A DNA stretch of 64,000 bases from Candidatus Methanomethylicia archaeon (lineage in GTDB: Archaea; Thermoproteota; Methanomethylicia; CALHIW01). A model generated the notes under the pieces. That model searched no databases, was not told the origin of the DNA, and saw only the letters and a program-made list of their open reading frames with translations. Within the stretch, counting starts at the first letter, position 1. Each line of letters begins with the position of its first letter. The translations under genes and the position numbers were made by a program. The stretch covers positions 11,590 to 75,589 of the forward strand of contig JAWBQF010000011.1 in assembly GCA_038845975.1 (NCBI GenBank), read 5' to 3'. Shown here one piece after another: positions 1-64,000 of the stretch.

Positions 1-181
1 TAAATAATCCATTATAAAACATTAAATTTAAGCTTATATAGCATTATAAATCTACATCTACCATATTTCCTAAACGGGAGCTTAATATGATCCTAGAACC
101 ACAATGATGTTTAAAATATTAACTTAATGCTAATTAAGCTAGGTAACACTAAGCTTAAATGAAATTCAAATATACTACTAT

Positions 182-1591
182 ATGGTTTTAAATCTGATTT
201 CAAAAGAGGATATTGAGAAAATACATTTAGCAACTATAAACATCCTTTATAAGGTTGGAGTTAAGTTTAATGATGAGGAGGCTTTAAGAGTTTTTGATGA
301 AAATGGGGCTGAAGTAGACTATAAGGGTAAAATTGTAAAAATAAATGAATCACTCATTAAGGAAGCCATTATGAAATGTCCTAAAACCATTAAACTATAC
401 TCTAGAAATCAGAGAAACTTTTTTGAGGTAGGGAATGGTAAGACTTATACTCATACTCCTGAAGGAGCACATTTAGTAGAGGATTTGGAAACCGGTGTGG
501 TTAGGCCAGCATTATTAGAAGATATGGAGAACTTCATAAAGCTCATCAATAATTTAGATAATATAAACGTATATGCCCCTATAGTAGATCCTCAAGATAT
601 ACCGCTTAAAGTAAGGGATCTATATAGAAGTAAGATTTCACTAGAAAATCTAGAGAAGCATTTCATAATATGTAGCCACTCATATGAGGGAATGGTACAT
701 AGTGTTAAGATGGCAAGCATTATAGTTGGAGGAATAGATGAGCTTGTAAAAAGACCAATAGTAACCGGTGATGGAGGAGCAGTAAGCCCATTAACCTCTT
801 CAAATCATAATCTTAAAATTCTTAAGTACTGTGCAAGCATAGGATTACCATGTAGTATAGGATCTATGCCTCAAGCTGGAGCTACAGCTCCTGCAAGCCT
901 AGCTGGAACAATAGTACTTCAGAATGCTGAAAACCTATCATGGATAACCCTAGCACAGCTAATTAAGCCTAAACTTCCAGTAATATCCCTTACTAGAGCT
1001 TCAATAATGGATTTAAGAAATGGAAGACTTGCTGCTGGAGCTCCTGAAGCAGTAATAATGTCTGCTATTTTGACTCAACTATATAAACACTATGAGATTC
1101 CTGTAGATTCCGGATGGTGTGTTTCAGACTCTATACTTCTTGATGTTCAAGTAGGCTACGATAAGATGCCTATGATGCTTATATCCATACTTTCAAATGC
1201 TGACTTCATTTCCGGATTTGGGCTTATAGGTTCGGGCTCTATTGCAAGCTATCTCCAACTAGTAATAGATGATGAAGCTTTCTCAATAGTTTCACGTATA
1301 GCTAGAGGAGTAGAAATAAATGATGAAAGTCTAGCTTTAGACATAATTGGTAAAGTAGGTCCTGAAGGAAGCTTTCTAGGTGAGAAACATACAATAAAAA
1401 CCATAAAGATGGGAGAATACTTCTTCCCGAAGGTATTTAGTAGAATAGGAAAGGAAGGAGAAAGTATTACTTGTCGTGCAAGAAGAAAGGTGATGGAACT
1501 TCTTTCAAAAAGTCAACCAGAACCATTACCCATAGATGTTAGGAAGGAACTGAATACCTACTTCAATGAAGCTTTAAAACAGGTGACTTAA
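182..1591 (+). CDS. MttB-superfamily (trimethylamine methyltransferase-like) corrinoid methyltransferase, pyrrolysine-free
   Basis: 469 aa with MttB family motifs (IHLATINILYKVGV, GATAPASLAGTIVLQNAE, SDSILLDVQVGYDK, VGPEGSFLGEKHT). No in-frame TAG. Confidence 0.9.
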   Translation: MVLNLISKEDIEKIHLATINILYKVGVKFNDEEALRVFDENGAEVDYKGKIVKINESLIKEAIMKCPKTIKLYSRNQRNFFEVGNGKTYTHTPEGAHLVEDLETGVVRPALLEDMENFIKLINNLDNINVYAPIVDPQDIPLKVRDLYRSKISLENLEKHFIICSHSYEGMVHSVKMASIIVGGIDELVKRPIVTGDGGAVSPLTSSNHNLKILKYCASIGLPCSIGSMPQAGATAPASLAGTIVLQNAENLSWITLAQLIKPKLPVISLTRASIMDLRNGRLAAGAPEAVIMSAILTQLYKHYEIPVDSGWCVSDSILLDVQVGYDKMPMMLISILSNADFISGFGLIGSGSIASYLQLVIDDEAFSIVSRIARGVEINDESLALDIIGKVGPEGSFLGEKHTIKTIKMGEYFFPKVFSRIGKEGESITCRARRKVMELLSKSQPEPLPIDVRKELNTYFNEALKQVT

Positions 1592-3225
1592 TGATCTACG
1601 ATATAATTATTAGGAATGGATATATAATTGACGGAACTGGAAATCCATGGTTTAAATCTGATATAGGAATATCAAACGGTAAAATAGCTAAAATAGGGAA
1701 GAATATTACTGGTAAAGCTGAGAAAAAAATAGATGCTAATAAGCTTTTTATTTCTCCAGGATTCATAGATATACATACCCACTCCGATCTTACCCTACTA
1801 ATCAATCCTAAAGCAGACAGCAAAATAAGACAGGGAGTAACAACAGAAGTTATAGGTAACTGTGGTTTATCAGCTGCTCCAGTAAATAAAGAGAATTTAA
1901 GACTACATAAGAAGCTTTTTGAACCATACTCTGAGTATGTATCTTGGAGTTGGAGAACAGTAGAAGAATACTTCAAAGCAATGGAGGATAATGGATTATG
2001 CATGAATGTAGCTGCTCTAGTAGGTCATGGAACTATAAGAACAGCCGTTATGGGTTTCAATGATGATCCGCCTACAGAGGGGGAAATGAAGGAAATGAAG
2101 CTTCTAGTTGAGCAAGCGATGATGGATGGAGTATTTGGGATATCTACTGGACTTGTCTATCCTCCAAACTGCTTCTCAAATACTGAGGAAATAATAGAGC
2201 TATGTAGAGTTGTAGCTAGATATGGGGGAATATATGCTACCCATGTTAGAGGCGAAAGAGAAAGCTTTCTAGAAGCTATTAGAGAAGCTATACTCATAGG
2301 GGAGAAGACTAGAATTTCAGTTCAGCTATCACATAATGCTCCTAAATACGGCGCTTGGAGTATGCTGAGGAAATCCCTAAAAATTATTGAGGAAGCTAGA
2401 GTAAATGGTTTGGATATAACTCTAGATAATGATACTCAGAGGGATTGGCATGGATTCTTAACAAGCATTCTTCCACCTAAAATGCAAATAATGAATATAG
2501 ATGAGATAATAGATCTCTTGAGGAATCCAATAAGACGTGAAGAAGTAAAGAGAGAGATTGTTGAAGATAAAATTCCCGGTTTTGGACCTATAGGTTTAGT
2601 TAAGCATGGTAGATGGGATAAAATTATTCTCTTCAAGTCAAAAAGGAAGGATTTTGTAGGTAAAAGCTTTGATGAAATCTCTAAGATGCTTAATAAGGAT
2701 CCATTTGAGCTTTATTTTGATGTGTTAATTGAGGAGGAGAAGGATGCTGAGGTTATTTTTAGTGAGTATGTTAGTGAGGAGGATATTGTATCTATACTTA
2801 AACATCCATTATCCATGATTTCAACAGATTCTATTGCAAGTAGCCCACATGGAGTTTTAGGTAAGCTCTCATCATATTATCCAGCAAACTATGGAGAATA
2901 CCCGAGAATTCTGGGGAAATATGTTAGGGATGAAGGGGTTTTGAGGCTTGAGGAAGCAGTTAGAAAGGCAACATCTTTTCCAGCTCAAAAACTTGGAATA
3001 TTTGATAGAGGGATTATTAGGGAGGGTATGTGGGCTGATATTGTAGTATTTGATCTAGGTGAAATCAAGGATAATGCTACAGGCAAATTTCCTCACGAAT
3101 ACCCTAATGGAATTGAATATGTAATCATAAATGGGGAAATAGTTGTAGAGAATAGAGAATATACCGGTTTACTGCCAGGTAGGGTTTTAAGACGTTTAAA
3201 CCCTAACCTACGTATTAAATATTGA
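1591..3225 (+). CDS. N-acyl-D-amino-acid deacylase family amidohydrolase
   Basis: PGFIDIHTHSD, GNCG, HVRGE, SH and STD metal-ligand motifs, plus RGIIREGMWADIVVFD. ATG overlaps the upstream TAA. Confidence 0.88.
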   Translation: MIYDIIIRNGYIIDGTGNPWFKSDIGISNGKIAKIGKNITGKAEKKIDANKLFISPGFIDIHTHSDLTLLINPKADSKIRQGVTTEVIGNCGLSAAPVNKENLRLHKKLFEPYSEYVSWSWRTVEEYFKAMEDNGLCMNVAALVGHGTIRTAVMGFNDDPPTEGEMKEMKLLVEQAMMDGVFGISTGLVYPPNCFSNTEEIIELCRVVARYGGIYATHVRGERESFLEAIREAILIGEKTRISVQLSHNAPKYGAWSMLRKSLKIIEEARVNGLDITLDNDTQRDWHGFLTSILPPKMQIMNIDEIIDLLRNPIRREEVKREIVEDKIPGFGPIGLVKHGRWDKIILFKSKRKDFVGKSFDEISKMLNKDPFELYFDVLIEEEKDAEVIFSEYVSEEDIVSILKHPLSMISTDSIASSPHGVLGKLSSYYPANYGEYPRILGKYVRDEGVLRLEEAVRKATSFPAQKLGIFDRGIIREGMWADIVVFDLGEIKDNATGKFPHEYPNGIEYVIINGEIVVENREYTGLLPGRVLRRLNPNLRIKY

Positions 3226-3282
3226 TAAATTAAACCTAATCTAATATACTCTATATGATATAGAAATCATAGCCTCAGGCTA

Positions 3283-4566
3283 TTATACAGTTCCTAGAAG
3301 CTTAATATAGCATCTTGCCAGTATTTTTGTTAATGCATTAAGATCCTCTATGTTTATGTTTTCATCAACTCCATGAGCATTAGACTCCTCCCTACTTACC
3401 CCAATACTAACTACAGGTATTCCTAAAGCACTTATAAATGATATGTCTGAGGATCCCTGCTCTCCTACAGCAGGTACATTTATGTTTAGTACTTCCCTTA
3501 TAGAGTCTTGAATAATTTTAACCAATGGATGGTCTGGATTAAGAATTCTTGAAGGGGGGTAGTATGCTCTATATTTAAAACCTATATTTACGTTATTATT
3601 TCTTGAATACTCCTCAACAACTTCTCTTATCTCTTTTACTGCTTCCTCCAGATTTTCTTCAGGTATCATTCTCCTATCAATTATTACTGTACATCTATCA
3701 GGTATTATGTTAGATTTTAATCCACCCTCTACTACATTAACATATAGTCCAGGCCTCATGTAATTAACACCATTAATTGGCTTAATAGGTATTTTAGATC
3801 TTCTCTCAGAAATTCTGTTAGCCAGCTCTTTAATCCTACATATTAAAGATGCTGTATGCTCTATAGCATTTACTCCACGCCAACCCATTCCTGAATGATA
3901 AGACTTCCCATAAACCGTTATTATAATCTCTATATCTCCAAGATCAGCTATTCCTATTTCATCTATGCTTCCATCTGTTGAAATACAGTAGTTAATCTCT
4001 CTGTTTATAACTCCTTTATCTATAAGGTATCGAATGCCCGTATAGCCTCCGAGCTCCTCATCAGTTGTAAATGTAGCTATAATACTTCCTCTAAGCTTAA
4101 TGTTTAAGCTCTTTATGGCCAGCATAGAGTAGACCATAGCTCCTAAAGCTCCCTTCATATCTGAGGATCCTCTACCATAGATTTTACCATTCTTAACAAT
4201 ACCACTAAATGGATCTATACTCCATCCCTCAGTAGTTGCTGGTACAACATCAGTATGGCCATTAGTTAAAAGAATAGGATTTCCCCATCCTAAGTAAGCT
4301 ACAATATTTACTCGAGAACCTGAGAAGTCTAATATGCCATCATCTTTCATCTTACTCGTAAGCAAGTTATCAGGTATACTATAGGTTTCAGCTCTTAAAC
4401 CCCCTTCAATAAACTTACTGGCAATCGCATTTGCAATTACATCATAGTTTCTTCCAGGAGGAGTTGATGTATTGATTCTAATAAGCTTACAGGTAAAATC
4501 AACAAGACTATTTGTATGCTTATCAATCCATAAATCAACCATTCTTATTAAATCATTATAATTCAT
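3283..4566 (-). CDS. M20 family metallohydrolase (ArgE/DapE-like)
   Basis: NGHTDVVP, GRGSSDMKG, DEE, NAHGVDE motifs. Confidence 0.9.
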   Translation of the reverse strand: MNYNDLIRMVDLWIDKHTNSLVDFTCKLIRINTSTPPGRNYDVIANAIASKFIEGGLRAETYSIPDNLLTSKMKDDGILDFSGSRVNIVAYLGWGNPILLTNGHTDVVPATTEGWSIDPFSGIVKNGKIYGRGSSDMKGALGAMVYSMLAIKSLNIKLRGSIIATFTTDEELGGYTGIRYLIDKGVINREINYCISTDGSIDEIGIADLGDIEIIITVYGKSYHSGMGWRGVNAIEHTASLICRIKELANRISERRSKIPIKPINGVNYMRPGLYVNVVEGGLKSNIIPDRCTVIIDRRMIPEENLEEAVKEIREVVEEYSRNNNVNIGFKYRAYYPPSRILNPDHPLVKIIQDSIREVLNINVPAVGEQGSSDISFISALGIPVVSIGVSREESNAHGVDENINIEDLNALTKILARCYIKLLGTV

Positions 4567-4599
4567 AATTTATCCAGACTTGTAAGTATATAAATTATT

Positions 4600-5250
4600 C
4601 TAAACCAAACTTTGCGGCATACCTTATAGCAACTTAAAGACTTTACTAGTTTAAGCAGGTTAGTATCGAGGCATCCATAGACTGGATTAGAGACTTATGT
4701 TTAAATAGAGTTTAACCATAAATCCTTAAGGAAGGTGGAGAAACCGATAGTTATAGCTACTGATGCTAGTTGTAAGTGTTCATAGATGTAGTGGATGAAT
4801 TGAACACTTATACGGTAAGAAGAAATACATAAGATACAATTCACAGTTAAGAGTAAGGAGACTATACCCATCATGCTACAACAGATAACGTACACAATTC
4901 AAGCCCTACCACAGTAATTAGGAGAAAGCTAAGCATAGAAGTATATGTGAAGCCTATTGATAATTTCTCTAAACTTATAGACTCCTAAACAGTGTTAAAG
5001 CATTAATTAAGCCTAGACGTAATATAAGGGTCGATAAGGCCTTAAATAGGCATAAAGCTGCAAGACTGTAAGAGGGTAGGAAGTAAAGCGTGATCTTTAG
5101 GCTACGGTAGGTACTAAATCATTGAAACAGTTTTCAACATTTAAAGCACCTTAGGAGAATACTGCATGGTTAAGGAGCTAATAACAAAAGCATATATTGT
5201 GAAAAACCTATTTCAATATTATACTTATCAATTACGCTTCCTAACACAAC
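4600..5250 (+). mobile_element. Heavily degraded IS5-family (IS903-group) transposase remnant; limits approximate
   Basis: Fragments parallel the element at 22295-23255 (KPIVIATDAS, GYGR..IETVFSTFK..GEYCM). Confidence 0.6.
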
Positions 5251-5524
5251 CGATACAAATCATAGATGTTAAATCACTAAATCTATGAATCCATCTATGT
5301 ATAACCTCATAGCTACGATTGATAGCTAGAATTTTTACTTGCCTCCTTAAACTACATCCTGAAGATTAATAAAGCTGCAATATATGAAGAATAATCTTAT
5401 CATAACAAAGGAGCATGACTACTAACCGTACAAATATAGAGTAAGAGTAACGCTAACTAAATATCTAAGTTAATAAGATGTTTAGTTTATTAAAACTATG
5501 TATTTTGCTTAATACTACTTATAG

Positions 5525-6415
5525 TTAACGTCTTCTTAATTTTGGATTTAGAACTTCGTCAAGGGCATGCCCAACAAGTGTAAATGCTAGGACAACAAGT
5601 GTTATGCATATTCCTGGAGGAATAAACCACCAATAAGCTCCTTTCAGAAATCCACCTCTAATACGCGCAAAGTATAGTATCATACCCCAGCTCTTATAGG
5701 TAACATCGCTTAATCCTAGAAAGGATAATCCTGCTTCTGAAACTATGGCACCTGATACATTTAGAATTGCGTTTGCAAAGAGTAGAGGCATAATGTTTGG
5801 AAGAATATATGATTTAAGTATGTAGAAGTCAGATGCACCAATAACTTTAGCTGACTCAACGAAGACTCTCTCTTTCAGTGATAGTACTTGTGATCTAATT
5901 ATTCTAGCAGTATATGGCCAACTTAATAGTCCAATAACTATTATTACTGTATTTATGCTTGGCCCCATGTATGCTGCAAGCAGAATCATTAATGGGAATG
6001 ATGGTATAACAATAAATATATCTGTAATCCTCATTAGAAGGCTATCTATCCTACTAAAATATCCTGAAAATATTCCAATAGATCCTCCAATAACTGTTGA
6101 TATTAAGGCAGCGAGAAATCCAACAGTTAAAGAAATTCTTGCCCCATGAATTAATTCACTGAGAATATCTTGACCAACATCATTAGTTCCAAGAATATGC
6201 TCCCAGCTTGGAGGAGCATAAATATTTAATGAGAATTTATATGGATTATATGGAGAAATAAAATCAGCAAATATAGCTATAAATATGAAGAATAAAAGAA
6301 TAGTAAGACCTACCATACCCATTCTATTAGATCTGTAAATACTCCAAAACGTATTCACCCTCTTTACTGTAATCAGGTATCCTCTAGATTTTAGTCTTTT
6401 AATCATAGGCTTCAT
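5525..6415 (-). CDS. dppC: Peptide/nickel ABC transporter permease (DppC/OppC)
   Basis: HILGTNDVGQDILS, EAA loop FVESAKVIGAS, LSFLGL. Confidence 0.9.
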   Translation of the reverse strand: MKPMIKRLKSRGYLITVKRVNTFWSIYRSNRMGMVGLTILLFFIFIAIFADFISPYNPYKFSLNIYAPPSWEHILGTNDVGQDILSELIHGARISLTVGFLAALISTVIGGSIGIFSGYFSRIDSLLMRITDIFIVIPSFPLMILLAAYMGPSINTVIIVIGLLSWPYTARIIRSQVLSLKERVFVESAKVIGASDFYILKSYILPNIMPLLFANAILNVSGAIVSEAGLSFLGLSDVTYKSWGMILYFARIRGGFLKGAYWWFIPPGICITLVVLAFTLVGHALDEVLNPKLRRR

Positions 6416-7395
6416 CCATATCTTATTCTAGGATCAAGTACTCCGTAAACTATGTCAGCTATAAAGTTTGCAAGTAGAACACTCAATGCTATTATGAAGA
6501 ATGCGCCCTGAATTACTGGATAATCACGGTCACTAACAGCATTGTAGATTATTGTTCCTACACCAGGCCATGAGAAAACGGTTTCTGTTAATACTGCTCC
6601 CGCAACTATAAGCCCTATCTCTATAGCAGCATAGGATATGGCTGGTAGAAGAGCGTTTCTTGCAGCATGCTTAAACATTATTGTTGACTCCTTCAACCCC
6701 TTGGCATAAGCTGTTAATATATAATCCTCAGTAAGTGTTTCAATAATGGAGCTTCTTACAATCAAGTATTGACCTCCATAAAGTATTAAGGTTAAAGCAA
6801 TTGTCGGTAAAACCATATGTTTAATAACATTAAGTATATATGCAGGTGAAAAAGCGAATGTTATAAACTCAGGATCAAATGCTCCACCAATAGGGAATAT
6901 ACGTATCCTAACTGCAAAAAAGAATATGAGGAGCATACCTATCCAAAATACAGGTGTTGAATATGTTGCTAATGCAACAATTAAGCTTGCTATATCAAAT
7001 CTTCCTCCCCTTCTCCAGCCAGAGATAATACCTAGAACTGTTCCTATTAAAATTGCTAGAAATGTAGAGAACCCAACTAGAAGTATAGTCCACGGCAACC
7101 CATACATTAACACCTCTATTACTGGTGTTGGATAACGTGAAAGCGAAACTCCTAAATCTCCTCTAAGTAGATTACTTAAGTAAATTATGAATTGCTCATG
7201 TAGTTGCTTATCTAAACCATAGGTTTTAAGTAGAGCTATTCTCTCCTCATAGCTCATTTGAACCCTACTTCCAATCAATCTACTAACAGGGTCTCCAGGC
7301 ATTAAACGAGGTAGTAAAAAATTAATTATAATTATTATAAAAAATGTTATTGTTGTATCTATTCCTCTCTTCACTATATATCTTCTTAACCCCAT
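6412..7395 (-). CDS. dppB: Peptide/nickel ABC transporter permease (DppB/OppB)
   Basis: PGDP, TAYAKGL, ETVFSWPGVG, RDYPVIQG, LDPRIR. Confidence 0.92.
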   Translation of the reverse strand: MGLRRYIVKRGIDTTITFFIIIIINFLLPRLMPGDPVSRLIGSRVQMSYEERIALLKTYGLDKQLHEQFIIYLSNLLRGDLGVSLSRYPTPVIEVLMYGLPWTILLVGFSTFLAILIGTVLGIISGWRRGGRFDIASLIVALATYSTPVFWIGMLLIFFFAVRIRIFPIGGAFDPEFITFAFSPAYILNVIKHMVLPTIALTLILYGGQYLIVRSSIIETLTEDYILTAYAKGLKESTIMFKHAARNALLPAISYAAIEIGLIVAGAVLTETVFSWPGVGTIIYNAVSDRDYPVIQGAFFIIALSVLLANFIADIVYGVLDPRIRYG

Positions 7396-7404
7396 CTGCT
7401 ACCC

Positions 7405-9222
7405 CTATTTCCTCCTTCTTATAGCAATAGCTACTGCTAATATAACAATAATAACCACAACAATCCCGATAACCCACATTTCTAATCCTGGAGCTGCTGG
7501 AGGAGTTGGTGTAACTATTGGTGTTGTTATTGGAGTTGACATTGGAATTGTCGGTGTAGTGGGTGTTGTTACTGGTGGCGTAGTTGTTGGAGTTGGCTTA
7601 ACTACTCTATGTACTTTTAACCAGGTCCATGGATTCACATCAGTAACTATTCCTGAAGGAAAGGGAACATAGCCTATAAATGTATCTGTTCTATATGGAT
7701 ATGTACAGTACTGCATGTATAATGGAAGCATTGGTAATTCATCAGCAAATATTTCCTGCATTTTCCAAATTATTTCTCTTCTTTTATTTAGATCAACTTC
7801 AACACGTTGCTCTCTATAGAGTTGATCCCATAAGCTACTATTATATCCCATACAGTTCATTCCATACTCTACATACTCCCAGCTACACATAGTACTTAGC
7901 ATATAGTCTGGATCTAAATCTCCATCCCCAACCATTACCATGCAGAAATCATGTTTTACATACGCCTTATTGATCATTGTATCGAAGTCTAAAGGTACAA
8001 CGCTTACTCTTAATCCAAGCTCTGTCCACCAGAGCTGCATTAGTTGAGCTGCTCTTATTCTAACTGGATCATAGTTTGGAGGGTTTATTTCTAGCTCTAT
8101 GGGTTTTCCATTCTCATCCTCTCTAACACCATCCCCATTTGTATCTATATAGCCTAACTTATCAAGTATCTCCTTAGCTTTTGTTATGTTAAACTTGTAT
8201 TTTGGTAGATTTGGATTATACCAGAAATCTAATGCGGATGCTATCAGAGAGTATTGTGGTTCACCATACTTTGTTCCTATTACTGTTTTTACTATTTCTT
8301 CACGATCTGTAGCGTAGGCTAAAGCATGTCTAAACTCCTTTACATCAAGTGGATGCTTCTTAATGTTAAAGTATGTTATGTATACGTAGTAATCTGGAGA
8401 ATTGTCAATTGCTATGTTTGGATCTGCTTCAAGATCAGGTATTACAGCTGCTGGTGAATACCATGGTACTACATCTACTTCCCCTGCTCTAAGAGCCATT
8501 ATCATCGAGTCAAGATCCTTATATATCTTTATTATAACTCCATCTACGTATGGTTTCTTTCCCCAGTATTTCTCGTTTGTTTTCAACTTAATATACTGTT
8601 CAGGGACTCTTCCTTCAAATACAAACATTCCGCTGCCTATGAACTTATCATTCTTAAACTCTTCAGGTTTCTCAATACCTCCCCATATATGTTTTGGTAA
8701 TATAGGCACTGACCTTAAGGTTCTAGTTAGAAATGTTGCTGACTTCTCACTAAGATAGAATCTAACAGTATATTTATCTATTACTTCAACATGATCTATG
8801 AATTCAACTCTACTTATAAAGGGAGCAACTTCCTTTTCCTTAATATAGTTGAAGGTAAATGCAACATCTTCAGAGGTAAGGGGAACTCCATCATGCCATG
8901 TTGCATTCTTAACTATTTCAAGGGTCCAAACCAATCCATCATTTGAAACATTCCATTTCGTTGCTAGCCATGGTGTAACTTTAATACTTGGATCAAATAC
9001 AACCAATGTATCATAACACATTGAAGTAACAATATAGCTCCACCAGCTCTGTTGATACAATACGTTTTGAGTTTCCATATCACTCATGAAGGCAACTCTT
9101 AAAACTCCTCCATACTCCTCTCTTAAACTCTGAAAAGCAAAGAATTGAGGAAGTCCTAGAACTATAATTAGAAACACTAGCGCAATAAGTTTGCTCCTAC
9201 TTAACATTTTAAAGTACATCAT
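7405..9222 (-). CDS. dppA: Peptide ABC transporter substrate-binding protein (family 5)
   Basis: N-terminal signal, WHDGVPLTSEDVAFT, IGSGMF, then a Thr/Pro linker, C-terminal TM anchor and RRRK. Confidence 0.9.
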   Translation of the reverse strand: MMYFKMLSRSKLIALVFLIIVLGLPQFFAFQSLREEYGGVLRVAFMSDMETQNVLYQQSWWSYIVTSMCYDTLVVFDPSIKVTPWLATKWNVSNDGLVWTLEIVKNATWHDGVPLTSEDVAFTFNYIKEKEVAPFISRVEFIDHVEVIDKYTVRFYLSEKSATFLTRTLRSVPILPKHIWGGIEKPEEFKNDKFIGSGMFVFEGRVPEQYIKLKTNEKYWGKKPYVDGVIIKIYKDLDSMIMALRAGEVDVVPWYSPAAVIPDLEADPNIAIDNSPDYYVYITYFNIKKHPLDVKEFRHALAYATDREEIVKTVIGTKYGEPQYSLIASALDFWYNPNLPKYKFNITKAKEILDKLGYIDTNGDGVREDENGKPIELEINPPNYDPVRIRAAQLMQLWWTELGLRVSVVPLDFDTMINKAYVKHDFCMVMVGDGDLDPDYMLSTMCSWEYVEYGMNCMGYNSSLWDQLYREQRVEVDLNKRREIIWKMQEIFADELPMLPLYMQYCTYPYRTDTFIGYVPFPSGIVTDVNPWTWLKVHRVVKPTPTTTPPVTTPTTPTIPMSTPITTPIVTPTPPAAPGLEMWVIGIVVVIIVILAVAIAIRRRK

Positions 9223-9274
9223 AATCCCAATATATTAAGACAAGTAAATATATAAATTTTAATATGGATAGAAT

Positions 9275-10118
9275 GGCTTTGTTAACTTTAAGGTTTGTGG
9301 CTTAATATTCATTTCTCGTAATCTATATCATTAAATACTTAGGAATGTTTATTAAGCTTTCTCGTACTTTATGTAAACTTGAATTTGCAAATTTCAGAAT
9401 TAAGCCACAAAGCAAACTTTAGATTTATTTGTGAGTTCCCTCCCCTATTTATGGTGTTAGTATGTCTAAAGTTATCAAGTTTGTAGGGAGAGAACTCCAT
9501 TTACTCTAGTTGTTATGGTGCTTACATATATTTTCGTTCTTCTAGGATGGCTTCAGATATTTTAATTTTTATTGTTGTAGGAGTTATGCATCTATATTAT
9601 CGTGGTTTATCTTAATCTTCTATTGATTTTGATAGGAGGGATGTTAGGATCGTTATGGTTGATGATACTATTATTAATGTGGGATCTATGAGGAAGATTG
9701 TTTATGTTGCATTCGAGCCATTACTGAGAAGGATTCTACATATGGGTTTGCGATGCTGCAACATACTTACATCACTAACATTAGAAAATTAGAGCTATTT
9801 ACGGTTCTAATATAGCTGTATTAAGTGATGGAGCTCAATACTATAAGCATCATGAGAATATTAAAATTAAAACATGAATTGTATAGTTTAGAGGTTAAGA
9901 ATCTAATGGAGAGAATAATACAGCATATAGGATAGAACTGGATTATTCGATAATTATATACCGTGCATGAAGGATAAATGCGGTAATGAGCATTAATGCT
10001 TATGAAGTCAGTAGCATAGCTAAACGAAACATGGATTAACAGGAAATAAAAGCTAAGAATTCATAGAAAACATAATACCAAAATAGAGGTAATAAAACAT
10101 GCTTAAGTTAACAAAGCC
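9275..10118 (+). mobile_element. Degenerate IS6-family element
   Basis: Perfect 14-bp TIRs GGCTTTGTTAACTT (9275) and AAGTTAACAAAGCC (ends 10118). Frameshifted DDE fragments VDDTIINVG, AFEP, SDGAQY, KNLMERIIQH. Related copy at 58877-59559. Confidence 0.8.
9292..9413. mobile_element. 122-bp MITE with IS903-group TIRs, nested at the IS6 left end
   Basis: G(G)TTTGTGGCTTAAT...ATTAAGCCACAAAGC ends match the TIRs of 22295-23255. Flanked by duplicated AACTTTA. Confidence 0.8.
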
Positions 10119-10167
10119 GTAGAATATATAGAAAAGCTTTAGTGGAAGTATTTTTATTTCTTAAACT

Positions 10168-10647
10168 ATGTCTAGGGAGATTGATGAGAAAGATCTTCAA
10201 ATTTTAAGAATTTTACAATCAAACTGTAACTTGCCAGTTAAAACTATTGCTAAAATGGTTAATAGCCCAGTCACAACTGTTCATGCGAAAATTAAAAGAC
10301 TTGAAAATCTTGGCTATATAAAATCTTATAAAGCTGTTCTCGATTCTAGAAAATTAGGTAAATCAGTAACGGCTTTCATTTTAGTATCCTTTGCATATAC
10401 TCCGCCTATAGCCTCTAGAATGCTTTCTCAGAGGGATGTAGCTAAGGATATTGCAAAGTTTTCTGAAGTTCAGGAGGTACATATAATAACTGGAGATTGG
10501 GATCTTCTAATTAAGGTTAAGGCTTCAAGTATAGATGAAATAGGTAAGTTTGTAGTTGATAAACTTCGTACAGTACATGGTGTAGAGAAGACGCTAACAT
10601 GCGTTGTATTCGATTCCATAAAGGAAGGTTTTGATATTAGCTTTTAG
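10168..10647 (+). CDS. Lrp/AsnC family transcriptional regulator
   Basis: IDEKDLQILRILQ HTH, EVHIITGDWDLLIKV RAM domain. Confidence 0.92.
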   Translation: MSREIDEKDLQILRILQSNCNLPVKTIAKMVNSPVTTVHAKIKRLENLGYIKSYKAVLDSRKLGKSVTAFILVSFAYTPPIASRMLSQRDVAKDIAKFSEVQEVHIITGDWDLLIKVKASSIDEIGKFVVDKLRTVHGVEKTLTCVVFDSIKEGFDISF

Positions 10648-10670
10648 ATTAGGTTAATAATATTAACCTT

Positions 10671-11633
10671 TTAAGGTATAAGTACTAAATCCGCAATATC
10701 TATTATAAACATTGCTATTCTATCTAAATTGGAAATTATATTGAATAATCTTCCATTCACATTTTTCATTTCACTACCTATTTCCTCATGAAAACGTTTT
10801 ACAGTTAAGATTATGTCGTTAGCTGTTTTATAATCCTTACCTAGAAATGCTGTAATGGATTTTCTATAAAAGCCCACTATTTTATTACCGATATCAACTA
10901 TCTTGCTTAGCTTAGCCTCTTCAATTGTATTATTGTTAATAATTTCTATTGAACATCTTGCTATATTAGTTGCACAATCTCCAATGGATTCTATGTAGCT
11001 TGCTGCAAGCCTATAATCAACAATATCTAATGGTGTAAGATTAAATTTGGAGATAATGTTATAGTTTTGAAGAGCACTTCTTAAAACTCTAACAAGTAGA
11101 AAGTAGAATCTATTTATTTCCTCATCTCTTCGTGATGCTAGAAGAGCTGTATTAATGTCTTTTTTAACTAGTGATGTTATAGCATCTCTTAGAATTCCCT
11201 CAGCAATAATTCCCTCTCTACTAATAAGTTTTGATGGATGTATTGATTCGACATCAAGCATACTTTGAATAGTAATTTCATTAAGTCCTTCTTCAACAAC
11301 TTCAAGACCTATAAGAAATCTAACAGTATCTTTAATTGTTTTAACTTCATCCTCAGTTAAGCCTCTGTTTGAAACTATTTTTATTGTTTTATATCCGAGT
11401 AGATATTTACTAATAATATCACGTGAAATTGTTGAGGTAAGATGAATGGTAGCTATATTTTCCTCTTTAGCTTCATTGCTTGGCTCAATAATTAGAGATC
11501 CGTTTCTACCTATACTAAGCTTAATAATATTGCCCTTATCTAGATTGAATTGTTCAACCCATTTCTTAGGTAGGCTTATGAAGTAACTACTTCTACCGAT
11601 TTTCTGTATTCTACGATTAAACATGGATCTCAA
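10671..11633 (-). CDS. phoU: Archaeal phosphate uptake regulator (AbrB-like N-terminus plus two PhoU repeats)
   Basis: RRIQKIGRSSYFISLPKKW, then RDEEINRFY, IESIGDCATNIA, LDRIA. Confidence 0.85.
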   Translation of the reverse strand: MRSMFNRRIQKIGRSSYFISLPKKWVEQFNLDKGNIIKLSIGRNGSLIIEPSNEAKEENIATIHLTSTISRDIISKYLLGYKTIKIVSNRGLTEDEVKTIKDTVRFLIGLEVVEEGLNEITIQSMLDVESIHPSKLISREGIIAEGILRDAITSLVKKDINTALLASRRDEEINRFYFLLVRVLRSALQNYNIISKFNLTPLDIVDYRLAASYIESIGDCATNIARCSIEIINNNTIEEAKLSKIVDIGNKIVGFYRKSITAFLGKDYKTANDIILTVKRFHEEIGSEMKNVNGRLFNIISNLDRIAMFIIDIADLVLIP

Positions 11634-11750
11634 TTTAATTTTTAAAATATATATTTAAATTTTTTAGATGTTAATAGACTGATTAATTTGTTTAAACTGA
11701 TTTAAACAAAATATAGATAAAATTAAAATTTATTTTAATTTTTTTAGCTT

Positions 11751-12989
11751 GTGCTCCATCCATCAAAAGATATAATTAGCTCCAAAAGCAATTTACTTAA
11801 AGGTAAACGAATTGTTCTATGTGTTTGTGGCAGTGTTTCTGCTATTAAAGCTCCTGATATTGCTCGTGAGCTCATGAGACATGGTGCTGATGTTTACCCT
11901 GTAATGAGTAAAGCTGCTTCTAAAATCATTCATCCATATCTTTTAGAGTGGGCTACTGGTAATCAAACCATTACTGAGCTTACTGGCCGTATAGAGCATG
12001 TTGAGTTTTGTGGTTTAACTGAGAGTAAAGTGGATCTTGTTCTTGTATGTCCAGCTACTGCTAATACTATTAGTAAGTCTGCTTACGGTATTGATGATAC
12101 GCCTGTAACTACATTCATATCAACAGCTATAGGATCTAATATTCCAGTAGTATTTGTTCCTGCAATGCATGAGTCATTATATAGGAATCCCTTTGTTACA
12201 GAAAATATTAATAGACTTAAAAACAATGGAGTTATATTCATTGGACCTAAAGTTTATGAGGGTAAAGCTAAAATCGCTGATATTGAAGATATTATCGAGG
12301 CAGTAATTAGCTTCTTTACTCCTAAAATTCTTACTAATAAGAGAGTTATTGTCACTGCAGGTCCTACTAGAGAGTATCTTGATGATGTTAAATATCTCTC
12401 AACTCCAAGTAGTGGTAAAATGGGGGTTGAAATAGCTAAGGAATGTGCTGCTTCAGGTGCCTCCGTAACATTGGTATGTGGTCCTATAAATGTACACGTA
12501 CCTACAGGTATTACTATTATAAGTGTTAGCTCATGTATTGAAATGTTTAAAGCTGTAGAAAGTAGTCTTAGGAATAATAGTTATGATTATGCATTTCTTG
12601 CGGCTGCACCAGTAGATTTCACCTTTCATAAGAAACATTCAGGAAAAATACCTAGTGAGCTTGAAGAGGTTACGGTAAAGCTTGTTCAGAACCCTAAGAT
12701 ATCCGCAGAAATTAAGAAAATATCTCCTAAAACAATAACTATTGGCTTTAAAGCTGAGTATGGCACTTCACTTGATGAATTGATTAATAGAGCCTATAAG
12801 AGACTTATTGAAAATAACTTAGATCTTATAGTTGCAAATGATGTTTCAAGGTCAGATATCGCTTTCGGATCTGATTATAATGAAGTCTACGTTATTGATA
12901 GATCTAAAAATGTAATACATATACCTAAATCAAGTAAGAGGGAAGTTGCAAGAAGAATTATCGAGGTGGCTGTAAGTGTTAAGTGTTAG
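11751..12989 (+). CDS. coaBC: Bifunctional phosphopantothenoylcysteine decarboxylase/synthetase
   Basis: PATANTISK, PAMH, VTAGPTREYLDDV, SSGKMG, GFKAE, IVANDV. Confidence 0.95.
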   Translation: MLHPSKDIISSKSNLLKGKRIVLCVCGSVSAIKAPDIARELMRHGADVYPVMSKAASKIIHPYLLEWATGNQTITELTGRIEHVEFCGLTESKVDLVLVCPATANTISKSAYGIDDTPVTTFISTAIGSNIPVVFVPAMHESLYRNPFVTENINRLKNNGVIFIGPKVYEGKAKIADIEDIIEAVISFFTPKILTNKRVIVTAGPTREYLDDVKYLSTPSSGKMGVEIAKECAASGASVTLVCGPINVHVPTGITIISVSSCIEMFKAVESSLRNNSYDYAFLAAAPVDFTFHKKHSGKIPSELEEVTVKLVQNPKISAEIKKISPKTITIGFKAEYGTSLDELINRAYKRLIENNLDLIVANDVSRSDIAFGSDYNEVYVIDRSKNVIHIPKSSKREVARRIIEVAVSVKC

Positions 12990-13863
12990 TGGATCTGTGT
13001 ATGTGCCAGTTCATGTAACTGGATTTTTTAAACCCCATATTACCGATAACCCATTAACAACAGGATCTATTGGAGCAGGGCTTGTTCTTGAACCTGGATT
13101 AAAATGTACAGTATCAGCTATTAATTCTAATTCCATAAATACATATTTTAACGGTTCCAGGATTTCAATAAAGCCTGTTAGTATATTATTAAATATGCTT
13201 AAACTAAATAATTTAAGAGTAGATTTTAAATCTTACGCACCAATAGGATTCGGATATGGGGTTAGTGGAGCAGCAACTCTTGCTCTAGCGCTTGCTGTCC
13301 TTAGTAGTAAGTATGAATACTATAGAGCAGCTCAATTAGCTCATATAGCTGAGGTTCTATGCTTAACTGGACTTGGAGATGTATCTGCAATATTTAAAGG
13401 CTTCATGTTAACTATTAGAGTTAAACCCGGAGCTCCAGGCATCGGTGAGGTTAAGTCTTTAAATGTTAGTAACCATATTAAAATACTAGCTGTAGATTTA
13501 AAGCCTAGACATACTAAAGATGTGATTACTACATTAGCAGATAAAATCAATACCCATGGCCTAAAAACATATAGATGTTTCATGGAGAATCCATCTCTAG
13601 AATCCTTTTTTGATCTCTCAAGGCTCTTTGCTGAAAATGTTGGGTTTATCACACATAATATTAATGAGGCCTTAAGGAAAGTAGCTAGCCTAGTAATTGG
13701 ATATACTGTTAAGAAGGGGGTTTTGCTTATAGCTGTTGATGATGATATCGTTTACGATGTTTACCTTAAAATTAAGAAGGAATTTCAGAAAGTAAGAATA
13801 TTTAGTTTAGGTGGGGGGTTGAAGATTTTAGGGAAAATGGAGAATGAAATATTAAAGATTTAG
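12976..13863 (+). CDS. pok: Archaeal pantoate kinase (GHMP family)
   Basis: PVHVTGFF, GSIGAG, GFGYGVSGA, AHIAEV..LTGLGDV, PGAPGIG. Lies between coaBC and pps. Confidence 0.88.
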   Translation: MLSVSGSVYVPVHVTGFFKPHITDNPLTTGSIGAGLVLEPGLKCTVSAINSNSINTYFNGSRISIKPVSILLNMLKLNNLRVDFKSYAPIGFGYGVSGAATLALALAVLSSKYEYYRAAQLAHIAEVLCLTGLGDVSAIFKGFMLTIRVKPGAPGIGEVKSLNVSNHIKILAVDLKPRHTKDVITTLADKINTHGLKTYRCFMENPSLESFFDLSRLFAENVGFITHNINEALRKVASLVIGYTVKKGVLLIAVDDDIVYDVYLKIKKEFQKVRIFSLGGGLKILGKMENEILKI

Positions 13864-13880
13864 TATAGTAGGTAGTAGTA

Positions 13881-14669
13881 ATGAGTATACCTGTTAATCA
13901 TCCTAGACGTCAATCCTTACTAATTAGGGAAAAAATAGTAGAGGGGTTTAGAAATGGTATTGTTGTAGCTCAAGGATTGATAGCTCATGGTAGAGGGGAG
14001 GCTTTCGACTATATTATTGGTGAAGTAACTCCTCCACCAACGTATGAAGCTATTACAGCAGCTGCAGCAGCACTCATTACTGCAAGGAAACCGGTAATAT
14101 CTGTAAATGGTAATACAGCAGTACTTGTAGGTAGAGAAATAGTAAAGCTTTCAAGCATTGTAGGAGCAAATATTGAGGTAAATCTATTTCATAGAGTACC
14201 TAGTAGAGAAATTAAGATTAGAGATTACTTAATAGAATGTGGTGCAAATAATGTTCTAGGTGTTGGTGATGATGCTTCAGCTACAATACCTGAACTTATG
14301 AGTGAACGTAGACGTGTAAGCCCCTACGGGATTTTAGTTGCTGATGTTGTTCTAGTACCGCTTGAAGATGGTGATAGAACTGAGGCATTAACTAAGATGG
14401 GTAAAACCGTTATAGCCATAGATTTAAATCCATTTTCAAGAACATCCAGGAAGGCAACAATAACCATAGTAGATAATGTTGTAAGAGCAATACCTATCTT
14501 AATAGATACAGTACTAAAACTAAAATGTATGACACGTGAAGATCTTGAGAATATTATTAAGAAATATGATAATAGGAAAGTTCTAAGTAGAGTTATAGAG
14601 TATCTTCACTCTAGGCTTAGGGAAGAATCAAGATTAAATCTACTCTTCGAAAAGGGCCCCAATAAGTAG
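13881..14669 (+). CDS. pps: Archaeal phosphopantothenate synthetase
   Basis: IPVNHPRRQSL, GLIAHGRGEAFDY, SVNGN, VPLEDGDRTEAL, IDLNPFSRT. Confidence 0.93.
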   Translation: MSIPVNHPRRQSLLIREKIVEGFRNGIVVAQGLIAHGRGEAFDYIIGEVTPPPTYEAITAAAAALITARKPVISVNGNTAVLVGREIVKLSSIVGANIEVNLFHRVPSREIKIRDYLIECGANNVLGVGDDASATIPELMSERRRVSPYGILVADVVLVPLEDGDRTEALTKMGKTVIAIDLNPFSRTSRKATITIVDNVVRAIPILIDTVLKLKCMTREDLENIIKKYDNRKVLSRVIEYLHSRLREESRLNLLFEKGPNK

Positions 14670-15590
14670 TGGCAATATTACTGTTGCGTCCCCTTCTATG
14701 GTTATATGTCTAGCTTTCTCATTTATCTTGCCCCATGAAATTGCTTCTTCAGTTCTTGCACCACTAAGACTTCCATCCCATTCAACAGCTGTCGTTATAT
14801 AAATAGCATAGTCTAATCCATTCTTAAATTGGTTCCACCATATAGTATGATGCTTCGATATTCCTCCTCCAATTATTAATGCTCCAGTTCTCTTTGCTGT
14901 AAAAACAATATCTGCTAGTTCCTGTTCATCCTTAAGTATGTCAATCATCATTTTTTTGGTTCTTTGAGAATGCATCCATAGTTGAAATCCAAATGCTCCA
15001 TCAGTAATTCCAGGAATATATGTTAAAATTCTATTCTTGTAGCACCAATATATAATGGATTCTTCCTTTTTCTCCTCTTCTTCAAGAATTTCACCAATTC
15101 TCCAAATAAGTTCCCTAGTTGAAAGTGGATTAGTGAAATCTATTTTGCTAAATATTTCCTGGAGTTTTTCCTCAAGAATAACTCCATAGTTTTCATTAGC
15201 TATGTAAACGTTACCAAGTCTGTTTATTTCTAGACTGTGAAGTATTGAATCATCAACTTTAATTAATCCATGATGGTATGGTCTCCAAAGTCTAGCTAAG
15301 TCATGATCTAATGTACCACATGTAGTAATAACAATATCAAAAATCTTTCTCTTTATTAGTTCCCTAATCACTCCTCTACATCCAGTAGCGATAATACATG
15401 CTGGGAAAGATAAAAATCTCATACAATCTCTATCATTAATCATTTCCCTAATAATATTAAACCCAATACCAACCTTCTTAGCTACAAATCCTCCGCTCTG
15501 CTCCATAGCAATAATAAGGCTTCTTAGACTTTTAATTCCACTTAAATCAATGTCCTTAACAACATTTTTAAGTATTTGTTCTCTATTCAT
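14640..15590 (-). CDS. dys: Deoxyhypusine synthase
   Basis: GGGISKHH, WDGSLSGARTEEAISWGK, EGDATVILP. Confidence 0.95.
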   Translation of the reverse strand: MNREQILKNVVKDIDLSGIKSLRSLIIAMEQSGGFVAKKVGIGFNIIREMINDRDCMRFLSFPACIIATGCRGVIRELIKRKIFDIVITTCGTLDHDLARLWRPYHHGLIKVDDSILHSLEINRLGNVYIANENYGVILEEKLQEIFSKIDFTNPLSTRELIWRIGEILEEEEKKEESIIYWCYKNRILTYIPGITDGAFGFQLWMHSQRTKKMMIDILKDEQELADIVFTAKRTGALIIGGGISKHHTIWWNQFKNGLDYAIYITTAVEWDGSLSGARTEEAISWGKINEKARHITIEGDATVILPLLIGALFEE

Positions 15591-15689
15591 GTAATACTAG
15601 CTGTTAACCTACTTTTATGCTTTGCCTTTCTAATAGCTTAAAGCAAATTATGGGTTTGTATGAATCAAAATTAAGGATGTAATATATGA

Positions 15690-16120
15690 CTTTAACTTAA
15701 GATTAGTAGTGAGTTAACATGAAGATATAGTAGATCTGTTTGATGCTGAATATCCTGTATGGAGAAATGTGTAACATGTAGAAACTGAGCTAATATGTAT
15801 ACAAAATTATAAATTAATAAAGTAATTGAAGTCAATATTCTTGTAAATGTAGTTCTATGATAGGCTAATATTGAGGTACTTTCCAAAATATTTAAGTTCT
15901 TATGGTTCTACTGGAGTTTGTAAGCTTAGTAGTTATGAATGGAATTTAATTAAGTGCTTACTTCTCATATTAGGCTAGACTATAGTGATTGTGAAATTGA
16001 TAATTAATGGAGTCCTATTATGTTATTACTAGCTATAGTGGAAGTGAGTGCTCAATATATCTCTAAAGTATAGGTGATGTAGTTATGGAGACTAATAAGA
16101 TGAAATGATGGCTATGATGA
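15690..16120 (+). pseudogene. Possible eroded Zn-dependent alcohol/threonine dehydrogenase fragment
   Basis: Fragment EKCVTCRN resembles the structural-Zn loop CGKCxxCR. Multiple stops; weak. Confidence 0.25.
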
Positions 16121-16197
16121 ATTTAACATAGAAACTATGTAGGAACTAATGAATCTTTAATGAAAAATTGTCAATAATAATGTTGAATTTAGTGAGT

Positions 16198-16716
16198 TTA
16201 TATTCTAAAAACTATTTTCTCATAGCCTCCTACTATTTCTCCTCTTCTAGCATTTATGATTACAATATTTTTATATGTATTAACATATCCTCTCAGTAAT
16301 GTTTCTAATACTCTAGACCTTAACGGGAAAATCCATGTAGTTTCAAAATCGTATGGTGTCTCCTCTTCATTGCTTAAGTTTTCAAAAACATTAATTCCTC
16401 TACTTAGATTTCCCTTAAACTTAATAGTGAATGCTATTGATGGACTATCTTTAAAGCCTCTATGTATCAATTGAGTATTAACAATCTTAGGTTTAGCTAC
16501 TATATTATTTATCTTAATTATTTCTTCATTAAGAAATTCCTGCATATTTAATGTAATATTTAATAAATCATTTCTTAATGCTCTAGGCTTATGAAGAAGC
16601 TTAGCATAATATCCTTCAGGATCATAATAATCATATATAAGTATTTGATTGAATTCACCATTTCTTGAAACTGTAAAGTAGCATGTAGCATGAACAGGTT
16701 TAACATTGTTTTCCAA
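16198..16716 (-). CDS. Hypothetical protein
   Basis: 172-aa ORF, GGTGAGG SD before the TTG start, protein-like composition. Confidence 0.7.
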   Translation of the reverse strand: MENNVKPVHATCYFTVSRNGEFNQILIYDYYDPEGYYAKLLHKPRALRNDLLNITLNMQEFLNEEIIKINNIVAKPKIVNTQLIHRGFKDSPSIAFTIKFKGNLSRGINVFENLSNEEETPYDFETTWIFPLRSRVLETLLRGYVNTYKNIVIINARRGEIVGGYEKIVFRI

Positions 16717-17120
16717 GGCCTCACCTTATTTAAGTATCTGTATTTTAAATTTCATTTCTACATATTTAACTCTACTATCAATGCATTTCTATTTCTCATA
16801 TTTTTCGTATATGATGTAGCTATATCTTTTGTTTGCAATTCCATTTAAGATGTTAAGAATATTCTATTCTATTATTTAATAAGCTAAGCTTTATTTATAG
16901 AAGCTCTGAACTAATCTGAAAACTCTTAAATATTGTTAAGACTTAATTAGGTTAGTAAGTTAACTATCAATTAATTATGGAGTTTTCAGATAGGTTCTCT
17001 ATTTTTTATTCCTTAGTTAAGTCTCAATCAATTCTAAACAGAAACTAATAATTTTACTGCGGAATAATTTAGTAAATTTCGCAATATCTTTCACATAAAG
17101 TATTTGGATGCTAACATGAT

Positions 17121-17171
17121 TCTGTGGACTTTATATATGAGAAGTACATGTAGCTGATGGGTTAAGTTCAA
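17121..17171 (-). repeat. Copy of ~55-bp dispersed repeat
   Basis: Reverse complement nearly identical to 36637-36691 (CCATCAGCTACATGTACTTCTCATATATAAAGT). Confidence 0.8.
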
Positions 17172-17217
17172 AAGGCAATTAACATGGTGAGGTTTATATA
17201 TCTGTATTATATCTCTT

Positions 17218-17439
17218 TTGAGGAATAAAGCTCTATCTAGAATTTATATGAAAATTATGCAAACATACATAGATGGTTTTTCGAATCCTTATATGAAATA
17301 TATGAGAAAGCACATATTAAAATCGAGACATCATTATACACAACCTTTAATAAAAACCAGAGATAAAAGAATAGCAAGCGCAAACTTTTACATATACAAT
17401 ACAAAAGAAGACATAGACACACCATATAAAGATTATTAA
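17218..17439 (+). pseudogene. C-terminal remnant of a SufS-type cysteine desulfurase
   Basis: KSRHHYTQPL...ASANFYIYNTKEDID corresponds to SufS RSGHHCAQPL...RASFYIYNT.EEID, with the catalytic Cys lost. Confidence 0.55.
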
Positions 17440-17451
17440 GTTTAGTGAAGA

Positions 17452-17676
17452 GTGGTTAATATGAGGAGAAAGATGAAAATCGATGATTTGATATTAGAGG
17501 CACTACGTGAAGCTGGGAAACCATTAACAACGATGGAGATAACAGATATGGTATTAGCCAAGAGGGAAATATGTCTAGACGAAATACCACTTTACTTGAA
17601 TAGATTAGAGAAAGCAGGCTTAATAGTGAAAAAGTTTGATGTTAAAACAAAAACCTATCTTTGGAGTTTACCATGA
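17452..17676 (+). CDS. Small winged-helix protein
   Basis: ILEALREAGKPLTTMEI...LNRLEKAGLI...YLWSL. Confidence 0.75.
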   Translation: MVNMRRKMKIDDLILEALREAGKPLTTMEITDMVLAKREICLDEIPLYLNRLEKAGLIVKKFDVKTKTYLWSLP

Positions 17677-17718
17677 ATTAATTCATGATAAAATCGAGTT
17701 CTAAGTAATTAATTATGA

Positions 17719-18477
17719 CTAATATACCTCAGCATGATCCCAAAATTTTTTTAGTTCTCTTTCAATATGTTTCTTAATGTATTGTATTTTAGCTGGGTTA
17801 AGTATTATTGTTTCCACATCGAAAATTATGTAGTTTCTTTCAGTTCTTAGTATTTTGATTTCAGGATCATCTGCAAGTTCTCCCCGAATACTTTCAACTA
17901 TGTCACGAATAATTTTTCTAGCTTCCAATGGATCAATATCAAATGGTATCCCTACATTAAACTTAGCTACAATACCACTTTGAGTTGTTTTATTTAGTAT
18001 TGGATTATTTAACATATAAACATGAGGTATTGTAACTCGTTCACCCTTAATTGTTTCAATAGTTGTTGATAGTGCATTAATATTGACTACTCTACCAGTT
18101 ACTCCATTTAATTCAATCCAATCACCTATTTTAAATGGTCTATAGACCCTTACATAGTATTCAGCTCCCATATTTCTAAGTAAATCATAAAACATTACTA
18201 TTAAACCTATTACAAGAACCCCCAAAAGAATGCTCATGGTAATAGTTTCAAGGGAGATGATGCTTATTGCAATAATTAAAGCTATGAAATATACTATTAA
18301 CTTTTCAACCATTAAAATTTTAGCGAGAAATGTAGGCTCAACATGTTGAAGTGTGCGTTTAGTAACTGATAATGTAAATCTTACTATAAGATAGGCAGCA
18401 ACCATTACTAGGCCTGCTTCTACAAGTCTTAAAACTAAATTTAATGATTCATTCATTAAATCACCGATTAATTCCAA
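17719..18477 (-). CDS. mscS: Small-conductance mechanosensitive channel
   Basis: Three TM segments, then RPFKIGDWIELNGVTGRVVNINALST. Confidence 0.85.
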   Translation of the reverse strand: MELIGDLMNESLNLVLRLVEAGLVMVAAYLIVRFTLSVTKRTLQHVEPTFLAKILMVEKLIVYFIALIIAISIISLETITMSILLGVLVIGLIVMFYDLLRNMGAEYYVRVYRPFKIGDWIELNGVTGRVVNINALSTTIETIKGERVTIPHVYMLNNPILNKTTQSGIVAKFNVGIPFDIDPLEARKIIRDIVESIRGELADDPEIKILRTERNYIIFDVETIILNPAKIQYIKKHIERELKKFWDHAEVY

Positions 18478-18779
18478 AAGCTTTACCTAGTTCCCCATTT
18501 AAATCTATCTCTAACATTGACCTATCATGCTAACTTTAGAAGTTTTATTTGAGGATGCTTCTACTCTATATTGGTTTGATTAATAGTTATGTACTCTTTT
18601 CCAGGTTAAGAATACCATTTACATTTGTACTTCAGACTTTATTAACTTATTTTCTTTGAATGTATTTTGAGGAGGACCCAAGTAGGCTTTATCCATTAAA
18701 CTATGAGGCTACACGTAGACGTACTCATATACTTGGTGATTTATCATTAATTATTTATATATCATTAATTATTTATATC

Positions 18780-19274
18780 GTCATGTTAGGAGGGTTACGT
18801 TGATAAGTATAATGTTAAGGTTCATTCATCACATGGGTTAGATTGCATTTGAAAGAAAGCGTAGAAGAGTAATCTACGTTTGCCCATCATCTACATAATG
18901 ATTTTAATATCATGTTCTTAAAGACTTTAAGGGATAAATATAGTTTTAAATTTTATTACTGATTACTTCAATGTCATGTAGCTATAGCTAATAGATTAAT
19001 ACAATATCAAGTTGATTAATACAAAATTCTGAGAAATCTAATGAGGCGTTTAGAGAATTTATTGGGAAGAATGATTAATACATATCATGTCATGTAGATG
19101 TAGAAAACCATTAGAACATGCTAAAAACTAATATATGCATAACATATTAAGATTACACACATCAATAAACAATTAAACATCCTATAGAAAATGAAGAATT
19201 GAAGATGTAGATGAAACAAAAATCTTGACAAGAGAAGTGATAAAATAGTATAAAACATTTAAGGTTAACAGAGC
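18780..19274 (+). mobile_element. Degraded IS6-like remnant; left limit approximate
   Basis: Fragments similar to the 9275 element (IAFERK, CRCRKPLEH). Ends in TIR-like AAGGTTAACAGAGC at 19261-19274. Confidence 0.45.
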
Positions 19275-20050
19275 TAATTAAGATTCTGTATATGTTTAAG
19301 TTTTAACTATTTCAAAGTTATGTTCAATTTGTTTATGAAACCAATTACTGTCTCTTTAACTTTTAGGGGAGATCGTGAAACTTAGGTAAATAGTCGGCCA
19401 GGTCATTCCTTTAAATTTAATAAAGAATAGTAGTAATAGGATTAGTAGAGAATGTGGAAGAGAAGAGTAAATATTACGTGCTTACCTTTAGATAAATTCC
19501 CCTCAATGTTAAATGTATAAACCTACCCCCAAGGGTTATAAGGTAGATTTATTAGTTATAAAAATTAGGGGTTAAAAAAGTTATAAATCATTAAAATTCT
19601 CTTCAATTCCTAATAAAAGCTACAGTAATGAAGAATCTTTTATGTTGTTTCTTCATCAGGAAGTAAAGAGATAATAGTATTATGACGAACGTTTAGGTAA
19701 AACTCGAAAAGAATCAAGAAAGTATGAGAAAGATGGAAGTATATAGTGTAGCTATGTCACCATTACTTATTATAAGAATGATATACTTCATGACTATTAC
19801 AATGCTCCATATCCTCTTGATGTTCTCTATAAAAATCGACAAAATAAATAATGGAAGATATAAAGTAGTTCTGTATTATGGCAGCAGCTAATACCTATCA
19901 GATAGGGTATTTGATTATTATGATTTCTCACTAAAGGAGGTAATAAACTTACTCTTCGAACGCTGAGCATATAACATTGATGTTACTCTAGTATGTTATG
20001 GTAGAGGCTTCACTAAACTAGGAGTGTGATCCGTGTCGTTTAGAATTTAG

Positions 20051-20701
20051 TTAAACTATTAATCCCTCAATTATTTTTTTCAAGTTATCTATATTTTCTA
20101 TTATGATTTTTGCTCTATCTTTAACGATATTGTTTTTAGGATTTATGGCTATTGGTAATGCGGAGTCAATAAACATGCAAGCATCTGGTAATCCGTCTCC
20201 TATAGTAATTACGTCTTTTTCAGATCTAATGTTAAAGTTTTGTGAAATTTTATTTAAACTCACTCTTTTACATTTAGGACATTTGATACACCATGGGGTT
20301 TCAAATATTAGATCATTAATTACAATATCTCCAACTATTCTTCCATTCCTAACTTTTAATGGAACAGCCTCTATGAAATCCAGGTTAAGATTTTCAAGAA
20401 TTTTAACTGCAATTACATCATATGTTATTGTTATAACTCCTACTTTCATTTTTCTATCCTTAAAGTATTTTATAACTTCAATCCACTTACTATTAATAAG
20501 ATCCTTAAATAAGTCATTAAGCTCTAATATACTTACTCCTTTTAGAAGCTCTGCAATCATTTTCGATTTTAATCTTTCATCTATACTTAAGTTTAAAACT
20601 TTAATAACTTTATCTTCTATCTTTAAATGCTTAGATAGAATAATTATTGATCTTCCACTAATTAGTGTCCCATCTAGATCTAAAACTACCATTCTATACA
20701 T
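20051..20701 (-). CDS. HAD-superfamily IB phosphatase
   Basis: DLDGT motif I, IGDGLPD motif IV, CxxCxxCK insert. Confidence 0.85.
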   Translation of the reverse strand: MYRMVVLDLDGTLISGRSIIILSKHLKIEDKVIKVLNLSIDERLKSKMIAELLKGVSILELNDLFKDLINSKWIEVIKYFKDRKMKVGVITITYDVIAVKILENLNLDFIEAVPLKVRNGRIVGDIVINDLIFETPWCIKCPKCKRVSLNKISQNFNIRSEKDVITIGDGLPDACMFIDSALPIAINPKNNIVKDRAKIIIENIDNLKKIIEGLIV

Positions 20702-20703
20702 AT

Positions 20704-21333
20704 TTACTTCTTCAGCATTTTCTTTACAGCTTCACTAAATTCCTTACCAGATCCGATCACTAATAGTAAATCTCCCTTAGTAACCACATTGTCATCAGCT
20801 GGTTTTCCATTACGTATAAGAACTACCTTAATATTTTCATCTTCTACAATGCTTGTTGGACTTCTAAATTTTAATACTGAAAAATTAAATCCACATTCAT
20901 CCTCTTTAAGGATTGGTATACAGCCATGTTGTCTTATTTTTAATTCAAGAACTCTTAATGCTAAACCTATAGGATCAAGTACTATATCTGCTCCTGACTT
21001 TTTTATTATTTCAGAGTTTAAAGGATTATTAACAACTCCAATAACAAAAGGTACACCATAAACTCTTTTAGCAGCTTCGCATAGCCTAATGTTTAAAGTA
21101 TCTATTTCCGTTGATGCGACAAATACGTCGCAAATTGAAATGTTTGCCTTTTCAAATGTTTTAGGATTCTCTAGATCACCCCATAGAGGTTCAGCATTAA
21201 ATTGTTTAGCTATAACTGTAGCTCTCTCCTGACTTCTTTCAATAATAGTGATTATTGCCTTTTTATCAGATGAAACTATAGTTCTTAGAATAAACTGTGA
21301 TGTATGCCCACCCCCAACTACTATATACCTCAC
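20704..21333 (-). CDS. trkA: TrkA/RCK-family NAD-binding K+ transport regulator
   Basis: IVVGGG Rossmann motif, GD...ANISICDVFVAST, GADIVLDP. Confidence 0.8.
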   Translation of the reverse strand: MRYIVVGGGHTSQFILRTIVSSDKKAIITIIERSQERATVIAKQFNAEPLWGDLENPKTFEKANISICDVFVASTEIDTLNIRLCEAAKRVYGVPFVIGVVNNPLNSEIIKKSGADIVLDPIGLALRVLELKIRQHGCIPILKEDECGFNFSVLKFRSPTSIVEDENIKVVLIRNGKPADDNVVTKGDLLLVIGSGKEFSEAVKKMLKK

Positions 21334-22052
21334 TTAGATTCACCAATTTTTTCTGGAATAGTTTTGATATACCTATCATAACCTATTCTATCTATTTTCC
21401 CATCTATCATAGCCCTTGTAAGTATAGCTTTAGCCACATCATAAGCCATATCTGTTAGTAAATAGAGAGGCTTCATATCATGGTCTTTAAATCCTATATT
21501 AACCTCAACAATTTTAACCCCCTTCTTATAAAGATCTATAAGAATACCGATATCTACTCCCCAATCCTCCTCAAAACTTACGGATAAGAAAACACTTTTA
21601 AGCCCAGCTATTTCACCACTTAAGGGCTGACTAAACGATATTAACTCCGGATAAAACATTCTAAGTAGTGGTCTTGCAACAAGCTCCGTAACTCTACCTG
21701 CTTTCCTTCCAAATGCTCCCTTGACAAAGTCCGCTTCTCCATTAACAATTGGTTTAGTAAGACTTAAAATCATTGAGGAATCCAGATTTTTTATATCAGC
21801 ATCTAAAAAGACAATTATACTTCCCCTAGCGTAGTACACTCCATCCCTCATAGCTATGCCCTTTCCTGGATACTTTAGATTACTTTGATAAACTACATGA
21901 GCACCTGCTTTCAATGCTTTTTTAACAGTATTATCTGTACTTCCCCCGTCAATAACAATAACCTCCATAACATTTTGAGTTCTCTTAGCTATTTTGACGT
22001 TTCTCTCAATAAATTTCTCCTCATTCTTTGCTGGAAAGCAAACACTAATCAT
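21330..22052 (-). CDS. Glucosyl-/mannosyl-3-phosphoglycerate synthase-like glycosyltransferase (GpgS family)
   Basis: PAKNEE, PGKGIAM, FLDADI, FVKG.FGRKAGRVTELVARPLL, QPLSGEIAG, WGVDIG. Confidence 0.78.
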   Translation of the reverse strand: MISVCFPAKNEEKFIERNVKIAKRTQNVMEVIVIDGGSTDNTVKKALKAGAHVVYQSNLKYPGKGIAMRDGVYYARGSIIVFLDADIKNLDSSMILSLTKPIVNGEADFVKGAFGRKAGRVTELVARPLLRMFYPELISFSQPLSGEIAGLKSVFLSVSFEEDWGVDIGILIDLYKKGVKIVEVNIGFKDHDMKPLYLLTDMAYDVAKAILTRAMIDGKIDRIGYDRYIKTIPEKIGESK

Positions 22053-22294
22053 AAGTTACATAGATATTCATTATTAAAAATTTTACTACATCTATATAGT
22101 TTTTGTAGCTTTAGATATGAAAACATCACGATTATGACCTAAATTCATGGAGAACTAACAGTCAGAAGAAGTTTAAATATTCTGACAGTTAATTGTAAGC
22201 CTTAATCTGATAACTTGATGGAAACTACAGTTAGAAGTAATAAACATGGATTCACATAGCAGAAAACTAGATAGTTAAGTTTTTATATTTTCTA

Positions 22295-23255
22295 GCTTTG
22301 TGGCTTAATTCTTTGTTGTCTAGGTTTCTTCCTTGATTTATGTTTCTTTTTTGATTTTGCTTTATAGGTTTATTAGCATGTTGTATATGTATGCTTGGCT
22401 TCTAGTTCTTTCTTTATGCTTTCCATGTTTTTTGCCATGCAGTATTCTCCATACTGGCGTTTGAATGTTGAGAATGTTGTTTCAACAGCCCAACGTCTAC
22501 CGTAGCCCACCATCCCCGCCTATCCTTCATCACCCACCTTTTTGATAAGCCTAACCGCTCTACGTCTCTCCAGGGACCTCTATCATCTCTAGCGTTACGT
22601 CTAGGCTTGATGATGGGTTTTACACCCATCCCTCTAAGGAGATTGTAGACTTCAGAATTATCGTAAGCTCCATCCATAACAGCTTCAGAAACCCTCCCTA
22701 GAGGCATCGTTGATTAATTCTGGTAGAGATTCTGAGTCGTGAACGTCATCTGTGGTTACCTCCATAGCTAAACCTCCCTAGTCTTAACGTTTACTGCGAA
22801 GTGGATCTTAATGTAGCGCTTCTTCTTGCCGTGTACGCGCGTAACCCATCCACCAGACTTATGCTAACACCGCTTGAGTCAACAGCTATAGTAATAGGGC
22901 CTCTTGAAACCCTCAGCGTGTAAAGATGGGTTAAGCATTAATATACGTCTCCTAACCCAAGAGTAATCAACTGATGGAGGGATAAGCCTATTTAAAGCCC
23001 TAGTGAAGCCTTCAAGCTGTCTGTAAGGCATCGAGAAGAGATAACGTACAACGGTGAGGAATTCAACATACCTAACGGTAATCTTGAAGGGGCAGCTACC
23101 TTACCACGATTCAAATCCATAAGCTCAACATCATAGCCTTCAGAAATTCCAAGCCAAGTAGAAGCTCACCACGCCTAACAAGCCTCTCATCAACAACAGA
23201 CCAATACATAAATTAAAGTAAAACATAAGAAACTTAAAGAATTAAGCCACAAAGC
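22295..23255 (-). mobile_element. IS5-family (IS903-group) element, frameshifted
   Basis: TIRs GCTTTGTGGCTTAATT and AATTAAGCCACAAAGC. ATTTTCT duplicated in the flanks. Transposase fragments IAVDSSG, IKIHFAV, MDGAYD. Confidence 0.88.
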
Positions 23256-23289
23256 AATTTTCTTACTAATCACATTTGCAAATTTTCGA

Positions 23290-23590
23290 TTTTGAGCTTA
23301 ATGAAGAGTTTAACAAGGTAGTTTCGAAAAGTAAAATTATGGTTATTACCTCTATGGCAAATAGTGTTTATCACGTAAATTTACAGTCCAGTATTTAGTA
23401 AGGTATACTGGTAAAGTTTTATTTGTGAAGTTGATGTTTATAGTGTTCATGAAACATTTTCAAGATATGGTATATTATATAGTGCCTAATAACACTTGTT
23501 ATTGCTAATGGCAAGATTGTAGAGAAATTATAGGTATTATTCCAGAAGCTGAACTTTAAAATCAGCTAGAACAGCATATTATTGAAATAA
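23290..23590 (+). pseudogene. Thioredoxin pseudogene
   Basis: Fragments EFNKVVSKSKIMV, YTGKVLFVK, ETFSRYGI, LVIANGKIV, EIIGIIPEAEL. The WCxxC site is degraded. Confidence 0.55.
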
Positions 23591-23853
23591 ATAATTTAAA
23601 TTCAGGACTATGTATTTCAACTACTTATTAAATTCATATTTTAGGTAACACTACCTCTAAGGAAAGTTAGAATTCTAAACTTAAACTAATGTAATAATAT
23701 TCTCACCATACTTTTTAAATGAATTCGTTTAATTCTTAAGTAATTATAGTAAAGATTGTTTAGTCTATGTAGATTCAAGTATTACTTAGGAATTCCGAAT
23801 TAGAAAATCATCTTAACTATTTAGTGTTTTCTAGCCGTTTACCTGTAATTAAT

Positions 23854-23886
23854 AGGTTAAAGATATTTGTCCAATAAGTTTATAAG
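23854..23886 (+). promoter_or_regulatory. Putative aro operon promoter: Tar-box-like site directly upstream of a TATA box
   Basis: AGGTTA-N8-TGTCCA (23854-23873) followed by TTTATAAG (23879-23886). Confidence 0.5.
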
Positions 23887-23926
23887 CTCATCCTCTCTTA
23901 AATAAGGAAGTTGTGGTGGAGGTGCT

Positions 23927-23983
23927 ATGAATAGCCAATACCAATTTCAAGAAGTAACAATACTACTAATCAGCATATATTAG
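23927..23983 (+). CDS. 18-aa leader ORF MNSQYQFQEVTILLISIY, or frameshifted true start of the next gene
   Basis: Strong SD GGAGGTG at 23918-23924, ATG at 23927, TAG at 23981-23983. Confidence 0.45.
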   Translation: MNSQYQFQEVTILLISIY

Positions 23984-24003
23984 GTAGTTTAAGAAATATT
24001 ATA

Positions 24004-25071
24004 TTGAAAGCTTTAAATAGGAATCAAATACTTCTACTATCTAAAATCAATGAAAATTCTGAGAGTACAATAACCTCTCTTCTAACAAAGCTATCTAATG
24101 AACTGGATATTCCTCTTTCAACATTAAAGTTTAATGCTAAAATTTTAAAATCGTTAAATCTTATAGAGTTTAAGCAGAATGATAAGGCTAGAATTGTCTG
24201 CTTATCGGAAGCAGGTAAATTCATACTTAACATAGTTAACTTACAGTTTAACGAGAATTACTTATCTATTATTAAAAATCTATCTGAAGCTAAACTTATC
24301 TTTCCAAGTATTTCTCAATCGAGAACTTTTCTTGAAGAGCCTCTTTTAAACAATCTTAAAGCTATAGCCTCAAGAATTAGAGAGAATGTTGTAAGGATGA
24401 TTTCTGAAGCCGGTTCAGGACATCTTGGAGCTTCTCTTTCTATTATTGATATTCTTGTAGTTTTATATTTTCTTAAAATTAAACATGATCCAAAAAATCC
24501 ATCATGGTCTGAACGTGACAGGGTAATATTAAGTAAGGGACATGCAGCTCCAGCCTTATATGCTGTTCTAGCTGAATGTGGCTATTTCCCAACATCCTTA
24601 CTAAGTAGTTTAAGAAGAATTGATAGCTTCTTACAGGGACATCCTGAAGTATACATACCTGGTATTGATATGGTTTCAGGATCTTTAGGTCAGGGTTTAT
24701 CAATAGCTAACGGTATGGCATTATCATTTAGGCTTAATGGTAAGAACAATCGAGTATATGTTATCATGGGCGATGGTGAATTAAATGAGGGTCAGGTATG
24801 GGAGGCTGCCTTAACATCAAGCCATTTAATGCTTGACAATATTACAGTTATAATAGATAGAAATGGTTTTCAACAGGAGGGATCTACTGAAAATATTAAG
24901 AGACTTGAACCTCTAGCTGAGAAGTGGAAGGCTTTTGGATGGCACGCCATAGAGATTGATGGACATGATTTAAATCAAATAATAGCTGCCTTAAATGAAG
25001 CTGAACTTACTAAGGGTTATCCAACAGTTATAATTGCTCATACAATTAAGGGTTTTCAGCAGAATTATTGA
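24004..25071 (+). CDS. Winged-helix (Tar-like) domain fused to transketolase N-terminal (TPP-binding) subunit
   Basis: Residues ~1-80 form a wHTH (IPLSTLKFNAKILKSLNLIE...LSEAGK). Then SGHLGASLS, DRVILSKGHAAP, LQGHP, GSLGQG, GDGELNEG. Confidence 0.88.
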   Translation: MKALNRNQILLLSKINENSESTITSLLTKLSNELDIPLSTLKFNAKILKSLNLIEFKQNDKARIVCLSEAGKFILNIVNLQFNENYLSIIKNLSEAKLIFPSISQSRTFLEEPLLNNLKAIASRIRENVVRMISEAGSGHLGASLSIIDILVVLYFLKIKHDPKNPSWSERDRVILSKGHAAPALYAVLAECGYFPTSLLSSLRRIDSFLQGHPEVYIPGIDMVSGSLGQGLSIANGMALSFRLNGKNNRVYVIMGDGELNEGQVWEAALTSSHLMLDNITVIIDRNGFQQEGSTENIKRLEPLAEKWKAFGWHAIEIDGHDLNQIIAALNEAELTKGYPTVIIAHTIKGFQQNY

Positions 25072-25083
25072 AATGGTGTTTAA

Positions 25084-26016
25084 ATGAAATCTATTAGGGA
25101 AGAATTTGGTAAGGTGCTTACTAGCCTAGGTGCTAAATATAGTAATTTGGTAGTTCTTGATGCTGATTGTGGTTCTCATACTAAATCTAAGAATTTTTCA
25201 CAGAAATATCCTGAAAGGTTTTTCAATATTGGTATAAGTGAGCAAGATCTTGTCGGGATTGCTGCTGGATTAGCAGCATGCGGTAAAATTCCTATTGTTT
25301 CATGCTACTCGATGTTTTTAATGCGTGCATGGGAGCAGATTAGAAATACCATCGGTAGAGCTAATCTTAACGTTAAGCTTATCGCTACCCATGCTGGGGC
25401 ATCGCCACATGCTGATGGAAGCTCACATCAATGTTTTGAGGATCTATCTATTATGAGGGTTATCCCAAACATGACCGTAATAGCTCCAGCAGACTCTAAA
25501 TCTATGGCTTTACTTCTTGAAGAAGCTATAGATCTTAACGGTCCCATTTACATGAGGCTTGGAAGAGATGAAGTTCATGATGTATATGATAGTAATCCCC
25601 ATCTTGAAATAGGTAAAGCTAATACTATAGTTGATGGATCTGATGTTTCAATAATAGCTTCAGGAGTTCTAGTTTATGAGGCTTTAACAGCTTCTCAAAT
25701 GCTTAAAAGAGATGGAGTTAGTGCTAGTGTAATCGATCTTCATACAATTAAACCTATTGACACTAACATTATTGTTAATGAATCTAGGAAAACTGGTGCC
25801 TTAGTAACTGCTGAGGAACACAGCGTTATTGGAGGTCTTGGAAGCTCAGTTTCTGAAATTGTTGTCAGTGAGTATCCAGTACCCGTAGAAATGGTTGGTG
25901 TTAAAAATAGGTTTGGTGAGTCTTCACTTTCATATCGTGAGCTTCTTTTAAAGCTTGGATTAACAGCATCCAGTATTTATCATGCTGCTAGAAGGGTTTT
26001 ACTGAGGAAAAGGTGA
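25084..26016 (+). CDS. Transketolase C-terminal subunit
   Basis: RFFNIGISEQ, DGSSHQ, GPIYMRL, TIKPID, EEHSVIGGLGS. Confidence 0.93.
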   Translation: MKSIREEFGKVLTSLGAKYSNLVVLDADCGSHTKSKNFSQKYPERFFNIGISEQDLVGIAAGLAACGKIPIVSCYSMFLMRAWEQIRNTIGRANLNVKLIATHAGASPHADGSSHQCFEDLSIMRVIPNMTVIAPADSKSMALLLEEAIDLNGPIYMRLGRDEVHDVYDSNPHLEIGKANTIVDGSDVSIIASGVLVYEALTASQMLKRDGVSASVIDLHTIKPIDTNIIVNESRKTGALVTAEEHSVIGGLGSSVSEIVVSEYPVPVEMVGVKNRFGESSLSYRELLLKLGLTASSIYHAARRVLLRKR

Positions 26017-26020
26017 TTTA

Positions 26021-26854
26021 ATGAAGGATCTAAAACTTCTTAGTAAGAAAAGTATGGAGGATTTTATCATTGTTGATGTTAATGGCTTAAAGATAGGTAG
26101 TAATAGCATAGTCGTTATTGCCGGCCCCTGCTCTATTGAAAGTATTGATCAAGCCTTAGAGATAGCTAAAACAGTAAAAAGTTTTGGTGCTACTATTTTT
26201 AGAGGTGGAGCCTTTAAACCACGTACATCTCCATATAGTTTCCAGGGACTTGGAGTTGAAGGTCTTAAAATACTTTCAAGAGTAAGAGATGAAACAGGTC
26301 TCCCAGTTGTTACTGAGGTTATGGATACTAGGGATATAGATATTGTTTTAAAGTACTCTGATATACTTCAAGTTGGAGCTAGAAACATGCAGAATTTCCC
26401 TCTTCTTAAAGAGCTTGGGAAAATTAGAGCTCCAGTTATTCTTAAGAGGGGATTTATGTCAACTATTGAGGAGTGGTTATTAGCTGCTGAATATATTGCT
26501 CTTGGAGGAAATGACCAAATAATACTATGTGAAAGGGGTATACGGACATTTGAAAGGGCTACAAGAAATACTCTTGATCTAAGCTGTATTCCAATAGTTA
26601 AACAGCTATGTAGACTACCTGTAATTACGGATCCAAGCCATGCTACAGGTATTAGGGAGCTTGTTAAACCTATGGCTTTAGCATCCATAGCCGCTGGGGC
26701 TGATGGAATTATGGTTGAGGTACATAATAACCCTGATAAGGCATTAAGTGATGGTTTCCAATCTTTAACGTTTAGTGGCTTCAAGGATCTTATGGATGGA
26801 ATTGTTAAGATTTCAAAAGCTATTGGTAGGGGTATTATAGGATGTTTAGGCTAA
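26021..26854 (+). CDS. aroF: DAHP synthase (type I-beta)
   Basis: IAGPCSIES, GAFKPRTSPYSFQG, LCERGIRTFE, DPSH. Confidence 0.95.
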   Translation: MKDLKLLSKKSMEDFIIVDVNGLKIGSNSIVVIAGPCSIESIDQALEIAKTVKSFGATIFRGGAFKPRTSPYSFQGLGVEGLKILSRVRDETGLPVVTEVMDTRDIDIVLKYSDILQVGARNMQNFPLLKELGKIRAPVILKRGFMSTIEEWLLAAEYIALGGNDQIILCERGIRTFERATRNTLDLSCIPIVKQLCRLPVITDPSHATGIRELVKPMALASIAAGADGIMVEVHNNPDKALSDGFQSLTFSGFKDLMDGIVKISKAIGRGIIGCLG

Positions 26855-27918
26855 TATCTACAGTTCAGGTTAAAACATTGAGTAGATGTTATCCAGTATA
26901 TATAGGATTTAACCTATTGGATTTTCTTGATGTCTTCCTATCTAGACATGGTTTAAAAGGTAAGTTTGCATTGGTATCTCACAAGTCGTTAATGGATATT
27001 TATGGTGATAAAATAATATCCTCAATTAGTAGACTAGGCTTAGATACTATTATAATCGATATTCCTGAAGGAGAAGAGAGCAAGAGCTTTAATATGCTTA
27101 CACAGATATATGATGTACTTATTAATAATAGATTTGATAGATGGTCTACAGTTACTGCTTTTGGTGGTGGAGTTATTGGTGATTTAGCTGGGTTTGCAGC
27201 TGCAACATTTATGAGAGGTATAAATCTAGTGCAAATACCTTCAACTCTACTAGCTCAAGTTGATTCAAGCATTGGCGGTAAGGTTGCAATAGATTATAGA
27301 GGTAAGAACATTATCGGTGCATTTTACCAGCCAAATCTTGTTATAACGGATTTAAACTTATTAAAATCTCTATCTGTAAAGGAGTTTAGTTCAGGTCTTG
27401 CTGAGGTTATAAAGTATGGTGTTGTAATGGACCCTCAAATACTGGATATATTGGAGAATTACTCTAATCCTCTCCCAGATGATATTGTAGCTGAGCTTAT
27501 TACTAGGTCCTGTAGTTGTAAGGCTAGAATTGTTGAAGCTGATGAACGGGATGAGAAGGATATTAGGATAATATTGAATTTTGGGCATACTATTGGGCAT
27601 GCTATAGAGGTAGCGTCAAATTTTAAAATAAGTCATGGTGAAGCAGTAGCTATAGGTATGGTTTATGAGGCTAAGCTTTCAGTAATGCTAGGTTTTTTAG
27701 ATATAGACGTTGTAAATAGATTAATAGGTATATTGAGTAAGTTTGGCTTACCAATTTCAGTCAGCCAGTTAAATATTGAAAGAATTTTAAGTTCACTTAG
27801 TTACGATAAGAAGATAAAACATGGAAAAATAAGGCTTATTCTTCTTAAATCTGTAGGTAACCCTATTGTACATGATGATGTTCCAATAGATTCTATTAAA
27901 AGAGTCTTGGAGATGTAG
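26842..27918 (+). CDS. aroB: 3-dehydroquinate synthase
   Basis: GGGVIGDLAGF, STLLAQVDSSIGGK, LNFGHTIGHAIE, HGEAVAIG. Confidence 0.95.
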   Translation: MFRLISTVQVKTLSRCYPVYIGFNLLDFLDVFLSRHGLKGKFALVSHKSLMDIYGDKIISSISRLGLDTIIIDIPEGEESKSFNMLTQIYDVLINNRFDRWSTVTAFGGGVIGDLAGFAAATFMRGINLVQIPSTLLAQVDSSIGGKVAIDYRGKNIIGAFYQPNLVITDLNLLKSLSVKEFSSGLAEVIKYGVVMDPQILDILENYSNPLPDDIVAELITRSCSCKARIVEADERDEKDIRIILNFGHTIGHAIEVASNFKISHGEAVAIGMVYEAKLSVMLGFLDIDVVNRLIGILSKFGLPISVSQLNIERILSSLSYDKKIKHGKIRLILLKSVGNPIVHDDVPIDSIKRVLEM

Positions 27919-27921
27919 ATT

Positions 27922-28596
27922 ATGGGTGTTAAAATCTGTCCTGTAGTTACACGTTTCAACGATAATGTGATAAGCATAGCTAATAAATTTAAAATATTAG
28001 AGTTAAGAATAGATCTTGTAGGTAGCTTATGGGTTAATGTAGTTTCAAGAATAAAAACAGATTGGATTGCCACATGTAGACGTAGAGATCAAGGTGGAGC
28101 TTGGAGTGGTAGTGAAACGGATAGAATAAATATTTTAATGGAGGCTATTAGACATGGAGCAAAATTTATAGATATAGAGGATTCCACAAACGGTCTTCAT
28201 GAATTAGTAAAAATGTTTAAGTCTATGGGTGTCTTAGTTATAGTTTCACATCATGATTTTAACAATACTCCTGAGTTTAACCATATGGTAGATATTGTTA
28301 GGAGAGAGATTGAATTTGGAGCTGATATATGGAAGATAGCTACAACTGCAAATAGCTTTACTGACTGTTTAAATGTGTTGAGGCTTCTTAAGCTTTTCAG
28401 AAATACTCCTGGAATTGCTTTAGCTATGGGTAGCCATGGAGTATTGAGTAGAGTGCTTTCACCATTACTTAACGGCTTCTTAACATATGCTTCAATTGAA
28501 AAAGGAGATGAATCTGCACCAGGTCAATTAACAGTTAGTGAGCTATTAGAAATATATAGGCTTATAGGTGTTGAAGTTGATAGATGCGAAAACTAA
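27922..28596 (+). CDS. aroD: Type I 3-dehydroquinate dehydratase
   Basis: ELRID, TCRRRDQGG, SHHDF, KIA, SAPGQ. Confidence 0.92.
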   Translation: MGVKICPVVTRFNDNVISIANKFKILELRIDLVGSLWVNVVSRIKTDWIATCRRRDQGGAWSGSETDRINILMEAIRHGAKFIDIEDSTNGLHELVKMFKSMGVLVIVSHHDFNNTPEFNHMVDIVRREIEFGADIWKIATTANSFTDCLNVLRLLKLFRNTPGIALAMGSHGVLSRVLSPLLNGFLTYASIEKGDESAPGQLTVSELLEIYRLIGVEVDRCEN

Positions 28597-29428
28597 GGTT
28601 TACTGTTTAATTGGGGATCCTGTTGAACATTCTATTTCCCCATTAATATTCAATACTGTATTTAAGCATCTTGGCTTAAATAGTGTTTATATAACATTTC
28701 ATGTTAAACCTGAAAATCTAGAGAGTGCTATTAATGGATTTAAAGCTATTGGTGTTAAGGGTTTTAATGTAACTATACCTCATAAGGTTCGAATAACTAA
28801 ACTAGTAGATTATGTTGATGCTAAAGCTCAGCTTATAAATGCTGTGAACGTTGTTAGTAATTGTAACGGTATATTGAAGGGATACAATACTGATGGATGT
28901 GGTGCCTTAAAAGCTCTTAAAAGCTTTAATGTTATAGTTAGTGGTAAAACAGTTACCTTAGTAGGCGCTGGTGGTGCTTCAAGAGCTATAGCATTCGCAA
29001 TAGCCTATGAAAACCCTGAAAAAATCTATATAGTTAATAGAACTTTAACTAGAGCTGAAGAGCTAGCTTATAGTTTAAAAAGTAGGGTTAATGCTAAACC
29101 ATGTAGCTTTAATGATCTATATGCTTTTAGAGAGGCTGATATTATTATAAATTGTACTCCAGTCGGTATGTATCCTAATGTTAATGAATCCCCATTTGAT
29201 TGTAGTCTCTTAAAGAATGAATGCGTAGTTATGGATATAGTTTACAATCCTGTTGAAACTAAGCTTTTAAGGGAGGCTAAAGCTTTAGGTTTAAAAACTA
29301 TAGATGGTGTACCAATGCTCATATATCAAGCAGCTTTAGCGTTTAAAATATGGATGAATCAATATCCTCCCATTGATTTAATGATGGCTACAGCTTATAG
29401 AGCTTTAGGTGTTAGCAATGTATCGTAA
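28568..29428 (+). CDS. aroE: Shikimate dehydrogenase
   Basis: GDPVEHSISP, NVTIPHK, GYNTD, GAGGA, DIVYNP. Confidence 0.95.
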   Translation: MLKLIDAKTKVYCLIGDPVEHSISPLIFNTVFKHLGLNSVYITFHVKPENLESAINGFKAIGVKGFNVTIPHKVRITKLVDYVDAKAQLINAVNVVSNCNGILKGYNTDGCGALKALKSFNVIVSGKTVTLVGAGGASRAIAFAIAYENPEKIYIVNRTLTRAEELAYSLKSRVNAKPCSFNDLYAFREADIIINCTPVGMYPNVNESPFDCSLLKNECVVMDIVYNPVETKLLREAKALGLKTIDGVPMLIYQAALAFKIWMNQYPPIDLMMATAYRALGVSNVS

Positions 29429-29942
29429 CATTGCATTAATTGGCTTCATGGCGTCTGGAAAAACAACTATAGGTAAAGAACTTTCACGTAGAATTGGATT
29501 TAAGTTTATCGATACAGACTCCGTGATAGAATCCGTTTTTAATATGACTATTTCGCAGATATTTGAAAAGTATGGTGAGATTAGATTTAGAGAAGTTGAA
29601 ATTGAAGTATTTAGGAAAGTATCTCTTGAAAAACAAGCTGTTATATCATGTGGTGGTGGAGCTGTACTAAATTGGATCTGTATGCAGTATATTAAGAGTT
29701 CCTCAATAGTTATATATTTACATGTATCGCTAGATGAGTTGATAATGAGATTGATGGGTGATAATAGTAGGCCGCTTATTAAGTCTTCAAATAATAGAGA
29801 ATCATATATTAGAATGAATGCTTTACTTCGTGAACTCCTCTATGTATACTATGCTGATCTAACTATTGACGTATCAAATTTAACTGTTGATCAAGCTGTT
29901 AATGAAATAATTAATTGTGTTGGTGGTTTAGTTGAATATTAA
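29409..29942 (+). CDS. aroK: Shikimate kinase, bacterial P-loop type (likely start ATG 29418)
   Basis: LIGFMASGKTT, DTD, GEIRFREVE, SCGGG, RPL. Confidence 0.9.
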   Translation: MLAMYRNIALIGFMASGKTTIGKELSRRIGFKFIDTDSVIESVFNMTISQIFEKYGEIRFREVEIEVFRKVSLEKQAVISCGGGAVLNWICMQYIKSSSIVIYLHVSLDELIMRLMGDNSRPLIKSSNNRESYIRMNALLRELLYVYYADLTIDVSNLTVDQAVNEIINCVGGLVEY

Positions 29943-31194
29943 AGTATATCCCTCACAAGTACATGGATCAATTAAGGCTCCAGCATCTAAAAGTTACACT
30001 CATAGAGTTCTATTTTGCTCTGCTTTAGCTAATGGTAGAAGTATAGTTAGGAATCCCTTATTATGTAGTGATGTTTATGCAACTATAAACGCCCTAAGAA
30101 GTGTTGGTGTTGAAGTTTATGTTAATAATGAAAGTATAATAGTTGATGGTGGTGAATTAACTCAGCCACAAAATCCTATAAATTGTATAGAGTCCGGTAC
30201 AACTATGAGGTTTACTGTTGGACTCTGCTCATTAATTAACGGTAAATCTATAGTTACAGGTTCAAAGTCTCTTCTAAGAAGGCCTATCAAGCCTCTTGTT
30301 GATGCATTAAATGTTTTAGGTGCTAAATGTACATGTATTAATGGACTTCCACCTATAACTGTTGAAGGAGTGTTAAAAGGAGGTAGCGTATTGGTTGATA
30401 GTAGTTTAAGCTCTCAGTTTATATCGTCAATAATGATTGCTGCCCCTAAAAGTAGTATTGGTGTTGAAATCAGATCTATAGTAGAGCCTGTCTCAAAACC
30501 ATATATTCTCATAACATTAGATGTAATGAATTCATTTAATGTTTCAGTAAAGTATAGTAATGATTTTAAGTTTATAAGTGTGGAAAGACAAAACTATACT
30601 CCTAAAGACTTTACTGTTGAAGGAGATTGGTCCTCAGCAGCAATTCTACTTGTACTTGGTGTAGTTGGAGGAATGGTTACAGTTCAAGGTCTAAACATGA
30701 ATAGTTTTCAGGGAGATAAAAGTATTGTAGACCTCTTAAAGCTAATTAATATTCCAATTGAAATCGGCAACAATTATGTTTCAGTTACAAAACACTTAAT
30801 TAAGCCATTTGAATTTAATATTTCAGATACACCTGACCTATTTCCAATTCTATGTGTACTTTCAGCCTGCTCTATTGGTACATGTAGACTTTATGGAGTT
30901 AATAGGTTAAGATTTAAGGAATCCGATAGGGTTGTTGCAATGGCTGATGGATTAATGAAAATGGGTGTAAATGTAGCTTTAAGTAGCGACTATATAGCTA
31001 TAAAGGGTGGGAGGGTTATGGGAGGTGTTACTATTGACTCCTACAATGATCATAGAATCGCTATGGCTTTTACTGTTCTCGCTACAATAGCTGATAACCC
31101 TATAATAATTAAAAATGCTGAATGTGTATCTAAGTCTTATCCAAGCTTTTGGGATGATGTTCGTAGACTAGGTGTTAAATTTGAGGTGGTTTAA
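29932..31194 (+). CDS. aroA: EPSP synthase
   Basis: SKSYTHR, ESGTTMRF, SSQFISS, LRFKESDR, DHRIAMA, KSYPSFW. Confidence 0.95.
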   Translation: MNIKVYPSQVHGSIKAPASKSYTHRVLFCSALANGRSIVRNPLLCSDVYATINALRSVGVEVYVNNESIIVDGGELTQPQNPINCIESGTTMRFTVGLCSLINGKSIVTGSKSLLRRPIKPLVDALNVLGAKCTCINGLPPITVEGVLKGGSVLVDSSLSSQFISSIMIAAPKSSIGVEIRSIVEPVSKPYILITLDVMNSFNVSVKYSNDFKFISVERQNYTPKDFTVEGDWSSAAILLVLGVVGGMVTVQGLNMNSFQGDKSIVDLLKLINIPIEIGNNYVSVTKHLIKPFEFNISDTPDLFPILCVLSACSIGTCRLYGVNRLRFKESDRVVAMADGLMKMGVNVALSSDYIAIKGGRVMGGVTIDSYNDHRIAMAFTVLATIADNPIIIKNAECVSKSYPSFWDDVRRLGVKFEVV

Positions 31195-32279
31195 TGTCTC
31201 TCGGAAAAAACTTTACAGTGACATTTTTTGGTGAAAGCCATGGTGAGTGTATAGGTGTAGTTATTTATGGATGTCCAGCAGGCTTAAAGTTTGATGAGGA
31301 ATTTATAAATCAGGAACTTAAAAGAAGATCACCCATAGACTACATGATATCTACTAGTAGGGTTGAAGAAGATAGTGTTAAAGTTTTTTCAGGGGTTTTC
31401 AACGGTTATACAACTGGTGCACCAATATGTATGGCTATATATAATCGCAATGTAGATTCCTCAGTTTATGAGGAGTTAAGATTTAAACCACGTCCAGGCC
31501 ATGCAGACTATCCAGCATACATTAAGTATGCTGGATTTAATGATTTTCGTGGTGGAGGAATTTTCTCAGGTAGGCTAACGGCTGCATATGTTCTTGCAGG
31601 AGCAGTAGCTAAGATGATGTTGAAAATCTTAAACATTGAGGTTATAGCTCATACAGTTGAAATAGCTGGTATTAAGGCTAAACCCCAAGGTATTGAGGAA
31701 ATAAGAAGAAACATACATAGTAATGTTGTTAGATGCGCTGATTTGGATGCTGCATGTTTAATGATTGAAAGAATAAAGAAAGCTATGGAAAACGGTGATA
31801 GTGTTGGTGGAGTTATTGAGTGTATAGCTTTAAATATACCTATCGGACTTGGAGAACCTCCAATCGATACTCTTGATGGTGATATTGCAAAAGCACTTTT
31901 TGCTATACCTGCAGTTAAGGGTGTAGAGTTTGGATTGGGGTTTGACTTTGCAAGAATGTATGGTAGTGAATGTAACGATCAATTCACAGTTTCAAACGGT
32001 AAAATTATAATGAAAACAAATAATTGTGGTGGGATTCTAGGTGGAATAAGTTGTGGCACGCCGATAGTATGTAGAGCTGTAATTAAGCCAACACCATCAA
32101 TACATAAACCGCAGAAAACGGTAGATTTAAGAAGCATGAAGGAAACAATCATAGAAGTTAAGGGTAGACATGATGTATGCATAGTTCCACGAGCTATACC
32201 TGTAGTTGAAGGTATGGTTTCAATAGTTCTTGCCGATCATGCTATTAGATTAGGATTGGTGAAAACCGTATTGAGGTGA
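31194..32279 (+). CDS. aroC: Chorismate synthase
   Basis: FGESHG, RPGHAD, RGGG.FSGRLT, GGILGGIS, GRHD. Confidence 0.95.
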   Translation: MSLGKNFTVTFFGESHGECIGVVIYGCPAGLKFDEEFINQELKRRSPIDYMISTSRVEEDSVKVFSGVFNGYTTGAPICMAIYNRNVDSSVYEELRFKPRPGHADYPAYIKYAGFNDFRGGGIFSGRLTAAYVLAGAVAKMMLKILNIEVIAHTVEIAGIKAKPQGIEEIRRNIHSNVVRCADLDAACLMIERIKKAMENGDSVGGVIECIALNIPIGLGEPPIDTLDGDIAKALFAIPAVKGVEFGLGFDFARMYGSECNDQFTVSNGKIIMKTNNCGGILGGISCGTPIVCRAVIKPTPSIHKPQKTVDLRSMKETIIEVKGRHDVCIVPRAIPVVEGMVSIVLADHAIRLGLVKTVLR

Positions 32280-32285
32280 CAGTAT

Positions 32286-32561
32286 ATGAATTTAACCAAT
32301 AAGCTATCCTATGAGAGGGCTTTAATAGATAGTATTGATGAGCAAATAGTTAAGCTTCTTGCTAGTAGAGTTCAAGCAGCTAAGAGAATCGCTGAAATTA
32401 AGGCTAAGTATGGATTAGGAATTTACAATGGTAAGAGGGAAACCGAAGTCCTATTGAGAGTTAGAGAGCTATCTATGACTTATAATTTAAACCCTGATAA
32501 AATTGAAGCTATTTTTAAAGCTATAATTAGCTATTGTAGGGAAGTTCAGGAGGATATTTAA
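32286..32561 (+). CDS. Chorismate mutase (AroQ type)
   Basis: RALIDSIDEQIVKLLASR..AKRIAEIK...RETEVL. Confidence 0.88.
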   Translation: MNLTNKLSYERALIDSIDEQIVKLLASRVQAAKRIAEIKAKYGLGIYNGKRETEVLLRVRELSMTYNLNPDKIEAIFKAIISYCREVQEDI

Positions 32562-33646
32562 TGCTATATGAAATCTTTGAAAGAGTCTTAGCTCTTGAAG
32601 CTTCAGGTAGGAAAATTATTAAGATGAATGTGGGGGAGCCTCCTGAAGACATTCATCCTGAAATCCTAGAATGTATGGTTAAAGCTATTAGGGACGGTAA
32701 GGTAAAGTATACCTCTTCGAAAGGTATGGTTAAATTAAGAAGAGAATTAGCTGCTATTCATGGCGTTGATGAAGATAATATTGTAATAACTCCTGGGTCT
32801 AAATGGGGCATATATGCCTCAATACGTGTAATACTTAGAAATAATGATGGTAATGTAATGGTTTTTGCTCCGTTTTGGCCTGCTTACAGTTTAATGGTTA
32901 CTGATATAGGTAAATACTTGAAAGTTGTAGATTTAAAGTTTTCAGGTAATAATTGGATACTAGACTTCAATAGGTTAACTGAAAATATAGGTAATGTTAA
33001 GCTTCTAATTCTAAATAGTCCAAATAATCCAACAAGTACTATGATTAAATATGATGAGTTAAAGAAACTTGTTAAGCTTCTAGATGAATTTAATATTACT
33101 GCAATATCTGATGAAGCATATATTGATTTAAGCTTTATAGAAGCTAAAAGTCTAATAGATTTAACTAGTGAATGTATTGTCGTAAGAAGTTTTTCAAAGC
33201 TTTTCTCTATGACTGGACTAAGAATAGGCTATGTAATAGCTAGTAAAGAAGTTGCTAGTGCTATTGCTAACTATAATAGTGCAACCATAACATGTGTTCC
33301 TGAATTCATTCAGGAAGCTGCTTTGAAAGCTCTTGAGTTAAGAAATGAAATAGCTAAGTACATGGTTGATAAGTACCGTGTAAGAGCTGAAATTGCCTAT
33401 AAAATTCTTACTGAAGCTGGATTTAAAGTAGCTAAGCCTGAAGCTGGATTCTATATATTCCCTAAAATAAACATAGACTCTAATGCTTTCTTCTTAAAAC
33501 TCTTAGAGAGTGAGGGTATTGCTGTTACTCCAGGATCAGCTTTCGGTAATTTCAACGATTTTATTAGGATATCGCTAACTGTTGACAATCAATTTCTTAC
33601 TAATAGTTTAAATAGGTTAGTGAGGTGCTATGAATATTTTAAATAG
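32561..33646 (+). CDS. Class I/II PLP aminotransferase (aromatic amino acid)
   Basis: NSPNNPT, SDEAY, SFSKLFSMTGLRIG. Operon context supports the call. Confidence 0.9.
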   Translation: MLYEIFERVLALEASGRKIIKMNVGEPPEDIHPEILECMVKAIRDGKVKYTSSKGMVKLRRELAAIHGVDEDNIVITPGSKWGIYASIRVILRNNDGNVMVFAPFWPAYSLMVTDIGKYLKVVDLKFSGNNWILDFNRLTENIGNVKLLILNSPNNPTSTMIKYDELKKLVKLLDEFNITAISDEAYIDLSFIEAKSLIDLTSECIVVRSFSKLFSMTGLRIGYVIASKEVASAIANYNSATITCVPEFIQEAALKALELRNEIAKYMVDKYRVRAEIAYKILTEAGFKVAKPEAGFYIFPKINIDSNAFFLKLLESEGIAVTPGSAFGNFNDFIRISLTVDNQFLTNSLNRLVRCYEYFK

Positions 33647-34514
33647 AAACATTTTGATAATAGGTGGAGCAGGTAAAATGGGTTTATGGTTTTCAAGGTT
33701 CTTCCTTAATTGTGGCTTTAATGTATCAATATACGATATAGATGTTAAAGCAGCTAGAAACGCTCAGAGAAAACTTAACTTGAGGATTTATGAAAATATT
33801 GGGAAAGCTATTGAGGATAACAATTTAATTGTTATTTCAGTTCCTATGGAAGCTCTTAAAGATGTCTTTACATCTATTTCACATCACATTCACAATAACC
33901 ATATAATCATAGATATATCATCAGTTAAAGTCTATTCAGTTAAGTTAATGCATGAATATGTTAAGCAGGGCTTTAAGATAGGTGTTCATCCAATGTTTGG
34001 TCCTGGTGCAAGAACAATTAGCGGTAAGACAATAATATTTACTCCCATAAACATAGATGATTTTGAACCATCATGGAGTATAGCAAAAATTTTTGTAGAT
34101 AAAGGTGCTAAGGCTGTTTTTATGACTCCTGAAGAACATGATAAGTACATATCAGTAATACTAACATTTCCATTTGTTATTAGTATATCAGTAATGGATG
34201 TAATTAATAATCTTAACTTTGATGATGTAGTAATAAATGAAATATCAAGTCCATCATTTAAGCTCCTACATACATTGTGTAAGGCAATTATAGGTAATGA
34301 TCCTAAACTATACACATCAATAATAAAATATTCATCAAAAGATGCAATTAAATACTTCTCTAAAATTCTAAACGATATCGCGAACATGGATGAATTAAGT
34401 CTTAAAGACTATGCTGTTAAGCTAAAAAGTAGATTGAATTTTACAGATCTTCTAGAAGCATATAACCTCATGTATGATTTCTCTGAATTAAAGCAACAAT
34501 CATATAGACACTAG
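33630..34514 (+). CDS. tyrA: Prephenate/arogenate dehydrogenase
   Basis: IIGGAGKMG, DISSVK, HPMFGP, EEHD. Confidence 0.9.
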   Translation: MNILNRNILIIGGAGKMGLWFSRFFLNCGFNVSIYDIDVKAARNAQRKLNLRIYENIGKAIEDNNLIVISVPMEALKDVFTSISHHIHNNHIIIDISSVKVYSVKLMHEYVKQGFKIGVHPMFGPGARTISGKTIIFTPINIDDFEPSWSIAKIFVDKGAKAVFMTPEEHDKYISVILTFPFVISISVMDVINNLNFDDVVINEISSPSFKLLHTLCKAIIGNDPKLYTSIIKYSSKDAIKYFSKILNDIANMDELSLKDYAVKLKSRLNFTDLLEAYNLMYDFSELKQQSYRH

Positions 34515-34559
34515 TTAATAGTAAATAGCTTAGGAGAAATCAACTAAACATTAGTAAAG

Positions 34560-34818
34560 CAACTAAGTCAACACTAGAAATTAACATATAAGATAAATGG
34601 TTCTTCACATGAGGATGAAATCTCTTCTATCTCTTATATACAGTACATATTCTCAACTTAAAATATTAGCAATTAATAAATCTAGAAAATTATTCCTGAA
34701 TTCATTGTAAACTGGTTAGCTTAAAGTTAAACCATTTAGATATGTTATAGATGTAAGTATATTCACAACATCACATAAATAAGGGAGGATCCCAAATAAA
34801 GCTAAGGTTAACAAAGCC
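34560..34818 (-). mobile_element. IS6-like end remnant; left limit approximate
   Basis: AAGGGAGG..CCCAAATAAAGCTAAGGTTAACAAAGCC matches the terminus of the 58877-59559 element. Confidence 0.55.
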
Positions 34819-34855
34819 TTAATTAACTCAGTAAAGCTTAAATAAATCCCCTTTA

Positions 34856-35272
34856 ATGTGGCTTATGGTTCATATTAATAATTATGAGGTTATTGATGGA
34901 CTATACTATTCTGAAAATCATGTATGGGTTAAGATTGAAAATAACACTGTTGTAATTGGTATTACAGATTATGGGCAAAAGAATTTGAAGGAAATAGTTA
35001 ATGTAAAACTTCCTGATTTAGGTGTGTCTATTAATCAGGGTGATGTTTTGGGAAGTTTAGAAACTGCTAAGGCAGTTATTGATGTAATAGCTCCTTTAAG
35101 TGGAATAGTTAGGGAAGTCAATGAAAACGTTATAAGCAATCCATCTATAATTAATGAGGATCCATATGGGAAGGGATGGCTTATTAGAATTGTACCATCA
35201 AATCTACATGAAGAATTATTAAAACTAATGGATTTCAGTAAAGCTATTAAGTGGTACAAAACATTAACGTAG
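34856..35272 (+). CDS. gcvH: Glycine cleavage H / lipoyl carrier protein
   Basis: YYSENHVWV, GITDYGQ, LETAKAV (lipoyl Lys), INEDPYGKGW. Confidence 0.9.
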   Translation: MWLMVHINNYEVIDGLYYSENHVWVKIENNTVVIGITDYGQKNLKEIVNVKLPDLGVSINQGDVLGSLETAKAVIDVIAPLSGIVREVNENVISNPSIINEDPYGKGWLIRIVPSNLHEELLKLMDFSKAIKWYKTLT

Positions 35273-35279
35273 AGTCATC

Positions 35280-36629
35280 ATGTCTAAAAGTATAATTATC
35301 ATTGGTTGTGGAGCTGCTGGTCTTAGTGCTGCTTTAAGCGCTAGGAAAACTGATAGGAATGTTAATATAACAATAATAGATCAAGAAGAATATCCTGCTT
35401 ACTCAAGATGTGCTTTACCATTTGTTATTGGAGGTGAAATTAATGATTTTAATAGTTTGCTAACGTTTTCTCCATCAATGTATAAAATGATGAAAATAGA
35501 TTTGAGATTGAGAAGTAAAGTTATAGATGTAGATCCTAAGTCTAGAACCATTGTATATATTAATTACCAAGGCAGAGAGGAAACTTTACAGTATGATTCA
35601 TTAATACTTGCTACAGGTGCTTCGCCTATGATCCCATCAATAAGTGGTGTTAATAAGCGTGGCGTATATGTTTTGAGAACTATAAATGATTGTAAGGCTA
35701 TTGTTGAAGCATTACCTAATTCAAGAAATGCTATTGTTATTGGTGCTGGATTGATAGGGCTTGAAACTGCTGATGCTCTATATAGGAGGGGATTAAATGT
35801 AACTATTATCGAAATTCTTCCATCAATAATAAGAACTAATCTAGATGAAGACATGGCTGAAATTGTTAAGTCAAATATTGAGGGAAAGGGTGTAAGGATA
35901 CTTGTTAATAGGCATGTTGACGAAATTACTGGAAGTAATCGTGTTGATGGTGTTATATCCAATGGTGAAAGACTTAAGGCTGACATAGTAGTTTTAGCAA
36001 CAGGTATAAAAGCTAATATTGAGCTTGCTAATCGAATCGGTATTCAAATAGGTATTACTGGTGCTATTAAGGTTAATTCTAGAATGGAGACAACAGTAAA
36101 GGATATTTACGCTGTTGGAGATTGTGTTGAATCAAACCATATGGTTACTGGTCAAGCTATTCTCAGCCAGTTAGGTACGACAGCTGTAAAGCAGGGAAGA
36201 GTTGCTGGAATTAATGCTGCGGGTGGATATGCTGTTTTTCCAGGTGTTTTAAATTCAGTGGTTTCAAGAATATTTAATCTTGAAGTAGGTGTTACCGGTT
36301 TAAATATGCTTCAGGCTGAAAAGTATGGATTTAAAGTGCTTACCGGATCTATATCGTGGAAAACAAGAGCTGAATATTATCCTGAAGCTAAAAGTATTAG
36401 GGTTAAGCTTTTATTTGAAAGAGGGTCTTTGAAAATTATAGGAGGACAAATAGTTGGCGGTGAATTTGTTGCTCCACGTATAGATTCTCTTGCATTAGCT
36501 ATACAGGCTGGAATGACTGTTTTTGATATTATAAATTCAGATACATGTTATTCACCTCCACTTGCTAATACATGGAGTCCAATAACATTAGCTGCTGAAG
36601 CAGCCTTAAGCAGGATTAGAGTTACTTAG
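35280..36629 (+). CDS. NADH oxidase / CoA-disulfide reductase family flavoprotein
   Basis: GCGAAG, YSRCALP single redox Cys, GAGLIGLE, IYAVGDC, YSPP. Confidence 0.88.
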   Translation: MSKSIIIIGCGAAGLSAALSARKTDRNVNITIIDQEEYPAYSRCALPFVIGGEINDFNSLLTFSPSMYKMMKIDLRLRSKVIDVDPKSRTIVYINYQGREETLQYDSLILATGASPMIPSISGVNKRGVYVLRTINDCKAIVEALPNSRNAIVIGAGLIGLETADALYRRGLNVTIIEILPSIIRTNLDEDMAEIVKSNIEGKGVRILVNRHVDEITGSNRVDGVISNGERLKADIVVLATGIKANIELANRIGIQIGITGAIKVNSRMETTVKDIYAVGDCVESNHMVTGQAILSQLGTTAVKQGRVAGINAAGGYAVFPGVLNSVVSRIFNLEVGVTGLNMLQAEKYGFKVLTGSISWKTRAEYYPEAKSIRVKLLFERGSLKIIGGQIVGGEFVAPRIDSLALAIQAGMTVFDIINSDTCYSPPLANTWSPITLAAEAALSRIRVT

Positions 36630-36636
36630 TTTTGAA

Positions 36637-36691
36637 TTGTGAACTTAAGCCATCAGCTACATGTACTTCTCATATATAAAGTTAACAGAGC
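36637..36691 (+). repeat. ~55-bp dispersed repeat ending in an IS6-like TIR
   Basis: Near-identical to 61405-61456 and to the reverse complement of 17121-17171. Confidence 0.8.
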
Positions 36692-36746
36692 TCTTAGTTT
36701 GCAAGTAAACTTTATATACTTCTCTATTCATGAGGATTCGATAATC

Positions 36747-38687
36747 ATGATTGCTCAACGTGAACACTTCATAATGGTTCCTGAATGGGCTATTTTAGTT
36801 CTCTATATTTCAATAATACTTTCACTAATATTTACCATGTACGGTATTTACCATAAGTTTTCTATATATGGAATTCGTAATTTCAACTTTCTATCTACAT
36901 TACGTAGAAAAACAGGTTTTATATTACAGTCAGAGCTTCGTCTTCTAAGGGAAAGATATGGAGGATTAATGCATACATTAATTGTAGCAGGTTTAGTAGT
37001 ACTTGCTATTGGAACGTTTCTAGTATTTTTCGAGTACGACATACTAATGAAGATAAATCCTAACTATCGCATACTTACTGGAAGTATATATTTAGCCTAT
37101 GAGTTTATATTGGATTTAGCTGGACTTCTATTAATTATAGGCTTAGTTATGGCGATAACTAGAAGAACTATTTTCAAGCCAAGTAGGCTTGAAAATAGAG
37201 TTGAAGATATAGTAGTACTTCTCCTACTACTTTATGGTGGTTTAAGCGGGTTTATATTGGAAGGCTTAAGAATAGCTGCTAAAGGTTTACAGTATAATCA
37301 GCTATCATTTATAGGTTATATTTTATCCATAGCATTCCTAAATATAAATGGTATTGCAGAGATGTATTTAGCTATTTGGATTAGTCATGCTATAACATTA
37401 GCAGTAACCTTACCGTTATTCATCTACAGTAAATTAAGACATTTCCCTCTTTTCTTTATAAGTCCTCCATATAGTGTATATGAGTTTAAACCATCATTTA
37501 GCCTAAATGAGGTATTAAAAAGTAAAAAAATAGATTTTAAAGTAGGTTTAGAAAGCATTGATGCTTTAAACTGGGGTCAACGTGTAAATATAGATGCATG
37601 TGTAAACTGTGGTAGATGTCGAGATGTCTGTCCAGCTTACCGAGCAAATAAAATTTTATCACCGAAAGCAGTTATTCAAAAGCTTAGAGAGTTCATGGCT
37701 AAAAATATTTGTAATGCAATTACAGATTCAGCTTTACATGAAAATGAAATATGGGCTTGTACAACATGTGGTGAATGTGTTGTTACATGTCCAATATTTA
37801 TTAATCCATTAAACTATATTCTTGAATCACGCCGCTACTTGGTAACAAATTTAGGAAAGGTACCTACAAATGCTTTATTTAACATAATGGTAAGAGGTAA
37901 TCCATATGGCTTACCACGTTCTGATAGGAGAAATTGGATGAAAGATTTAAATGTTAGTTATGCTAAGGAAGGTGAGGAAGTTGAAGTTATACTGTGGGTT
38001 GGATGTGCTGGAGCCTACGATTCTAGAGCTCAAAAAATAGCAAAGTCTCTAGTATCCTTACTAAATAAGCTAAATATAAAGTTTGCAGTATTAAGGGAGG
38101 AAGAGTGTTGTGGTGAACTTGCCCGAAGACTTGGAGATGAAATATTGTTTCAGGAAATTGTAGGGAGAAATATTGAAATATTTAGAAAGTATAAATTTAA
38201 GCAGATAGTAACACTATGTCCACATTGCTATAATACGTTTAGAAATGATTATTCAGATTTTAATATAAAGCTCAATGTTAAATCTCATGTTGAGTTAATA
38301 TATGACCTAATAGCAAATGGTAGAATTAAAACTTTCTCCCCTCTTAATAAGACTATAGTCTATCATGATCCATGCTATCTAAGAAACTATAATGGAGTAC
38401 TTGTAGAGCCTAGGAAAATAATAAAATCCATTCCTGAATTAAAGATCGTAGAAACTAGTAAACATTTCTGCTGTGGTGGTGGAGGTGGCGGTAACTGGAT
38501 TGAATCAGAGGGGGTTAGAATTAATGTTCAAAGACTTGAAGATATTGCTATGAAAAATCCAGACGTAATAGCTACAGCATGTCCCTACTGTGTAAGTATG
38601 TTTGAGGATGCATTGAAGTTTAAAGATCTTGAAGGTAAATTTGAAGTTAAGGATTTATGTGAAATTGTATGTGGTGTATTAAGGTGA
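36747..38687 (+). CDS. Membrane Fe-S oxidoreductase (NarI-like b-type cytochrome, 2x[4Fe-4S], CCG domains; FadF/EMO-like)
   Basis: TM helices with His, CVNCGRCRDVCP, CTTCGECVVTCP, ECCG, YHDPC, CCGGGG, ACPYC. Start moved to ATG 36747 because the ORF-track extension runs through the repeat. Confidence 0.85.
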   Translation: MIAQREHFIMVPEWAILVLYISIILSLIFTMYGIYHKFSIYGIRNFNFLSTLRRKTGFILQSELRLLRERYGGLMHTLIVAGLVVLAIGTFLVFFEYDILMKINPNYRILTGSIYLAYEFILDLAGLLLIIGLVMAITRRTIFKPSRLENRVEDIVVLLLLLYGGLSGFILEGLRIAAKGLQYNQLSFIGYILSIAFLNINGIAEMYLAIWISHAITLAVTLPLFIYSKLRHFPLFFISPPYSVYEFKPSFSLNEVLKSKKIDFKVGLESIDALNWGQRVNIDACVNCGRCRDVCPAYRANKILSPKAVIQKLREFMAKNICNAITDSALHENEIWACTTCGECVVTCPIFINPLNYILESRRYLVTNLGKVPTNALFNIMVRGNPYGLPRSDRRNWMKDLNVSYAKEGEEVEVILWVGCAGAYDSRAQKIAKSLVSLLNKLNIKFAVLREEECCGELARRLGDEILFQEIVGRNIEIFRKYKFKQIVTLCPHCYNTFRNDYSDFNIKLNVKSHVELIYDLIANGRIKTFSPLNKTIVYHDPCYLRNYNGVLVEPRKIIKSIPELKIVETSKHFCCGGGGGGNWIESEGVRINVQRLEDIAMKNPDVIATACPYCVSMFEDALKFKDLEGKFEVKDLCEIVCGVLR

Positions 38688-38691
38688 TTTC

Positions 38692-39495
38692 ATGTTAAAT
38701 ATGATTGTAGGGATTAAATGGGTTCCTGATACTGCTGATGTAAAATTCGATCCTGTTAAAGGCACCCTAATAAGAGAAGGTGTTGAAAGTATAATCAATC
38801 CCCCAGATCTAAATGCTATTGAGTTAGCTTTAAGCATTAAGGAGAAATATGGTGGTAAAGTCTACGTTATCTCAATGTCTCCTCCTGCAGCTTTAAAGGG
38901 TCTTAAAATGGCTATAGCTATGGGAGCTGATAAAGCAATACTATTAACAGATAGAAGATTTGCAGGTGCAGATACGCTTGCAACATCTTATACCTTAGCC
39001 ATGGCTATACGTAAAATTGGTAGCTACGATATAATAATATTTGGAGAGGAAACAATTGATAGCGCAACTGGACATATAGGACCCGAAGTCGGAGAGATTT
39101 TAGGTATTTCTCATATATCATATATTAAAAGAATTTTAAATATAGATTTAACGAGTAAGATTATTGAGCTTGAAAGAGAGGTTGAAGATGGTGTTGAAGT
39201 ATATAGATCTAAACTTCCTATAGTAGTATCTGTTGGTGTTGGAATTAATAGCCCAAGGTATCCTATACCAATTAGGAGATTATATACAGAAGTAGAGACT
39301 GAGAAATATATTGAGATTTGGGATTTAAACAATATTGAAGCAGACCCAAATAAAATTGGACTTCAAGGCTCTCCAACTAGGGTTATTAAAATAGTTGCTG
39401 CTCCAATGGTTCAGAGGAGAATGGAGATATTTCAATATTCAAGTGAAGTATTAAACCTACTAATTAAGAGACTAAAAGAGTGTGAAATTTTGTAA
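38692..39495 (+). CDS. etfB: Electron transfer flavoprotein beta subunit
   Basis: KWVPDT, INPPDLNAIE, FAGADTLATS, GLQGSPT. Confidence 0.93.
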   Translation: MLNMIVGIKWVPDTADVKFDPVKGTLIREGVESIINPPDLNAIELALSIKEKYGGKVYVISMSPPAALKGLKMAIAMGADKAILLTDRRFAGADTLATSYTLAMAIRKIGSYDIIIFGEETIDSATGHIGPEVGEILGISHISYIKRILNIDLTSKIIELEREVEDGVEVYRSKLPIVVSVGVGINSPRYPIPIRRLYTEVETEKYIEIWDLNNIEADPNKIGLQGSPTRVIKIVAAPMVQRRMEIFQYSSEVLNLLIKRLKECEIL

Positions 39496-39504
39496 GGTGA
39501 TTCT

Positions 39505-40491
39505 ATGGTTGAGTTTAGTGGAGTGTGTGTATATATTGAACAGAGAAGAGGAATTATACAGGAAGCTTCACTACAACTTTTAGGTGAAGGTAGAAGGTTA
39601 GCTGACAAACTAAATGTTAACCTAGTAGCTTTTATGATTGGCTATAATATTAATGACATCATTAATGAACCAATATGTTATGGTGCAGATAGAGTAGTAT
39701 ACGTTGATGATGAAGTGTATAAACACTACAATGTAGAAGCTTATACTAAGGTTTTAGTTGAACTATTATTAAAATATAAGCCTGAAATATTTCTTGTAGC
39801 AGGTACAAAGTATGGTAGAGAGCTAGCTCCTAGTATTGCTGCTTGTCTTGAAACCGGTATAACAGCTGACTGTACAGGCTTTGATGTGGATGAAAGTAGA
39901 AATCTGGTACAGATAAGACCACCATTTGGTGGACGTGTACTTGCTTATATAATAACCCCAATGAAGCGCCCACAAATAGCGACAGCAAGACCTAATGTTT
40001 TCCCAACACCTAAACGTAATACCTATAGGAAAGGTGAAGTAATACGTGAAAATATAGCTATAGGGAAACCTAGACTTGAGCTTGTAGAGTTTAAGGAAAG
40101 TGGTGATGAGGAGTTACCTATTGAGAAGGCTGAAGTAATTGTTGCTATTGGTCGTGGCTTTAGTAAATCTGATTATCATCTAGTTTATGAACTATGTAAA
40201 GCATTTCCTAATAGTACTATTGGATGTTCAAGACCTCTTGTAGATCAAGGTTTAATGCCTAGATCAAAGCAAATAGGACAAACAGGTAAGACAGTTAGAC
40301 CAAAGCTATACATCGCTATAGGCATTTCAGGCGCTGTACAACATATAGCAGGTATGAAGGATTCTAGATATGTTATTGCAATAAATAAGGATCCTAATGC
40401 TGAAATATTTAAGTTCTGTGATTTCGGCGTAATTGGAGACTATAAGGAAGTAATACCTAAATTAATTGAAGCATTAAAAAGTAAACATTAG
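39505..40491 (+). CDS. etfA: Electron transfer flavoprotein alpha subunit
   Basis: TGITADC, QIGQTGKTVRPKLYIAIGISGAVQH, AINKD. Confidence 0.95.
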   Translation: MVEFSGVCVYIEQRRGIIQEASLQLLGEGRRLADKLNVNLVAFMIGYNINDIINEPICYGADRVVYVDDEVYKHYNVEAYTKVLVELLLKYKPEIFLVAGTKYGRELAPSIAACLETGITADCTGFDVDESRNLVQIRPPFGGRVLAYIITPMKRPQIATARPNVFPTPKRNTYRKGEVIRENIAIGKPRLELVEFKESGDEELPIEKAEVIVAIGRGFSKSDYHLVYELCKAFPNSTIGCSRPLVDQGLMPRSKQIGQTGKTVRPKLYIAIGISGAVQHIAGMKDSRYVIAINKDPNAEIFKFCDFGVIGDYKEVIPKLIEALKSKH

Positions 40492-40496
40492 CATTT

Positions 40497-41276
40497 CTAG
40501 TTTTCTACTAATAAGTTCTCCAGTTCTTTACGTATCTTTAATACTTCATTAGAGTTAAGGTCTAAGCTTTCTATAGCGAATTTTCTTCTTCTAACTACTA
40601 TATTTTTACCTGTTACTTTATTTATAGCATTTTTTAGAATTGTTTGTTTAAAGATTACTGTTCCACACCTTTGCCATTTAGGTTTATCATTGATGTTTAC
40701 TCCATTCTTAAACAGTAACTCTATGATTTGGCCTGCTTTTAACCCTATGCATTGCTTTCTACCTATAATGTTTTGAGCATAAGTATTTATGAAGTTTCTA
40801 AAACAGTCTGAAGCTCTCCATTTAAGATATTCAATAATATCCTCTAACCCGTAAACCTTAACTATTCTAGCATCAAAAGCTATGATTCCACTATAGCTTC
40901 TAGCTTTATTAAATATTCTCTGAAATGATGATGTTGTAAACGCTGATAGTAGTGAAACTATTTTTTCAACTCTTCCATTATGTGGTAGATGTACATCCTT
41001 AAGTATTAGATAGGAGATTTCATCAGAATATGTATATGCAAGAGATATGTGGAAGCCTGAATTTTTAATAACGTTAAAAGCTGTTTCAACCATTATATTG
41101 TGTAATTCCTCATCAAATGGTTTTTTGAAACCATACTCATCGGTTAACTTATGGAATCCATTTCCATCAACTCTTATAAAGATAGGTGCTCTAACACTTA
41201 GCCTACTATAAACCTCCCTTAACCTAAATTTTTCATCAACTAATAATGGCAAGCTCTCCAATAGCCTCTCCGGCAA
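40497..41276 (-). CDS. tRNA(His) guanylyltransferase Thg1-like protein (3'-5' polymerase)
   Basis: RVDGNGFHKLT, KPFD, YSDEIS, AFDAR, WRASDC, PKWQRCG. Confidence 0.88.
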   Translation of the reverse strand: MPERLLESLPLLVDEKFRLREVYSRLSVRAPIFIRVDGNGFHKLTDEYGFKKPFDEELHNIMVETAFNVIKNSGFHISLAYTYSDEISYLILKDVHLPHNGRVEKIVSLLSAFTTSSFQRIFNKARSYSGIIAFDARIVKVYGLEDIIEYLKWRASDCFRNFINTYAQNIIGRKQCIGLKAGQIIELLFKNGVNINDKPKWQRCGTVIFKQTILKNAINKVTGKNIVVRRRKFAIESLDLNSNEVLKIRKELENLLVEN

Positions 41277-41289
41277 ATACTTGAATATA

Positions 41290-41911
41290 TTTTGAGGCTT
41301 TATCTAATACCTCAACAATAAGTTTCATAAGTATTTTTAGAATGTTGCGGGATACTATTAGAATGTTTCTTGTACTTTCAGTAGCCATGGTATTTACAGA
41401 ACCTCTAAACGAATATGCATGAATTATCTTTACGTTATCAGTTAAAATTATTGATTACTTGCCAGTACTTCACTTTTATCACCTATAGGTCTAAATACCT
41501 CACCATTACGTGCAAATCTAAGATTTAAATTCTTCTCAATCTTATCATAATCATAGAAGCCTATAGGTATTAGACTTTCAATACTAGCTAAATTACAAAC
41601 ATCAACAATATTATTTATCAATGGGAAATTCAATCCACTAACAACTTTTCTAAGCAATGTTTCGCTTGCAGGTTTCTGCTCTGTTGAATCAATTCTAAGC
41701 TTCCAATAGAAATCTCTATAAGCTCTCATAATACCCCCTATTCCTTAATACTACTTATAGTGTTTCTTAACTTATTTACAATTTCCATTAAAATATATAA
41801 TGTATGGTTTGATGTCCCCTCAACCTTAACATTTTCAATAATTAATGCAACCAATTTTAAATCTGGAAATCGAGTCTTAACTTTAGAGCTTATAGATATC
41901 TTAATAATCAT
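41290..41911 (-). pseudogene. Stand-alone B3/B4 (PheRS editing-like) domain, disrupted
   Basis: ATG at 41911 reads to a TAG, then a frameshift into RAYRDFYWKL...PASETLLRK...INNIVDVCNLASIES, then a second break. Confidence 0.75.
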
Positions 41912-41933
41912 AGCTATTAAATATCTGCCTACA

Positions 41934-42155
41934 TTATAGGTCTAGAAGAGCGTCTCGTCCTCTATGTGTAATACTGTACTTTTTATCTGATTCAATAACA
42001 TAATTAAGTCTTTTTAAGGCTCTAAGTTTTCCAGCAATTTTTCTGCCATCAATACCTAGTTTTCTAGCAATTTCAATACATGTTAATGGCTTATCTGAGC
42101 TTGAAAGAGTTCTAAGTATATATTTCTCCAGGTCTGAAAGTCTTAGAATATACAT
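41934..42155 (-). CDS. Small winged-helix protein
   Basis: PLTCIEIARKLGIDGRKIAGKLRALKRLNYV...YSITHRG. Confidence 0.75.
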   Translation of the reverse strand: MYILRLSDLEKYILRTLSSSDKPLTCIEIARKLGIDGRKIAGKLRALKRLNYVIESDKKYSITHRGRDALLDL

Positions 42156-42163
42156 ATATCCAC

Positions 42164-42502
42164 CTAGTAAACTCTTGAACCTGGAGGTGCATTTCCCTCA
42201 ATAGTTACAAAGTATAGTTTACCATTTATGTCCTCAGCCATTAGTATCATACCCCTACTTTCTAATCCAAACATTTTTTTAGGTACTAGATTTGTTACGA
42301 CAACAACTCTCTTACCAATTAGTTGATCAGTGTTTGGAAATTGGTCTGCAATACCTGTAATGATTTGTCTTACTTCACTACCAATATCAATCATCATTTT
42401 TATAAGCTTCCTGGAACCTGGAACTCTTTCAGCTGATTTAATAACTCCAACACGTAGGTTTACTCTTAAAAAATCATCATAGGTCACTTCACTTCCAGAC
42501 AT
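42164..42502 (-). CDS. tRNA-binding OB-fold protein (Trbp111/CsaA/MetRS C-terminal-like)
   Basis: DDFLRVNLRVG, RQIITGIA, NLVPKKMFGLESRGMIL. Start taken at ATG 42502. Confidence 0.88.
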   Translation of the reverse strand: MSGSEVTYDDFLRVNLRVGVIKSAERVPGSRKLIKMMIDIGSEVRQIITGIADQFPNTDQLIGKRVVVVTNLVPKKMFGLESRGMILMAEDINGKLYFVTIEGNAPPGSRVY

Positions 42503-42576
42503 AACACAATATTTTATAAGGATACATATATATTTTAACACTAACCAATCTTAAATTATATTGGGGCTGATACTTC

Positions 42577-43434
42577 ATGCTCTACGATTTGGGATTTGCT
42601 GATGCTCACAGTCATGTTAACCCAATCTATGGGCTTGGACCTGAGAAAATAGCTAGACGATTTAAAGATAGTGGTGGCTGGTTTATAGCATTAATATCTC
42701 TGCCTCCGTGGAGCTATGGCTTAGAACCTAGTGGAATAGAGGCTTATGATGAATCCTTCAGGCTAGTTATTAATGCTGGAAATAAATATAAGCAGTTAGG
42801 GCTAAAAGTAGCTATTCATCTTGGCTATCATCCCTCAGAAGTTGATTACCTGGTTAAGTATGGTTTAAAGCCATATGATATTAAAAATTTAGGATTTAGA
42901 ATCATTGATTTAATAGCTAATTACGTTAGAGAAGGGTATGTGCATGGCTTAGGAGAATTTGGACGTCAACACTACTCTACAAATCCTGAAAACATAAGGA
43001 TAGCTGAAGATATAACTAAATATGCTATTCAGAAAGCAAGAGATTTAAACGTATCAATTCATCTTCATTTAGACCAAAGCTTCAATGCTTTAGATTTTGT
43101 ATTTAGAATTGCTAGGGAGGCAGGTATGGATTTAAGTAAGGTTGTCATACATCATCTTAATCCAGAACTAGCTAGAAACGCTGAAAATTTAGGATTAAGC
43201 TATACTGTTGTAGGTAAAGTGGAAACTTTAAAAATGATTATTAATAATAGCTTTAAATATCTTGTTGAAAGCGATTATCTAGATGATCCTAAAAGACCTG
43301 GAGCTGTTATTCCACCATGGACTATACCTAAAACATGGAGAAAACTATTAGCTGAAGGTTTATGTGATGTCAGCTACGTTCAAACTATAAATGTAGATAA
43401 CGTAGTAGCACTATATAAGTCCCAGCTTTTTTAA
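42577..43434 (+). CDS. TatD-related metal-dependent hydrolase
   Basis: DAHSH, GEFGRQHY, HLH, VIHH, ESDYLDDPKRPGAV. Confidence 0.85.
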   Translation: MLYDLGFADAHSHVNPIYGLGPEKIARRFKDSGGWFIALISLPPWSYGLEPSGIEAYDESFRLVINAGNKYKQLGLKVAIHLGYHPSEVDYLVKYGLKPYDIKNLGFRIIDLIANYVREGYVHGLGEFGRQHYSTNPENIRIAEDITKYAIQKARDLNVSIHLHLDQSFNALDFVFRIAREAGMDLSKVVIHHLNPELARNAENLGLSYTVVGKVETLKMIINNSFKYLVESDYLDDPKRPGAVIPPWTIPKTWRKLLAEGLCDVSYVQTINVDNVVALYKSQLF

Positions 43435-43439
43435 GTTAT

Positions 43440-44308
43440 GTATGTTCCATATGTTCCTAAATGTAATGCTTAAACTGTTACTGAATACCGTATTACTCAG
43501 ATACCTCGTTTATGTGGTTTCCATACTCTTCTGAATTGTGGCTATGCTACTAGGTTTGTTAATATTATCGGTGTTGTTTATCCTTACTGCTATTCATGCA
43601 ATATTATTAGGTTAGTATAGAGGCATTATCGTAGATATCACTATAAACCTCGCCTTAAAACTTAATGGTAAGATTAGGCAATATTTGCATATTCTAAGAA
43701 TTGATTTATTTAATGCATCCTTTAGAATATTACATATCCAAATATTTAAAGCTTCTAAAAATAGAGAATTGAAGGTAGGTAAGGTAGAGGATAAGTTGAG
43801 GATAAGATACCTACCATATTTTCAGAATCGAAAGATTATGTACTGCAAATGTAGTAGGAAATTATGAAGAAGCTATTTAAGGAAGTGTTAAACAAACTTA
43901 AACATATATACTGATGGGTTACCACCATATATTTAGTTGAAAATAGGATTCAACACCTACAGTAAATTATTTGAAAGCACTAAGAGATGAGCTATGCAAC
44001 AATTATGAGAATAAATTAGCATGTTAAGACCATATCAATACATAAAGAATATTGAAAAACAACATAAACATACTTAAACCTTTCGAATTTTGAGAAAACA
44101 AGAAACATATAAATCAATAATAATTAGCCATCAACAAGACTTCTAAGTAAACAATTAGCAACCGAAATTTGTTAGATGAAGAATAAAATGGAGCTTGAAG
44201 ATTTGTTTATAGTGAAAACGAAAGAATATTTAATTATTCAGAGACAGCTATATACTCACATCCTAGATTATATTATAAATGTCTCTGTTCACCATCTAGG
44301 ACAGAGTT
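43440..44308 (+). mobile_element. Degraded IS remnant (Zn-ribbon plus DDE, IS6/IS1-like); limits approximate
   Basis: Cys-rich N-terminal fragments, IYTDGLPPY, and a terminal GGACAGAG. Many stops. Confidence 0.4.
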
Positions 44309-44403
44309 AAGTAGAGGAAATATATTAGCATGTATGTGGTAGTTATGGATGCTCTGCTTGAAATCTATATTTTACCTTTGTATAATGTAGTTGAGGTGAA
44401 ACT

Positions 44404-44817
44404 ATGAATGTATACTTTAGAGAATTAAGTTTCTCAACAAGAAAACGAAGAGAACTTATAGATATTACAAATCAAGTTGAAAAAATTGTAGATGAAAGTA
44501 GTATAAGAAATGGAATATGCTTAGTTTATGCACCGCACGCTACTATTGCTATAGTAGTAAATGAGCGTGAAGCCGGCTTGATGAGTGATATAATGACAAA
44601 GATTGAAAGAGATTTTTCAAGTGGTATTGAATGGCTTCATGATAAAATTGATGATAATGCAGATGCTCACTTAGCTTCAGCGTTCATAGGATCTTCAAGA
44701 ATATTTCCCGTAATTAACGGTAAACTTATAAGAGGTACGTGGCAAAATATATTTGTTCTTGAACTTGACGGTCCAAGATCAATTAGAAAGATTATAGTGG
44801 AAATTATAGGTGAGTAA
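44404..44817 (+). CDS. yjbQ: YjbQ / UPF0047 family protein
   Basis: PHAT.AI..NE, HDKIDDNADAHL, GTWQNIF..ELDGPR. Confidence 0.92.
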   Translation: MNVYFRELSFSTRKRRELIDITNQVEKIVDESSIRNGICLVYAPHATIAIVVNEREAGLMSDIMTKIERDFSSGIEWLHDKIDDNADAHLASAFIGSSRIFPVINGKLIRGTWQNIFVLELDGPRSIRKIIVEIIGE

Positions 44818-44822
44818 TTAAG

Positions 44823-45920
44823 TTAGATCTCAATGAAGTCCTTTGAATATTCAGTAAGTACTTCAGCTCCATTCTTTGTTACTAGAATTGTATCTTCAAT
44901 TCTTACCCCTCCAATATTTTCTATATATATTCCAGGCTCAACAGTTATAGTCATCCCTTCTTTAAGTTCAGTGTTTATGTTTTCTGCTATTCTCAAAGAT
45001 TCATGTACATCTAATCCTATTGAGTGTCCTGTTGAATGTATGAAATATTTACCGTAGCCATAGTCTTCAATGATCTTTCTTGCAGCCCTGTCAACCTCAG
45101 AGCATAATACCCCAGTCGTCACAGTCTCTAGAGCTTTTTCCTGCGCCTCTCTTACAACTTCATATATTTTCCTCAGTTCATTAGTTATACTTCTAGTAGC
45201 TACTGTACGTGTCATATCTGAGTAGTATTCACTATGTTTTGCCACTATATCTACTACTACTACTTCTTTATCCCTTATTACTCTATTGCTAGCTTTCGCA
45301 TGAGGTATAGCTGATCGTGGTCCCGAAGCTACTATTGGCTGTATATCTATAAAACCATTCATACTGTATATCTCATATGCAATACATGCAGCAACATCAA
45401 CTTCTTTAACACCAGGTTTAATTACCTCAATAGCCCTACTTATAGCTTTAGAAACTGTTTTTGAAGCATTTTTAATTTTTTCAACTTCATCTATGCTTTT
45501 TATAAGTCTAAACCACCATATAGCATCGGTAGCGTCTACAGCTTCAATGTTACTGAGAATATTGGATAAGCGAGTATATGTAGCATACGGTATTGAGTAT
45601 CCTTCAATACCTACTCTATTTACACTTCCTCTAATTACTTTACCTATAGCCTCTATAATATCTCTAGCTAACACCTCCTCCTTATTTTTACTTTGTGCTG
45701 AATATAAATAGATGTTGACATTATCTAAGAGTTTAGCTCTTGGATACTCTAAAGTATGTGTTACTACATGGATTTCTCCATCATTATAAAATATAACTGC
45801 AGAATAGTCTAGAGAACTTCCTAGAAAGTATGCTATATTGGCTTGATTGAGTAGTATTAGTGCATCAAGCTCATACATTCTTAAGCTTTCAATGGCCTTA
45901 CTTAATCTATTCATATACAT
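44823..45920 (-). CDS. Xaa-Pro aminopeptidase/dipeptidase (M24)
   Basis: SAIPH, SDMTRT, HSTGHSIGLDVHE, TVEPGIY, GVRIED. Confidence 0.93.
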   Translation of the reverse strand: MYMNRLSKAIESLRMYELDALILLNQANIAYFLGSSLDYSAVIFYNDGEIHVVTHTLEYPRAKLLDNVNIYLYSAQSKNKEEVLARDIIEAIGKVIRGSVNRVGIEGYSIPYATYTRLSNILSNIEAVDATDAIWWFRLIKSIDEVEKIKNASKTVSKAISRAIEVIKPGVKEVDVAACIAYEIYSMNGFIDIQPIVASGPRSAIPHAKASNRVIRDKEVVVVDIVAKHSEYYSDMTRTVATRSITNELRKIYEVVREAQEKALETVTTGVLCSEVDRAARKIIEDYGYGKYFIHSTGHSIGLDVHESLRIAENINTELKEGMTITVEPGIYIENIGGVRIEDTILVTKNGAEVLTEYSKDFIEI

Positions 45921-46402
45921 TGAAACTCCACCAGTAAAGTTTAACTTATTCAGTTAACTATGATTTACTCTAAACTATTTAATCCTTATATATTGTTCTT
46001 GTAAGCTTAACTATGATAAGCAGATATTATATTGATATGAAGGTCTACAAATGCTAGAGAACCATTGTAAAAGATTTTATACAATTAAATAAGTATGAAA
46101 GATCAATAGAATATTCCTATATTATAATTGTGCCTCCACTAATTTAAAGTCTGAATTTACCTCTTAATCAATTACTCATACTGAAAAATTGTGTTAATAA
46201 TTAGAGAATGTATTAATACTAAGACTAAAAGTACTCTTAAAGCATAGATTAAACATTAAATGAATCACAATAGCTTATACGATGTAAAGCTTAAAGCTAA
46301 GAATATATTAGCAAAATATCTAGAGGTTTATTTATGACCAAAAATATAACTTGATGGAAACTAGGTCATTATAATAAGATTTTAAAGCATGTGTTTATAT
46401 TT

Positions 46403-47217
46403 GAACTCATTGCAAAACCCTCAAGTATATTATTATGCATGCTACTTTTATGAATTCTAGGAATGTTGATGCTAGCCTTTCATATATTATGGTTATCCTC
46501 CTGAATGATGTTATCCATGAGAAGAACCTTTCAACAGCACTCCTCATGCTCTTATATGACTTCCTATCAAATCTGTATGGTCCTCCACGTTTAGGCTTAC
46601 TCCTTGGTTAACATTTATGTTCGCCTTTATTCCTCTATTCTTAAGGTATTCTCTAATCTCTTAATATTATATGCTGAGTCTCCGTAACCTCTTTAAGTCT
46701 ACTCCTAGCCCTACCATGCTTAACCCTTACATCCTCAAGGAGCTTTACGAAGCGTTTGAGTCATGCTCATTACCTGGCCCAACCTGAAGGCTTAAGGGTA
46801 GGGATTCAGGCGATACAAAGCATGAATCTTCCTACTTAATATGCTTATATCCATCAAGCCTACAAGCTCCTCCTCCCTAGCCTTTATAGTTGTGCTATCA
46901 ACGCAACTTTATCAAGGCTTACCTATAGAGTAACCCTTAGATATCAGGGCGTTAAGTATTCTCTCCAAACACCTAGCTCCAACTCTTAAGCCTCCTAAAG
47001 GCTGTTGAGTAATGTTCATACCTAGAGGTACATCCATCTACAGCCAGTAACAAGCACATATAAAATACCGTTCAAACTATCATCAATCCTAGGCCTACCA
47101 ACCCTAGCCCTAGGAGGAAGCAAAGACCTAATAAGCCCCTACTCACAATCACTAAGCTCACGAAACTCCATACATAAAACTAAGAAGGTAAAATTTAAAT
47201 AATTTTGCAATGAGTTC
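46403..47217 (-). mobile_element. IS5-family (IS427-group) element, degenerate
   Basis: Perfect 15-bp TIRs GAACTCATTGCAAAA and TTTTGCAATGAGTTC. From ATG 47171: MEFRELSDCE*GLIRSLLPPRARVGRPRIDD..NGILYVLVTGCRWM. Confidence 0.85.
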
Positions 47218-47229
47218 TTTATTAATATT

Positions 47230-47973
47230 ATGTTTTCTAAATATGTTGCTATAGTTAAAAATATTAGAGGTATTATCCTTCTTGATCCTTACACAGATTC
47301 ATCTAGGATTATAGAATGGCTTAGTGAAAGGTTTAAGTATAGGAATATCGGTGTTTCTAAACTACCTATAAGTAAAAATCCTGAGTTATTCAGTAAATGG
47401 CTTAATGGGAGACCATTTATTGAGATCTATCATCCCATACAGGAAACGTTTTCTCTTGTTGGTTTCTTAGAGGATATTCTCGGCTTCGAGAATTATGTAT
47501 GTGACTCTATAGTTCTCTCATCAGTTTATGTAAGCCCACTACTAGTAACTGATGTTAAGCTTTTTAACAGAATTTTAAAGATATCTATTGATCACATTGA
47601 GTTAAAGGTTAAGCTTAAAGTTAAGGATTGGAAACTACATTTAAGAATTGCAGCCTATACTATCCTAGGTATGTATAGGCAATGTATTGAAGACGCTAAG
47701 GAGTTATGGAATTTAAATGTTGATTTATTTAAATTTATTAAGAATCATTCCGAGATCGTAGGGAGAGATAAGAAGAGGTATTGGAGACTAAGTAGAGGTG
47801 AATTGCCTATTGGAGTTTTCTTAGCATATCTTGATATTGCAGGTTTAATTGTTAAAAAACAAATTGAAAAATCACCTGTATTGGGGGTTTTGAGAAAGTT
47901 TCCTATTGATGTTGTAGCAGGTCTATCTATAGTTTCAGTTATTAATTTATCGTTAAGTAGTATTTATGACTAG
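47230..47973 (+). CDS. Hypothetical protein, overlapping the radical SAM gene
   Basis: 247-aa ORF whose stop overlaps the next start by 8 nt. Confidence 0.75.
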   Translation: MFSKYVAIVKNIRGIILLDPYTDSSRIIEWLSERFKYRNIGVSKLPISKNPELFSKWLNGRPFIEIYHPIQETFSLVGFLEDILGFENYVCDSIVLSSVYVSPLLVTDVKLFNRILKISIDHIELKVKLKVKDWKLHLRIAAYTILGMYRQCIEDAKELWNLNVDLFKFIKNHSEIVGRDKKRYWRLSRGELPIGVFLAYLDIAGLIVKKQIEKSPVLGVLRKFPIDVVAGLSIVSVINLSLSSIYD

Positions 47974-49183
47974 AACTGTTAATGTTAGGTTTGGTAATAC
48001 TGTTAAATGCTATGAGGTTATTGAGAATCCAATTCCTCACATAGTTGTTCCAACTACTAAAGAAGTTGTGCATGGATGGTTTTATGGATATGGAGATCGT
48101 GGAAGAAGAGAATGCTGCTCTGAAAGAATACTTTTAAATCCGTACAATGGCTGCTCAGTATCTTGTATTTTCTGCTATTCTCGCGGCTTTAAGGGATATT
48201 TTAGGCTTTGGAATGAAGAAAATATTATAACAGTATTTAAAGGCTTTGATGTTAAGCTTAAAGAGGAACTTAGCAAGCTATATGTTGCTTCATGCGGCTA
48301 TCTAAGCCCATCAACAGATCCTTTCCAATCTCCCCTTGAAGAAATGTATAATCTCAGTGTTAAAGCAGCTAATGTAATGCTTGATTTAGGATTACCTATA
48401 GAGTTTATAACGAAGAAGGGCGATAAGGTTCCATTAAGTCTCCTACATAGAATGGCTGAACATCGCTTCAGTCATTGCTTTACCCAATATACTATCATTG
48501 GGATTGATAAAAATATTGTTCAAATATTTTCACCAGGTTCCTCTTCTACAGAGGATCAATTTAAATCTGTATGTCGATCAGCTGACTATGGATTGTTTAC
48601 CATAGTGAGGGTTGACCCTTTACTACCAGGTATAACTGATGATTCTGAAACAATCGAATATATTGTTTCAAGAGGCAAGCATGAAGGTGCATCCCACTTT
48701 ATATTTAGCTTATGTGATCTTTCATCAGGCTGGAGGAATAAAACACTTAGAGCCGTTAAGGAGTATTTCCCTGAAGCATATCCATTATGGCTGAAGATAT
48801 ATAGTAAAGGTTATCTAGGCGGTCTAAATTATCGCCTTAAAGTCTTTAAGACAGCTCGTGAAATATGTGACAAATATAGGGTTACTATGGCTTTATGTAT
48901 GGAGTTTAAAATATTAAAAGATAAAGGTAGATTAAGGTATGTAGGGTTAAATGAAGAATTTATGACTTCTAGAAATTGTGAAGGTGTAGATATACCAATA
49001 TACTATAGAAGATCTTTAAGGGATGAGTTTAAGCCATTGGAAGGCTGTAACGGTAACTGTCTTTTTTGTGCTAAAGGTTCTCAACAGCCTGTATGTGGTG
49101 AATATAAGCTTATGCGTGCTGATGCATTAAAACTTAAGGATTACATTAGGTTTAAGCCATCAATATTAAGGCTTTCTAGTTAA
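47966..49183 (+). CDS. Radical SAM protein, spore-photoproduct-lyase-like family
   Basis: NPYNGCSVSCIFCY, STDPFQ, ITK, RVDPLLPGITD, plus an extra C-terminal Cys cluster. Confidence 0.85.
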   Translation: MTRTVNVRFGNTVKCYEVIENPIPHIVVPTTKEVVHGWFYGYGDRGRRECCSERILLNPYNGCSVSCIFCYSRGFKGYFRLWNEENIITVFKGFDVKLKEELSKLYVASCGYLSPSTDPFQSPLEEMYNLSVKAANVMLDLGLPIEFITKKGDKVPLSLLHRMAEHRFSHCFTQYTIIGIDKNIVQIFSPGSSSTEDQFKSVCRSADYGLFTIVRVDPLLPGITDDSETIEYIVSRGKHEGASHFIFSLCDLSSGWRNKTLRAVKEYFPEAYPLWLKIYSKGYLGGLNYRLKVFKTAREICDKYRVTMALCMEFKILKDKGRLRYVGLNEEFMTSRNCEGVDIPIYYRRSLRDEFKPLEGCNGNCLFCAKGSQQPVCGEYKLMRADALKLKDYIRFKPSILRLSS

Positions 49184-49311
49184 TCTCCTAATTTCCTAAT
49201 TTTTGTGGATCCACAATATGGGCATTTTTCACTACTATCTTTAAGGCTAAAGTATCCTCCTCTTCCAATTTTATTACAATCCACACAAACATATCTGCCT
49301 AGCCTACCCAT
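49180..49311 (-). CDS. 43-aa zinc-ribbon microprotein (not in ORF track)
   Basis: MGRLGRYVCVDCNKIGRGGYFSLKDSSEKCPYCGSTKIRKLGD*, with CxxC and CPxCG. Confidence 0.7.
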   Translation of the reverse strand: MGRLGRYVCVDCNKIGRGGYFSLKDSSEKCPYCGSTKIRKLGD

Positions 49312-49914
49312 ATGCTTTCATATTTTATCTGAATTTAAGCTTTTATCTTGAATATTCATTGGAAATCTAAGCTTAGCTGCAGCTCCTCAGTCTCTCTACA
49401 TGCTTTCCTTTGAAATCCATATATGTTCCACTATACTCTCTCTCAATCTAAGTTCTTGTTTTTTCATTAGTTTAAGAACATCGTTAAGAATCGAACATCT
49501 AATTTTAATATCTCTAGGTTTTCATGATAACTAATAAATTTACTAAGTTTAACTCTTAGTCTTCTATTAAAACCATAGTAGATAGAAATTGTCCTGTAGG
49601 TTTAAATATTATATTCAGCATTTTATACTCTATATCTAAATGTATAATTTTAGCATTAAGTATTCTTAATAGTATGCATACCTCAGTATCATTAAGAGGT
49701 GTAGATTCATCTATTGTTTGAATGCTAATATCTAAATTTGTTTTATTTCTTCCTCAATTAGCCTGATCATACAGATCACCGGCTCAGTTAAACCCCACCT
49801 GTTTACTCATTAAATCCTCATAAATCGAGGGCTTCCTCATTGCCTCCTAAGGAAGTATTGTAATCAAATATTTAAATTTATTAGATCTGGTAATTATACG
49901 TCTTTTTTAGCTAG

Positions 49915-50620
49915 AGATTAGGAGTTATTGTTACTTGTAGTGTTTGTTTATTGGTAGTGACTTAGTTGGTTATCTTGCTTCCCTAGGATTGAACGTTAAG
50001 GTTTTAGTGATTATTTCCGTAGGTAGTATTAAAAACCTTAAAACAATCAATTGATAAAGCTGAGTTTATTAAGGGTGATGTAGCTAATCTAGATGATTGG
50101 TTGATGCTTTTCATCCTGCTGCTAACTCTGAATTTAGAATTGACGACCCAAATACTCATTCTAAGCGGAATAATCTAGAACATATAATATACTTGAAGCT
50201 ATAAAGATTAGCGATATTAAACATTTCATATTTAAATCTTCTTTAATAGTCTACAGCAATGATGAAAGCTTAATATCTACATAATAGTCATATATTGAGT
50301 TAACCTGTCATATATCGATCAGCAAATATTGTTAGTCCAATATCAAAACATGAAGTAATGTAGACCTCATAGATTAAGTTTAGAAAATAGCTGTAAGCTT
50401 GAATCCTTAGAGGTGATGCAGAGCCAAAATCTTAATGGTTTAAATGATGTTGAAGGCTTTTGAGGAAATGAATTGGAAGATACTACATTTAGATGTATTG
50501 GTAGTGTTAATGATATCAGAGGATGGATTAGTAAGTGTGAAATACATGCTTCCTAATGCTTTAAAGCTTAGAACTAAGGACCGGCAAATATTTAAGTATT
50601 GAAGCTATAAGAGCATTAAT
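49915..50620 (+). pseudogene. NAD-dependent epimerase/dehydratase (GalE-like) pseudogene
   Basis: Fragments VIVT..FIGSDLV, AEFIKGDV, FHPAAN, YNILEAIK, FIFKSSLIVY, with frameshifts. Confidence 0.65.
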
Positions 50621-50661
50621 TAAACAGTAGAGTATTTAAGATTGTATGCTAGTAAGTAAAA

Positions 50662-51561
50662 ATGTATGATTTCCTAGTTGTAGGACATTTAGCTATTGAT
50701 GAGGTCCATGTAGATAATAGAATTAGATTCGGTATTGGAGGTTCATCCTACTACTGTGGCTTTAATTTATCGCTTTTAGGTTGGAGGGTACGTATAATTT
50801 CAAAGATCGGATTTGATTTTAATCCATACTTAGATAGAATGAAAAGCTTAGATATATCACTAGTAAAAATATCCTCCAAGCCTACTACTCGTTACCAAAT
50901 AGTATATAATTCTAACTATGAAAGAACTCTTAAGCTTCTCTCAAAATGTGAGGATATTTCAGAATCCGACATACCTAGCAATTTAGAAGTAAAAGCTATT
51001 CATATTTGTCCAATAGCAAATGAAATCAACATAAATGCTATATTTAAACTTAAAGAATTTAATGGAGTGTTATCAATTGATACGCAAGGTCTATTAAGAG
51101 CTTTTAGAAATGATGGTAGGGTATATTTAAGGAAACCTAGAAACATTTTTAATATAGTTAGAGATATAGATATTTTGAAAGCTGATCAGTTTGAAATTAA
51201 AGTTATTCTTAATAGCTTAAAAGATATAAGTAGACTGTTTGATATTGGTGTTAAAATTGTAGTTGTAACTAGCGGGTCTAGCGGAGTAACAATATATACT
51301 TGTGAAGAGGTCATTAATGTACCTGCTCCTAGAATTTATGAAGTTAAAGACCCAACAGGTGCTGGTGATGTTTTTATGGCTGGTTTTCTTCACGGATACT
51401 TGAAGGGAATGAATATTGTTGAATCAGCACTTTACGGTATTGCGTCCGCCTCAAGTATTATTAGAAAATTTGAGAATAGATTTATTGATTCGAATGACGT
51501 TGATAAATTATTTTGTATTTTAAGGAGGAGTTTAAAGGTAACACGTAGCCAATCATTATGA
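50662..51561 (+). CDS. PfkB-family carbohydrate kinase
   Basis: GGSSYY, DPTGAGDVFMAGF. Confidence 0.9.
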   Translation: MYDFLVVGHLAIDEVHVDNRIRFGIGGSSYYCGFNLSLLGWRVRIISKIGFDFNPYLDRMKSLDISLVKISSKPTTRYQIVYNSNYERTLKLLSKCEDISESDIPSNLEVKAIHICPIANEININAIFKLKEFNGVLSIDTQGLLRAFRNDGRVYLRKPRNIFNIVRDIDILKADQFEIKVILNSLKDISRLFDIGVKIVVVTSGSSGVTIYTCEEVINVPAPRIYEVKDPTGAGDVFMAGFLHGYLKGMNIVESALYGIASASSIIRKFENRFIDSNDVDKLFCILRRSLKVTRSQSL

Positions 51562-51665
51562 CTTAACTAAAATTTATATAGTTTAATTGAAAACTCTAGA
51601 ATGGTGTTTAAGGGATGTGTCTTTGGGTTAGTTGAAAATCTAAGTTTACTACTGATTTATGCAGG

Positions 51666-52793
51666 GTGATGTTTATGAGTGAAGAATTTATTGTTACCCC
51701 ATGGGAGGTTAAAGGGTTTGTTGATTATGATAGGCTAATCAGGGAGTTTGGGACACAGCCATTAACTGATGATATTCTAAATAGAATTCATAAATTAGCT
51801 GGTGAACTTCATGTTCATTTAAGACGTAAAATATTTTTTTCTCATAGAGATTTTGATTGGATTCTTGATAAATATGAGGCTGGTGAAAAGTTTATCTTAT
51901 ATACTGGTAGAGGTCCATCAGGCCATACTCATTTGGGTCATTTACTTCCATGGTTTTTTACAAGGTGGCTTCAGGAGAAGTTTAATGCTAAACTTATATT
52001 TCAAATGACTAATGATGAGAAGTTTCTCTATAGATACGACTTAAGTATGGAAGATGCTCTAAAATTTTCATATGAGAACTCTTTAGATTTAATAGCATTA
52101 GGCTTTAAGCCTGAAAGAACAGTAATACTTATTGATACCCTAGCTTCCAAAACCCTATATAATATAGCTATAAAAATTGCGAAACATGTTACAACATCAA
52201 CTGTTAAAGCAATATTTGGATTTGAAGATAGTACAAATATTGGAATGATATTTTTCCCAGCAATTCAGGCAGCGCCATGTTTTATCGAATCTGTTCTTCA
52301 GAGTAGGAATATACCATGTCTAATTCCTGCTGCCATAGATCAAGATCCCTACTGGCGTATGACAAGGGATGTGGCTCCTAAAATAGGATTTTATAAGCCA
52401 GCCCAAGTACATTGTAAGTTTCTACCCGGCTTAGGTGTAGGTGGTAAAATGTCATCATCCATGCCTGAAACATGTATATTTACAATAGATGATCCTGATG
52501 AAGCATATAGAAAGGTTATGAACGCATTTACTGGAGGTAGACCTACAAGAGAAGAGCAACGTAGACTTGGTGGTAATCCGGAAGTTTGTACAGTGTTTCA
52601 ATACGAATATTACCTTTTTGAAGATAATGATAATAGGGTTAAGGAGTTAGAGTTAATGTGTAGAAGTGGTCAATTACTATGTGGAGAATGTAAGTTAGAG
52701 CTTGCAGCCAAGATAAAGACATTTTTAACTGAGCATCAGAGAAAAAGGGAAGCTGCACGAAATGTTGTTGATAGATATCTATATATGGATTAG
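51666..52793 (+). CDS. trpS: Tryptophanyl-tRNA synthetase
   Basis: VTPWEV, YTGRGPSGHTHLGH, AIDQDPYWR, KMSSS. Confidence 0.96.
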   Translation: MMFMSEEFIVTPWEVKGFVDYDRLIREFGTQPLTDDILNRIHKLAGELHVHLRRKIFFSHRDFDWILDKYEAGEKFILYTGRGPSGHTHLGHLLPWFFTRWLQEKFNAKLIFQMTNDEKFLYRYDLSMEDALKFSYENSLDLIALGFKPERTVILIDTLASKTLYNIAIKIAKHVTTSTVKAIFGFEDSTNIGMIFFPAIQAAPCFIESVLQSRNIPCLIPAAIDQDPYWRMTRDVAPKIGFYKPAQVHCKFLPGLGVGGKMSSSMPETCIFTIDDPDEAYRKVMNAFTGGRPTREEQRRLGGNPEVCTVFQYEYYLFEDNDNRVKELELMCRSGQLLCGECKLELAAKIKTFLTEHQRKREAARNVVDRYLYMD

Positions 52794-52835
52794 TAAAGCT
52801 TATTAGATTTAGGATTAACTGTATTAGGGGGGAAT

Positions 52836-53435
52836 TTGAAAAGTGGAGAGCCAATATATTTAGAAATGCTTAGAAAAATTGAAGGTATACTACGTGAAAT
52901 TAGCGATAAACAGTTTCAACAAGTCTTAGACGCTTTACTTATTATTAAGGCTAAAGGGAAAAAGGTATTAGTTATAGGTGCTGGAAGAAGTGGACTTGTT
53001 GGACGTGCTTTTGCTATGAGGCTTATGCATTTAGGTTTTGATGTACATGTTTTAGGAGATACTATAATTCCCCCTCTTGGGAAGGGAGATCTTGTTATTG
53101 TTGTTTCAGGATCAGGTACGACAAGACTTGTTCTTACAGCTGCTGAAGCTGCAAAGCTATGTGGTGCTAAGATAATGGCCATAACATCATATCCTGAAAG
53201 TCCACTTGGAAAGTTGGCAGATTATATATTACATATAAAGGGAAGAACAAAACTTGCTCAGGAAGCAGATTATTTTTCAAGACAAATACTTGGTGAACAT
53301 GAGCCTCTAGCTCCCCTAGGAACATTGTTTGAGCTTTCTGCAATGATTATTTTAGATAGTATTATAGCTGAGCTTATGAAAAAACTTGAAACAACAGAAG
53401 CTGAAATGGTGGAAAGACATACAAATATTGAATAG
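52836..53435 (+). CDS. hxlB: 6-phospho-3-hexuloisomerase
   Basis: GAGRSGL, FAMRLMHLG, SGSGTT, PLGTLFE, HTNIE. Confidence 0.92.
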   Translation: MKSGEPIYLEMLRKIEGILREISDKQFQQVLDALLIIKAKGKKVLVIGAGRSGLVGRAFAMRLMHLGFDVHVLGDTIIPPLGKGDLVIVVSGSGTTRLVLTAAEAAKLCGAKIMAITSYPESPLGKLADYILHIKGRTKLAQEADYFSRQILGEHEPLAPLGTLFELSAMIILDSIIAELMKKLETTEAEMVERHTNIE

Positions 53436-53484
53436 CTTTAGTAAAGCTTAATTCTACCTTTTAAATATAATTTTAGGTGTTGTA

Positions 53485-54303
53485 GTGTCATCAATTATTG
53501 ATGTTATTATAGCTTTAATGATTATGCTGCCTATAGGCTATGTTTCCCTAGTTAGAAGATGGCTAAGTAAAATTGGTGCTCTAGCTGCTTTAACTATAGG
53601 TCTTGTTTTAATAGTTTTCGGTGGCTGGGCATGTTTAATGGCAGTTATATCATTCTATATTTTATCATCATATTTTACAATGTATAGATTTGAATTTAAG
53701 ATTTCTAAAAGTGTAGCTCAAAAAGTAAGAGGATGGAAGAATGTTATTGCTAACGGTGCTGTAGCCACTTTTTTTGCTATTGCCGAAGGTATTTATGGTG
53801 GTGGAGCTTTCCTAGGTGGTTTTATAGGTGCTATAAGTACAGCTACAGCAGATACCTTAGCAACTGAGATAGGTTTACTGTATCCTGGAGACCCTAGATT
53901 AATAACAGATTTAAGGAGAAAGGTTCGGCCAGGTACTTCGGGAGCTATATCTCCACTTGGAGAATTCGGTGCTATACTAGGAGTTCTAACTATTGGGTTA
54001 GTATTTATGATTTCAAGAATTCTTGATGGACAGTTGATAGCTAACTTTAACATAGTAATATTGTCGTGTATTACAGGTATTATAGGAACTACTGTTGATA
54101 GCTTACTTGGAGCTACGATACAAGCTCAATATCTCTGTTTTAAATGTAACTGTATAACTGAAGAAAGCATGCATACCTGTGGTTCAAGGTCAAAGCTTAT
54201 CCGTGGATATGCTTTCTTTAACAATAATATAGTTAACCTCATGTCAACACTTACAGGTGGATTGCTGGGATTTATATTAGCCTACCTTATTCCACTATTT
54301 TGA
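53485..54303 (+). CDS. DUF92/TMEM19-family membrane protein
   Basis: NVIANG, ADTLATEIG, PGTSGAIS..G, DSLLGATIQ, NNNIVN. Confidence 0.88.
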   Translation: MSSIIDVIIALMIMLPIGYVSLVRRWLSKIGALAALTIGLVLIVFGGWACLMAVISFYILSSYFTMYRFEFKISKSVAQKVRGWKNVIANGAVATFFAIAEGIYGGGAFLGGFIGAISTATADTLATEIGLLYPGDPRLITDLRRKVRPGTSGAISPLGEFGAILGVLTIGLVFMISRILDGQLIANFNIVILSCITGIIGTTVDSLLGATIQAQYLCFKCNCITEESMHTCGSRSKLIRGYAFFNNNIVNLMSTLTGGLLGFILAYLIPLF

Positions 54304-55233
54304 AATAAAGCATGTTCCTTCTCCTATGAAGAACGGTTCTCTTAGCTTAGCAGCTTTCCTAAAAGCTTTAATTACATCGTTTTTAGACTTGGCTCTCAGA
54401 GCTTTACTTAAATCTACTAGGTTATTGTTTCTCATTAGGCATGGTTTAATTTTACCATCATATGTAACTCTAATTCTTGTACAATGTGCACAGAATTCAG
54501 GGTTATGCATTGGTTTTACTATTTCAATATATGCCTTATTAACTATAAACTGTCTTCTTGCATGCATATCCTTTCTCACAATTATATTTCTCGCTCTTTT
54601 TAGAAGTTCTAATTCAATATTGTTTAGCGGGTAGTAGAGCTTATAGTACTTATCGATAGCGAGTCCTAATGGTTCTAACTCAATTAATTGAAGAATAACT
54701 TCATTTTCATTTGCAAACTCTATAGCTTCATTTATTTCATCACTATTTACATTCTTGAGAACTACAAAGTTTATTTTAACAGGATGTAGTTTAGCATTGA
54801 TTGCTTCTCTTATTCCCGTCATTACATTCATAAACAAATCTAAACCCGTAATTTTCAAGTATTTATCCCTTCTAAATGATGGAAGACTAATATTAACCCT
54901 CTTTAAACCTGCATTTTTCAGTTCTAATACTTTATCAGCTATTAGTATACCGTTTGTAGTTATTGATATATCTTCAAATCTCAGCTCTGAAAATATTTTA
55001 ACGATTTCAACTATATCACGTCTAAGAAGAGGTTCACCACCTGTAAACTTAACTCTATTTATTTCAAGATGTTTAGAGGCTTCAGCTATTAGCTTAATAT
55101 CTTCAATAGCTAGTTCATAACTTTCCCTTCTTTCTTCCCCCTCTCTATGACAATATATACATTTTAAGTTACATCTATCTGTTAAGCTAATTCTTAAGTT
55201 CTTAATGGGCCGTCCAAATCTATCAATAAGCAT
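54295..55233 (-). CDS. moaA: GTP 3',8-cyclase
   Basis: LRISLTDRCNLKCIYC, TGGEP, FCAHCTRIRVT.DG.IKPCL. Confidence 0.95.
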   Translation of the reverse strand: MLIDRFGRPIKNLRISLTDRCNLKCIYCHREGEERRESYELAIEDIKLIAEASKHLEINRVKFTGGEPLLRRDIVEIVKIFSELRFEDISITTNGILIADKVLELKNAGLKRVNISLPSFRRDKYLKITGLDLFMNVMTGIREAINAKLHPVKINFVVLKNVNSDEINEAIEFANENEVILQLIELEPLGLAIDKYYKLYYPLNNIELELLKRARNIIVRKDMHARRQFIVNKAYIEIVKPMHNPEFCAHCTRIRVTYDGKIKPCLMRNNNLVDLSKALRAKSKNDVIKAFRKAAKLREPFFIGEGTCFISK

Positions 55234-55245
55234 TTCATCGCCAAT

Positions 55246-55932
55246 CTATGTAAGCTTATCCTGTTTATAATGTTTATCTTCCATTGTGAATGGTCTATTT
55301 AGAATTTCAAATATTTTTACTGCTTTATTTCTACCAATTATTACAGCAAGCTCAGACTGACTTGCTGTAAATACTTTTCTTAGAGTTTTAAAATGTTGTA
55401 GAAGTCTAACTCCTAATTTGCTTCCTATTCCTGGTAGAGATTGTATAATGTATTGCTGCCATTCATTAATGCTACTTAAACTTGGCTTCTTATGAATTGT
55501 TATCGGTTTCTCTCTTTTAAACTGTTCATGTATAGCTATTAAGTTAATAATTTCAGCTGTTTGATCTTCATTCAAAGTATATATAATTTTCAAGTTGTAG
55601 CCTGTAATGATTGATGCTAGGGCTCCCCAGAATATTTTAGGGTTTATTTCATCCAATCTCTTAAATATTTCCCCCTCAATTATGAGTATAGGGTTTTCAT
55701 AAGATTCACATAATCTCCTAACTTGATCAAATAGTCTCCCATCAAAGATTGATTTTATAAAGTCTCTATCTGTTTTCCTCTCGATAGCTGTACTACTTGA
55801 TACTACATAGTCACCTACAGTAAGTTCTCTGTAAAATATTTGCGCACCTATACTTACAAGTTTCTCAGGAACTCCTGAGTTTCTTTCTCTTCCATCAATA
55901 AATATTGTCCCCCTCATATCTAGTTCCTCCAT
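55246..55932 (-). CDS. xpf: XPF/ERCC4 structure-specific endonuclease (short type)
   Basis: DGRE, GDY, IERKT..DF, HhH LPGIG, C-terminal PIP-like KQDKL. Confidence 0.9.
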   Translation of the reverse strand: MEELDMRGTIFIDGRERNSGVPEKLVSIGAQIFYRELTVGDYVVSSSTAIERKTDRDFIKSIFDGRLFDQVRRLCESYENPILIIEGEIFKRLDEINPKIFWGALASIITGYNLKIIYTLNEDQTAEIINLIAIHEQFKREKPITIHKKPSLSSINEWQQYIIQSLPGIGSKLGVRLLQHFKTLRKVFTASQSELAVIIGRNKAVKIFEILNRPFTMEDKHYKQDKLT

Positions 55933-56141
55933 AATATAGAAGATAGTATTATTATTTAAGTACTACAGTGATTTGAAAGTTTTGATAGATATGTAATTGT
56001 TAAAGCATGTTAAAAAAGCTATAACTTGACAAAATTATGTGAAATACTATAGTAACTCTATCTATTAAACTTCTTCAATACCTATTATTCAAGTTGATGA
56101 GCTAAAGTTTTCTAGTAGTAGGTAGTATTGATTTATAATGT

Positions 56142-58085
56142 TTAGAATGTCGCTGTAAATTTCCTTAGGGTTTCTATAAGATTTTTAAATTTTTTAAAGC
56201 CTTTAATATCTTTTCTTATATCCTCTGGTAGTTTGCTTTTAAATCTTCCAGATACCCTTCTATCCATTAAGACTATTATTCCCTTATCTTCCTGACTTCT
56301 AATTAGCCTACCTATAGATTGAGCTAAAGCATTTATGCATGGTATTTCATCTGAGTATTTAACAGCGTTTTCGCCAAACTTAGTTTTATAGAATGCTCGT
56401 AGAGCTTCATGTATTTCAGTTTTTTTAGGATATGGTAGACCAACAACTATAACACCTAATAGTAGGCTTCTACCCTCCTCAGTCATATCAACTCCCTCAC
56501 TTATTTTCCCTCTTGCTACGCCTGTAATAATACATCTATCTTTAGATTTTAAAAATTCAAGAACTTCAACTATGTTCGTATCTTTCTCTTCTTTAAGTAT
56601 TGGTATATTTGTATTCATACTTCTAATTATGTTATTTGCTACTTCATATGATGGAAAGTATATAGCTATTCTTCCAGGTATGTTTTTGGTGATTTCTTTA
56701 AGATGTTCAGCTATTTTGTAGTACTCCTCTAAACTCCTTTTTTCATACTTTGTTGTCACAGTTCTATCAACAAGTATTAATCTGTTTTCACGTGGAAATG
56801 GACTTGGTAAATTTAGAGCCTCATATGTTTTCCTTATTCCTAGAACATCAATGTAGTATTGAAACTCCCATAATGTACCTGACATTAATATTGTTGATCT
56901 AAGCTGATTTATTATGTTTCCAGCTATTGATGGATCCATGCATTTAAATCCAATTCTATACATGTCCTCTTTATCCCCATTCTTTACTGCTAGTGAGTAG
57001 AATACATGTGATTTATTATTTGCATTTATCCATGAATATACAAATTCAGCACATCTTCCAATATATGATGTTGGTCTTCCCCCCTTTTCAAGCTTAGAAA
57101 GTCTTACGGATTCTCCTATCAAAATAAGTTTTTCACATAAATCACTTACATCATTCAAACCAGTTAGTTTTCTGATTTCCATTATTACTCTATCTTTTTC
57201 AATTAGATGTTCCTCATCAAATTTATGATGATGCTTAGCTTCTAATCCTAGCTTTCTGACTACATGATCTAGAGCTTCTATAAAGCCATAATCATCGATC
57301 CTAAATTCCTCAGCTTCTTTTAAAGCTCTATCTACTGTTATTGTTGAAAGTTCATCTGAAAACATTCCTGTAGCATAGTCAGGCAAGCTATGTGCTTCAT
57401 CAAATACACAATCAATACCTTCAATCTTAATTTTTGCTTTTGAAATTATGGATTCTCTAATTGCTTCTGATAGTATATAGTTATAGTTTCCTACTACTAC
57501 TTCAGAGTATGGCATTAATGCTTTACTAACCTCATGAGGGCATAGTTTAAACTCTTTGCAGAAGTTGTAAAGTTCATCTGGTAATAGTGGGCTTATTACT
57601 TTTAGTCTTAATAATGCATATTGCGCTCTTGATGTAAGTCTCCACCTCTCTATAGTATTGGTGTAATATTCACATCCTCCATTTAGTTTCATCTCCTTTA
57701 TATCTTTACAGTATCTTATAAAGTCGTGATAGCTTAATTTTTTTAGTCTTTCATCATCTTTAGCTTTAGGACATATTTCCTGTTTGCTTGTTAAAATTGA
57801 TGCTACAAAGTTTTTACCACTATGCTGTTTAATGCCTTTAAGTTCTCTACAAAATATTTCAAGCTGACTTCTTGTACGTGTAAGTACAAACAGTTTCCCA
57901 GCACTGTGATTACTTTTAGCTATGAAGAAAGCTGTAAGAACTGATACTGATTTCCCAGTTCCACATGGCGAGTTCAGTAAACCAACGATTCCCTTAGATA
58001 TAATTCTATATGCGAATAGAATTGCCTCCTTTTGATAGGGACGGAACTTTCCATATGGAAAGAACTTTAATATTTCCCTCTCCAT
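56142..58085 (-). CDS. xpd: XPD/Rad3 Fe-S DNA helicase
   Basis: RPYQ, SPCGTGKS, four Fe-S Cys, DEAH, SGTL, SEGVD, QSIGRLIR. Confidence 0.9.
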   Translation of the reverse strand: MEREILKFFPYGKFRPYQKEAILFAYRIISKGIVGLLNSPCGTGKSVSVLTAFFIAKSNHSAGKLFVLTRTRSQLEIFCRELKGIKQHSGKNFVASILTSKQEICPKAKDDERLKKLSYHDFIRYCKDIKEMKLNGGCEYYTNTIERWRLTSRAQYALLRLKVISPLLPDELYNFCKEFKLCPHEVSKALMPYSEVVVGNYNYILSEAIRESIISKAKIKIEGIDCVFDEAHSLPDYATGMFSDELSTITVDRALKEAEEFRIDDYGFIEALDHVVRKLGLEAKHHHKFDEEHLIEKDRVIMEIRKLTGLNDVSDLCEKLILIGESVRLSKLEKGGRPTSYIGRCAEFVYSWINANNKSHVFYSLAVKNGDKEDMYRIGFKCMDPSIAGNIINQLRSTILMSGTLWEFQYYIDVLGIRKTYEALNLPSPFPRENRLILVDRTVTTKYEKRSLEEYYKIAEHLKEITKNIPGRIAIYFPSYEVANNIIRSMNTNIPILKEEKDTNIVEVLEFLKSKDRCIITGVARGKISEGVDMTEEGRSLLLGVIVVGLPYPKKTEIHEALRAFYKTKFGENAVKYSDEIPCINALAQSIGRLIRSQEDKGIIVLMDRRVSGRFKSKLPEDIRKDIKGFKKFKNLIETLRKFTATF

Positions 58086-58213
58086 TATGTAATCATCTTA
58101 CAACATCAAGTTCCTACTTAACAGCAGTTATCTATACTTACCTTTAAATCTTTTACTGTTAATATAGTTCGTTTACGTTAGATTTAAATTCTGGATTGTC
58201 CTAAATCCTATAG

Positions 58214-58747
58214 GTGGGTCTCTTGGAAACTATTCCAATGGACTATATTGAAAAGGAATTTATGGAAAACTATAACAAAAATCCACGTGGATGGCGTGTC
58301 TTAAGTGGTAAAGCTAGAGATGGATATTATAATCTTTATATTGTAAATTTCAGTACTGGTGATGCTTATGTTTTAAAGTTTGACAGTCCATTTAAGCTAC
58401 GACCAGTTGGCGTTGGTTTTAAAGCAAAAATTGATGATTTAAACATTCAAGGCATTAAGACCTATGAGTATGGGTTTAGACCCTTAAGTTCTTCTCTATT
58501 TAGAAAGGTTATGGAAGCAATTAGGTTGAGAGAATTTCCTATTCTTATAGGTGATGAGATAAGAAAGATTTTAAATATTGAGCCTAAGCCTACTAGTGAA
58601 GTTGCTGGTAAGCCTACGATTGAAGGGCCGTTGATGGTTATTAGGAATCCTGATATTATATCTTTAAGGCAGATTGAACTTGAATATAAACTTAGATTTG
58701 AGCTTGAGAAGCTAATATTTAAAAAAGGTTACATTTCATACTTTTAA
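58214..58747 (+). CDS. Hypothetical protein
   Basis: 177-aa ORF with normal composition. No motif recognised. Confidence 0.7.
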   Translation: MGLLETIPMDYIEKEFMENYNKNPRGWRVLSGKARDGYYNLYIVNFSTGDAYVLKFDSPFKLRPVGVGFKAKIDDLNIQGIKTYEYGFRPLSSSLFRKVMEAIRLREFPILIGDEIRKILNIEPKPTSEVAGKPTIEGPLMVIRNPDIISLRQIELEYKLRFELEKLIFKKGYISYF

Positions 58748-58876
58748 ATACTAGCTACTAGAATACTGTATGTGTTAGAATATATACTAGGAAGTATATG
58801 AATTGAAGACTTTAAGATTTTAAACAGTAATTAATATTTGTAATTTGCCTAAATATACCTAATTTAAATAAAGTAT

Positions 58877-59559
58877 GGCTTTGTTAACTTAAGCATGTTT
58901 TATCACCTCTATTTTGGTATTGTGTTTCTATGAATTCTTAGCTTTTATTTTCCTTATCCATGTTTGTTTAGTATGTATATTATTGATTATAAGCATTAAT
59001 ACATGTTCATTATCGCATTTATCCTTCATGCATGGTATATAATTATCGAATACTCTATCCTTAATGTATTGTATTATTCTCTCCATTAGTTCTAACCTCT
59101 AAACTATATCATGTTTAATTTTAATATTTTACATGATGCTTTATAGTGTCGAGCACCATCACTTAATACAATTATATTAGCCATGGATAGCCCTAATCTT
59201 TTAATGTTAGGGTGTAAGTATATTTGAAACATCACAAACCAATACATATAGAATCCTCCTTAACAATAGCTTAAACGCAACATATATAACCTTACTCTTA
59301 GAATCTACACTTACAATAGATCAACTATAAATCTAACATCCCTCCTATCAATAGAAGATTAAGATAAACCATAATATGGATACATAACTCCTACAACAAT
59401 AAAGCTTAATTCCGAAGCCATCCTAGAAGAACGAAAATATATAAGTAATAAACAACTAGAGTAAATGGAGTTCTCTCCCTACAAACCTAACAACTTTAAC
59501 CATATTAACACCATAAACAAGGGAGGAAACTCCCAAATAAATCTAAAGTTAACAAAGCT
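58877..59559 (-). mobile_element. Degenerate IS6-family element
   Basis: TIRs GGCTTTGTTAACTT and AAGTTAACAAAGCT. Reverse-complement homologue of 9275-10118 without the MITE. Confidence 0.8.
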
Positions 59560-59605
59560 TATTGCAATACCATAAAGCTTAAATTCCACTTTAAATAGAG
59601 AAGTT

Positions 59606-60271
59606 ATGGCTTCATTGAAAACTAATTTAAAGCAGAAAGTAGAGAATGCATTATTATCGTTTGATAATGATGTTATCTTCAATACTGTTAAGGAGTTACT
59701 AAGTGAAGGTTGCGATCCTCTAGATATTGTAAATACTTTAAGTAATGCTTTAAAGATTGTTGGGGAAAAGTTTGAAAGGGGAGAAATCTTCTTAATACAT
59801 TTAGTTACTATAGGTGAAGCTGTGAAAAAAGCTACTTCTGAATTATTGGAGCCGTTAATAAGGATGCGTGGGGTTAAAGGAAGATTTTTAGGTAGGGTTG
59901 TTATTGGAACTGTTGAAGGGGATATTCATGATATAGGTAAGAATATTGTTGCATCAATGCTTTTTGCAGCTGGATTTGAAGTTTATGATTTAGGTAAGGA
60001 TGTACCAGTAGAGGAATTCATAAATAAGGTTAGAGAGTTAAAACCGGAAATTCTAGCACTATCTGCTCTACTTACAACAACACTACCTGTTCAGAGAGAA
60101 GTTATTGAGGCTTTGAAAAGAGATGGGTTAAGAAATAGTGTAAAGGTTATGGTTGGTGGAGCACCTGTAACTAAGAGATGGGCTGAAGAAATAGGGGCAG
60201 ATGGTTATGGAGTAGATGCAGTAGAGGCTGTAATGATAGCTAAAAACTTAGTTAAAACTCTCAAAGGATAA
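59606..60271 (+). CDS. Methyltransferase cognate corrinoid protein (MttC/MtgC-like)
   Basis: Cap domain plus GTVEGDIHDIGKN, LSALLTTT, VGGAP. Confidence 0.93.
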   Translation: MASLKTNLKQKVENALLSFDNDVIFNTVKELLSEGCDPLDIVNTLSNALKIVGEKFERGEIFLIHLVTIGEAVKKATSELLEPLIRMRGVKGRFLGRVVIGTVEGDIHDIGKNIVASMLFAAGFEVYDLGKDVPVEEFINKVRELKPEILALSALLTTTLPVQREVIEALKRDGLRNSVKVMVGGAPVTKRWAEEIGADGYGVDAVEAVMIAKNLVKTLKG

Positions 60272-60286
60272 TGATGGTTTAGGATT

Positions 60287-61180
60287 ATGTGGATTTTTCA
60301 ATCTCCCCAGCAAAAGTTTACTATAGGTAAAGTAATACTAGGAGGACTACCAGGTGAAAATCCTACAGTGCTTATAGGGTCTATCTTCTATCATAATCAG
60401 AAAAAAATCTGGCTTAATACTTTAGATGGGATATTTAACCGTGAAGAAGCTGAAAAGCTTATCAAAATACAAGAAGAATTTGCAGATAGAACAGGGCTGC
60501 AGTCAATGCTTGATGTTGTTATACCCTCCAGAAAATGCATTGAGAAGATTATAGATTTTATATGTTCAGTAACAAATAGTTCAATACTTATAGATTCACC
60601 ATCGGTAAATATTAGAATAGAGGCTTTAAAATATGCTGGAGAAATAGGAGTTCTTGAAAAATGTATTTACAACTCACTAAATCCTGAATCTTCAGAGCTG
60701 GAAATAAATAAAGTAAGGGAGATAGGAGTAGGATCTGTTATACTGCTAGCCTATAATACTAAGGATTTAACATCCAATGGAAAAATTAAAGCTATAAAGG
60801 AGCTAATTCCAAAGGTTAAAGATTTGAAAATACTTATAGATACATGTGTAATAGATATACCATCTCTTGGATTAGCTCTTAAAGCTATGCTTAGTCTAAA
60901 GAGTGAATATGGATATCCAGTAGGATGTGGTGCTCACAACGCTATTGAAACATGGAGAGGGTTAAAAACTAAAATGGGTACTCAGTCAATCAATCCATGT
61001 ATTGCAGCTGCAAACACCATAACTCTTACAGCTGGAGCAGATTTTATTCTGTATGGTCCAATAGAGAATGCCCCAATAGTCTTTCCAGCGGTCGCTATGG
61101 TGAATGCAGCTCTCTCACAACTCCTAATAGAGGAGGGAAAATTACCTCCAAAAAACAGTCCAATATTTAAAATAGGATAA
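60287..61180 (+). CDS. MtrH/MtgA-like methylcorrinoid:tetrahydropterin methyltransferase
   Basis: GGLPGENPTVLIGSIFY, IDS, YNS, GCGAHNA, GADFILYGPIE. No other mtr subunits adjacent. Confidence 0.88.
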   Translation: MWIFQSPQQKFTIGKVILGGLPGENPTVLIGSIFYHNQKKIWLNTLDGIFNREEAEKLIKIQEEFADRTGLQSMLDVVIPSRKCIEKIIDFICSVTNSSILIDSPSVNIRIEALKYAGEIGVLEKCIYNSLNPESSELEINKVREIGVGSVILLAYNTKDLTSNGKIKAIKELIPKVKDLKILIDTCVIDIPSLGLALKAMLSLKSEYGYPVGCGAHNAIETWRGLKTKMGTQSINPCIAAANTITLTAGADFILYGPIENAPIVFPAVAMVNAALSQLLIEEGKLPPKNSPIFKIG

Positions 61181-61404
61181 ACTTATTTAAACAATCACAT
61201 CATTAATCTATGAAACACTCTATATTTGTAGATTATCATAAACCCATAGGAAACTACTATTTAAAGTATAGTTTAACTAGTAATCTATATTCATGAGGTG
61301 GCCTATAGTTAAATTTCTCGATTTGCTATGAATTCTACTTGTTATACTAACCGTAAAAATATGTATGCCTTCTATACTTAAGACTTACAGCCTATAAAAT
61401 CGAC

Positions 61405-61456
61405 TTGTGAACTTAAGCCATCAGCTACATTACTTTCATATCTAAAGTTAACAGAG
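61405..61456 (+). repeat. Copy of ~55-bp dispersed repeat
   Basis: TTGTGAACTTAAGCCATCAGCTACAT...AAAGTTAACAGAG, as at 36637. Confidence 0.8.
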
Positions 61457-61506
61457 TTATATAAGCCTCACGTAAAATTTAAATTTTAGAATGCTACTGG
61501 ACTCAA

Positions 61507-62949
61507 ATGAGCAGCATATCAGTAGGGAGAAAACTGGAGATTTTAAGTAGAGAAGACTTGTATGCTATACATCAAGCAACAATTCAAGTTCTTGAAGAAA
61601 TTGGAATAAAATCCTATAGTATGGAGGCTTTAAAGATCTTTTATGAGGCTGGAGCTAATGTTGACTTTAAGGAGAAGCATATTTATATTCCTGAAGCACT
61701 ACTAGACATGGTGAAGAAGGCACCTAGTTGCTTTACAGTTTTCGCTAGAAATCCTAAGCATAATCTTGAGGTTGGTAATGATAATGTATATTATACGCCG
61801 TCCTCTACATTATTTTTCGTTTTTGATCTTGAAACTGGTGAGAGAAGAAAGGCAACACTACGTGACTGTGAACTTCTGTTAAAACTGAATGATGCGCTTC
61901 CACTTATACATGGTAATGCATGTATGGTTCATCCTACAGATGTACCGGAGCATGCAGCCCACGTATATATGATGCTGGCAAGCATATTAAACACATCAAA
62001 AACCTTTAGAGGAAGATGTAGAGGAAAACAGGTAGCTCTTGACTGTATTAGAATGGCATCCATATTAGCAGGTGGAATGGAAGAACTTAGAAAAAAACCA
62101 AATCTAATAACAATATCCAATACTGTAAGTCCATTAATTCTTGAAGAAAACCAGACTGAGGGCTTAATTGAATATGCAAGATTTGGACTACCTGTAGGAG
62201 TATCCTCAGAGATATCAGCAGGAGGTACTGGACCAATTACTTTAGCTGGCTCTCTCGTTGTACAGAATGCTGAAGTTCTAAGCGGAATAATACTTACACA
62301 GCTTATTAATCCCGGTACTCCAGTTCTGTATGGAACTGTTGCAAACATAATGGATGTGAGGACTGGACAAATGTCTTTAGGCTCAATAGAAGCAGGACTT
62401 CTAAACGTAGCTACAGCACAATTGGCACGCTACTACAATATACCATCCAGAGGATCAGCTGGAGCTACTGATAGTAAGGTTCTTGACATGTGCGCAGGCT
62501 ACGAAACAGCTTTAAATCTTATACTTGCAACAATGGCTGGAATAAACTATATTCACTATTGTACGGGAGGTATGGATCTAACACTTACAGCCAGTTATGA
62601 AAAGACAGTGATTGATCATGAAGTATTAAGTGAGATTTACCGTATATTTAGGGGGATTGAGGTTTCTGAGGATAGTTTAGCTCTTGATGCTATTCGTAAA
62701 GTAGGTCCCGGCGGTCACTTCCTATCCTCAAAACATACCCTTACACATCTAAAAATAGAGCAGCCTACTACAATACTTGCAGATAGAGATAGATATGAAA
62801 CATGGGTGAAAAAGGGTAAGATGGATATTAAGACAAGAGCTAAAGCAAGAGTATTAGAAATCCTAAGAGAGCATGAAGTTGAACAACTAGATAAGGATGT
62901 TAAAGCCCAACTTGAAAAATACGTAAAAGATGTAGTTAAACGAAAATGA
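61507..62949 (+). CDS. MttB-superfamily corrinoid methyltransferase, pyrrolysine-free
   Basis: GGTGPITLAGSLVVQNAE, GATDSKVLD..AGYE, VGPGGHFL. No in-frame TAG. Confidence 0.92.
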   Translation: MSSISVGRKLEILSREDLYAIHQATIQVLEEIGIKSYSMEALKIFYEAGANVDFKEKHIYIPEALLDMVKKAPSCFTVFARNPKHNLEVGNDNVYYTPSSTLFFVFDLETGERRKATLRDCELLLKLNDALPLIHGNACMVHPTDVPEHAAHVYMMLASILNTSKTFRGRCRGKQVALDCIRMASILAGGMEELRKKPNLITISNTVSPLILEENQTEGLIEYARFGLPVGVSSEISAGGTGPITLAGSLVVQNAEVLSGIILTQLINPGTPVLYGTVANIMDVRTGQMSLGSIEAGLLNVATAQLARYYNIPSRGSAGATDSKVLDMCAGYETALNLILATMAGINYIHYCTGGMDLTLTASYEKTVIDHEVLSEIYRIFRGIEVSEDSLALDAIRKVGPGGHFLSSKHTLTHLKIEQPTTILADRDRYETWVKKGKMDIKTRAKARVLEILREHEVEQLDKDVKAQLEKYVKDVVKRK

Positions 62950-63039
62950 AGCTAAATTTCCTTTATAGATTTCAATACTAATTATAAATACCTCGTCAAA
63001 TAAAGAAATCATCATAAACTATTTAAATCTTATTTAGGT

Positions 63040-63360
63040 TTATGAGTTTGTTGATAGTAAATGAGTTTACTATGTCTATGCTTCCTCATAGAGCTAGGAC
63101 TAGTAGATCTAAGTGATGGCAAGTATGTATTGAATAGTGTTTTATACGTCTTGCTATCGTGTTATGGATGGATTATGTCTATTAAGTATTATTTTGATTG
63201 TCTTTAGGGTTTAGTGGGATCTTAGAGTGATAGAGTTCTGTTTAAAGTAAGATGCTCAATATAGACTTAATATTTAGAAGATTAAGGAGAATTTCTAGAG
63301 TACTATCTGAATTTCATAGGTATCTAGAAAATGAACTTAAGTTGCCACGTCCATTTATGA
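63040..63360 (+). mobile_element. Degraded IS427-group remnant; limits approximate
   Basis: MLPHRARTSR..YVLNSVLYVL resembles the N-terminus of the 46403-47217 transposase. Confidence 0.45.
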
Positions 63361-63468
63361 TGGCTTAGTATTGCTTAATTCAAAATGTTACACCATAAAC
63401 TGCTATTTACCAAGTACAGTTTTAATAGATTTCACCAATATCTGGATTTGTAGTGTTTAATGTATTAA

Positions 63469-64000
63469 GCTTTGTGGCTTAATTAATTTTGGTTTATTGA
63501 ATCTTTAGTTTATGGATTGGAGGGTTGTTGATGAGTGTTTGATTAGGTGTGGTGAGCTTCTTCTTAGCCTGGAATTTCTGAAGGCTATGATGTTGAGCTT
63601 ATGGATTTGAATCGTGGTAAGGTAGCTGCCCCTTCAAGATTACCGTTAGGTATGTTGAATTCCTTATGGTTGTACGTTATCTCTTCTCAATGCCTTACAG
63701 GCAGCTTGAAGGCTTCACTAGGGCTTTGAACAGGCTTATCCCTTCCATCAGCAGACTACTCATGGATTAGGAGACGTATATTAACGCTTAACCCATCTTT
63801 ATACGATTCGTTGAGGGTTTCCAACGAGCCAGTCACTATAGCCGTAGACTCGAGTGGTGTTAGCGTCCATAAGTCCGGCGGATGGGTTACACGTATGCAT
63901 GGGAGGAGGAAGCGCTATATCAAGATCCACTTCGCAGTAGACGTTAAGACTAAGGAGGTTTTAGCTATGGAGGTAACCACGGACGATTTCCACGACTCGG
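63469..64000 (+). mobile_element. IS5-family (IS903-group) element, frameshifted, runs off the window
   Basis: TIR GCTTTGTGGCTTAATT at 63469. MDWRVVDE...IAVDSSG...IKIHFAVDVKTKE. Confidence 0.88.

Follow-up and report, generated by a model that had tools for sequence, protein, structure and literature searches.

A putative codon-programmable frameshift leader that may sense tRNA charging upstream of Tar-like archaeal regulators

How archaea sense amino acids and control their aaRS and biosynthesis genes is largely unknown, and the locus studied here raises this question at a single site, where a regulator gene appears to be led by a start codon in the wrong frame. The original prediction, made from the window (the whole stretch of 64,000 nucleotides analysed here), proposed that stalling at hungry aromatic codons of a short leader ORF gates synthesis of the downstream activator by frameshifting, reinitiation or attenuation, and thereby gives a small Tar-like domain an amino acid sense that it does not have itself. 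How, then, is the regulator translated, and could the misplaced start itself be the sensor? Comparative sequence data lead us to consider it likely that scarcity of the cognate aminoacyl-tRNA leaves the ribosomal A site empty, upon which tRNA-Gln slips from CAA to CCA and the activator is made.

The product of the main ORF joins a Tar/TK0271-like wHTH domain (about residues 19-103) to the N-terminal, TPP-binding half of transketolase (residues 143-375; PF00456, E 2.4e-50). The predicted likeness to Tar is borne out both by a Tar-box-like operator and by a match of residues 19-103 to the HMM NF053753 of NCBIfam (TK0271/Tar activator; 73 bits, E 1.7e-20; 74.2 bits in the genome scan), so that the domain is a clear homologue, yet one outside the curated family, whose cut-off of 130 bits it misses. 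The fusion is the first gene of the aro operon of this uncultured Methanomethylicia archaeon, as expected of the TK0271/Tar family, and if the regulator frame is entered as proposed, the shift would be needed for synthesis of the transketolase N-half as well.

Table 1. Positions of the leader, the proposed shift sites and the flanking features in the window
Feature	Position	Strand	Remarks
Tar-box-like palindrome AGGTTA-N8-TGTCCA	23854..23873		ends 5 nt before TATA box
TATA box TTTATAA	23879..23885	+	position kept in same-genus genome G001 and across the family
Shine-Dalgarno (SD) GGAGGTG	23918-23924	+	2 nt 5' of ATG, 10 nt 5' of first shift site
Leader ORF, frame 0	23927..23983	+	ATG, 18 codons, TAG stop at 23981-83
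TAG stop in regulator frame	23932..23934	+	directly 5' of CCA
Proposed shift site 1, C-CAA-TAC	23935..23941	+	Gln codon in P site, Tyr sensor codon in A site
Proposed shift site 2, C-CAA-TTT	23941..23947	+	Phe sensor codon
Main ORF (regulator-transketolase), -1 frame relative to ATG 23927	23935..25071	+	378 codons
TTG, start picked by ORF callers	24004..24006	+	conserved Leu codon within N-terminal helix
Remaining aro operon	25084..29428	+	transketolase C-half, DAHP synthase, 3-dehydroquinate synthase, dehydroquinase I, shikimate dehydrogenase

The anatomy claimed by the original prediction (the SD, its ATG, the 18-codon ORF with Tyr5, Phe7 and Tyr18, and the -1 overlap) is present in the sequence (Table 1), and the leader reads MNSQYQFQEVTILLISIY. 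Its conservation is limited to the first seven codons, which leaves Tyr5 and Phe7 as conserved candidate sensors and removes Tyr18, lying in the non-conserved tail, from that role. Since the regulator-frame TAG adjoins CCA, that frame cannot be entered upstream of 23935. The zone in which a -1 shift had been placed (23935-23983) narrows to 23935-23947. The regulator-transketolase frame is open from 23935 and its earliest ATG, GTG or TTG is the TTG at 24004. The latter is probably not the main start of the regulator; it had been described as lacking a clear SD, and indeed we found no SD of the GGTG type in the 25 bases preceding it, while two of the three downstream ATG genes inspected (25084 and 26021) carry GGTG 5 nt before the ATG. 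As also predicted, the sequence contains no slippery heptamer of the form X XXY YYZ.

An interrupted frame with no slippery heptamer could simply be a broken gene, that is a pseudogene, an indel or an assembly error, and the original prediction had kept an indel or sequencing error as a real alternative. Over 23800-24125, contigs from three sequencing runs of other studies show 0 differences and 0 gaps, which excludes the indel or sequencing error. The same-genus genome G001, from a sister species (87% amino acid identity), has the same SD-ATG, 18-codon ORF and -1 regulator frame, and with the identical contigs this shared layout speaks against an assembly error. Moreover, the 378-codon frame is intact with full transketolase motifs and the layout recurs in most of the distinct regions surveyed below, which makes the probability of a broken gene practically negligible. 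Three further candidates were dropped. Readthrough of the TAG at 23932, for instance with pyrrolysine, does not fit members in which this stop is TAG, TGA or TAA, or G001, where the codon is AAG; and neither a BHB intron nor transcriptional slippage fits a site that is just 5 nt from the ATG and has no homopolymer.

Beyond the genus, we gathered 80 loci from metagenomes and 73 from GTDB genomes, which together with the window, G001 and the genome G036 gave 132 distinct upstream regions, and searched them by script for a start codon (ATG or GTG) in the +1 frame that leads to C-CAA-XXX. Both elements occur in 121 of the 132 regions, or 118 once three regions judged to be mis-assigned (L103, L118, L045) are removed. 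The start is ATG in 100 and GTG in 21 of the 121, CAA is codon 4 in 76 of them, and the start codon keeps a constant frame at spacings of 2, 5, 8, 11, 14 and 17. A G-rich GGTG/GTG signal upstream of the start is visible in the position table of the family. Conservation of both the misplaced start and the aromatic codons reaches far beyond the genus, as the original prediction had suggested checking by comparison of 5' regions, and the predicted device is present in many archaeal lineages and many phyla. The start is in frame with the regulator in a single region (L080, 1 of 132), so that for the family as a whole the comparison did not give the result that would have refuted the original prediction. 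Six members with their own ATG (L045, L079, L086, L100, L154 and L163) have a decayed or missing motif, CCAG standing at its place in only one motif-less region (L079); together with L080 they indicate that the regulator can exist without the device.

The proposed mechanism is as follows. Ribosomes would initiate at ATG 23927, behind the SD and in the +1 frame, and translate Met-Asn-Ser-Gln, bringing tRNA-Gln on CAA into the P site with the Tyr codon TAC in the A site; two codons on, a second C-CAA would be followed by the Phe codon TTT. With charged tRNA plentiful, the ribosome would keep its frame and stop at TAG 23981, releasing a useless 18-residue peptide. If Tyr-tRNA or Phe-tRNA were scarce, the A site would be empty and the peptidyl-tRNA-Gln (anticodon UUG) could retreat by one base and pair with CCA in place of CAA, matched at positions 1 and 3 and mismatched in the middle. 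At both window sites the P-site tRNA alone can re-pair in this way, at two of three positions, so that C-CAA would suit a hungry-codon shift as far as this pairing argument goes. The -1 frame reads CCA-ATA at the first site and CCA-ATT at the second, and after the slip Ile (ATA or ATT) would be read, followed by the activator-transketolase frame. With two such sites in tandem, a shortage of either Tyr or Phe would suffice, as in an OR gate. Finally, the activator would bind the Tar-box-like palindrome next to its own TATA box and raise transcription, giving positive feedback. What the sequences themselves show is the anatomy and how far it is conserved, the agreement of sensor codons with neighbouring genes, the coding signature of the -1 frame and the operator motif; we infer that ribosomes change frame and do so in response to starvation, that they slip in the P site and that the protein activates transcription.

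Where the regulator begins is the point on which the main competing explanation turns, namely that the leader senses codons without any frameshift, the regulator being made by termination-reinitiation or coupling at TTG 24004 or at some other start that is weak or non-canonical, or the leader controlling transcription or mRNA stability. Several features speak for this. A TTG (window, G001, G036) or GTG (L034) lies 18-21 nt past the leader stop and 6-9 nt before the wHTH anchor, where it could give rise to a shorter regulator protein; a wHTH starting at the Leu of TTG 24004 would still be complete; and the clade of L097, L099 and L102 has an in-frame ATG 17 nt past the leader stop. Across the family, however, 58 of the 121 regions have no ATG, GTG or TTG in the regulator frame between the upstream stop and the wHTH, and L035, a close relative, has neither the TTG nor the GTG. 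In 28 others of the 121 in-frame candidates occur only 3' of CCA, and 35 have some regulator-frame ATG, GTG or TTG upstream of CCA, among them all members of the Phe-sensor clade L092-L112, in which a GTG-GTG may permit ordinary initiation. The leader stop ranges from +10 to +73 relative to CCA (+97 in one mis-assigned row; as near as +10 in 8 regions), yet the coding signature of the regulator frame begins two codons past CCA. That frame is open exactly from CCA, with a stop directly before it in four regions (window, L078, L093, L171), and indels between CCA and the wHTH are multiples of three. Reinitiation at the TTG is thus not general, because TTG or GTG is missing in many relatives and the coding signature precedes the leader stop, and we regard a leader without frameshifting as unlikely. 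Of the routes named in the original prediction, the comparative data favour frameshifting: two overlapping ORFs in -1 relation are conserved, and the downstream one lacks a canonical start of its own in nearly half of the regions (the 58 of 121 above).

The coding signature deserves a closer description. In two clean Bathyarchaeia clades, the entropies at the three codon positions of the -1 frame after the site were 4.39/2.19/7.91 (n=9) and 6.07/4.66/15.58 (n=16), the third position being the most entropic in both, which identifies the -1 frame as the coding frame immediately after the site. One small clade (n=5) showed the opposite trend (7.49/4.58/4.33), and groups of mixed length were uninformative. 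A further explanation is that the Ile codon of 'Pro-Ile' (AUA or AUU) is a near-cognate start served by the upstream SD, the ATG ORF being incidental. The spacing of 5 nt between GGTG and ATG at the two neighbouring genes, as opposed to 2 nt for ATG 23927, would agree with this, as would the Ile that follows Pro in most members. The ATA of the window (23938), on the other hand, sits 13 nt past the SD, members with a His or Pro sensor have ACA or ACC at this place, neither of which is near-cognate, the out-of-frame ATG or GTG is kept in 121 of 132 regions, and the match between sensor codon and neighbouring genes would be left unexplained. Such a start is very unlikely indeed.

This match links the leader to a specific amino acid. 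The triplet XXX after C-CAA is exclusively Tyr, Phe, His, Pro or Trp, the first sensor codon being Tyr in 71 regions, Phe in 23, His in 16, Pro in 7 and Trp in 1; in 16 regions Tyr and Phe sites stand in tandem, in either order, and in 2 a Tyr or Phe site precedes one for Trp. At TyrRS-linked loci, Tyr is the C-CAA sensor in 10 of 14 distinct cases, with L152 having it as the second sensor after Phe, and the in-frame exception L080 likewise reads Gln-Tyr. A His sensor is found at 5/5 loci linked to HisRS or hisG, a Pro sensor at six of nine linked to ProRS, and a Tyr and/or Phe sensor in all 19 aro-linked clusters. For L132 (ornithine cyclodeaminase plus ProRS) and L181 the link to Pro was predicted from the leader before the neighbours were inspected, and three paralogues coexist in a single genome (G062), one each with a Pro, a Tyr and a Phe sensor. 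The A-site codon is thus that of the amino acid at stake, as judged from the neighbouring aaRS or pathway, and the same device with its sensor codon swapped would precede TK0271-family regulators near TyrRS, HisRS/hisG, ProRS and aro genes.

The agreement holds for most loci; L086, with a Trp sensor beside TyrRS, is a mismatch, and several clades show no evident link. Bathyarchaeia clades with a Tyr sensor adjoin a PAS histidine kinase or a family-less protein of 570-580 aa, the Phe clade neighbours a 359 aa protein that is amidinotransferase-like (an ESM Atlas lead only), and some His-sensor members adjoin PRT-like, GNAT or M20 genes, the family-less neighbour of the His clade being phosphoribosyltransferase-like (again only an ESM Atlas lead). 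A wHTH tree (74 rows, 82 columns) had 10 of 71 branches starred, and these force no more than one origin per sensor class. Given that the tree is too poorly resolved to show independent origins, the argument from codons and neighbours rests on four classes each matching and not on the number of clusters.

Selection on the codon itself is also apparent. Of the 118 regions in the position table, 112 have C or T as the last base of the sensor, while the residue that overlaps it in the -1 frame may be P, R, C, W, L or S, and we conclude that it is the frame-0 codon that is under selection. Could CCAAT and the nearby ATG instead be a nucleic-acid signal, bound by a protein or an RNA, with the codon pattern as a by-product? 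In favour of such a signal, the motif is conserved at the nucleotide level across phyla, and the Tar box, another conserved DNA motif, is close by. It would not account for a post-CCAA triplet that switches between Tyr, Phe, His, Pro and Trp along with the aaRS or pathway encoded next to it, for a start frame that stays constant over six different spacings, or for wobble confined to the third base of the sensor codon, and we therefore judge it very unlikely. The Gln codon is invariably CAA in the 118 regions, the preceding C and CAA being part of the motif definition, even though CAA is a minority Gln codon (<40%) in nearby long ORFs at 53 of 103 loci, including the window. A tRNA-Gln(UUG) was found in the genome by ARAGORN, whose census (16 genes without introns allowed, 26 with) is too incomplete to judge isoacceptors.

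RNA structure is enriched 3' of the site across the family. The 50 nt 3' of the sensor codon fold with a mean z of -1.40, compared with -0.13 and -0.06 in control stretches, and z falls below -2 in 34 of 117 regions, a value that only 5 and 7 of the control stretches reach. Many clades have a hairpin that starts 6-8 nt past the sensor codon. The corresponding 50 nt are unstructured in the window (z -0.42) and in G001 (z +0.62). Within window positions 21000-24200, Rfam models gave 0 matches at the gathering score and no tRNA genes were found. The leader does contain cognate codons, and the structural gene overlaps it from codon 3 onward, which would leave no room for an attenuator.

Upstream of the leader, transcription is expected to start at about 23905-23912, given the usual archaeal distance between TATA box and transcription start, which would make the leader short. 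The palindrome that precedes the TATA box is a probable binding site of the activator itself. Its family consensus, tGGnCA-N8-TGyCCA-N5-6-TTTATA, was derived from 77 of the 117 regions that reach far enough upstream (TG[TC]CC is present in 79 of the 117) and matches the Tar box of T. kodakarensis, TGGACA-N8-TGTCCA, as it appears in the available text of the Tar paper (PMC6737238).

An immediate practical consequence is that the genes carrying this leader are systematically mis-annotated: gene callers gave four homologues four different N-termini, two of which lie upstream of the Tar-box/TATA region. More broadly, we lean towards the view that the C-CAA-XXX regulators of the TK0271 family monitor tRNA charging through a modular sensor programmed by codon choice, and so do in archaea what attenuation and T-boxes do in bacteria. 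Under their control would be aaRS genes and amino acid pathways in Thermoproteota, DPANN, Thermoplasmatota and related lineages. Through a -1 slip of tRNA-Gln at about codon 4, one sense codon in the A site would decide if the transcription activator is produced at all, and changing this codon would retarget the switch to Tyr, Phe, Trp, His, Pro and possibly other amino acids beyond our sampling. A switch so small and reprogrammable is directly testable with reporters. If this reading is true, it would represent a third general route coupling tRNA charging to gene expression, besides attenuation and T-boxes.

In bacterial leader attenuation (trp, his, pheA) and in T-box riboswitches, leader codons or the tRNA itself report charging. 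The archaeal device would resemble them in that such a report controls the cognate biosynthesis operon or aaRS gene. Unlike them, it appears to lack a terminator/antiterminator and a tRNA-binding RNA, Rfam having given no match at window positions 21000-24200; unlike attenuation, it would use a single sensor codon in place of a codon run, and its output would be a change of frame that creates an activator. Regulatory frameshifts are familiar from prfB (RF2) and antizyme, which sense RF2 or polyamines by +1 shifts at a stop codon. Slow decoding in the A site as the sensor, a product that relieves the shortage and an SD-like element near the site would be shared features, whereas the device proposed here would shift by -1 at a sense codon, sense aminoacyl-tRNA and yield a transcription factor, and its sensor is exchangeable between paralogues.

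Frameshifting and hungry-codon slippage are already known, and it is the architecture and its proposed use that are new; we found no description of such a device in the literature searched. In the available part of a 2021 review (PMC8211752), the hungry-codon -1 shift is P-site slippage of one tRNA, caused by an A site left vacant by aminoacyl-tRNA limitation, with an efficiency independent of a downstream stimulator. It is described there as triggered by starvation and not as a gene-regulatory device, while here we propose a conserved and selected one, which, if true, would be the first case in the literature searched of hungry frameshifting at a sense codon being put to regulatory use. The same part of the review names fucA1 of Saccharolobus solfataricus as the only reported archaeal -1 programmed frameshift, virus cases aside, and our loci would then add many cellular archaeal genes to this one. 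Both are cellular archaeal genes split into two ORFs related by -1. According to that text, fucA1 carries the classical heptamer A-AAA-AAT, its ORFs overlap by 40 bases in the middle of the gene, it is not known to sense anything and its distribution is narrow, in contrast to window-type sites, which lie at codon 4, are not heptamers and are spread over many phyla.

The closest known counterpart of the regulator itself is Tar of T. kodakarensis, which shares the homologous wHTH, the place as first gene of an aro operon and a palindrome of the TGGnCA-N8-TGnCCA type by the promoter, and from which the window protein differs by the fused transketolase N-half, the out-of-frame start and a score of 73 against 130 bits. 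The available text of the Tar paper (PMC6737238) reports that neither Trp nor Tyr nor Phe affected the binding of Tar to DNA, contains 0 occurrences of 'frameshift' and 'leader', and leaves open how the lack of any one aromatic amino acid is recognised. A leader that reads tRNA charging by a shift of frame, if true, would explain how activators of the Tar type sense amino acids without binding them.

The original prediction for this locus described a Shine-Dalgarno (SD) sequence, an ATG with an 18-codon ORF, and a regulator-transketolase ORF overlapping it in the -1 frame, and it proved right on every point by sequence and domain searches (see the table of features). The regulator frame is set back by one base from that of ATG 23927 and is closed upstream by a TAG at 23932-34; GGTG stands 2 nt from this ATG (5 nt at two neighbouring genes of the window), and 10 nt separate the end of the SD from the first candidate shift site. 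The 135 N-terminal residues match NCBIfam NF053753, 'TK0271 family transcriptional activator' (E 1.7e-20, 73 bits against a cut-off of 130), residues 143-375 form a transketolase N-terminal domain (PF00456, E 2.4e-50), and the genes 3' of the ORF are, in order, transketolase C-half, DAHP synthase, dehydroquinate synthase, dehydroquinase and shikimate dehydrogenase.

Features of the leader-regulator region in the window, and conserved genes of no family beside regulators at other loci (L numbers)
Feature	Position	Strand	Remark
Palindrome, predicted operator	23854-73		AGGTTA-N8-TGTCCA
TATA box	23879-85	+	TTTATAA
Shine-Dalgarno	23918-24	+	GGAGGTG; CT, then ATG
Leader ORF	ATG 23927 to TAG 23981-83	+	18 codons; begins ATG AAT AGC CAA TAC CAA TTT CAA
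Candidate shift site, Tyr	23935-41	+	C-CAA-XXX, first of tandem
Candidate shift site, Phe	23941-47	+	C-CAA-XXX, second of tandem
Regulator-transketolase ORF	open from CCA 23935, end 25071	+	TTG 24004 is the start picked by callers
Family-less neighbour gene	L103:1251-2327		and relatives
Family-less neighbour gene	L161:3330-5072		and relatives
Family-less neighbour gene	L046:1433-2266		and relatives

Such a layout could stem from a simple indel or sequencing error, an alternative that had been raised from the start. The stretch is present in hot-spring metagenome runs of seven studies, and contigs of three runs, none of them from the probable source study, agree with it over 23800-24125 with 0 differing letters and 0 gaps. 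The layout is also shared by G001, the one further genome that the collection has for this genus (protein identity 87%): it has GGAGGTGCT-ATG and an 18-codon ORF (MESQYQFQQVTILSISMY), with the regulator frame at -1. The layout is thus no error. The regulator frame of G001 is open further upstream, past the TATA box and beyond, which explains the 402-residue product given by a gene caller; in the protein collection, four homologues carry four different annotated N-termini. The assembly contigs of two runs (X10, X11) break within the overlap, at 23963-23981, while a third crosses it; these breaks may come from nearby strain variation, though no letter was reported to differ.

On the upstream side of the aro promoter, at 22295-23255, is a 961-bp element that has no long ORF and is bounded by perfect 20-nt terminal inverted repeats; it resembles a non-autonomous mobile element of the MITE type. 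Counting this one, the genome holds 8 full-length copies (82-100% identity) plus fragments, one of them at the window end (about 63469-63998); G001 has 21 matches, and its orthologous site is without the element.

An alignment of the N-terminal domain was used to fetch the best 80 of 82 metagenome-contig relatives and 73 loci of GTDB genomes, the latter, going by record titles, from Bathyarchaeia, Aenigmatarchaeota, Micrarchaeota, Nitrososphaeria, Geothermarchaeota, Thermoplasmata, Marsarchaeota, Nanoarchaeota, Methanodesulfokora and Desulfurococcales. Some members are transketolase fusions and the majority stand alone, at about 100-150 aa. Three loci in bins labelled Patescibacteria, Aquificota and Saccharimonadales (L139, L159, L165) probably reflect faulty binning or wrong bin labels, not carriage by bacteria. 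After removal of identical regions and of those too near a contig end, 132 upstream regions were left, and 121 of them have an ATG (100) or GTG (21) in the +1 frame followed, with no intervening stop, by C-CAA with its CCA in the regulator frame; three of these (L103, L118, L045) were judged to be mis-assigned by the script. The start-to-CCA gap is 5 nt in 76 regions and mostly 2, 8, 11, 14 or 17 nt elsewhere. The out-of-frame start and its aromatic codons are conserved across the family, which was the check named with the original prediction. Tyr (71) and Phe (23) are the commonest residues at the first sensor codon, the frame-0 codon XXX after C-CAA; the others are His (16), Pro (7) and Trp (1), and the mis-assigned three make up the total of 121.

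The eleven motif-less regions are of several kinds. L060 lies at a contig edge, L070 is a deletion variant, L146 was wrongly anchored by the script and really reads ATG-GCTAG-CCAACAC, and L162 and L164 are unclear. L080 has ATG-N5-CCAATAC in frame with its regulator, and L079, L100, L154 and L163 have their own in-frame ATG, as do L045 and L086 of the wider set, with the C-CAA motif decayed or absent in these six; all seven look like evolutionary losses of the switch. In L125, C-CTC-TAC replaces C-CAA-TAC; its Leu codon may be a variant P-site codon that re-pairs at positions one and three in the same way.

An ordinary start is often missing: in 58 of the 121 regions the regulator frame contains no ATG, GTG or TTG from its upstream stop to the wHTH, in 28 such codons occur only past CCA, and in the other 35 at least one precedes CCA. 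A regulator-frame stop stands immediately 5' of CCA in four regions, the window among them, and a frame-0 stop 10 nt past CCA in eight; if one mechanism is common to all members, the frame change must fall on C-CAA-XXX or on the codon after it. Past the site, the regulator frame has the marks of coding sequence: the two clean Bathyarchaeia clades have codon-position entropies of 4.39/2.19/7.91 (n=9) and 6.07/4.66/15.58 (n=16), a Ser codon two codons past CCA changes synonymously (TCT, TCG, TCA), and CCA-to-wHTH lengths in the N-terminal alignment differ by whole codons.

The third base of the sensor codon is C or T in 112 of the 118 regions tabulated by position, while the overlapping regulator residue varies (P, R, C, W, L or S), so that it is the frame-0 codon that is under selection. 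The Gln codon is CAA in all motif-bearing members, although at 53 of 103 loci the long ORFs nearby use CAA for less than 40% of their Gln codons (7 CAA versus 12 CAG in the window). The base before CCAA is never C (0/118; A 28, G 46, T 44; position 23934 in the window), and therefore the codon preceding Gln is never NCC. Eighteen regions have a second, tandem C-CAA-XXX, with Tyr in 12, Phe in 4 and Trp in 2. L049/L059/L091 and L056 carry the entire start module in tandem, ATG-N5-CCAATA(T/C) then ATG-N5-CCAATTT, and so hold one Tyr and one Phe sensor through module duplication, unlike the tandem CCAAT of the window.

Sensor identity can also be compared with the adjacent genes. All ten class-Ib synthetases tested first, and six further ones, are tyrosine-tRNA ligases (TyrRS; NF006330, above its cut-off), at 14 distinct loci because the scores of L114 and L143 are identical to those of L044 and L082. 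The first sensor is Tyr at L041, L044, L053, L054 (divergent gene), L067, L082, L083, L144 and L147, the last also adjoining prephenate dehydrogenase; L152 has Phe then Tyr, L080 Gln-Tyr in frame with the regulator, L086 a Trp sensor with Tyr two codons before it, L045 the decayed motif and L125 the CTC variant. His sensors precede histidine-tRNA ligase (TIGR00442; L127, L135, L146, L167) or hisG (L145), and Pro sensors precede proline-tRNA ligase (ProRS; L094, L071, L097/L099, L063); for two more Pro-sensor loci the leader alone served to predict the neighbours, and L132 proved to have ornithine cyclodeaminase with ProRS, and L181 ProRS. The ProRS-linked L100, L154 and L163 are without motif. 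All 19 aro-linked clusters (70% identity; transketolase/DAHP synthase, or the DeoC-aldolase/DHQS-II route) have Tyr and/or Phe sensors, Tyr-sensor L141 and L153 lie upstream of prephenate dehydratase or aminotransferase genes, and genome G062 has three paralogues, one each with a Pro, a Tyr and a Phe sensor. Exceptions are Bathyarchaeia Tyr-sensor clades beside a PAS histidine kinase or a 570-580 aa protein, the Phe clade L092-L112 beside a 359 aa amidinotransferase-like protein (neither protein in a Pfam or NCBIfam family), and His-sensor members beside PRT-like, GNAT or M20 genes. Among the conserved neighbours of His-sensor regulators are a 278 aa PRT-like protein of no Pfam or NCBIfam family and a SLOG-cluster4 gene. 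As the branches of the wHTH tree are poorly resolved, independent origins of the sensor classes are not countable from it; it is safe to state, from gene context, that four classes (Tyr, His, Pro, Tyr+Phe) each match their cognate function.

We propose that ribosomes initiate at the out-of-frame ATG and would come to hold CAA in the P site and the sensor codon in the A site; when the sensor aminoacyl-tRNA is short, peptidyl-tRNA-Gln would move back from CAA onto CCA, where it would pair at the first and third positions, and the following codon would consist of A and the two initial sensor bases, coding for Ile, Thr or Met. With the tandem sites of the window, shortage of Tyr or of Phe alone would give activator. 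The earlier idea that stalling at hungry aromatic codons gates the activator is supported by these comparisons and generalised to the family. Structure downstream is enriched, with a mean z over the 50 nt past the sensor codon of -1.40 versus -0.13 and -0.06 in controls, z < -2 in 34 of 117 regions versus 5 and 7, and a hairpin 6-8 nt past the sensor codon in many clades; no such structure was found in these 50 nt in the window (z -0.42) or G001 (z +0.62). In dnaX, an SD helix aids the backward slip, and one may speculate that the SD helix of the window does likewise.

Among 117 regions with enough upstream sequence, 79 hold TG[TC]CC, and the 77 aligned on it (promoters of L033-L185) give the consensus tGGnCA-N8-TGyCCA, 5-6 nt before TTTATA. 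Judged by its letters, this palindrome, in the window and the family, is the Tar box of Thermococcus kodakarensis (TGGACA-N8-TGTCCA in PMC6737238) and a probable regulator site. This suggests autoregulation, in which case even a little frameshift product would be self-amplifying. The Tar paper (PMC6737238) nowhere uses the words frameshift and leader, and no description of such an arrangement was found in the literature searched, which included a minority of subscription journals. According to that paper, Tar is not released by Trp, Tyr or Phe at 10 mM, only by erythrose 4-phosphate at about 5 mM, and in T. kodakarensis lack of any single aromatic amino acid induces all three operons (PMC6737238); the either-amino-acid response expected of tandem Tyr/Phe sites would fit this induction. 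The slippage proposed for C-CAA-XXX would correspond to the 'hungry' one-tRNA -1 frameshift mechanism described in a review of archaeal recoding (PMC8211752).

Follow-up and report, generated by a model that had tools for sequence, protein, structure and literature searches.

The window, by which we mean the whole stretch of 64,000 nucleotides that was analysed, derives from a 2.77-Mb genome in 76 contigs with 4.3% contamination. It carries 12 tightly packed genes on the + strand, the first of which joins a Tar-family winged helix-turn-helix domain in frame to a transketolase N subunit, and the next 11 follow with gaps or overlaps of no more than 29 nt. The features of the locus are listed below.

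23854..23873, +, Tar-box-like site (6-N8-6), located by means of the T. kodakarensis box pattern and conserved in the nearest relative, L003
23879..23885, +, TATA box TTTATAA, 5 nt after the Tar-box-like site, read from the sequence and identical in L003
23918..23924, +, Shine-Dalgarno-like GGAGGTG ahead of the leader ORF, read from the sequence and identical in L003
23927..23983, +, leader ORF of 18 codons, MNSQYQFQEVTILLISIY, with Gln-Tyr-Gln-Phe codons; ATG at 23927 after GGAGGTG
24004..24252, +, Tar-family winged helix-turn-helix domain, residues 1-83 (NF053753, predicted model, fold matches)
24253..24336, +, linker, residues 84-111, predicted disordered (pLDDT <50 at residues 83-108; weak conservation)
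24337..25071, +, transketolase N subunit (PP domain) that keeps the TPP ligands and lacks the C-terminal tail (PF00456, E 2e-50; 6yak match)
25084..26016, +, transketolase C subunit, Pyr and C domains (PF02779, E 1.4e-39; PF02780, E 3.9e-27)
26021..26854, +, DAHP synthase (PF00793, E 1.2e-82)
26842..27918, +, 3-dehydroquinate synthase (PF01761/PF24621)
27922..28596, +, type I 3-dehydroquinase (PF01487, E 3.2e-48)
28568..29428, +, shikimate dehydrogenase (PF08501, PF01488, PF18317)
29409..29942, +, shikimate kinase, SKI type (PF01202, E 9.7e-46)
29932..31194, +, EPSP synthase (PF00275, E 7.3e-102)
31194..32279, +, chorismate synthase (PF01264, E 5.3e-129)
32286..32561, +, chorismate mutase type II (PF01817, E 8.3e-24)
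32561..33646, +, class I/II aminotransferase (PF00155, E 1.8e-55)
33630..34514, +, prephenate dehydrogenase (PF02153, E 5.5e-17; PF20463)

Pfam assigned to all 11 downstream genes the identities given in the original prediction, which had placed the fused gene at the head of 12 contiguous shikimate-tyrosine genes. DAHP synthase follows the transketolase C subunit in each of the nine fused loci that are long enough to show it.

The fused gene

The fused gene (24004..25071, +) is a single open frame of 355 amino acids with a TTG start, as compared with about 90 residues for stand-alone Tar-family proteins. The frame is open from 23935, and apart from the TTG at 24004 it offers no ATG, GTG or TTG ahead of a Met codon within the transketolase domain. 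In a six-frame search the TK0271 profile match began at 23989, five codons ahead of the TTG, and judged from the sequence the exact start is uncertain by a few codons. Profile matches place both a DNA-binding and a transketolase domain in the one polypeptide, with Transketolase_N (PF00456) at residues 120-352 (E 2e-50, 172.1 bits against a gathering score of 22), and the predicted in-frame fusion to a transketolase subunit is thereby confirmed.

Some database entries begin at an internal Met, with the gene annotated as plain transketolase, and the Tar domain is therefore missed in them.

The N-terminal domain

The N-terminal domain matched the TK0271 family model NF053753 with E 3.5e-19 and 68.8 bits over profile positions 8-85 of 89, and the same model was matched by all 20 aligned relatives, so that the relationship to Tar that had been proposed holds in a direct profile comparison. 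The score lies below the curated NCBI cut-off of 130 bits, which belongs to a strict 'exception' model; by sequence the domain is a clear Tar homologue, yet not a family member by the NCBI rule. A Pfam search with the domain alone returned sub-threshold matches only, and a sequence search of the PDB with it gave no match below E 0.1.

In the AlphaFold model the domain (pLDDT 93) has an H-H-H-hairpin-H topology, with helices at residues 6-17, 23-34, 38-50 and 69-82 and strands at 54-58 and 63-67, and Foldseek matched the fold to the SlyA, MarR, CzrA/ArsR and PadR regulators with TM scores of 0.65-0.76. Residues 83-108 have pLDDT <50 and the transketolase fold follows thereafter. A winged helix of about 80 residues followed by a linker of about 35 had been anticipated, and the model agrees, with a linker nearer to 28 residues. 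In an alignment of fused orthologues the linker is absent from two proteins (P0005 and P0006) and little conserved elsewhere. The recognition-helix motif IPLSTLKFNA is unchanged across five fused orthologues and nearly invariant in fused and free forms alike. A complex prediction with two copies of the N-terminal domain scored 0.01, which carries no weight either way.

The transketolase domain

The N subunit of 6yak, the split transketolase ChTK of Carboxydothermus hydrogenoformans, matched with E 4.3e-80, residues 114-351 aligning to chain positions 34-271 of 309. Since this match ends at position 271 and the protein itself ends four residues later, about 35 C-terminal residues are missing. 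The TPP and metal ligands given for ChTK in the structural account are Lys68, His70, Asp148, Gly149, Glu150, Asn178 and Lys240 (PMC7661550). All of them align to the motifs SKGH (Lys/His), GDGE, DRN (Asn) and IKG (Lys) of the fused protein, while ChTK Leu180 and Ile182 are replaced by Phe and Gln. The subunit had been called intact; that description stands for the TPP and metal ligands and fails for the tail of a normal N subunit.

An aromatic-His(-Gly) motif is kept in 57 of 71 relatives labelled as unfused and in only 7 of 65 fused ones (58 lack it), and the window protein, having no C-terminal tail at all, has no such motif. We take the His of this motif to be an active-site residue (E. coli His261), and because of its loss transketolase activity may be reduced or altered. 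The domain is the sole Transketolase_N above cut-off in its own genome, which is 93% complete, and it shares 88-92% identity with the corresponding domain of close relatives. At the other extreme, P0076 has a Tar domain joined to a degenerate transketolase N subunit (hhalign 99.6%) that lacks SKGH, GSLGQG and GDGE, and P0101 is probably a second fully degenerate version.

Distribution of the fusion

Independent DNA contigs, from runs X11 and X9, span the domain junction with no differences. When the N-terminal domain was used in a near-length search, all five matches carried Transketolase_N, down to 37% identity, and five more fused proteins were found among representatives of 50%-identity clusters. 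A continuous Tar and transketolase N frame was present in 11 of 80 related genome loci and in G056 besides, and the MAGs behind the 11 loci are labelled Methanomethylicia, Bathyarchaeota, Nitrososphaeria, Thermoprotei/Thermoproteota and Methanodesulfokora. The domain-architecture survey and the junction-bridging contigs thus show that the fusion is not confined to one assembly, as it recurs in many assemblies, studies and lineages.

The fusion is rare in the sampled genomes (3 of 62 for the class, 2 of 401 for the phylum sample). Among the 129 nearest relatives of the transketolase N subunit 58 carry the Tar domain, and the fused clade is large, old and diversified, with sequence changes of its own in the tail. 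Throughout the 80 loci every Tar-like gene beside a transketolase N gene was fused to it, and none was merely adjacent.

The promoter and a Tar-box-like site

In T. kodakarensis the Tar box is described as a palindromic TGGACA-N8-TGTCCA upstream of BRE/TATA (PMC6737238, main text). The window site matches this box at 9 of 12 positions, the right half being identical to the published TGTCCA and the left half matching at 3 of 6. Best matches in 12 fused upstream regions agreed at 8-11 of 12 positions, with the TATA-proximal site placed between -122 and -150, beside a TATA-like box. With the site of a further fused locus (L091), 13 of 13 fused loci have a Tar-box-like site. A pattern of the right half plus TATA, with a box-to-TATA spacing of 4-7 nt, was found at 47 of 81 family loci, among them L075 with the exact T. 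kodakarensis box, as against 5 of 1450 control windows. Tar-like control of the aro operon, as originally predicted, thus gains support from a Tar-box-like site at the fused gene's own promoter, placed as the main text of the Tar paper describes for T. kodakarensis.

In the 2.77-Mb genome the strict box-plus-TATA pattern gave 17 sites, four of them intergenic, and the promoter of the fused gene is among those four. Over the whole window the T. kodakarensis pattern with up to three mismatches was not enriched (10 found, 16.5 expected). A weight matrix built from the other loci gave the window site 8.9 bits, with 355 genome sites scoring at least 9, and the genome scan with this matrix did not discriminate; its top matches near trp genes fall within the trpB coding sequence. 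The strict pattern gave no site before pheA or at trp in this genome, where the trp promoter region is obscured by the partly duplicated contigs C3 and C75 that carry the trp genes, and a Tar-like regulon of three operons is therefore unsupported in this genome.

Two other sequence elements were considered and set aside. A palindrome at 23783-23802 (core GGAATTCC), which has an 11-mer in common with the trp contig, was rejected as an operator because the trp copy is inside a coding sequence and the palindrome is lost in L003. A 13-mer around the right half-site has three copies in the genome, and the second (at about 51005 in the window) was treated as chance since it sits inside a PfkB-like ORF.

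A leader ORF between promoter and gene

The leader ORF is in frame +1 relative to the main ORF. A contig of the RNA-library run X16 covers 23918-24090, which is weak evidence, as contigs cannot show starts; the RNA-library runs X15 and X16 yielded short pieces only, and uncovered parts are uninformative. At 69 of 81 loci, as against about 2% of control positions, a comparable short ORF containing Gln-Phe/Tyr/Trp lies at this place and in this frame. The putative sensor codons number one or two per leader, each behind an invariant C-CAA. CAA is followed by a Tyr, Phe or Trp codon in 93 cases and by a His codon in 10 loci, and HisRS or HisG lies downstream in five of the nine His loci that were scanned.

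The window leader RNA did not fold better than its shuffles (z +1.07) and no terminator/antiterminator fold was supported there; when the leaders of the window, L003, L020 and L022 were folded, L022 alone beat the shuffles (z -2.26). Codon-position entropy over 28 bathyarchaeal leaders gave a clear coding pattern in no frame. A programmed frameshift linking the leader ORF to the main frame was considered as well, and no slippery site was seen. Distant paralogues have a second leader type (..KGV-x-LF..), in which x was rejected as a sensor codon because it varies (Y, S, C, H, R, G) with the downstream genes unchanged.

Through its Tyr and Phe codons the leader ORF probably lets amino-acid supply act as a second input, and the switch of its codon with the neighbouring amino-acid genes suggests that archaea sense amino acids by way of translation. 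The literature searched contained no report of translation-based sensing of this kind in archaea.

Proposed mechanism

In T. kodakarensis Tar is TK0271, the first gene of the aro operon TK0271-TK0262; according to the main text of the study it activates transcription in vitro and is freed from DNA by erythrose-4-phosphate (E4P), and not by Trp, Tyr or Phe (PMC6737238). The original prediction had Tar beside split transketolase genes there; the main text gives the operon only as TK0271-TK0262 and nowhere uses the word transketolase. Since E4P, on this account the compound that releases Tar, is a product of transketolase, the idea of a trigger enzyme becomes more pointed than it was in the original prediction.

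We consider it probable that the Tar-family head on the cell's only transketolase N subunit makes the fused protein a self-activator of the aro operon, with E4P as the off signal and the leader as a second input. The fused N subunit and the C subunit from the next gene would form the usual alpha2-beta2 transketolase, in line with the report that N subunits of split transketolases dimerise by themselves (PMC7661550, structural account), and this enzyme would supply E4P to the DAHP synthase whose gene lies two places downstream. The assembly would bear two DNA-binding heads, whose most likely target, we infer, is the two-part site at 23854-23873, which immediately precedes the BRE/TATA in the gene's own promoter. 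Such binding would activate the whole 12-gene shikimate-tyrosine operon, a positive autoregulation like that described for T. kodakarensis Tar. By analogy with the in vitro release of stand-alone Tar, the off signal would most likely be E4P, and a switch whose heads are tied to an E4P-binding enzyme could be sharper, if the domains are coupled. The leader ORF, lying between promoter and gene, would probably report on amino-acid supply as well. Enzyme and switch thus seem to be one molecule, as Tar and transketolase domains share one protein and the regulator's known type of binding site is in the promoter.

A competing explanation, to which we grant a lesser though real chance, has no allostery: the Tar domain would work as stand-alone Tar does, and the fusion would fix only co-expression, stoichiometry or dimerisation. 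The linker, which is long, disordered and little conserved, is consistent with this, as is the response of Tar by itself to E4P in vitro (PMC6737238, main text). Stand-alone relatives share the same box, TATA and leader ORF, so the control logic needs no enzyme, and since Tar is itself the first gene of the T. kodakarensis aro operon in that description (PMC6737238), loss of a stop codon between neighbours could create such a fusion. A mere joining of neighbours fits less well with a fused clade that is large, old and diversified with its own tail changes, or with the 80 loci, where Tar-like genes beside the transketolase N gene are always fused and never merely adjacent. Retention of a transketolase remnant on the P0076 regulator also speaks against it and suggests that the transketolase fold itself matters to the regulator.

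It is improbable that the transketolase part has become a pseudo-enzyme, one that makes no useful E4P and serves mainly as a ligand- or partner-binding sensor. Fully degenerate versions exist in P0076 and probably in P0101, and the missing tail in the window's clade and the loss of the aromatic-His motif from 58 of 65 fused relatives agree with it; against this, the window protein keeps all TPP and metal ligands, is the only Transketolase_N of its genome, has a domain 88-92% identical in close relatives, and is followed by an intact-looking C subunit and the E4P-using DAHP synthase. That the fusion is a lost stop or misassembly in one MAG, or that the N-terminal domain no longer binds DNA, is very improbable in spite of the TTG start of unsure position and the 76-contig assembly with 4.3% contamination, as the same frame in many assemblies, studies and lineages already refutes the artefact, and a nearly invariant recognition helix in fused and free forms and a cognate candidate site retained at the promoter argue against a dead domain.

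Wider implications

Returning to the self-activating fused protein, we tentatively suggest, as a possibility that we would not call likely, that it belongs to an archaeal Tar-like module. The module would consist of a Tar box by the TATA box, a leader ORF whose sensor codon names the controlled amino acid, and the regulator gene; the fused form would add the E4P-making enzyme, so that the aro operon would read both charging and precursor. Were this so, Tyr, Phe or Trp as sensor codon would mark aromatic genes and His would mark histidine genes. With the module, archaea would have their first leader peptide system for sensing amino acids, and the fused protein would be a genuine trigger enzyme where the shikimate pathway begins. 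A question posed in the main text of the Tar paper would also find an answer, namely how shortage of a single aromatic amino acid is sensed, since Tar binds none of them (PMC6737238): lack of any one would be sensed through the leader.

Uncultivated archaea widely carry Tar-like domains together with a Tar box at the corresponding place in the promoter, and one large Tar-like branch has been hidden within genes annotated simply as transketolase. To our knowledge few archaeal activators are understood, Tar being among them. The fusion physically links the regulator to the enzyme whose product is the only effector known for Tar from the main text of the T. kodakarensis study, and the fused protein offers a clean, testable case in which an enzyme would be coupled to the control of transcription where aromatic amino-acid synthesis begins.

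Comparison with known systems

The bacterial leader-peptide attenuators pheL, trpL and hisL are short ORFs ahead of an operon with codons for its end product. The archaeal leader ORF likewise carries end-product codons, with a His codon in relatives beside histidine genes. Unlike the bacterial leaders it has one or two sensor codons and no codon runs, it stands before a regulator gene, and a terminator/antiterminator fold is unsupported in the window.

T. kodakarensis Tar, as described in the main text of its study, shares with the window protein a homologous winged helix, the position as first gene of the aro operon, a functional link to E4P and a similar 6-N8-6 site immediately ahead of BRE/TATA. 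In contrast to Tar, the window domain forms one covalent chain with the transketolase N subunit and the left half of its site is degenerate; the other aromatic operons of the window genome, in which trp genes lie on partly duplicated contigs, yielded no sites. The window lineage is also Thermoproteota-like, whereas the main text of the Tar study reports that homologues of Tar or TrpY are almost missing from Crenarchaeota, in which a third mechanism may operate (PMC6737238).

With ChTK, in the structural account of 6yak (PMC7661550), the window protein has in common the N subunit fold, the TPP and metal ligands and a separate, adjoining C subunit gene, and by analogy an alpha2-beta2 assembly would be expected. 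It differs by the additional N-terminal regulator domain and linker, by the absence of the last 35 or so residues, and by the loss of the aromatic-His motif from most of the fused clade.

The fused protein can also be set beside other proteins that combine catalysis and control. Enzymes that also control gene expression are known as trigger enzymes, and the Nudix-related NrtR regulators are said to be an example of an enzyme-regulator fusion in which the enzyme fold is mostly a sensor. As in the NrtR type, the window polypeptide combines the fold of a metabolic enzyme with a DNA-binding domain predicted to control the same pathway. Unlike the NrtR type, it retains an apparently catalytic enzyme part, of which the cell has no other copy, with degenerate versions that appear to be sensors only in other lineages.

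Gene structure and operon

24004..25071, + strand: fused gene, 355 codons, TTG start

The frame of this gene is open from position 23935 and contains no further ATG, GTG or TTG before a Met codon within the enzyme domain. The Pfam family Transketolase_N was matched by residues 120-352 (E 2e-50), and no significant Pfam match was found for residues 1-119. Downstream, Pfam identified eleven genes in the order transketolase C subunit (TK-C), DAHP synthase, dehydroquinate synthase, type I dehydroquinase, shikimate dehydrogenase, shikimate kinase, EPSP synthase, chorismate synthase, chorismate mutase, aminotransferase and prephenate dehydrogenase, separated by gaps of at most 12 nt or overlapping by at most 29 nt. 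From the frame, the domains and the operon layout, the original prediction of a regulator-transketolase fusion heading a 12-gene shikimate-tyrosine operon is therefore correct.

Where the protein truly begins is uncertain within a few codons. A TAG in the main frame (23932-23934) is replaced by a Lys codon in the nearest relative, locus L003, in which the frame is open up to an ATG 5' of the TATA box; the L003 annotation of 402 aa is probably an over-long call. The approximately 1.3 kb preceding the gene (22708-24003), unusually long for a compact genome, holds no ORF of at least 60 codons on either strand, and its first part (about 22760-23200) is lower in AT than the remainder. The shikimate kinase (29409-29942) belongs to the SKI family (PF01202); many archaea use a GHMP-type shikimate kinase instead.

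The N-terminal domain

Residues 2-80 aligned with positions 8-85 of the 89 in the NCBIfam TK0271-family profile (E 3.5e-19), with a score of 68.8 bits, short of the 130 bits that the strict cut-off for naming requires. All 20 aligned relatives of the domain also matched this model (best E 3.7e-27), and judged by sequence the domain is a homologue of Tar (TK0271), the Thermococcus kodakarensis activator. An AlphaFold model built on the aligned relatives (pLDDT 93) has the winged helix-turn-helix topology with one extra helix, its closest solved folds being the SlyA, MarR, CzrA/ArsR and PadR regulators (TM 0.65-0.76). The full-length model is confident for both domains and shows residues 83-108 as disordered.

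Conservation and spread of the fusion

A word-indexed search with the N domain retrieved five proteins among 177 candidates (N-domain identities of 100, 78, 62, 40 and 37%). All five carry a transketolase domain, and the predicted recognition helix, IPLSTLKFNA, is invariant among them. An exhaustive search of cluster representatives gave 203 relatives, mostly free-standing and 80-140 residues long; five longer ones are Transketolase_N fusions. When one genome per species was scanned, 160 stretches were found to encode an N-domain relative, and 11 among the best 80 of these loci encode the Tar-like domain and the transketolase N subunit (TK-N) in a single uninterrupted frame. These 11 come from MAGs labelled Methanomethylicia, Bathyarchaeota, Nitrososphaeria, Thermoprotei/Thermoproteota and Methanodesulfokora, the nearest relative being a Methanomethylicia MAG (88% identical), and in most of them the genes for TK-C, DAHP synthase and the remaining pathway steps follow. 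The Tar-like domain is also present on 58 of the 129 nearest relatives of the enzyme domain. Furthermore, DNA contigs from runs of several studies contain the stretch, and two of them span the domain junction with 0 differences. The fusion is real and conserved, and an artefact or a dead domain is very improbable.

The fusion is nevertheless rare among the sampled genomes. In the class sample a Tar-like gene occurs in 33 of 62 genomes, lying within a frame of more than 300 codons in only 3, and TK-N occurs in 22 of 62, in 19 of them unfused and all in one family. In the phylum sample the fusion was found in 2 of 401 genomes.

The enzyme domain

A quick maximum-likelihood tree of 135 TK-N domains places 57 unfused proteins in a single clade (support 80), and the remaining branches all consist of fused proteins; the fused label changes 14 times on the tree, versus a mean of 44.8 in shuffles. 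Fourteen "unfused" rows within fused clades are short gene calls, and since the transketolase domain of one is identical to that of a fused protein, at least some are start-site miscalls. Among database entries, P0168, P0174, P0183 and others are fused-clade N subunits whose annotated length of 272 aa leaves out the N domain. The transketolase part of one 272-aa entry is identical to that of a fused entry of 360 aa; gene callers have therefore probably missed the regulator domain of the fused clade in public records.

All TPP and metal ligands of the solved split transketolase (ChTK, PDB 6yak) are present in the aligned protein. A C-terminal aromatic-His motif, the His of which we take to be a transketolase active-site residue, occurs in 57 of 71 unfused-labelled versus 7 of 65 fused proteins; in 43 of the 65 the tail lacks the His, and 15, including the protein studied here, are almost tail-less. 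Because the gene encodes the sole TK_N over the cut-off in a genome judged 93% complete, we take the domain to be a working enzyme. A pseudo-enzyme retained as a sensor is improbable here. In another lineage the transketolase part has degenerated: P0076 aligns with the fused family across both domains (99.6%) and has lost SKGH, GSLGQG and GDGE, which shows that the transketolase fold can stay on the regulator for a non-catalytic reason. Two cluster representatives, P0076 and P0101, join a Tar-like domain to a shrunken TK-N without TPP and metal motifs and are likely sensor-only descendants of the fusion.

Promoter and leader

The Tar paper (PMC6737238) describes TK0271 as heading the aro operon TK0271-TK0262, and its product as binding TGGACA-N8-TGTCCA 5' of the BRE/TATA of three operons and activating transcription in vitro. 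The fused gene is preceded by two elements:

23854..23873: candidate Tar-box-like site, best match in the window to the T. kodakarensis box (right half perfect, left half 3/6)
23927..23983: leader ORF of 18 codons between the TATA box and the fused gene, preceded by GGAGGTG and reading MNSQYQFQEVTILLISIY

The site ends 5 nt ahead of TTTATAA, and the site/TATA block is conserved in the nearest relative. Matches with up to three mismatches number 10 in the window versus 16.5 expected, so taken alone the match is not significant; it is the comparative evidence that counts. The fused loci range from AT-rich to GC-rich and have no other upstream similarity in common, yet each keeps a TATA-proximal box-like site that abuts a TATA-like box and lies between -122 and -150 relative to the start of the domain. 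The pattern of right half-site plus TATA occurs in this region in 47 of 81 family loci versus 5 of 1450 control windows; many of them form good palindromes, and one is identical to the T. kodakarensis box. In the genome as a whole, the strict pattern has 17 sites, four of them intergenic, including the promoter of the fused gene. No site fitting this strict pattern was found upstream of pheA. Two near-identical, non-collinear trp gene copies (contigs C3, about 79000-83500, and C75), probably strain variants or a collapsed assembly repeat, preclude a clean view of the trp promoter. In L014, L019, L020 and 25 other bathyarchaeal loci, a dyad GCGGAG-N8-CTCCGC lies 29 nt before the domain start, within the leader region. 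Its arms are invariant, the eight bases between vary, and the 6-N8-6 geometry is that of the Tar box; the dyad may act as a second operator or form an RNA hairpin.

The leader ORF recurs in the nearest relative with four residues changed. In 69 of the 81 loci (L003-L082, L091), ahead of fused and free Tar-like genes alike, a short ORF contains Gln and then Phe, Tyr or Trp; it is invariably in frame +1 with respect to the main gene and stops close to where that gene starts (controls in three frames: 24, 21 and 21 of 1127 positions). The Gln codon is CAA in 88 of 93 cases and has a C before it in 87; after it comes TAT/TAC in 69, TTT/TTC in 18 and TGG in 6, and some leaders contain Gln-Phe, Gln-Trp and Gln-Tyr together. 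Gln-His takes this position in 10 of the 12 remaining loci, all in Micrarchaeota-labelled MAGs (the L055 leader was read by eye); the His group is a single lineage. Among nine Gln-His loci scanned, histidyl-tRNA synthetase follows in four and HisG in one; no histidine gene lies near any of the 34 free-standing aromatic-leader loci scanned. Downstream of eight of these 34 there are aromatic-pathway genes or a gene for a class I Trp/Tyr tRNA synthetase, in one case an E4P-independent aldolase and dehydroquinate synthase II. The leader codon thus tracks the amino acid to which the genes nearby belong, and this speaks for a leader that would sense amino acids. A codon-position test gave no clear outcome as coding or non-coding, and RNA folding gave no significant fold for the window's leader. 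One RNA-library contig, from a near relative, spans 23918-24090 and begins at the ribosome-binding site, though contigs cannot prove a transcript start.

A free-standing 122-aa N-domain paralogue in the same genome (contig C8, L002:1480-1848, - strand; E 5e-4 to the TK0271 family) has a short upstream ORF without the Gln-aromatic motif. More distant Tar-like paralogues in genomes of the same class (L092, L094, L096, L097, L099-L102, L104-L106) have another short leader ORF, ..K-G-V-x-L-F.., with x being Y, S, C, H, R or G. A sodium:solute symporter gene follows in 9 of the 11 scanned, in several with a PaaK-like AMP-ligase; the x codon does not track function and was rejected as a sensor codon.

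Discussion

We consider the protein to be, probably, a Tar-like self-activator of the aro operon fused to a transketolase. According to the ChTK study (PMC7661550), split N subunits dimerise by themselves and assemble with the C subunit into alpha2-beta2; the fused protein would therefore pair through its transketolase part, and the long tethers of the complex would bring two winged helices to the two half-sites. If the protein behaves like Tar, binding would activate the operon, including the protein's own gene. Erythrose-4-phosphate, which is reported to release TK0271 from DNA, unlike Trp, Tyr and Phe (PMC6737238), would be the natural candidate for the off signal, as the attached enzyme makes it and the DAHP synthase of the same operon uses it. 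The signal may reach the DNA-binding domain through the attached enzyme; a fusion in which the enzyme exerts no allosteric effect on the regulator is less probable.

In the openly accessible literature TK0271 is mentioned in just two papers; no report joining it with transketolase was found there, and nothing relevant on transketolase-regulator fusions or archaeal amino-acid leader peptides. Enzyme-regulator fusions are known already, as are Tar and split transketolases. What is new here is the way in which these are combined, how far the combination has spread and the change in the enzyme's tail. The leader ORF would be new to archaea, should it be confirmed.
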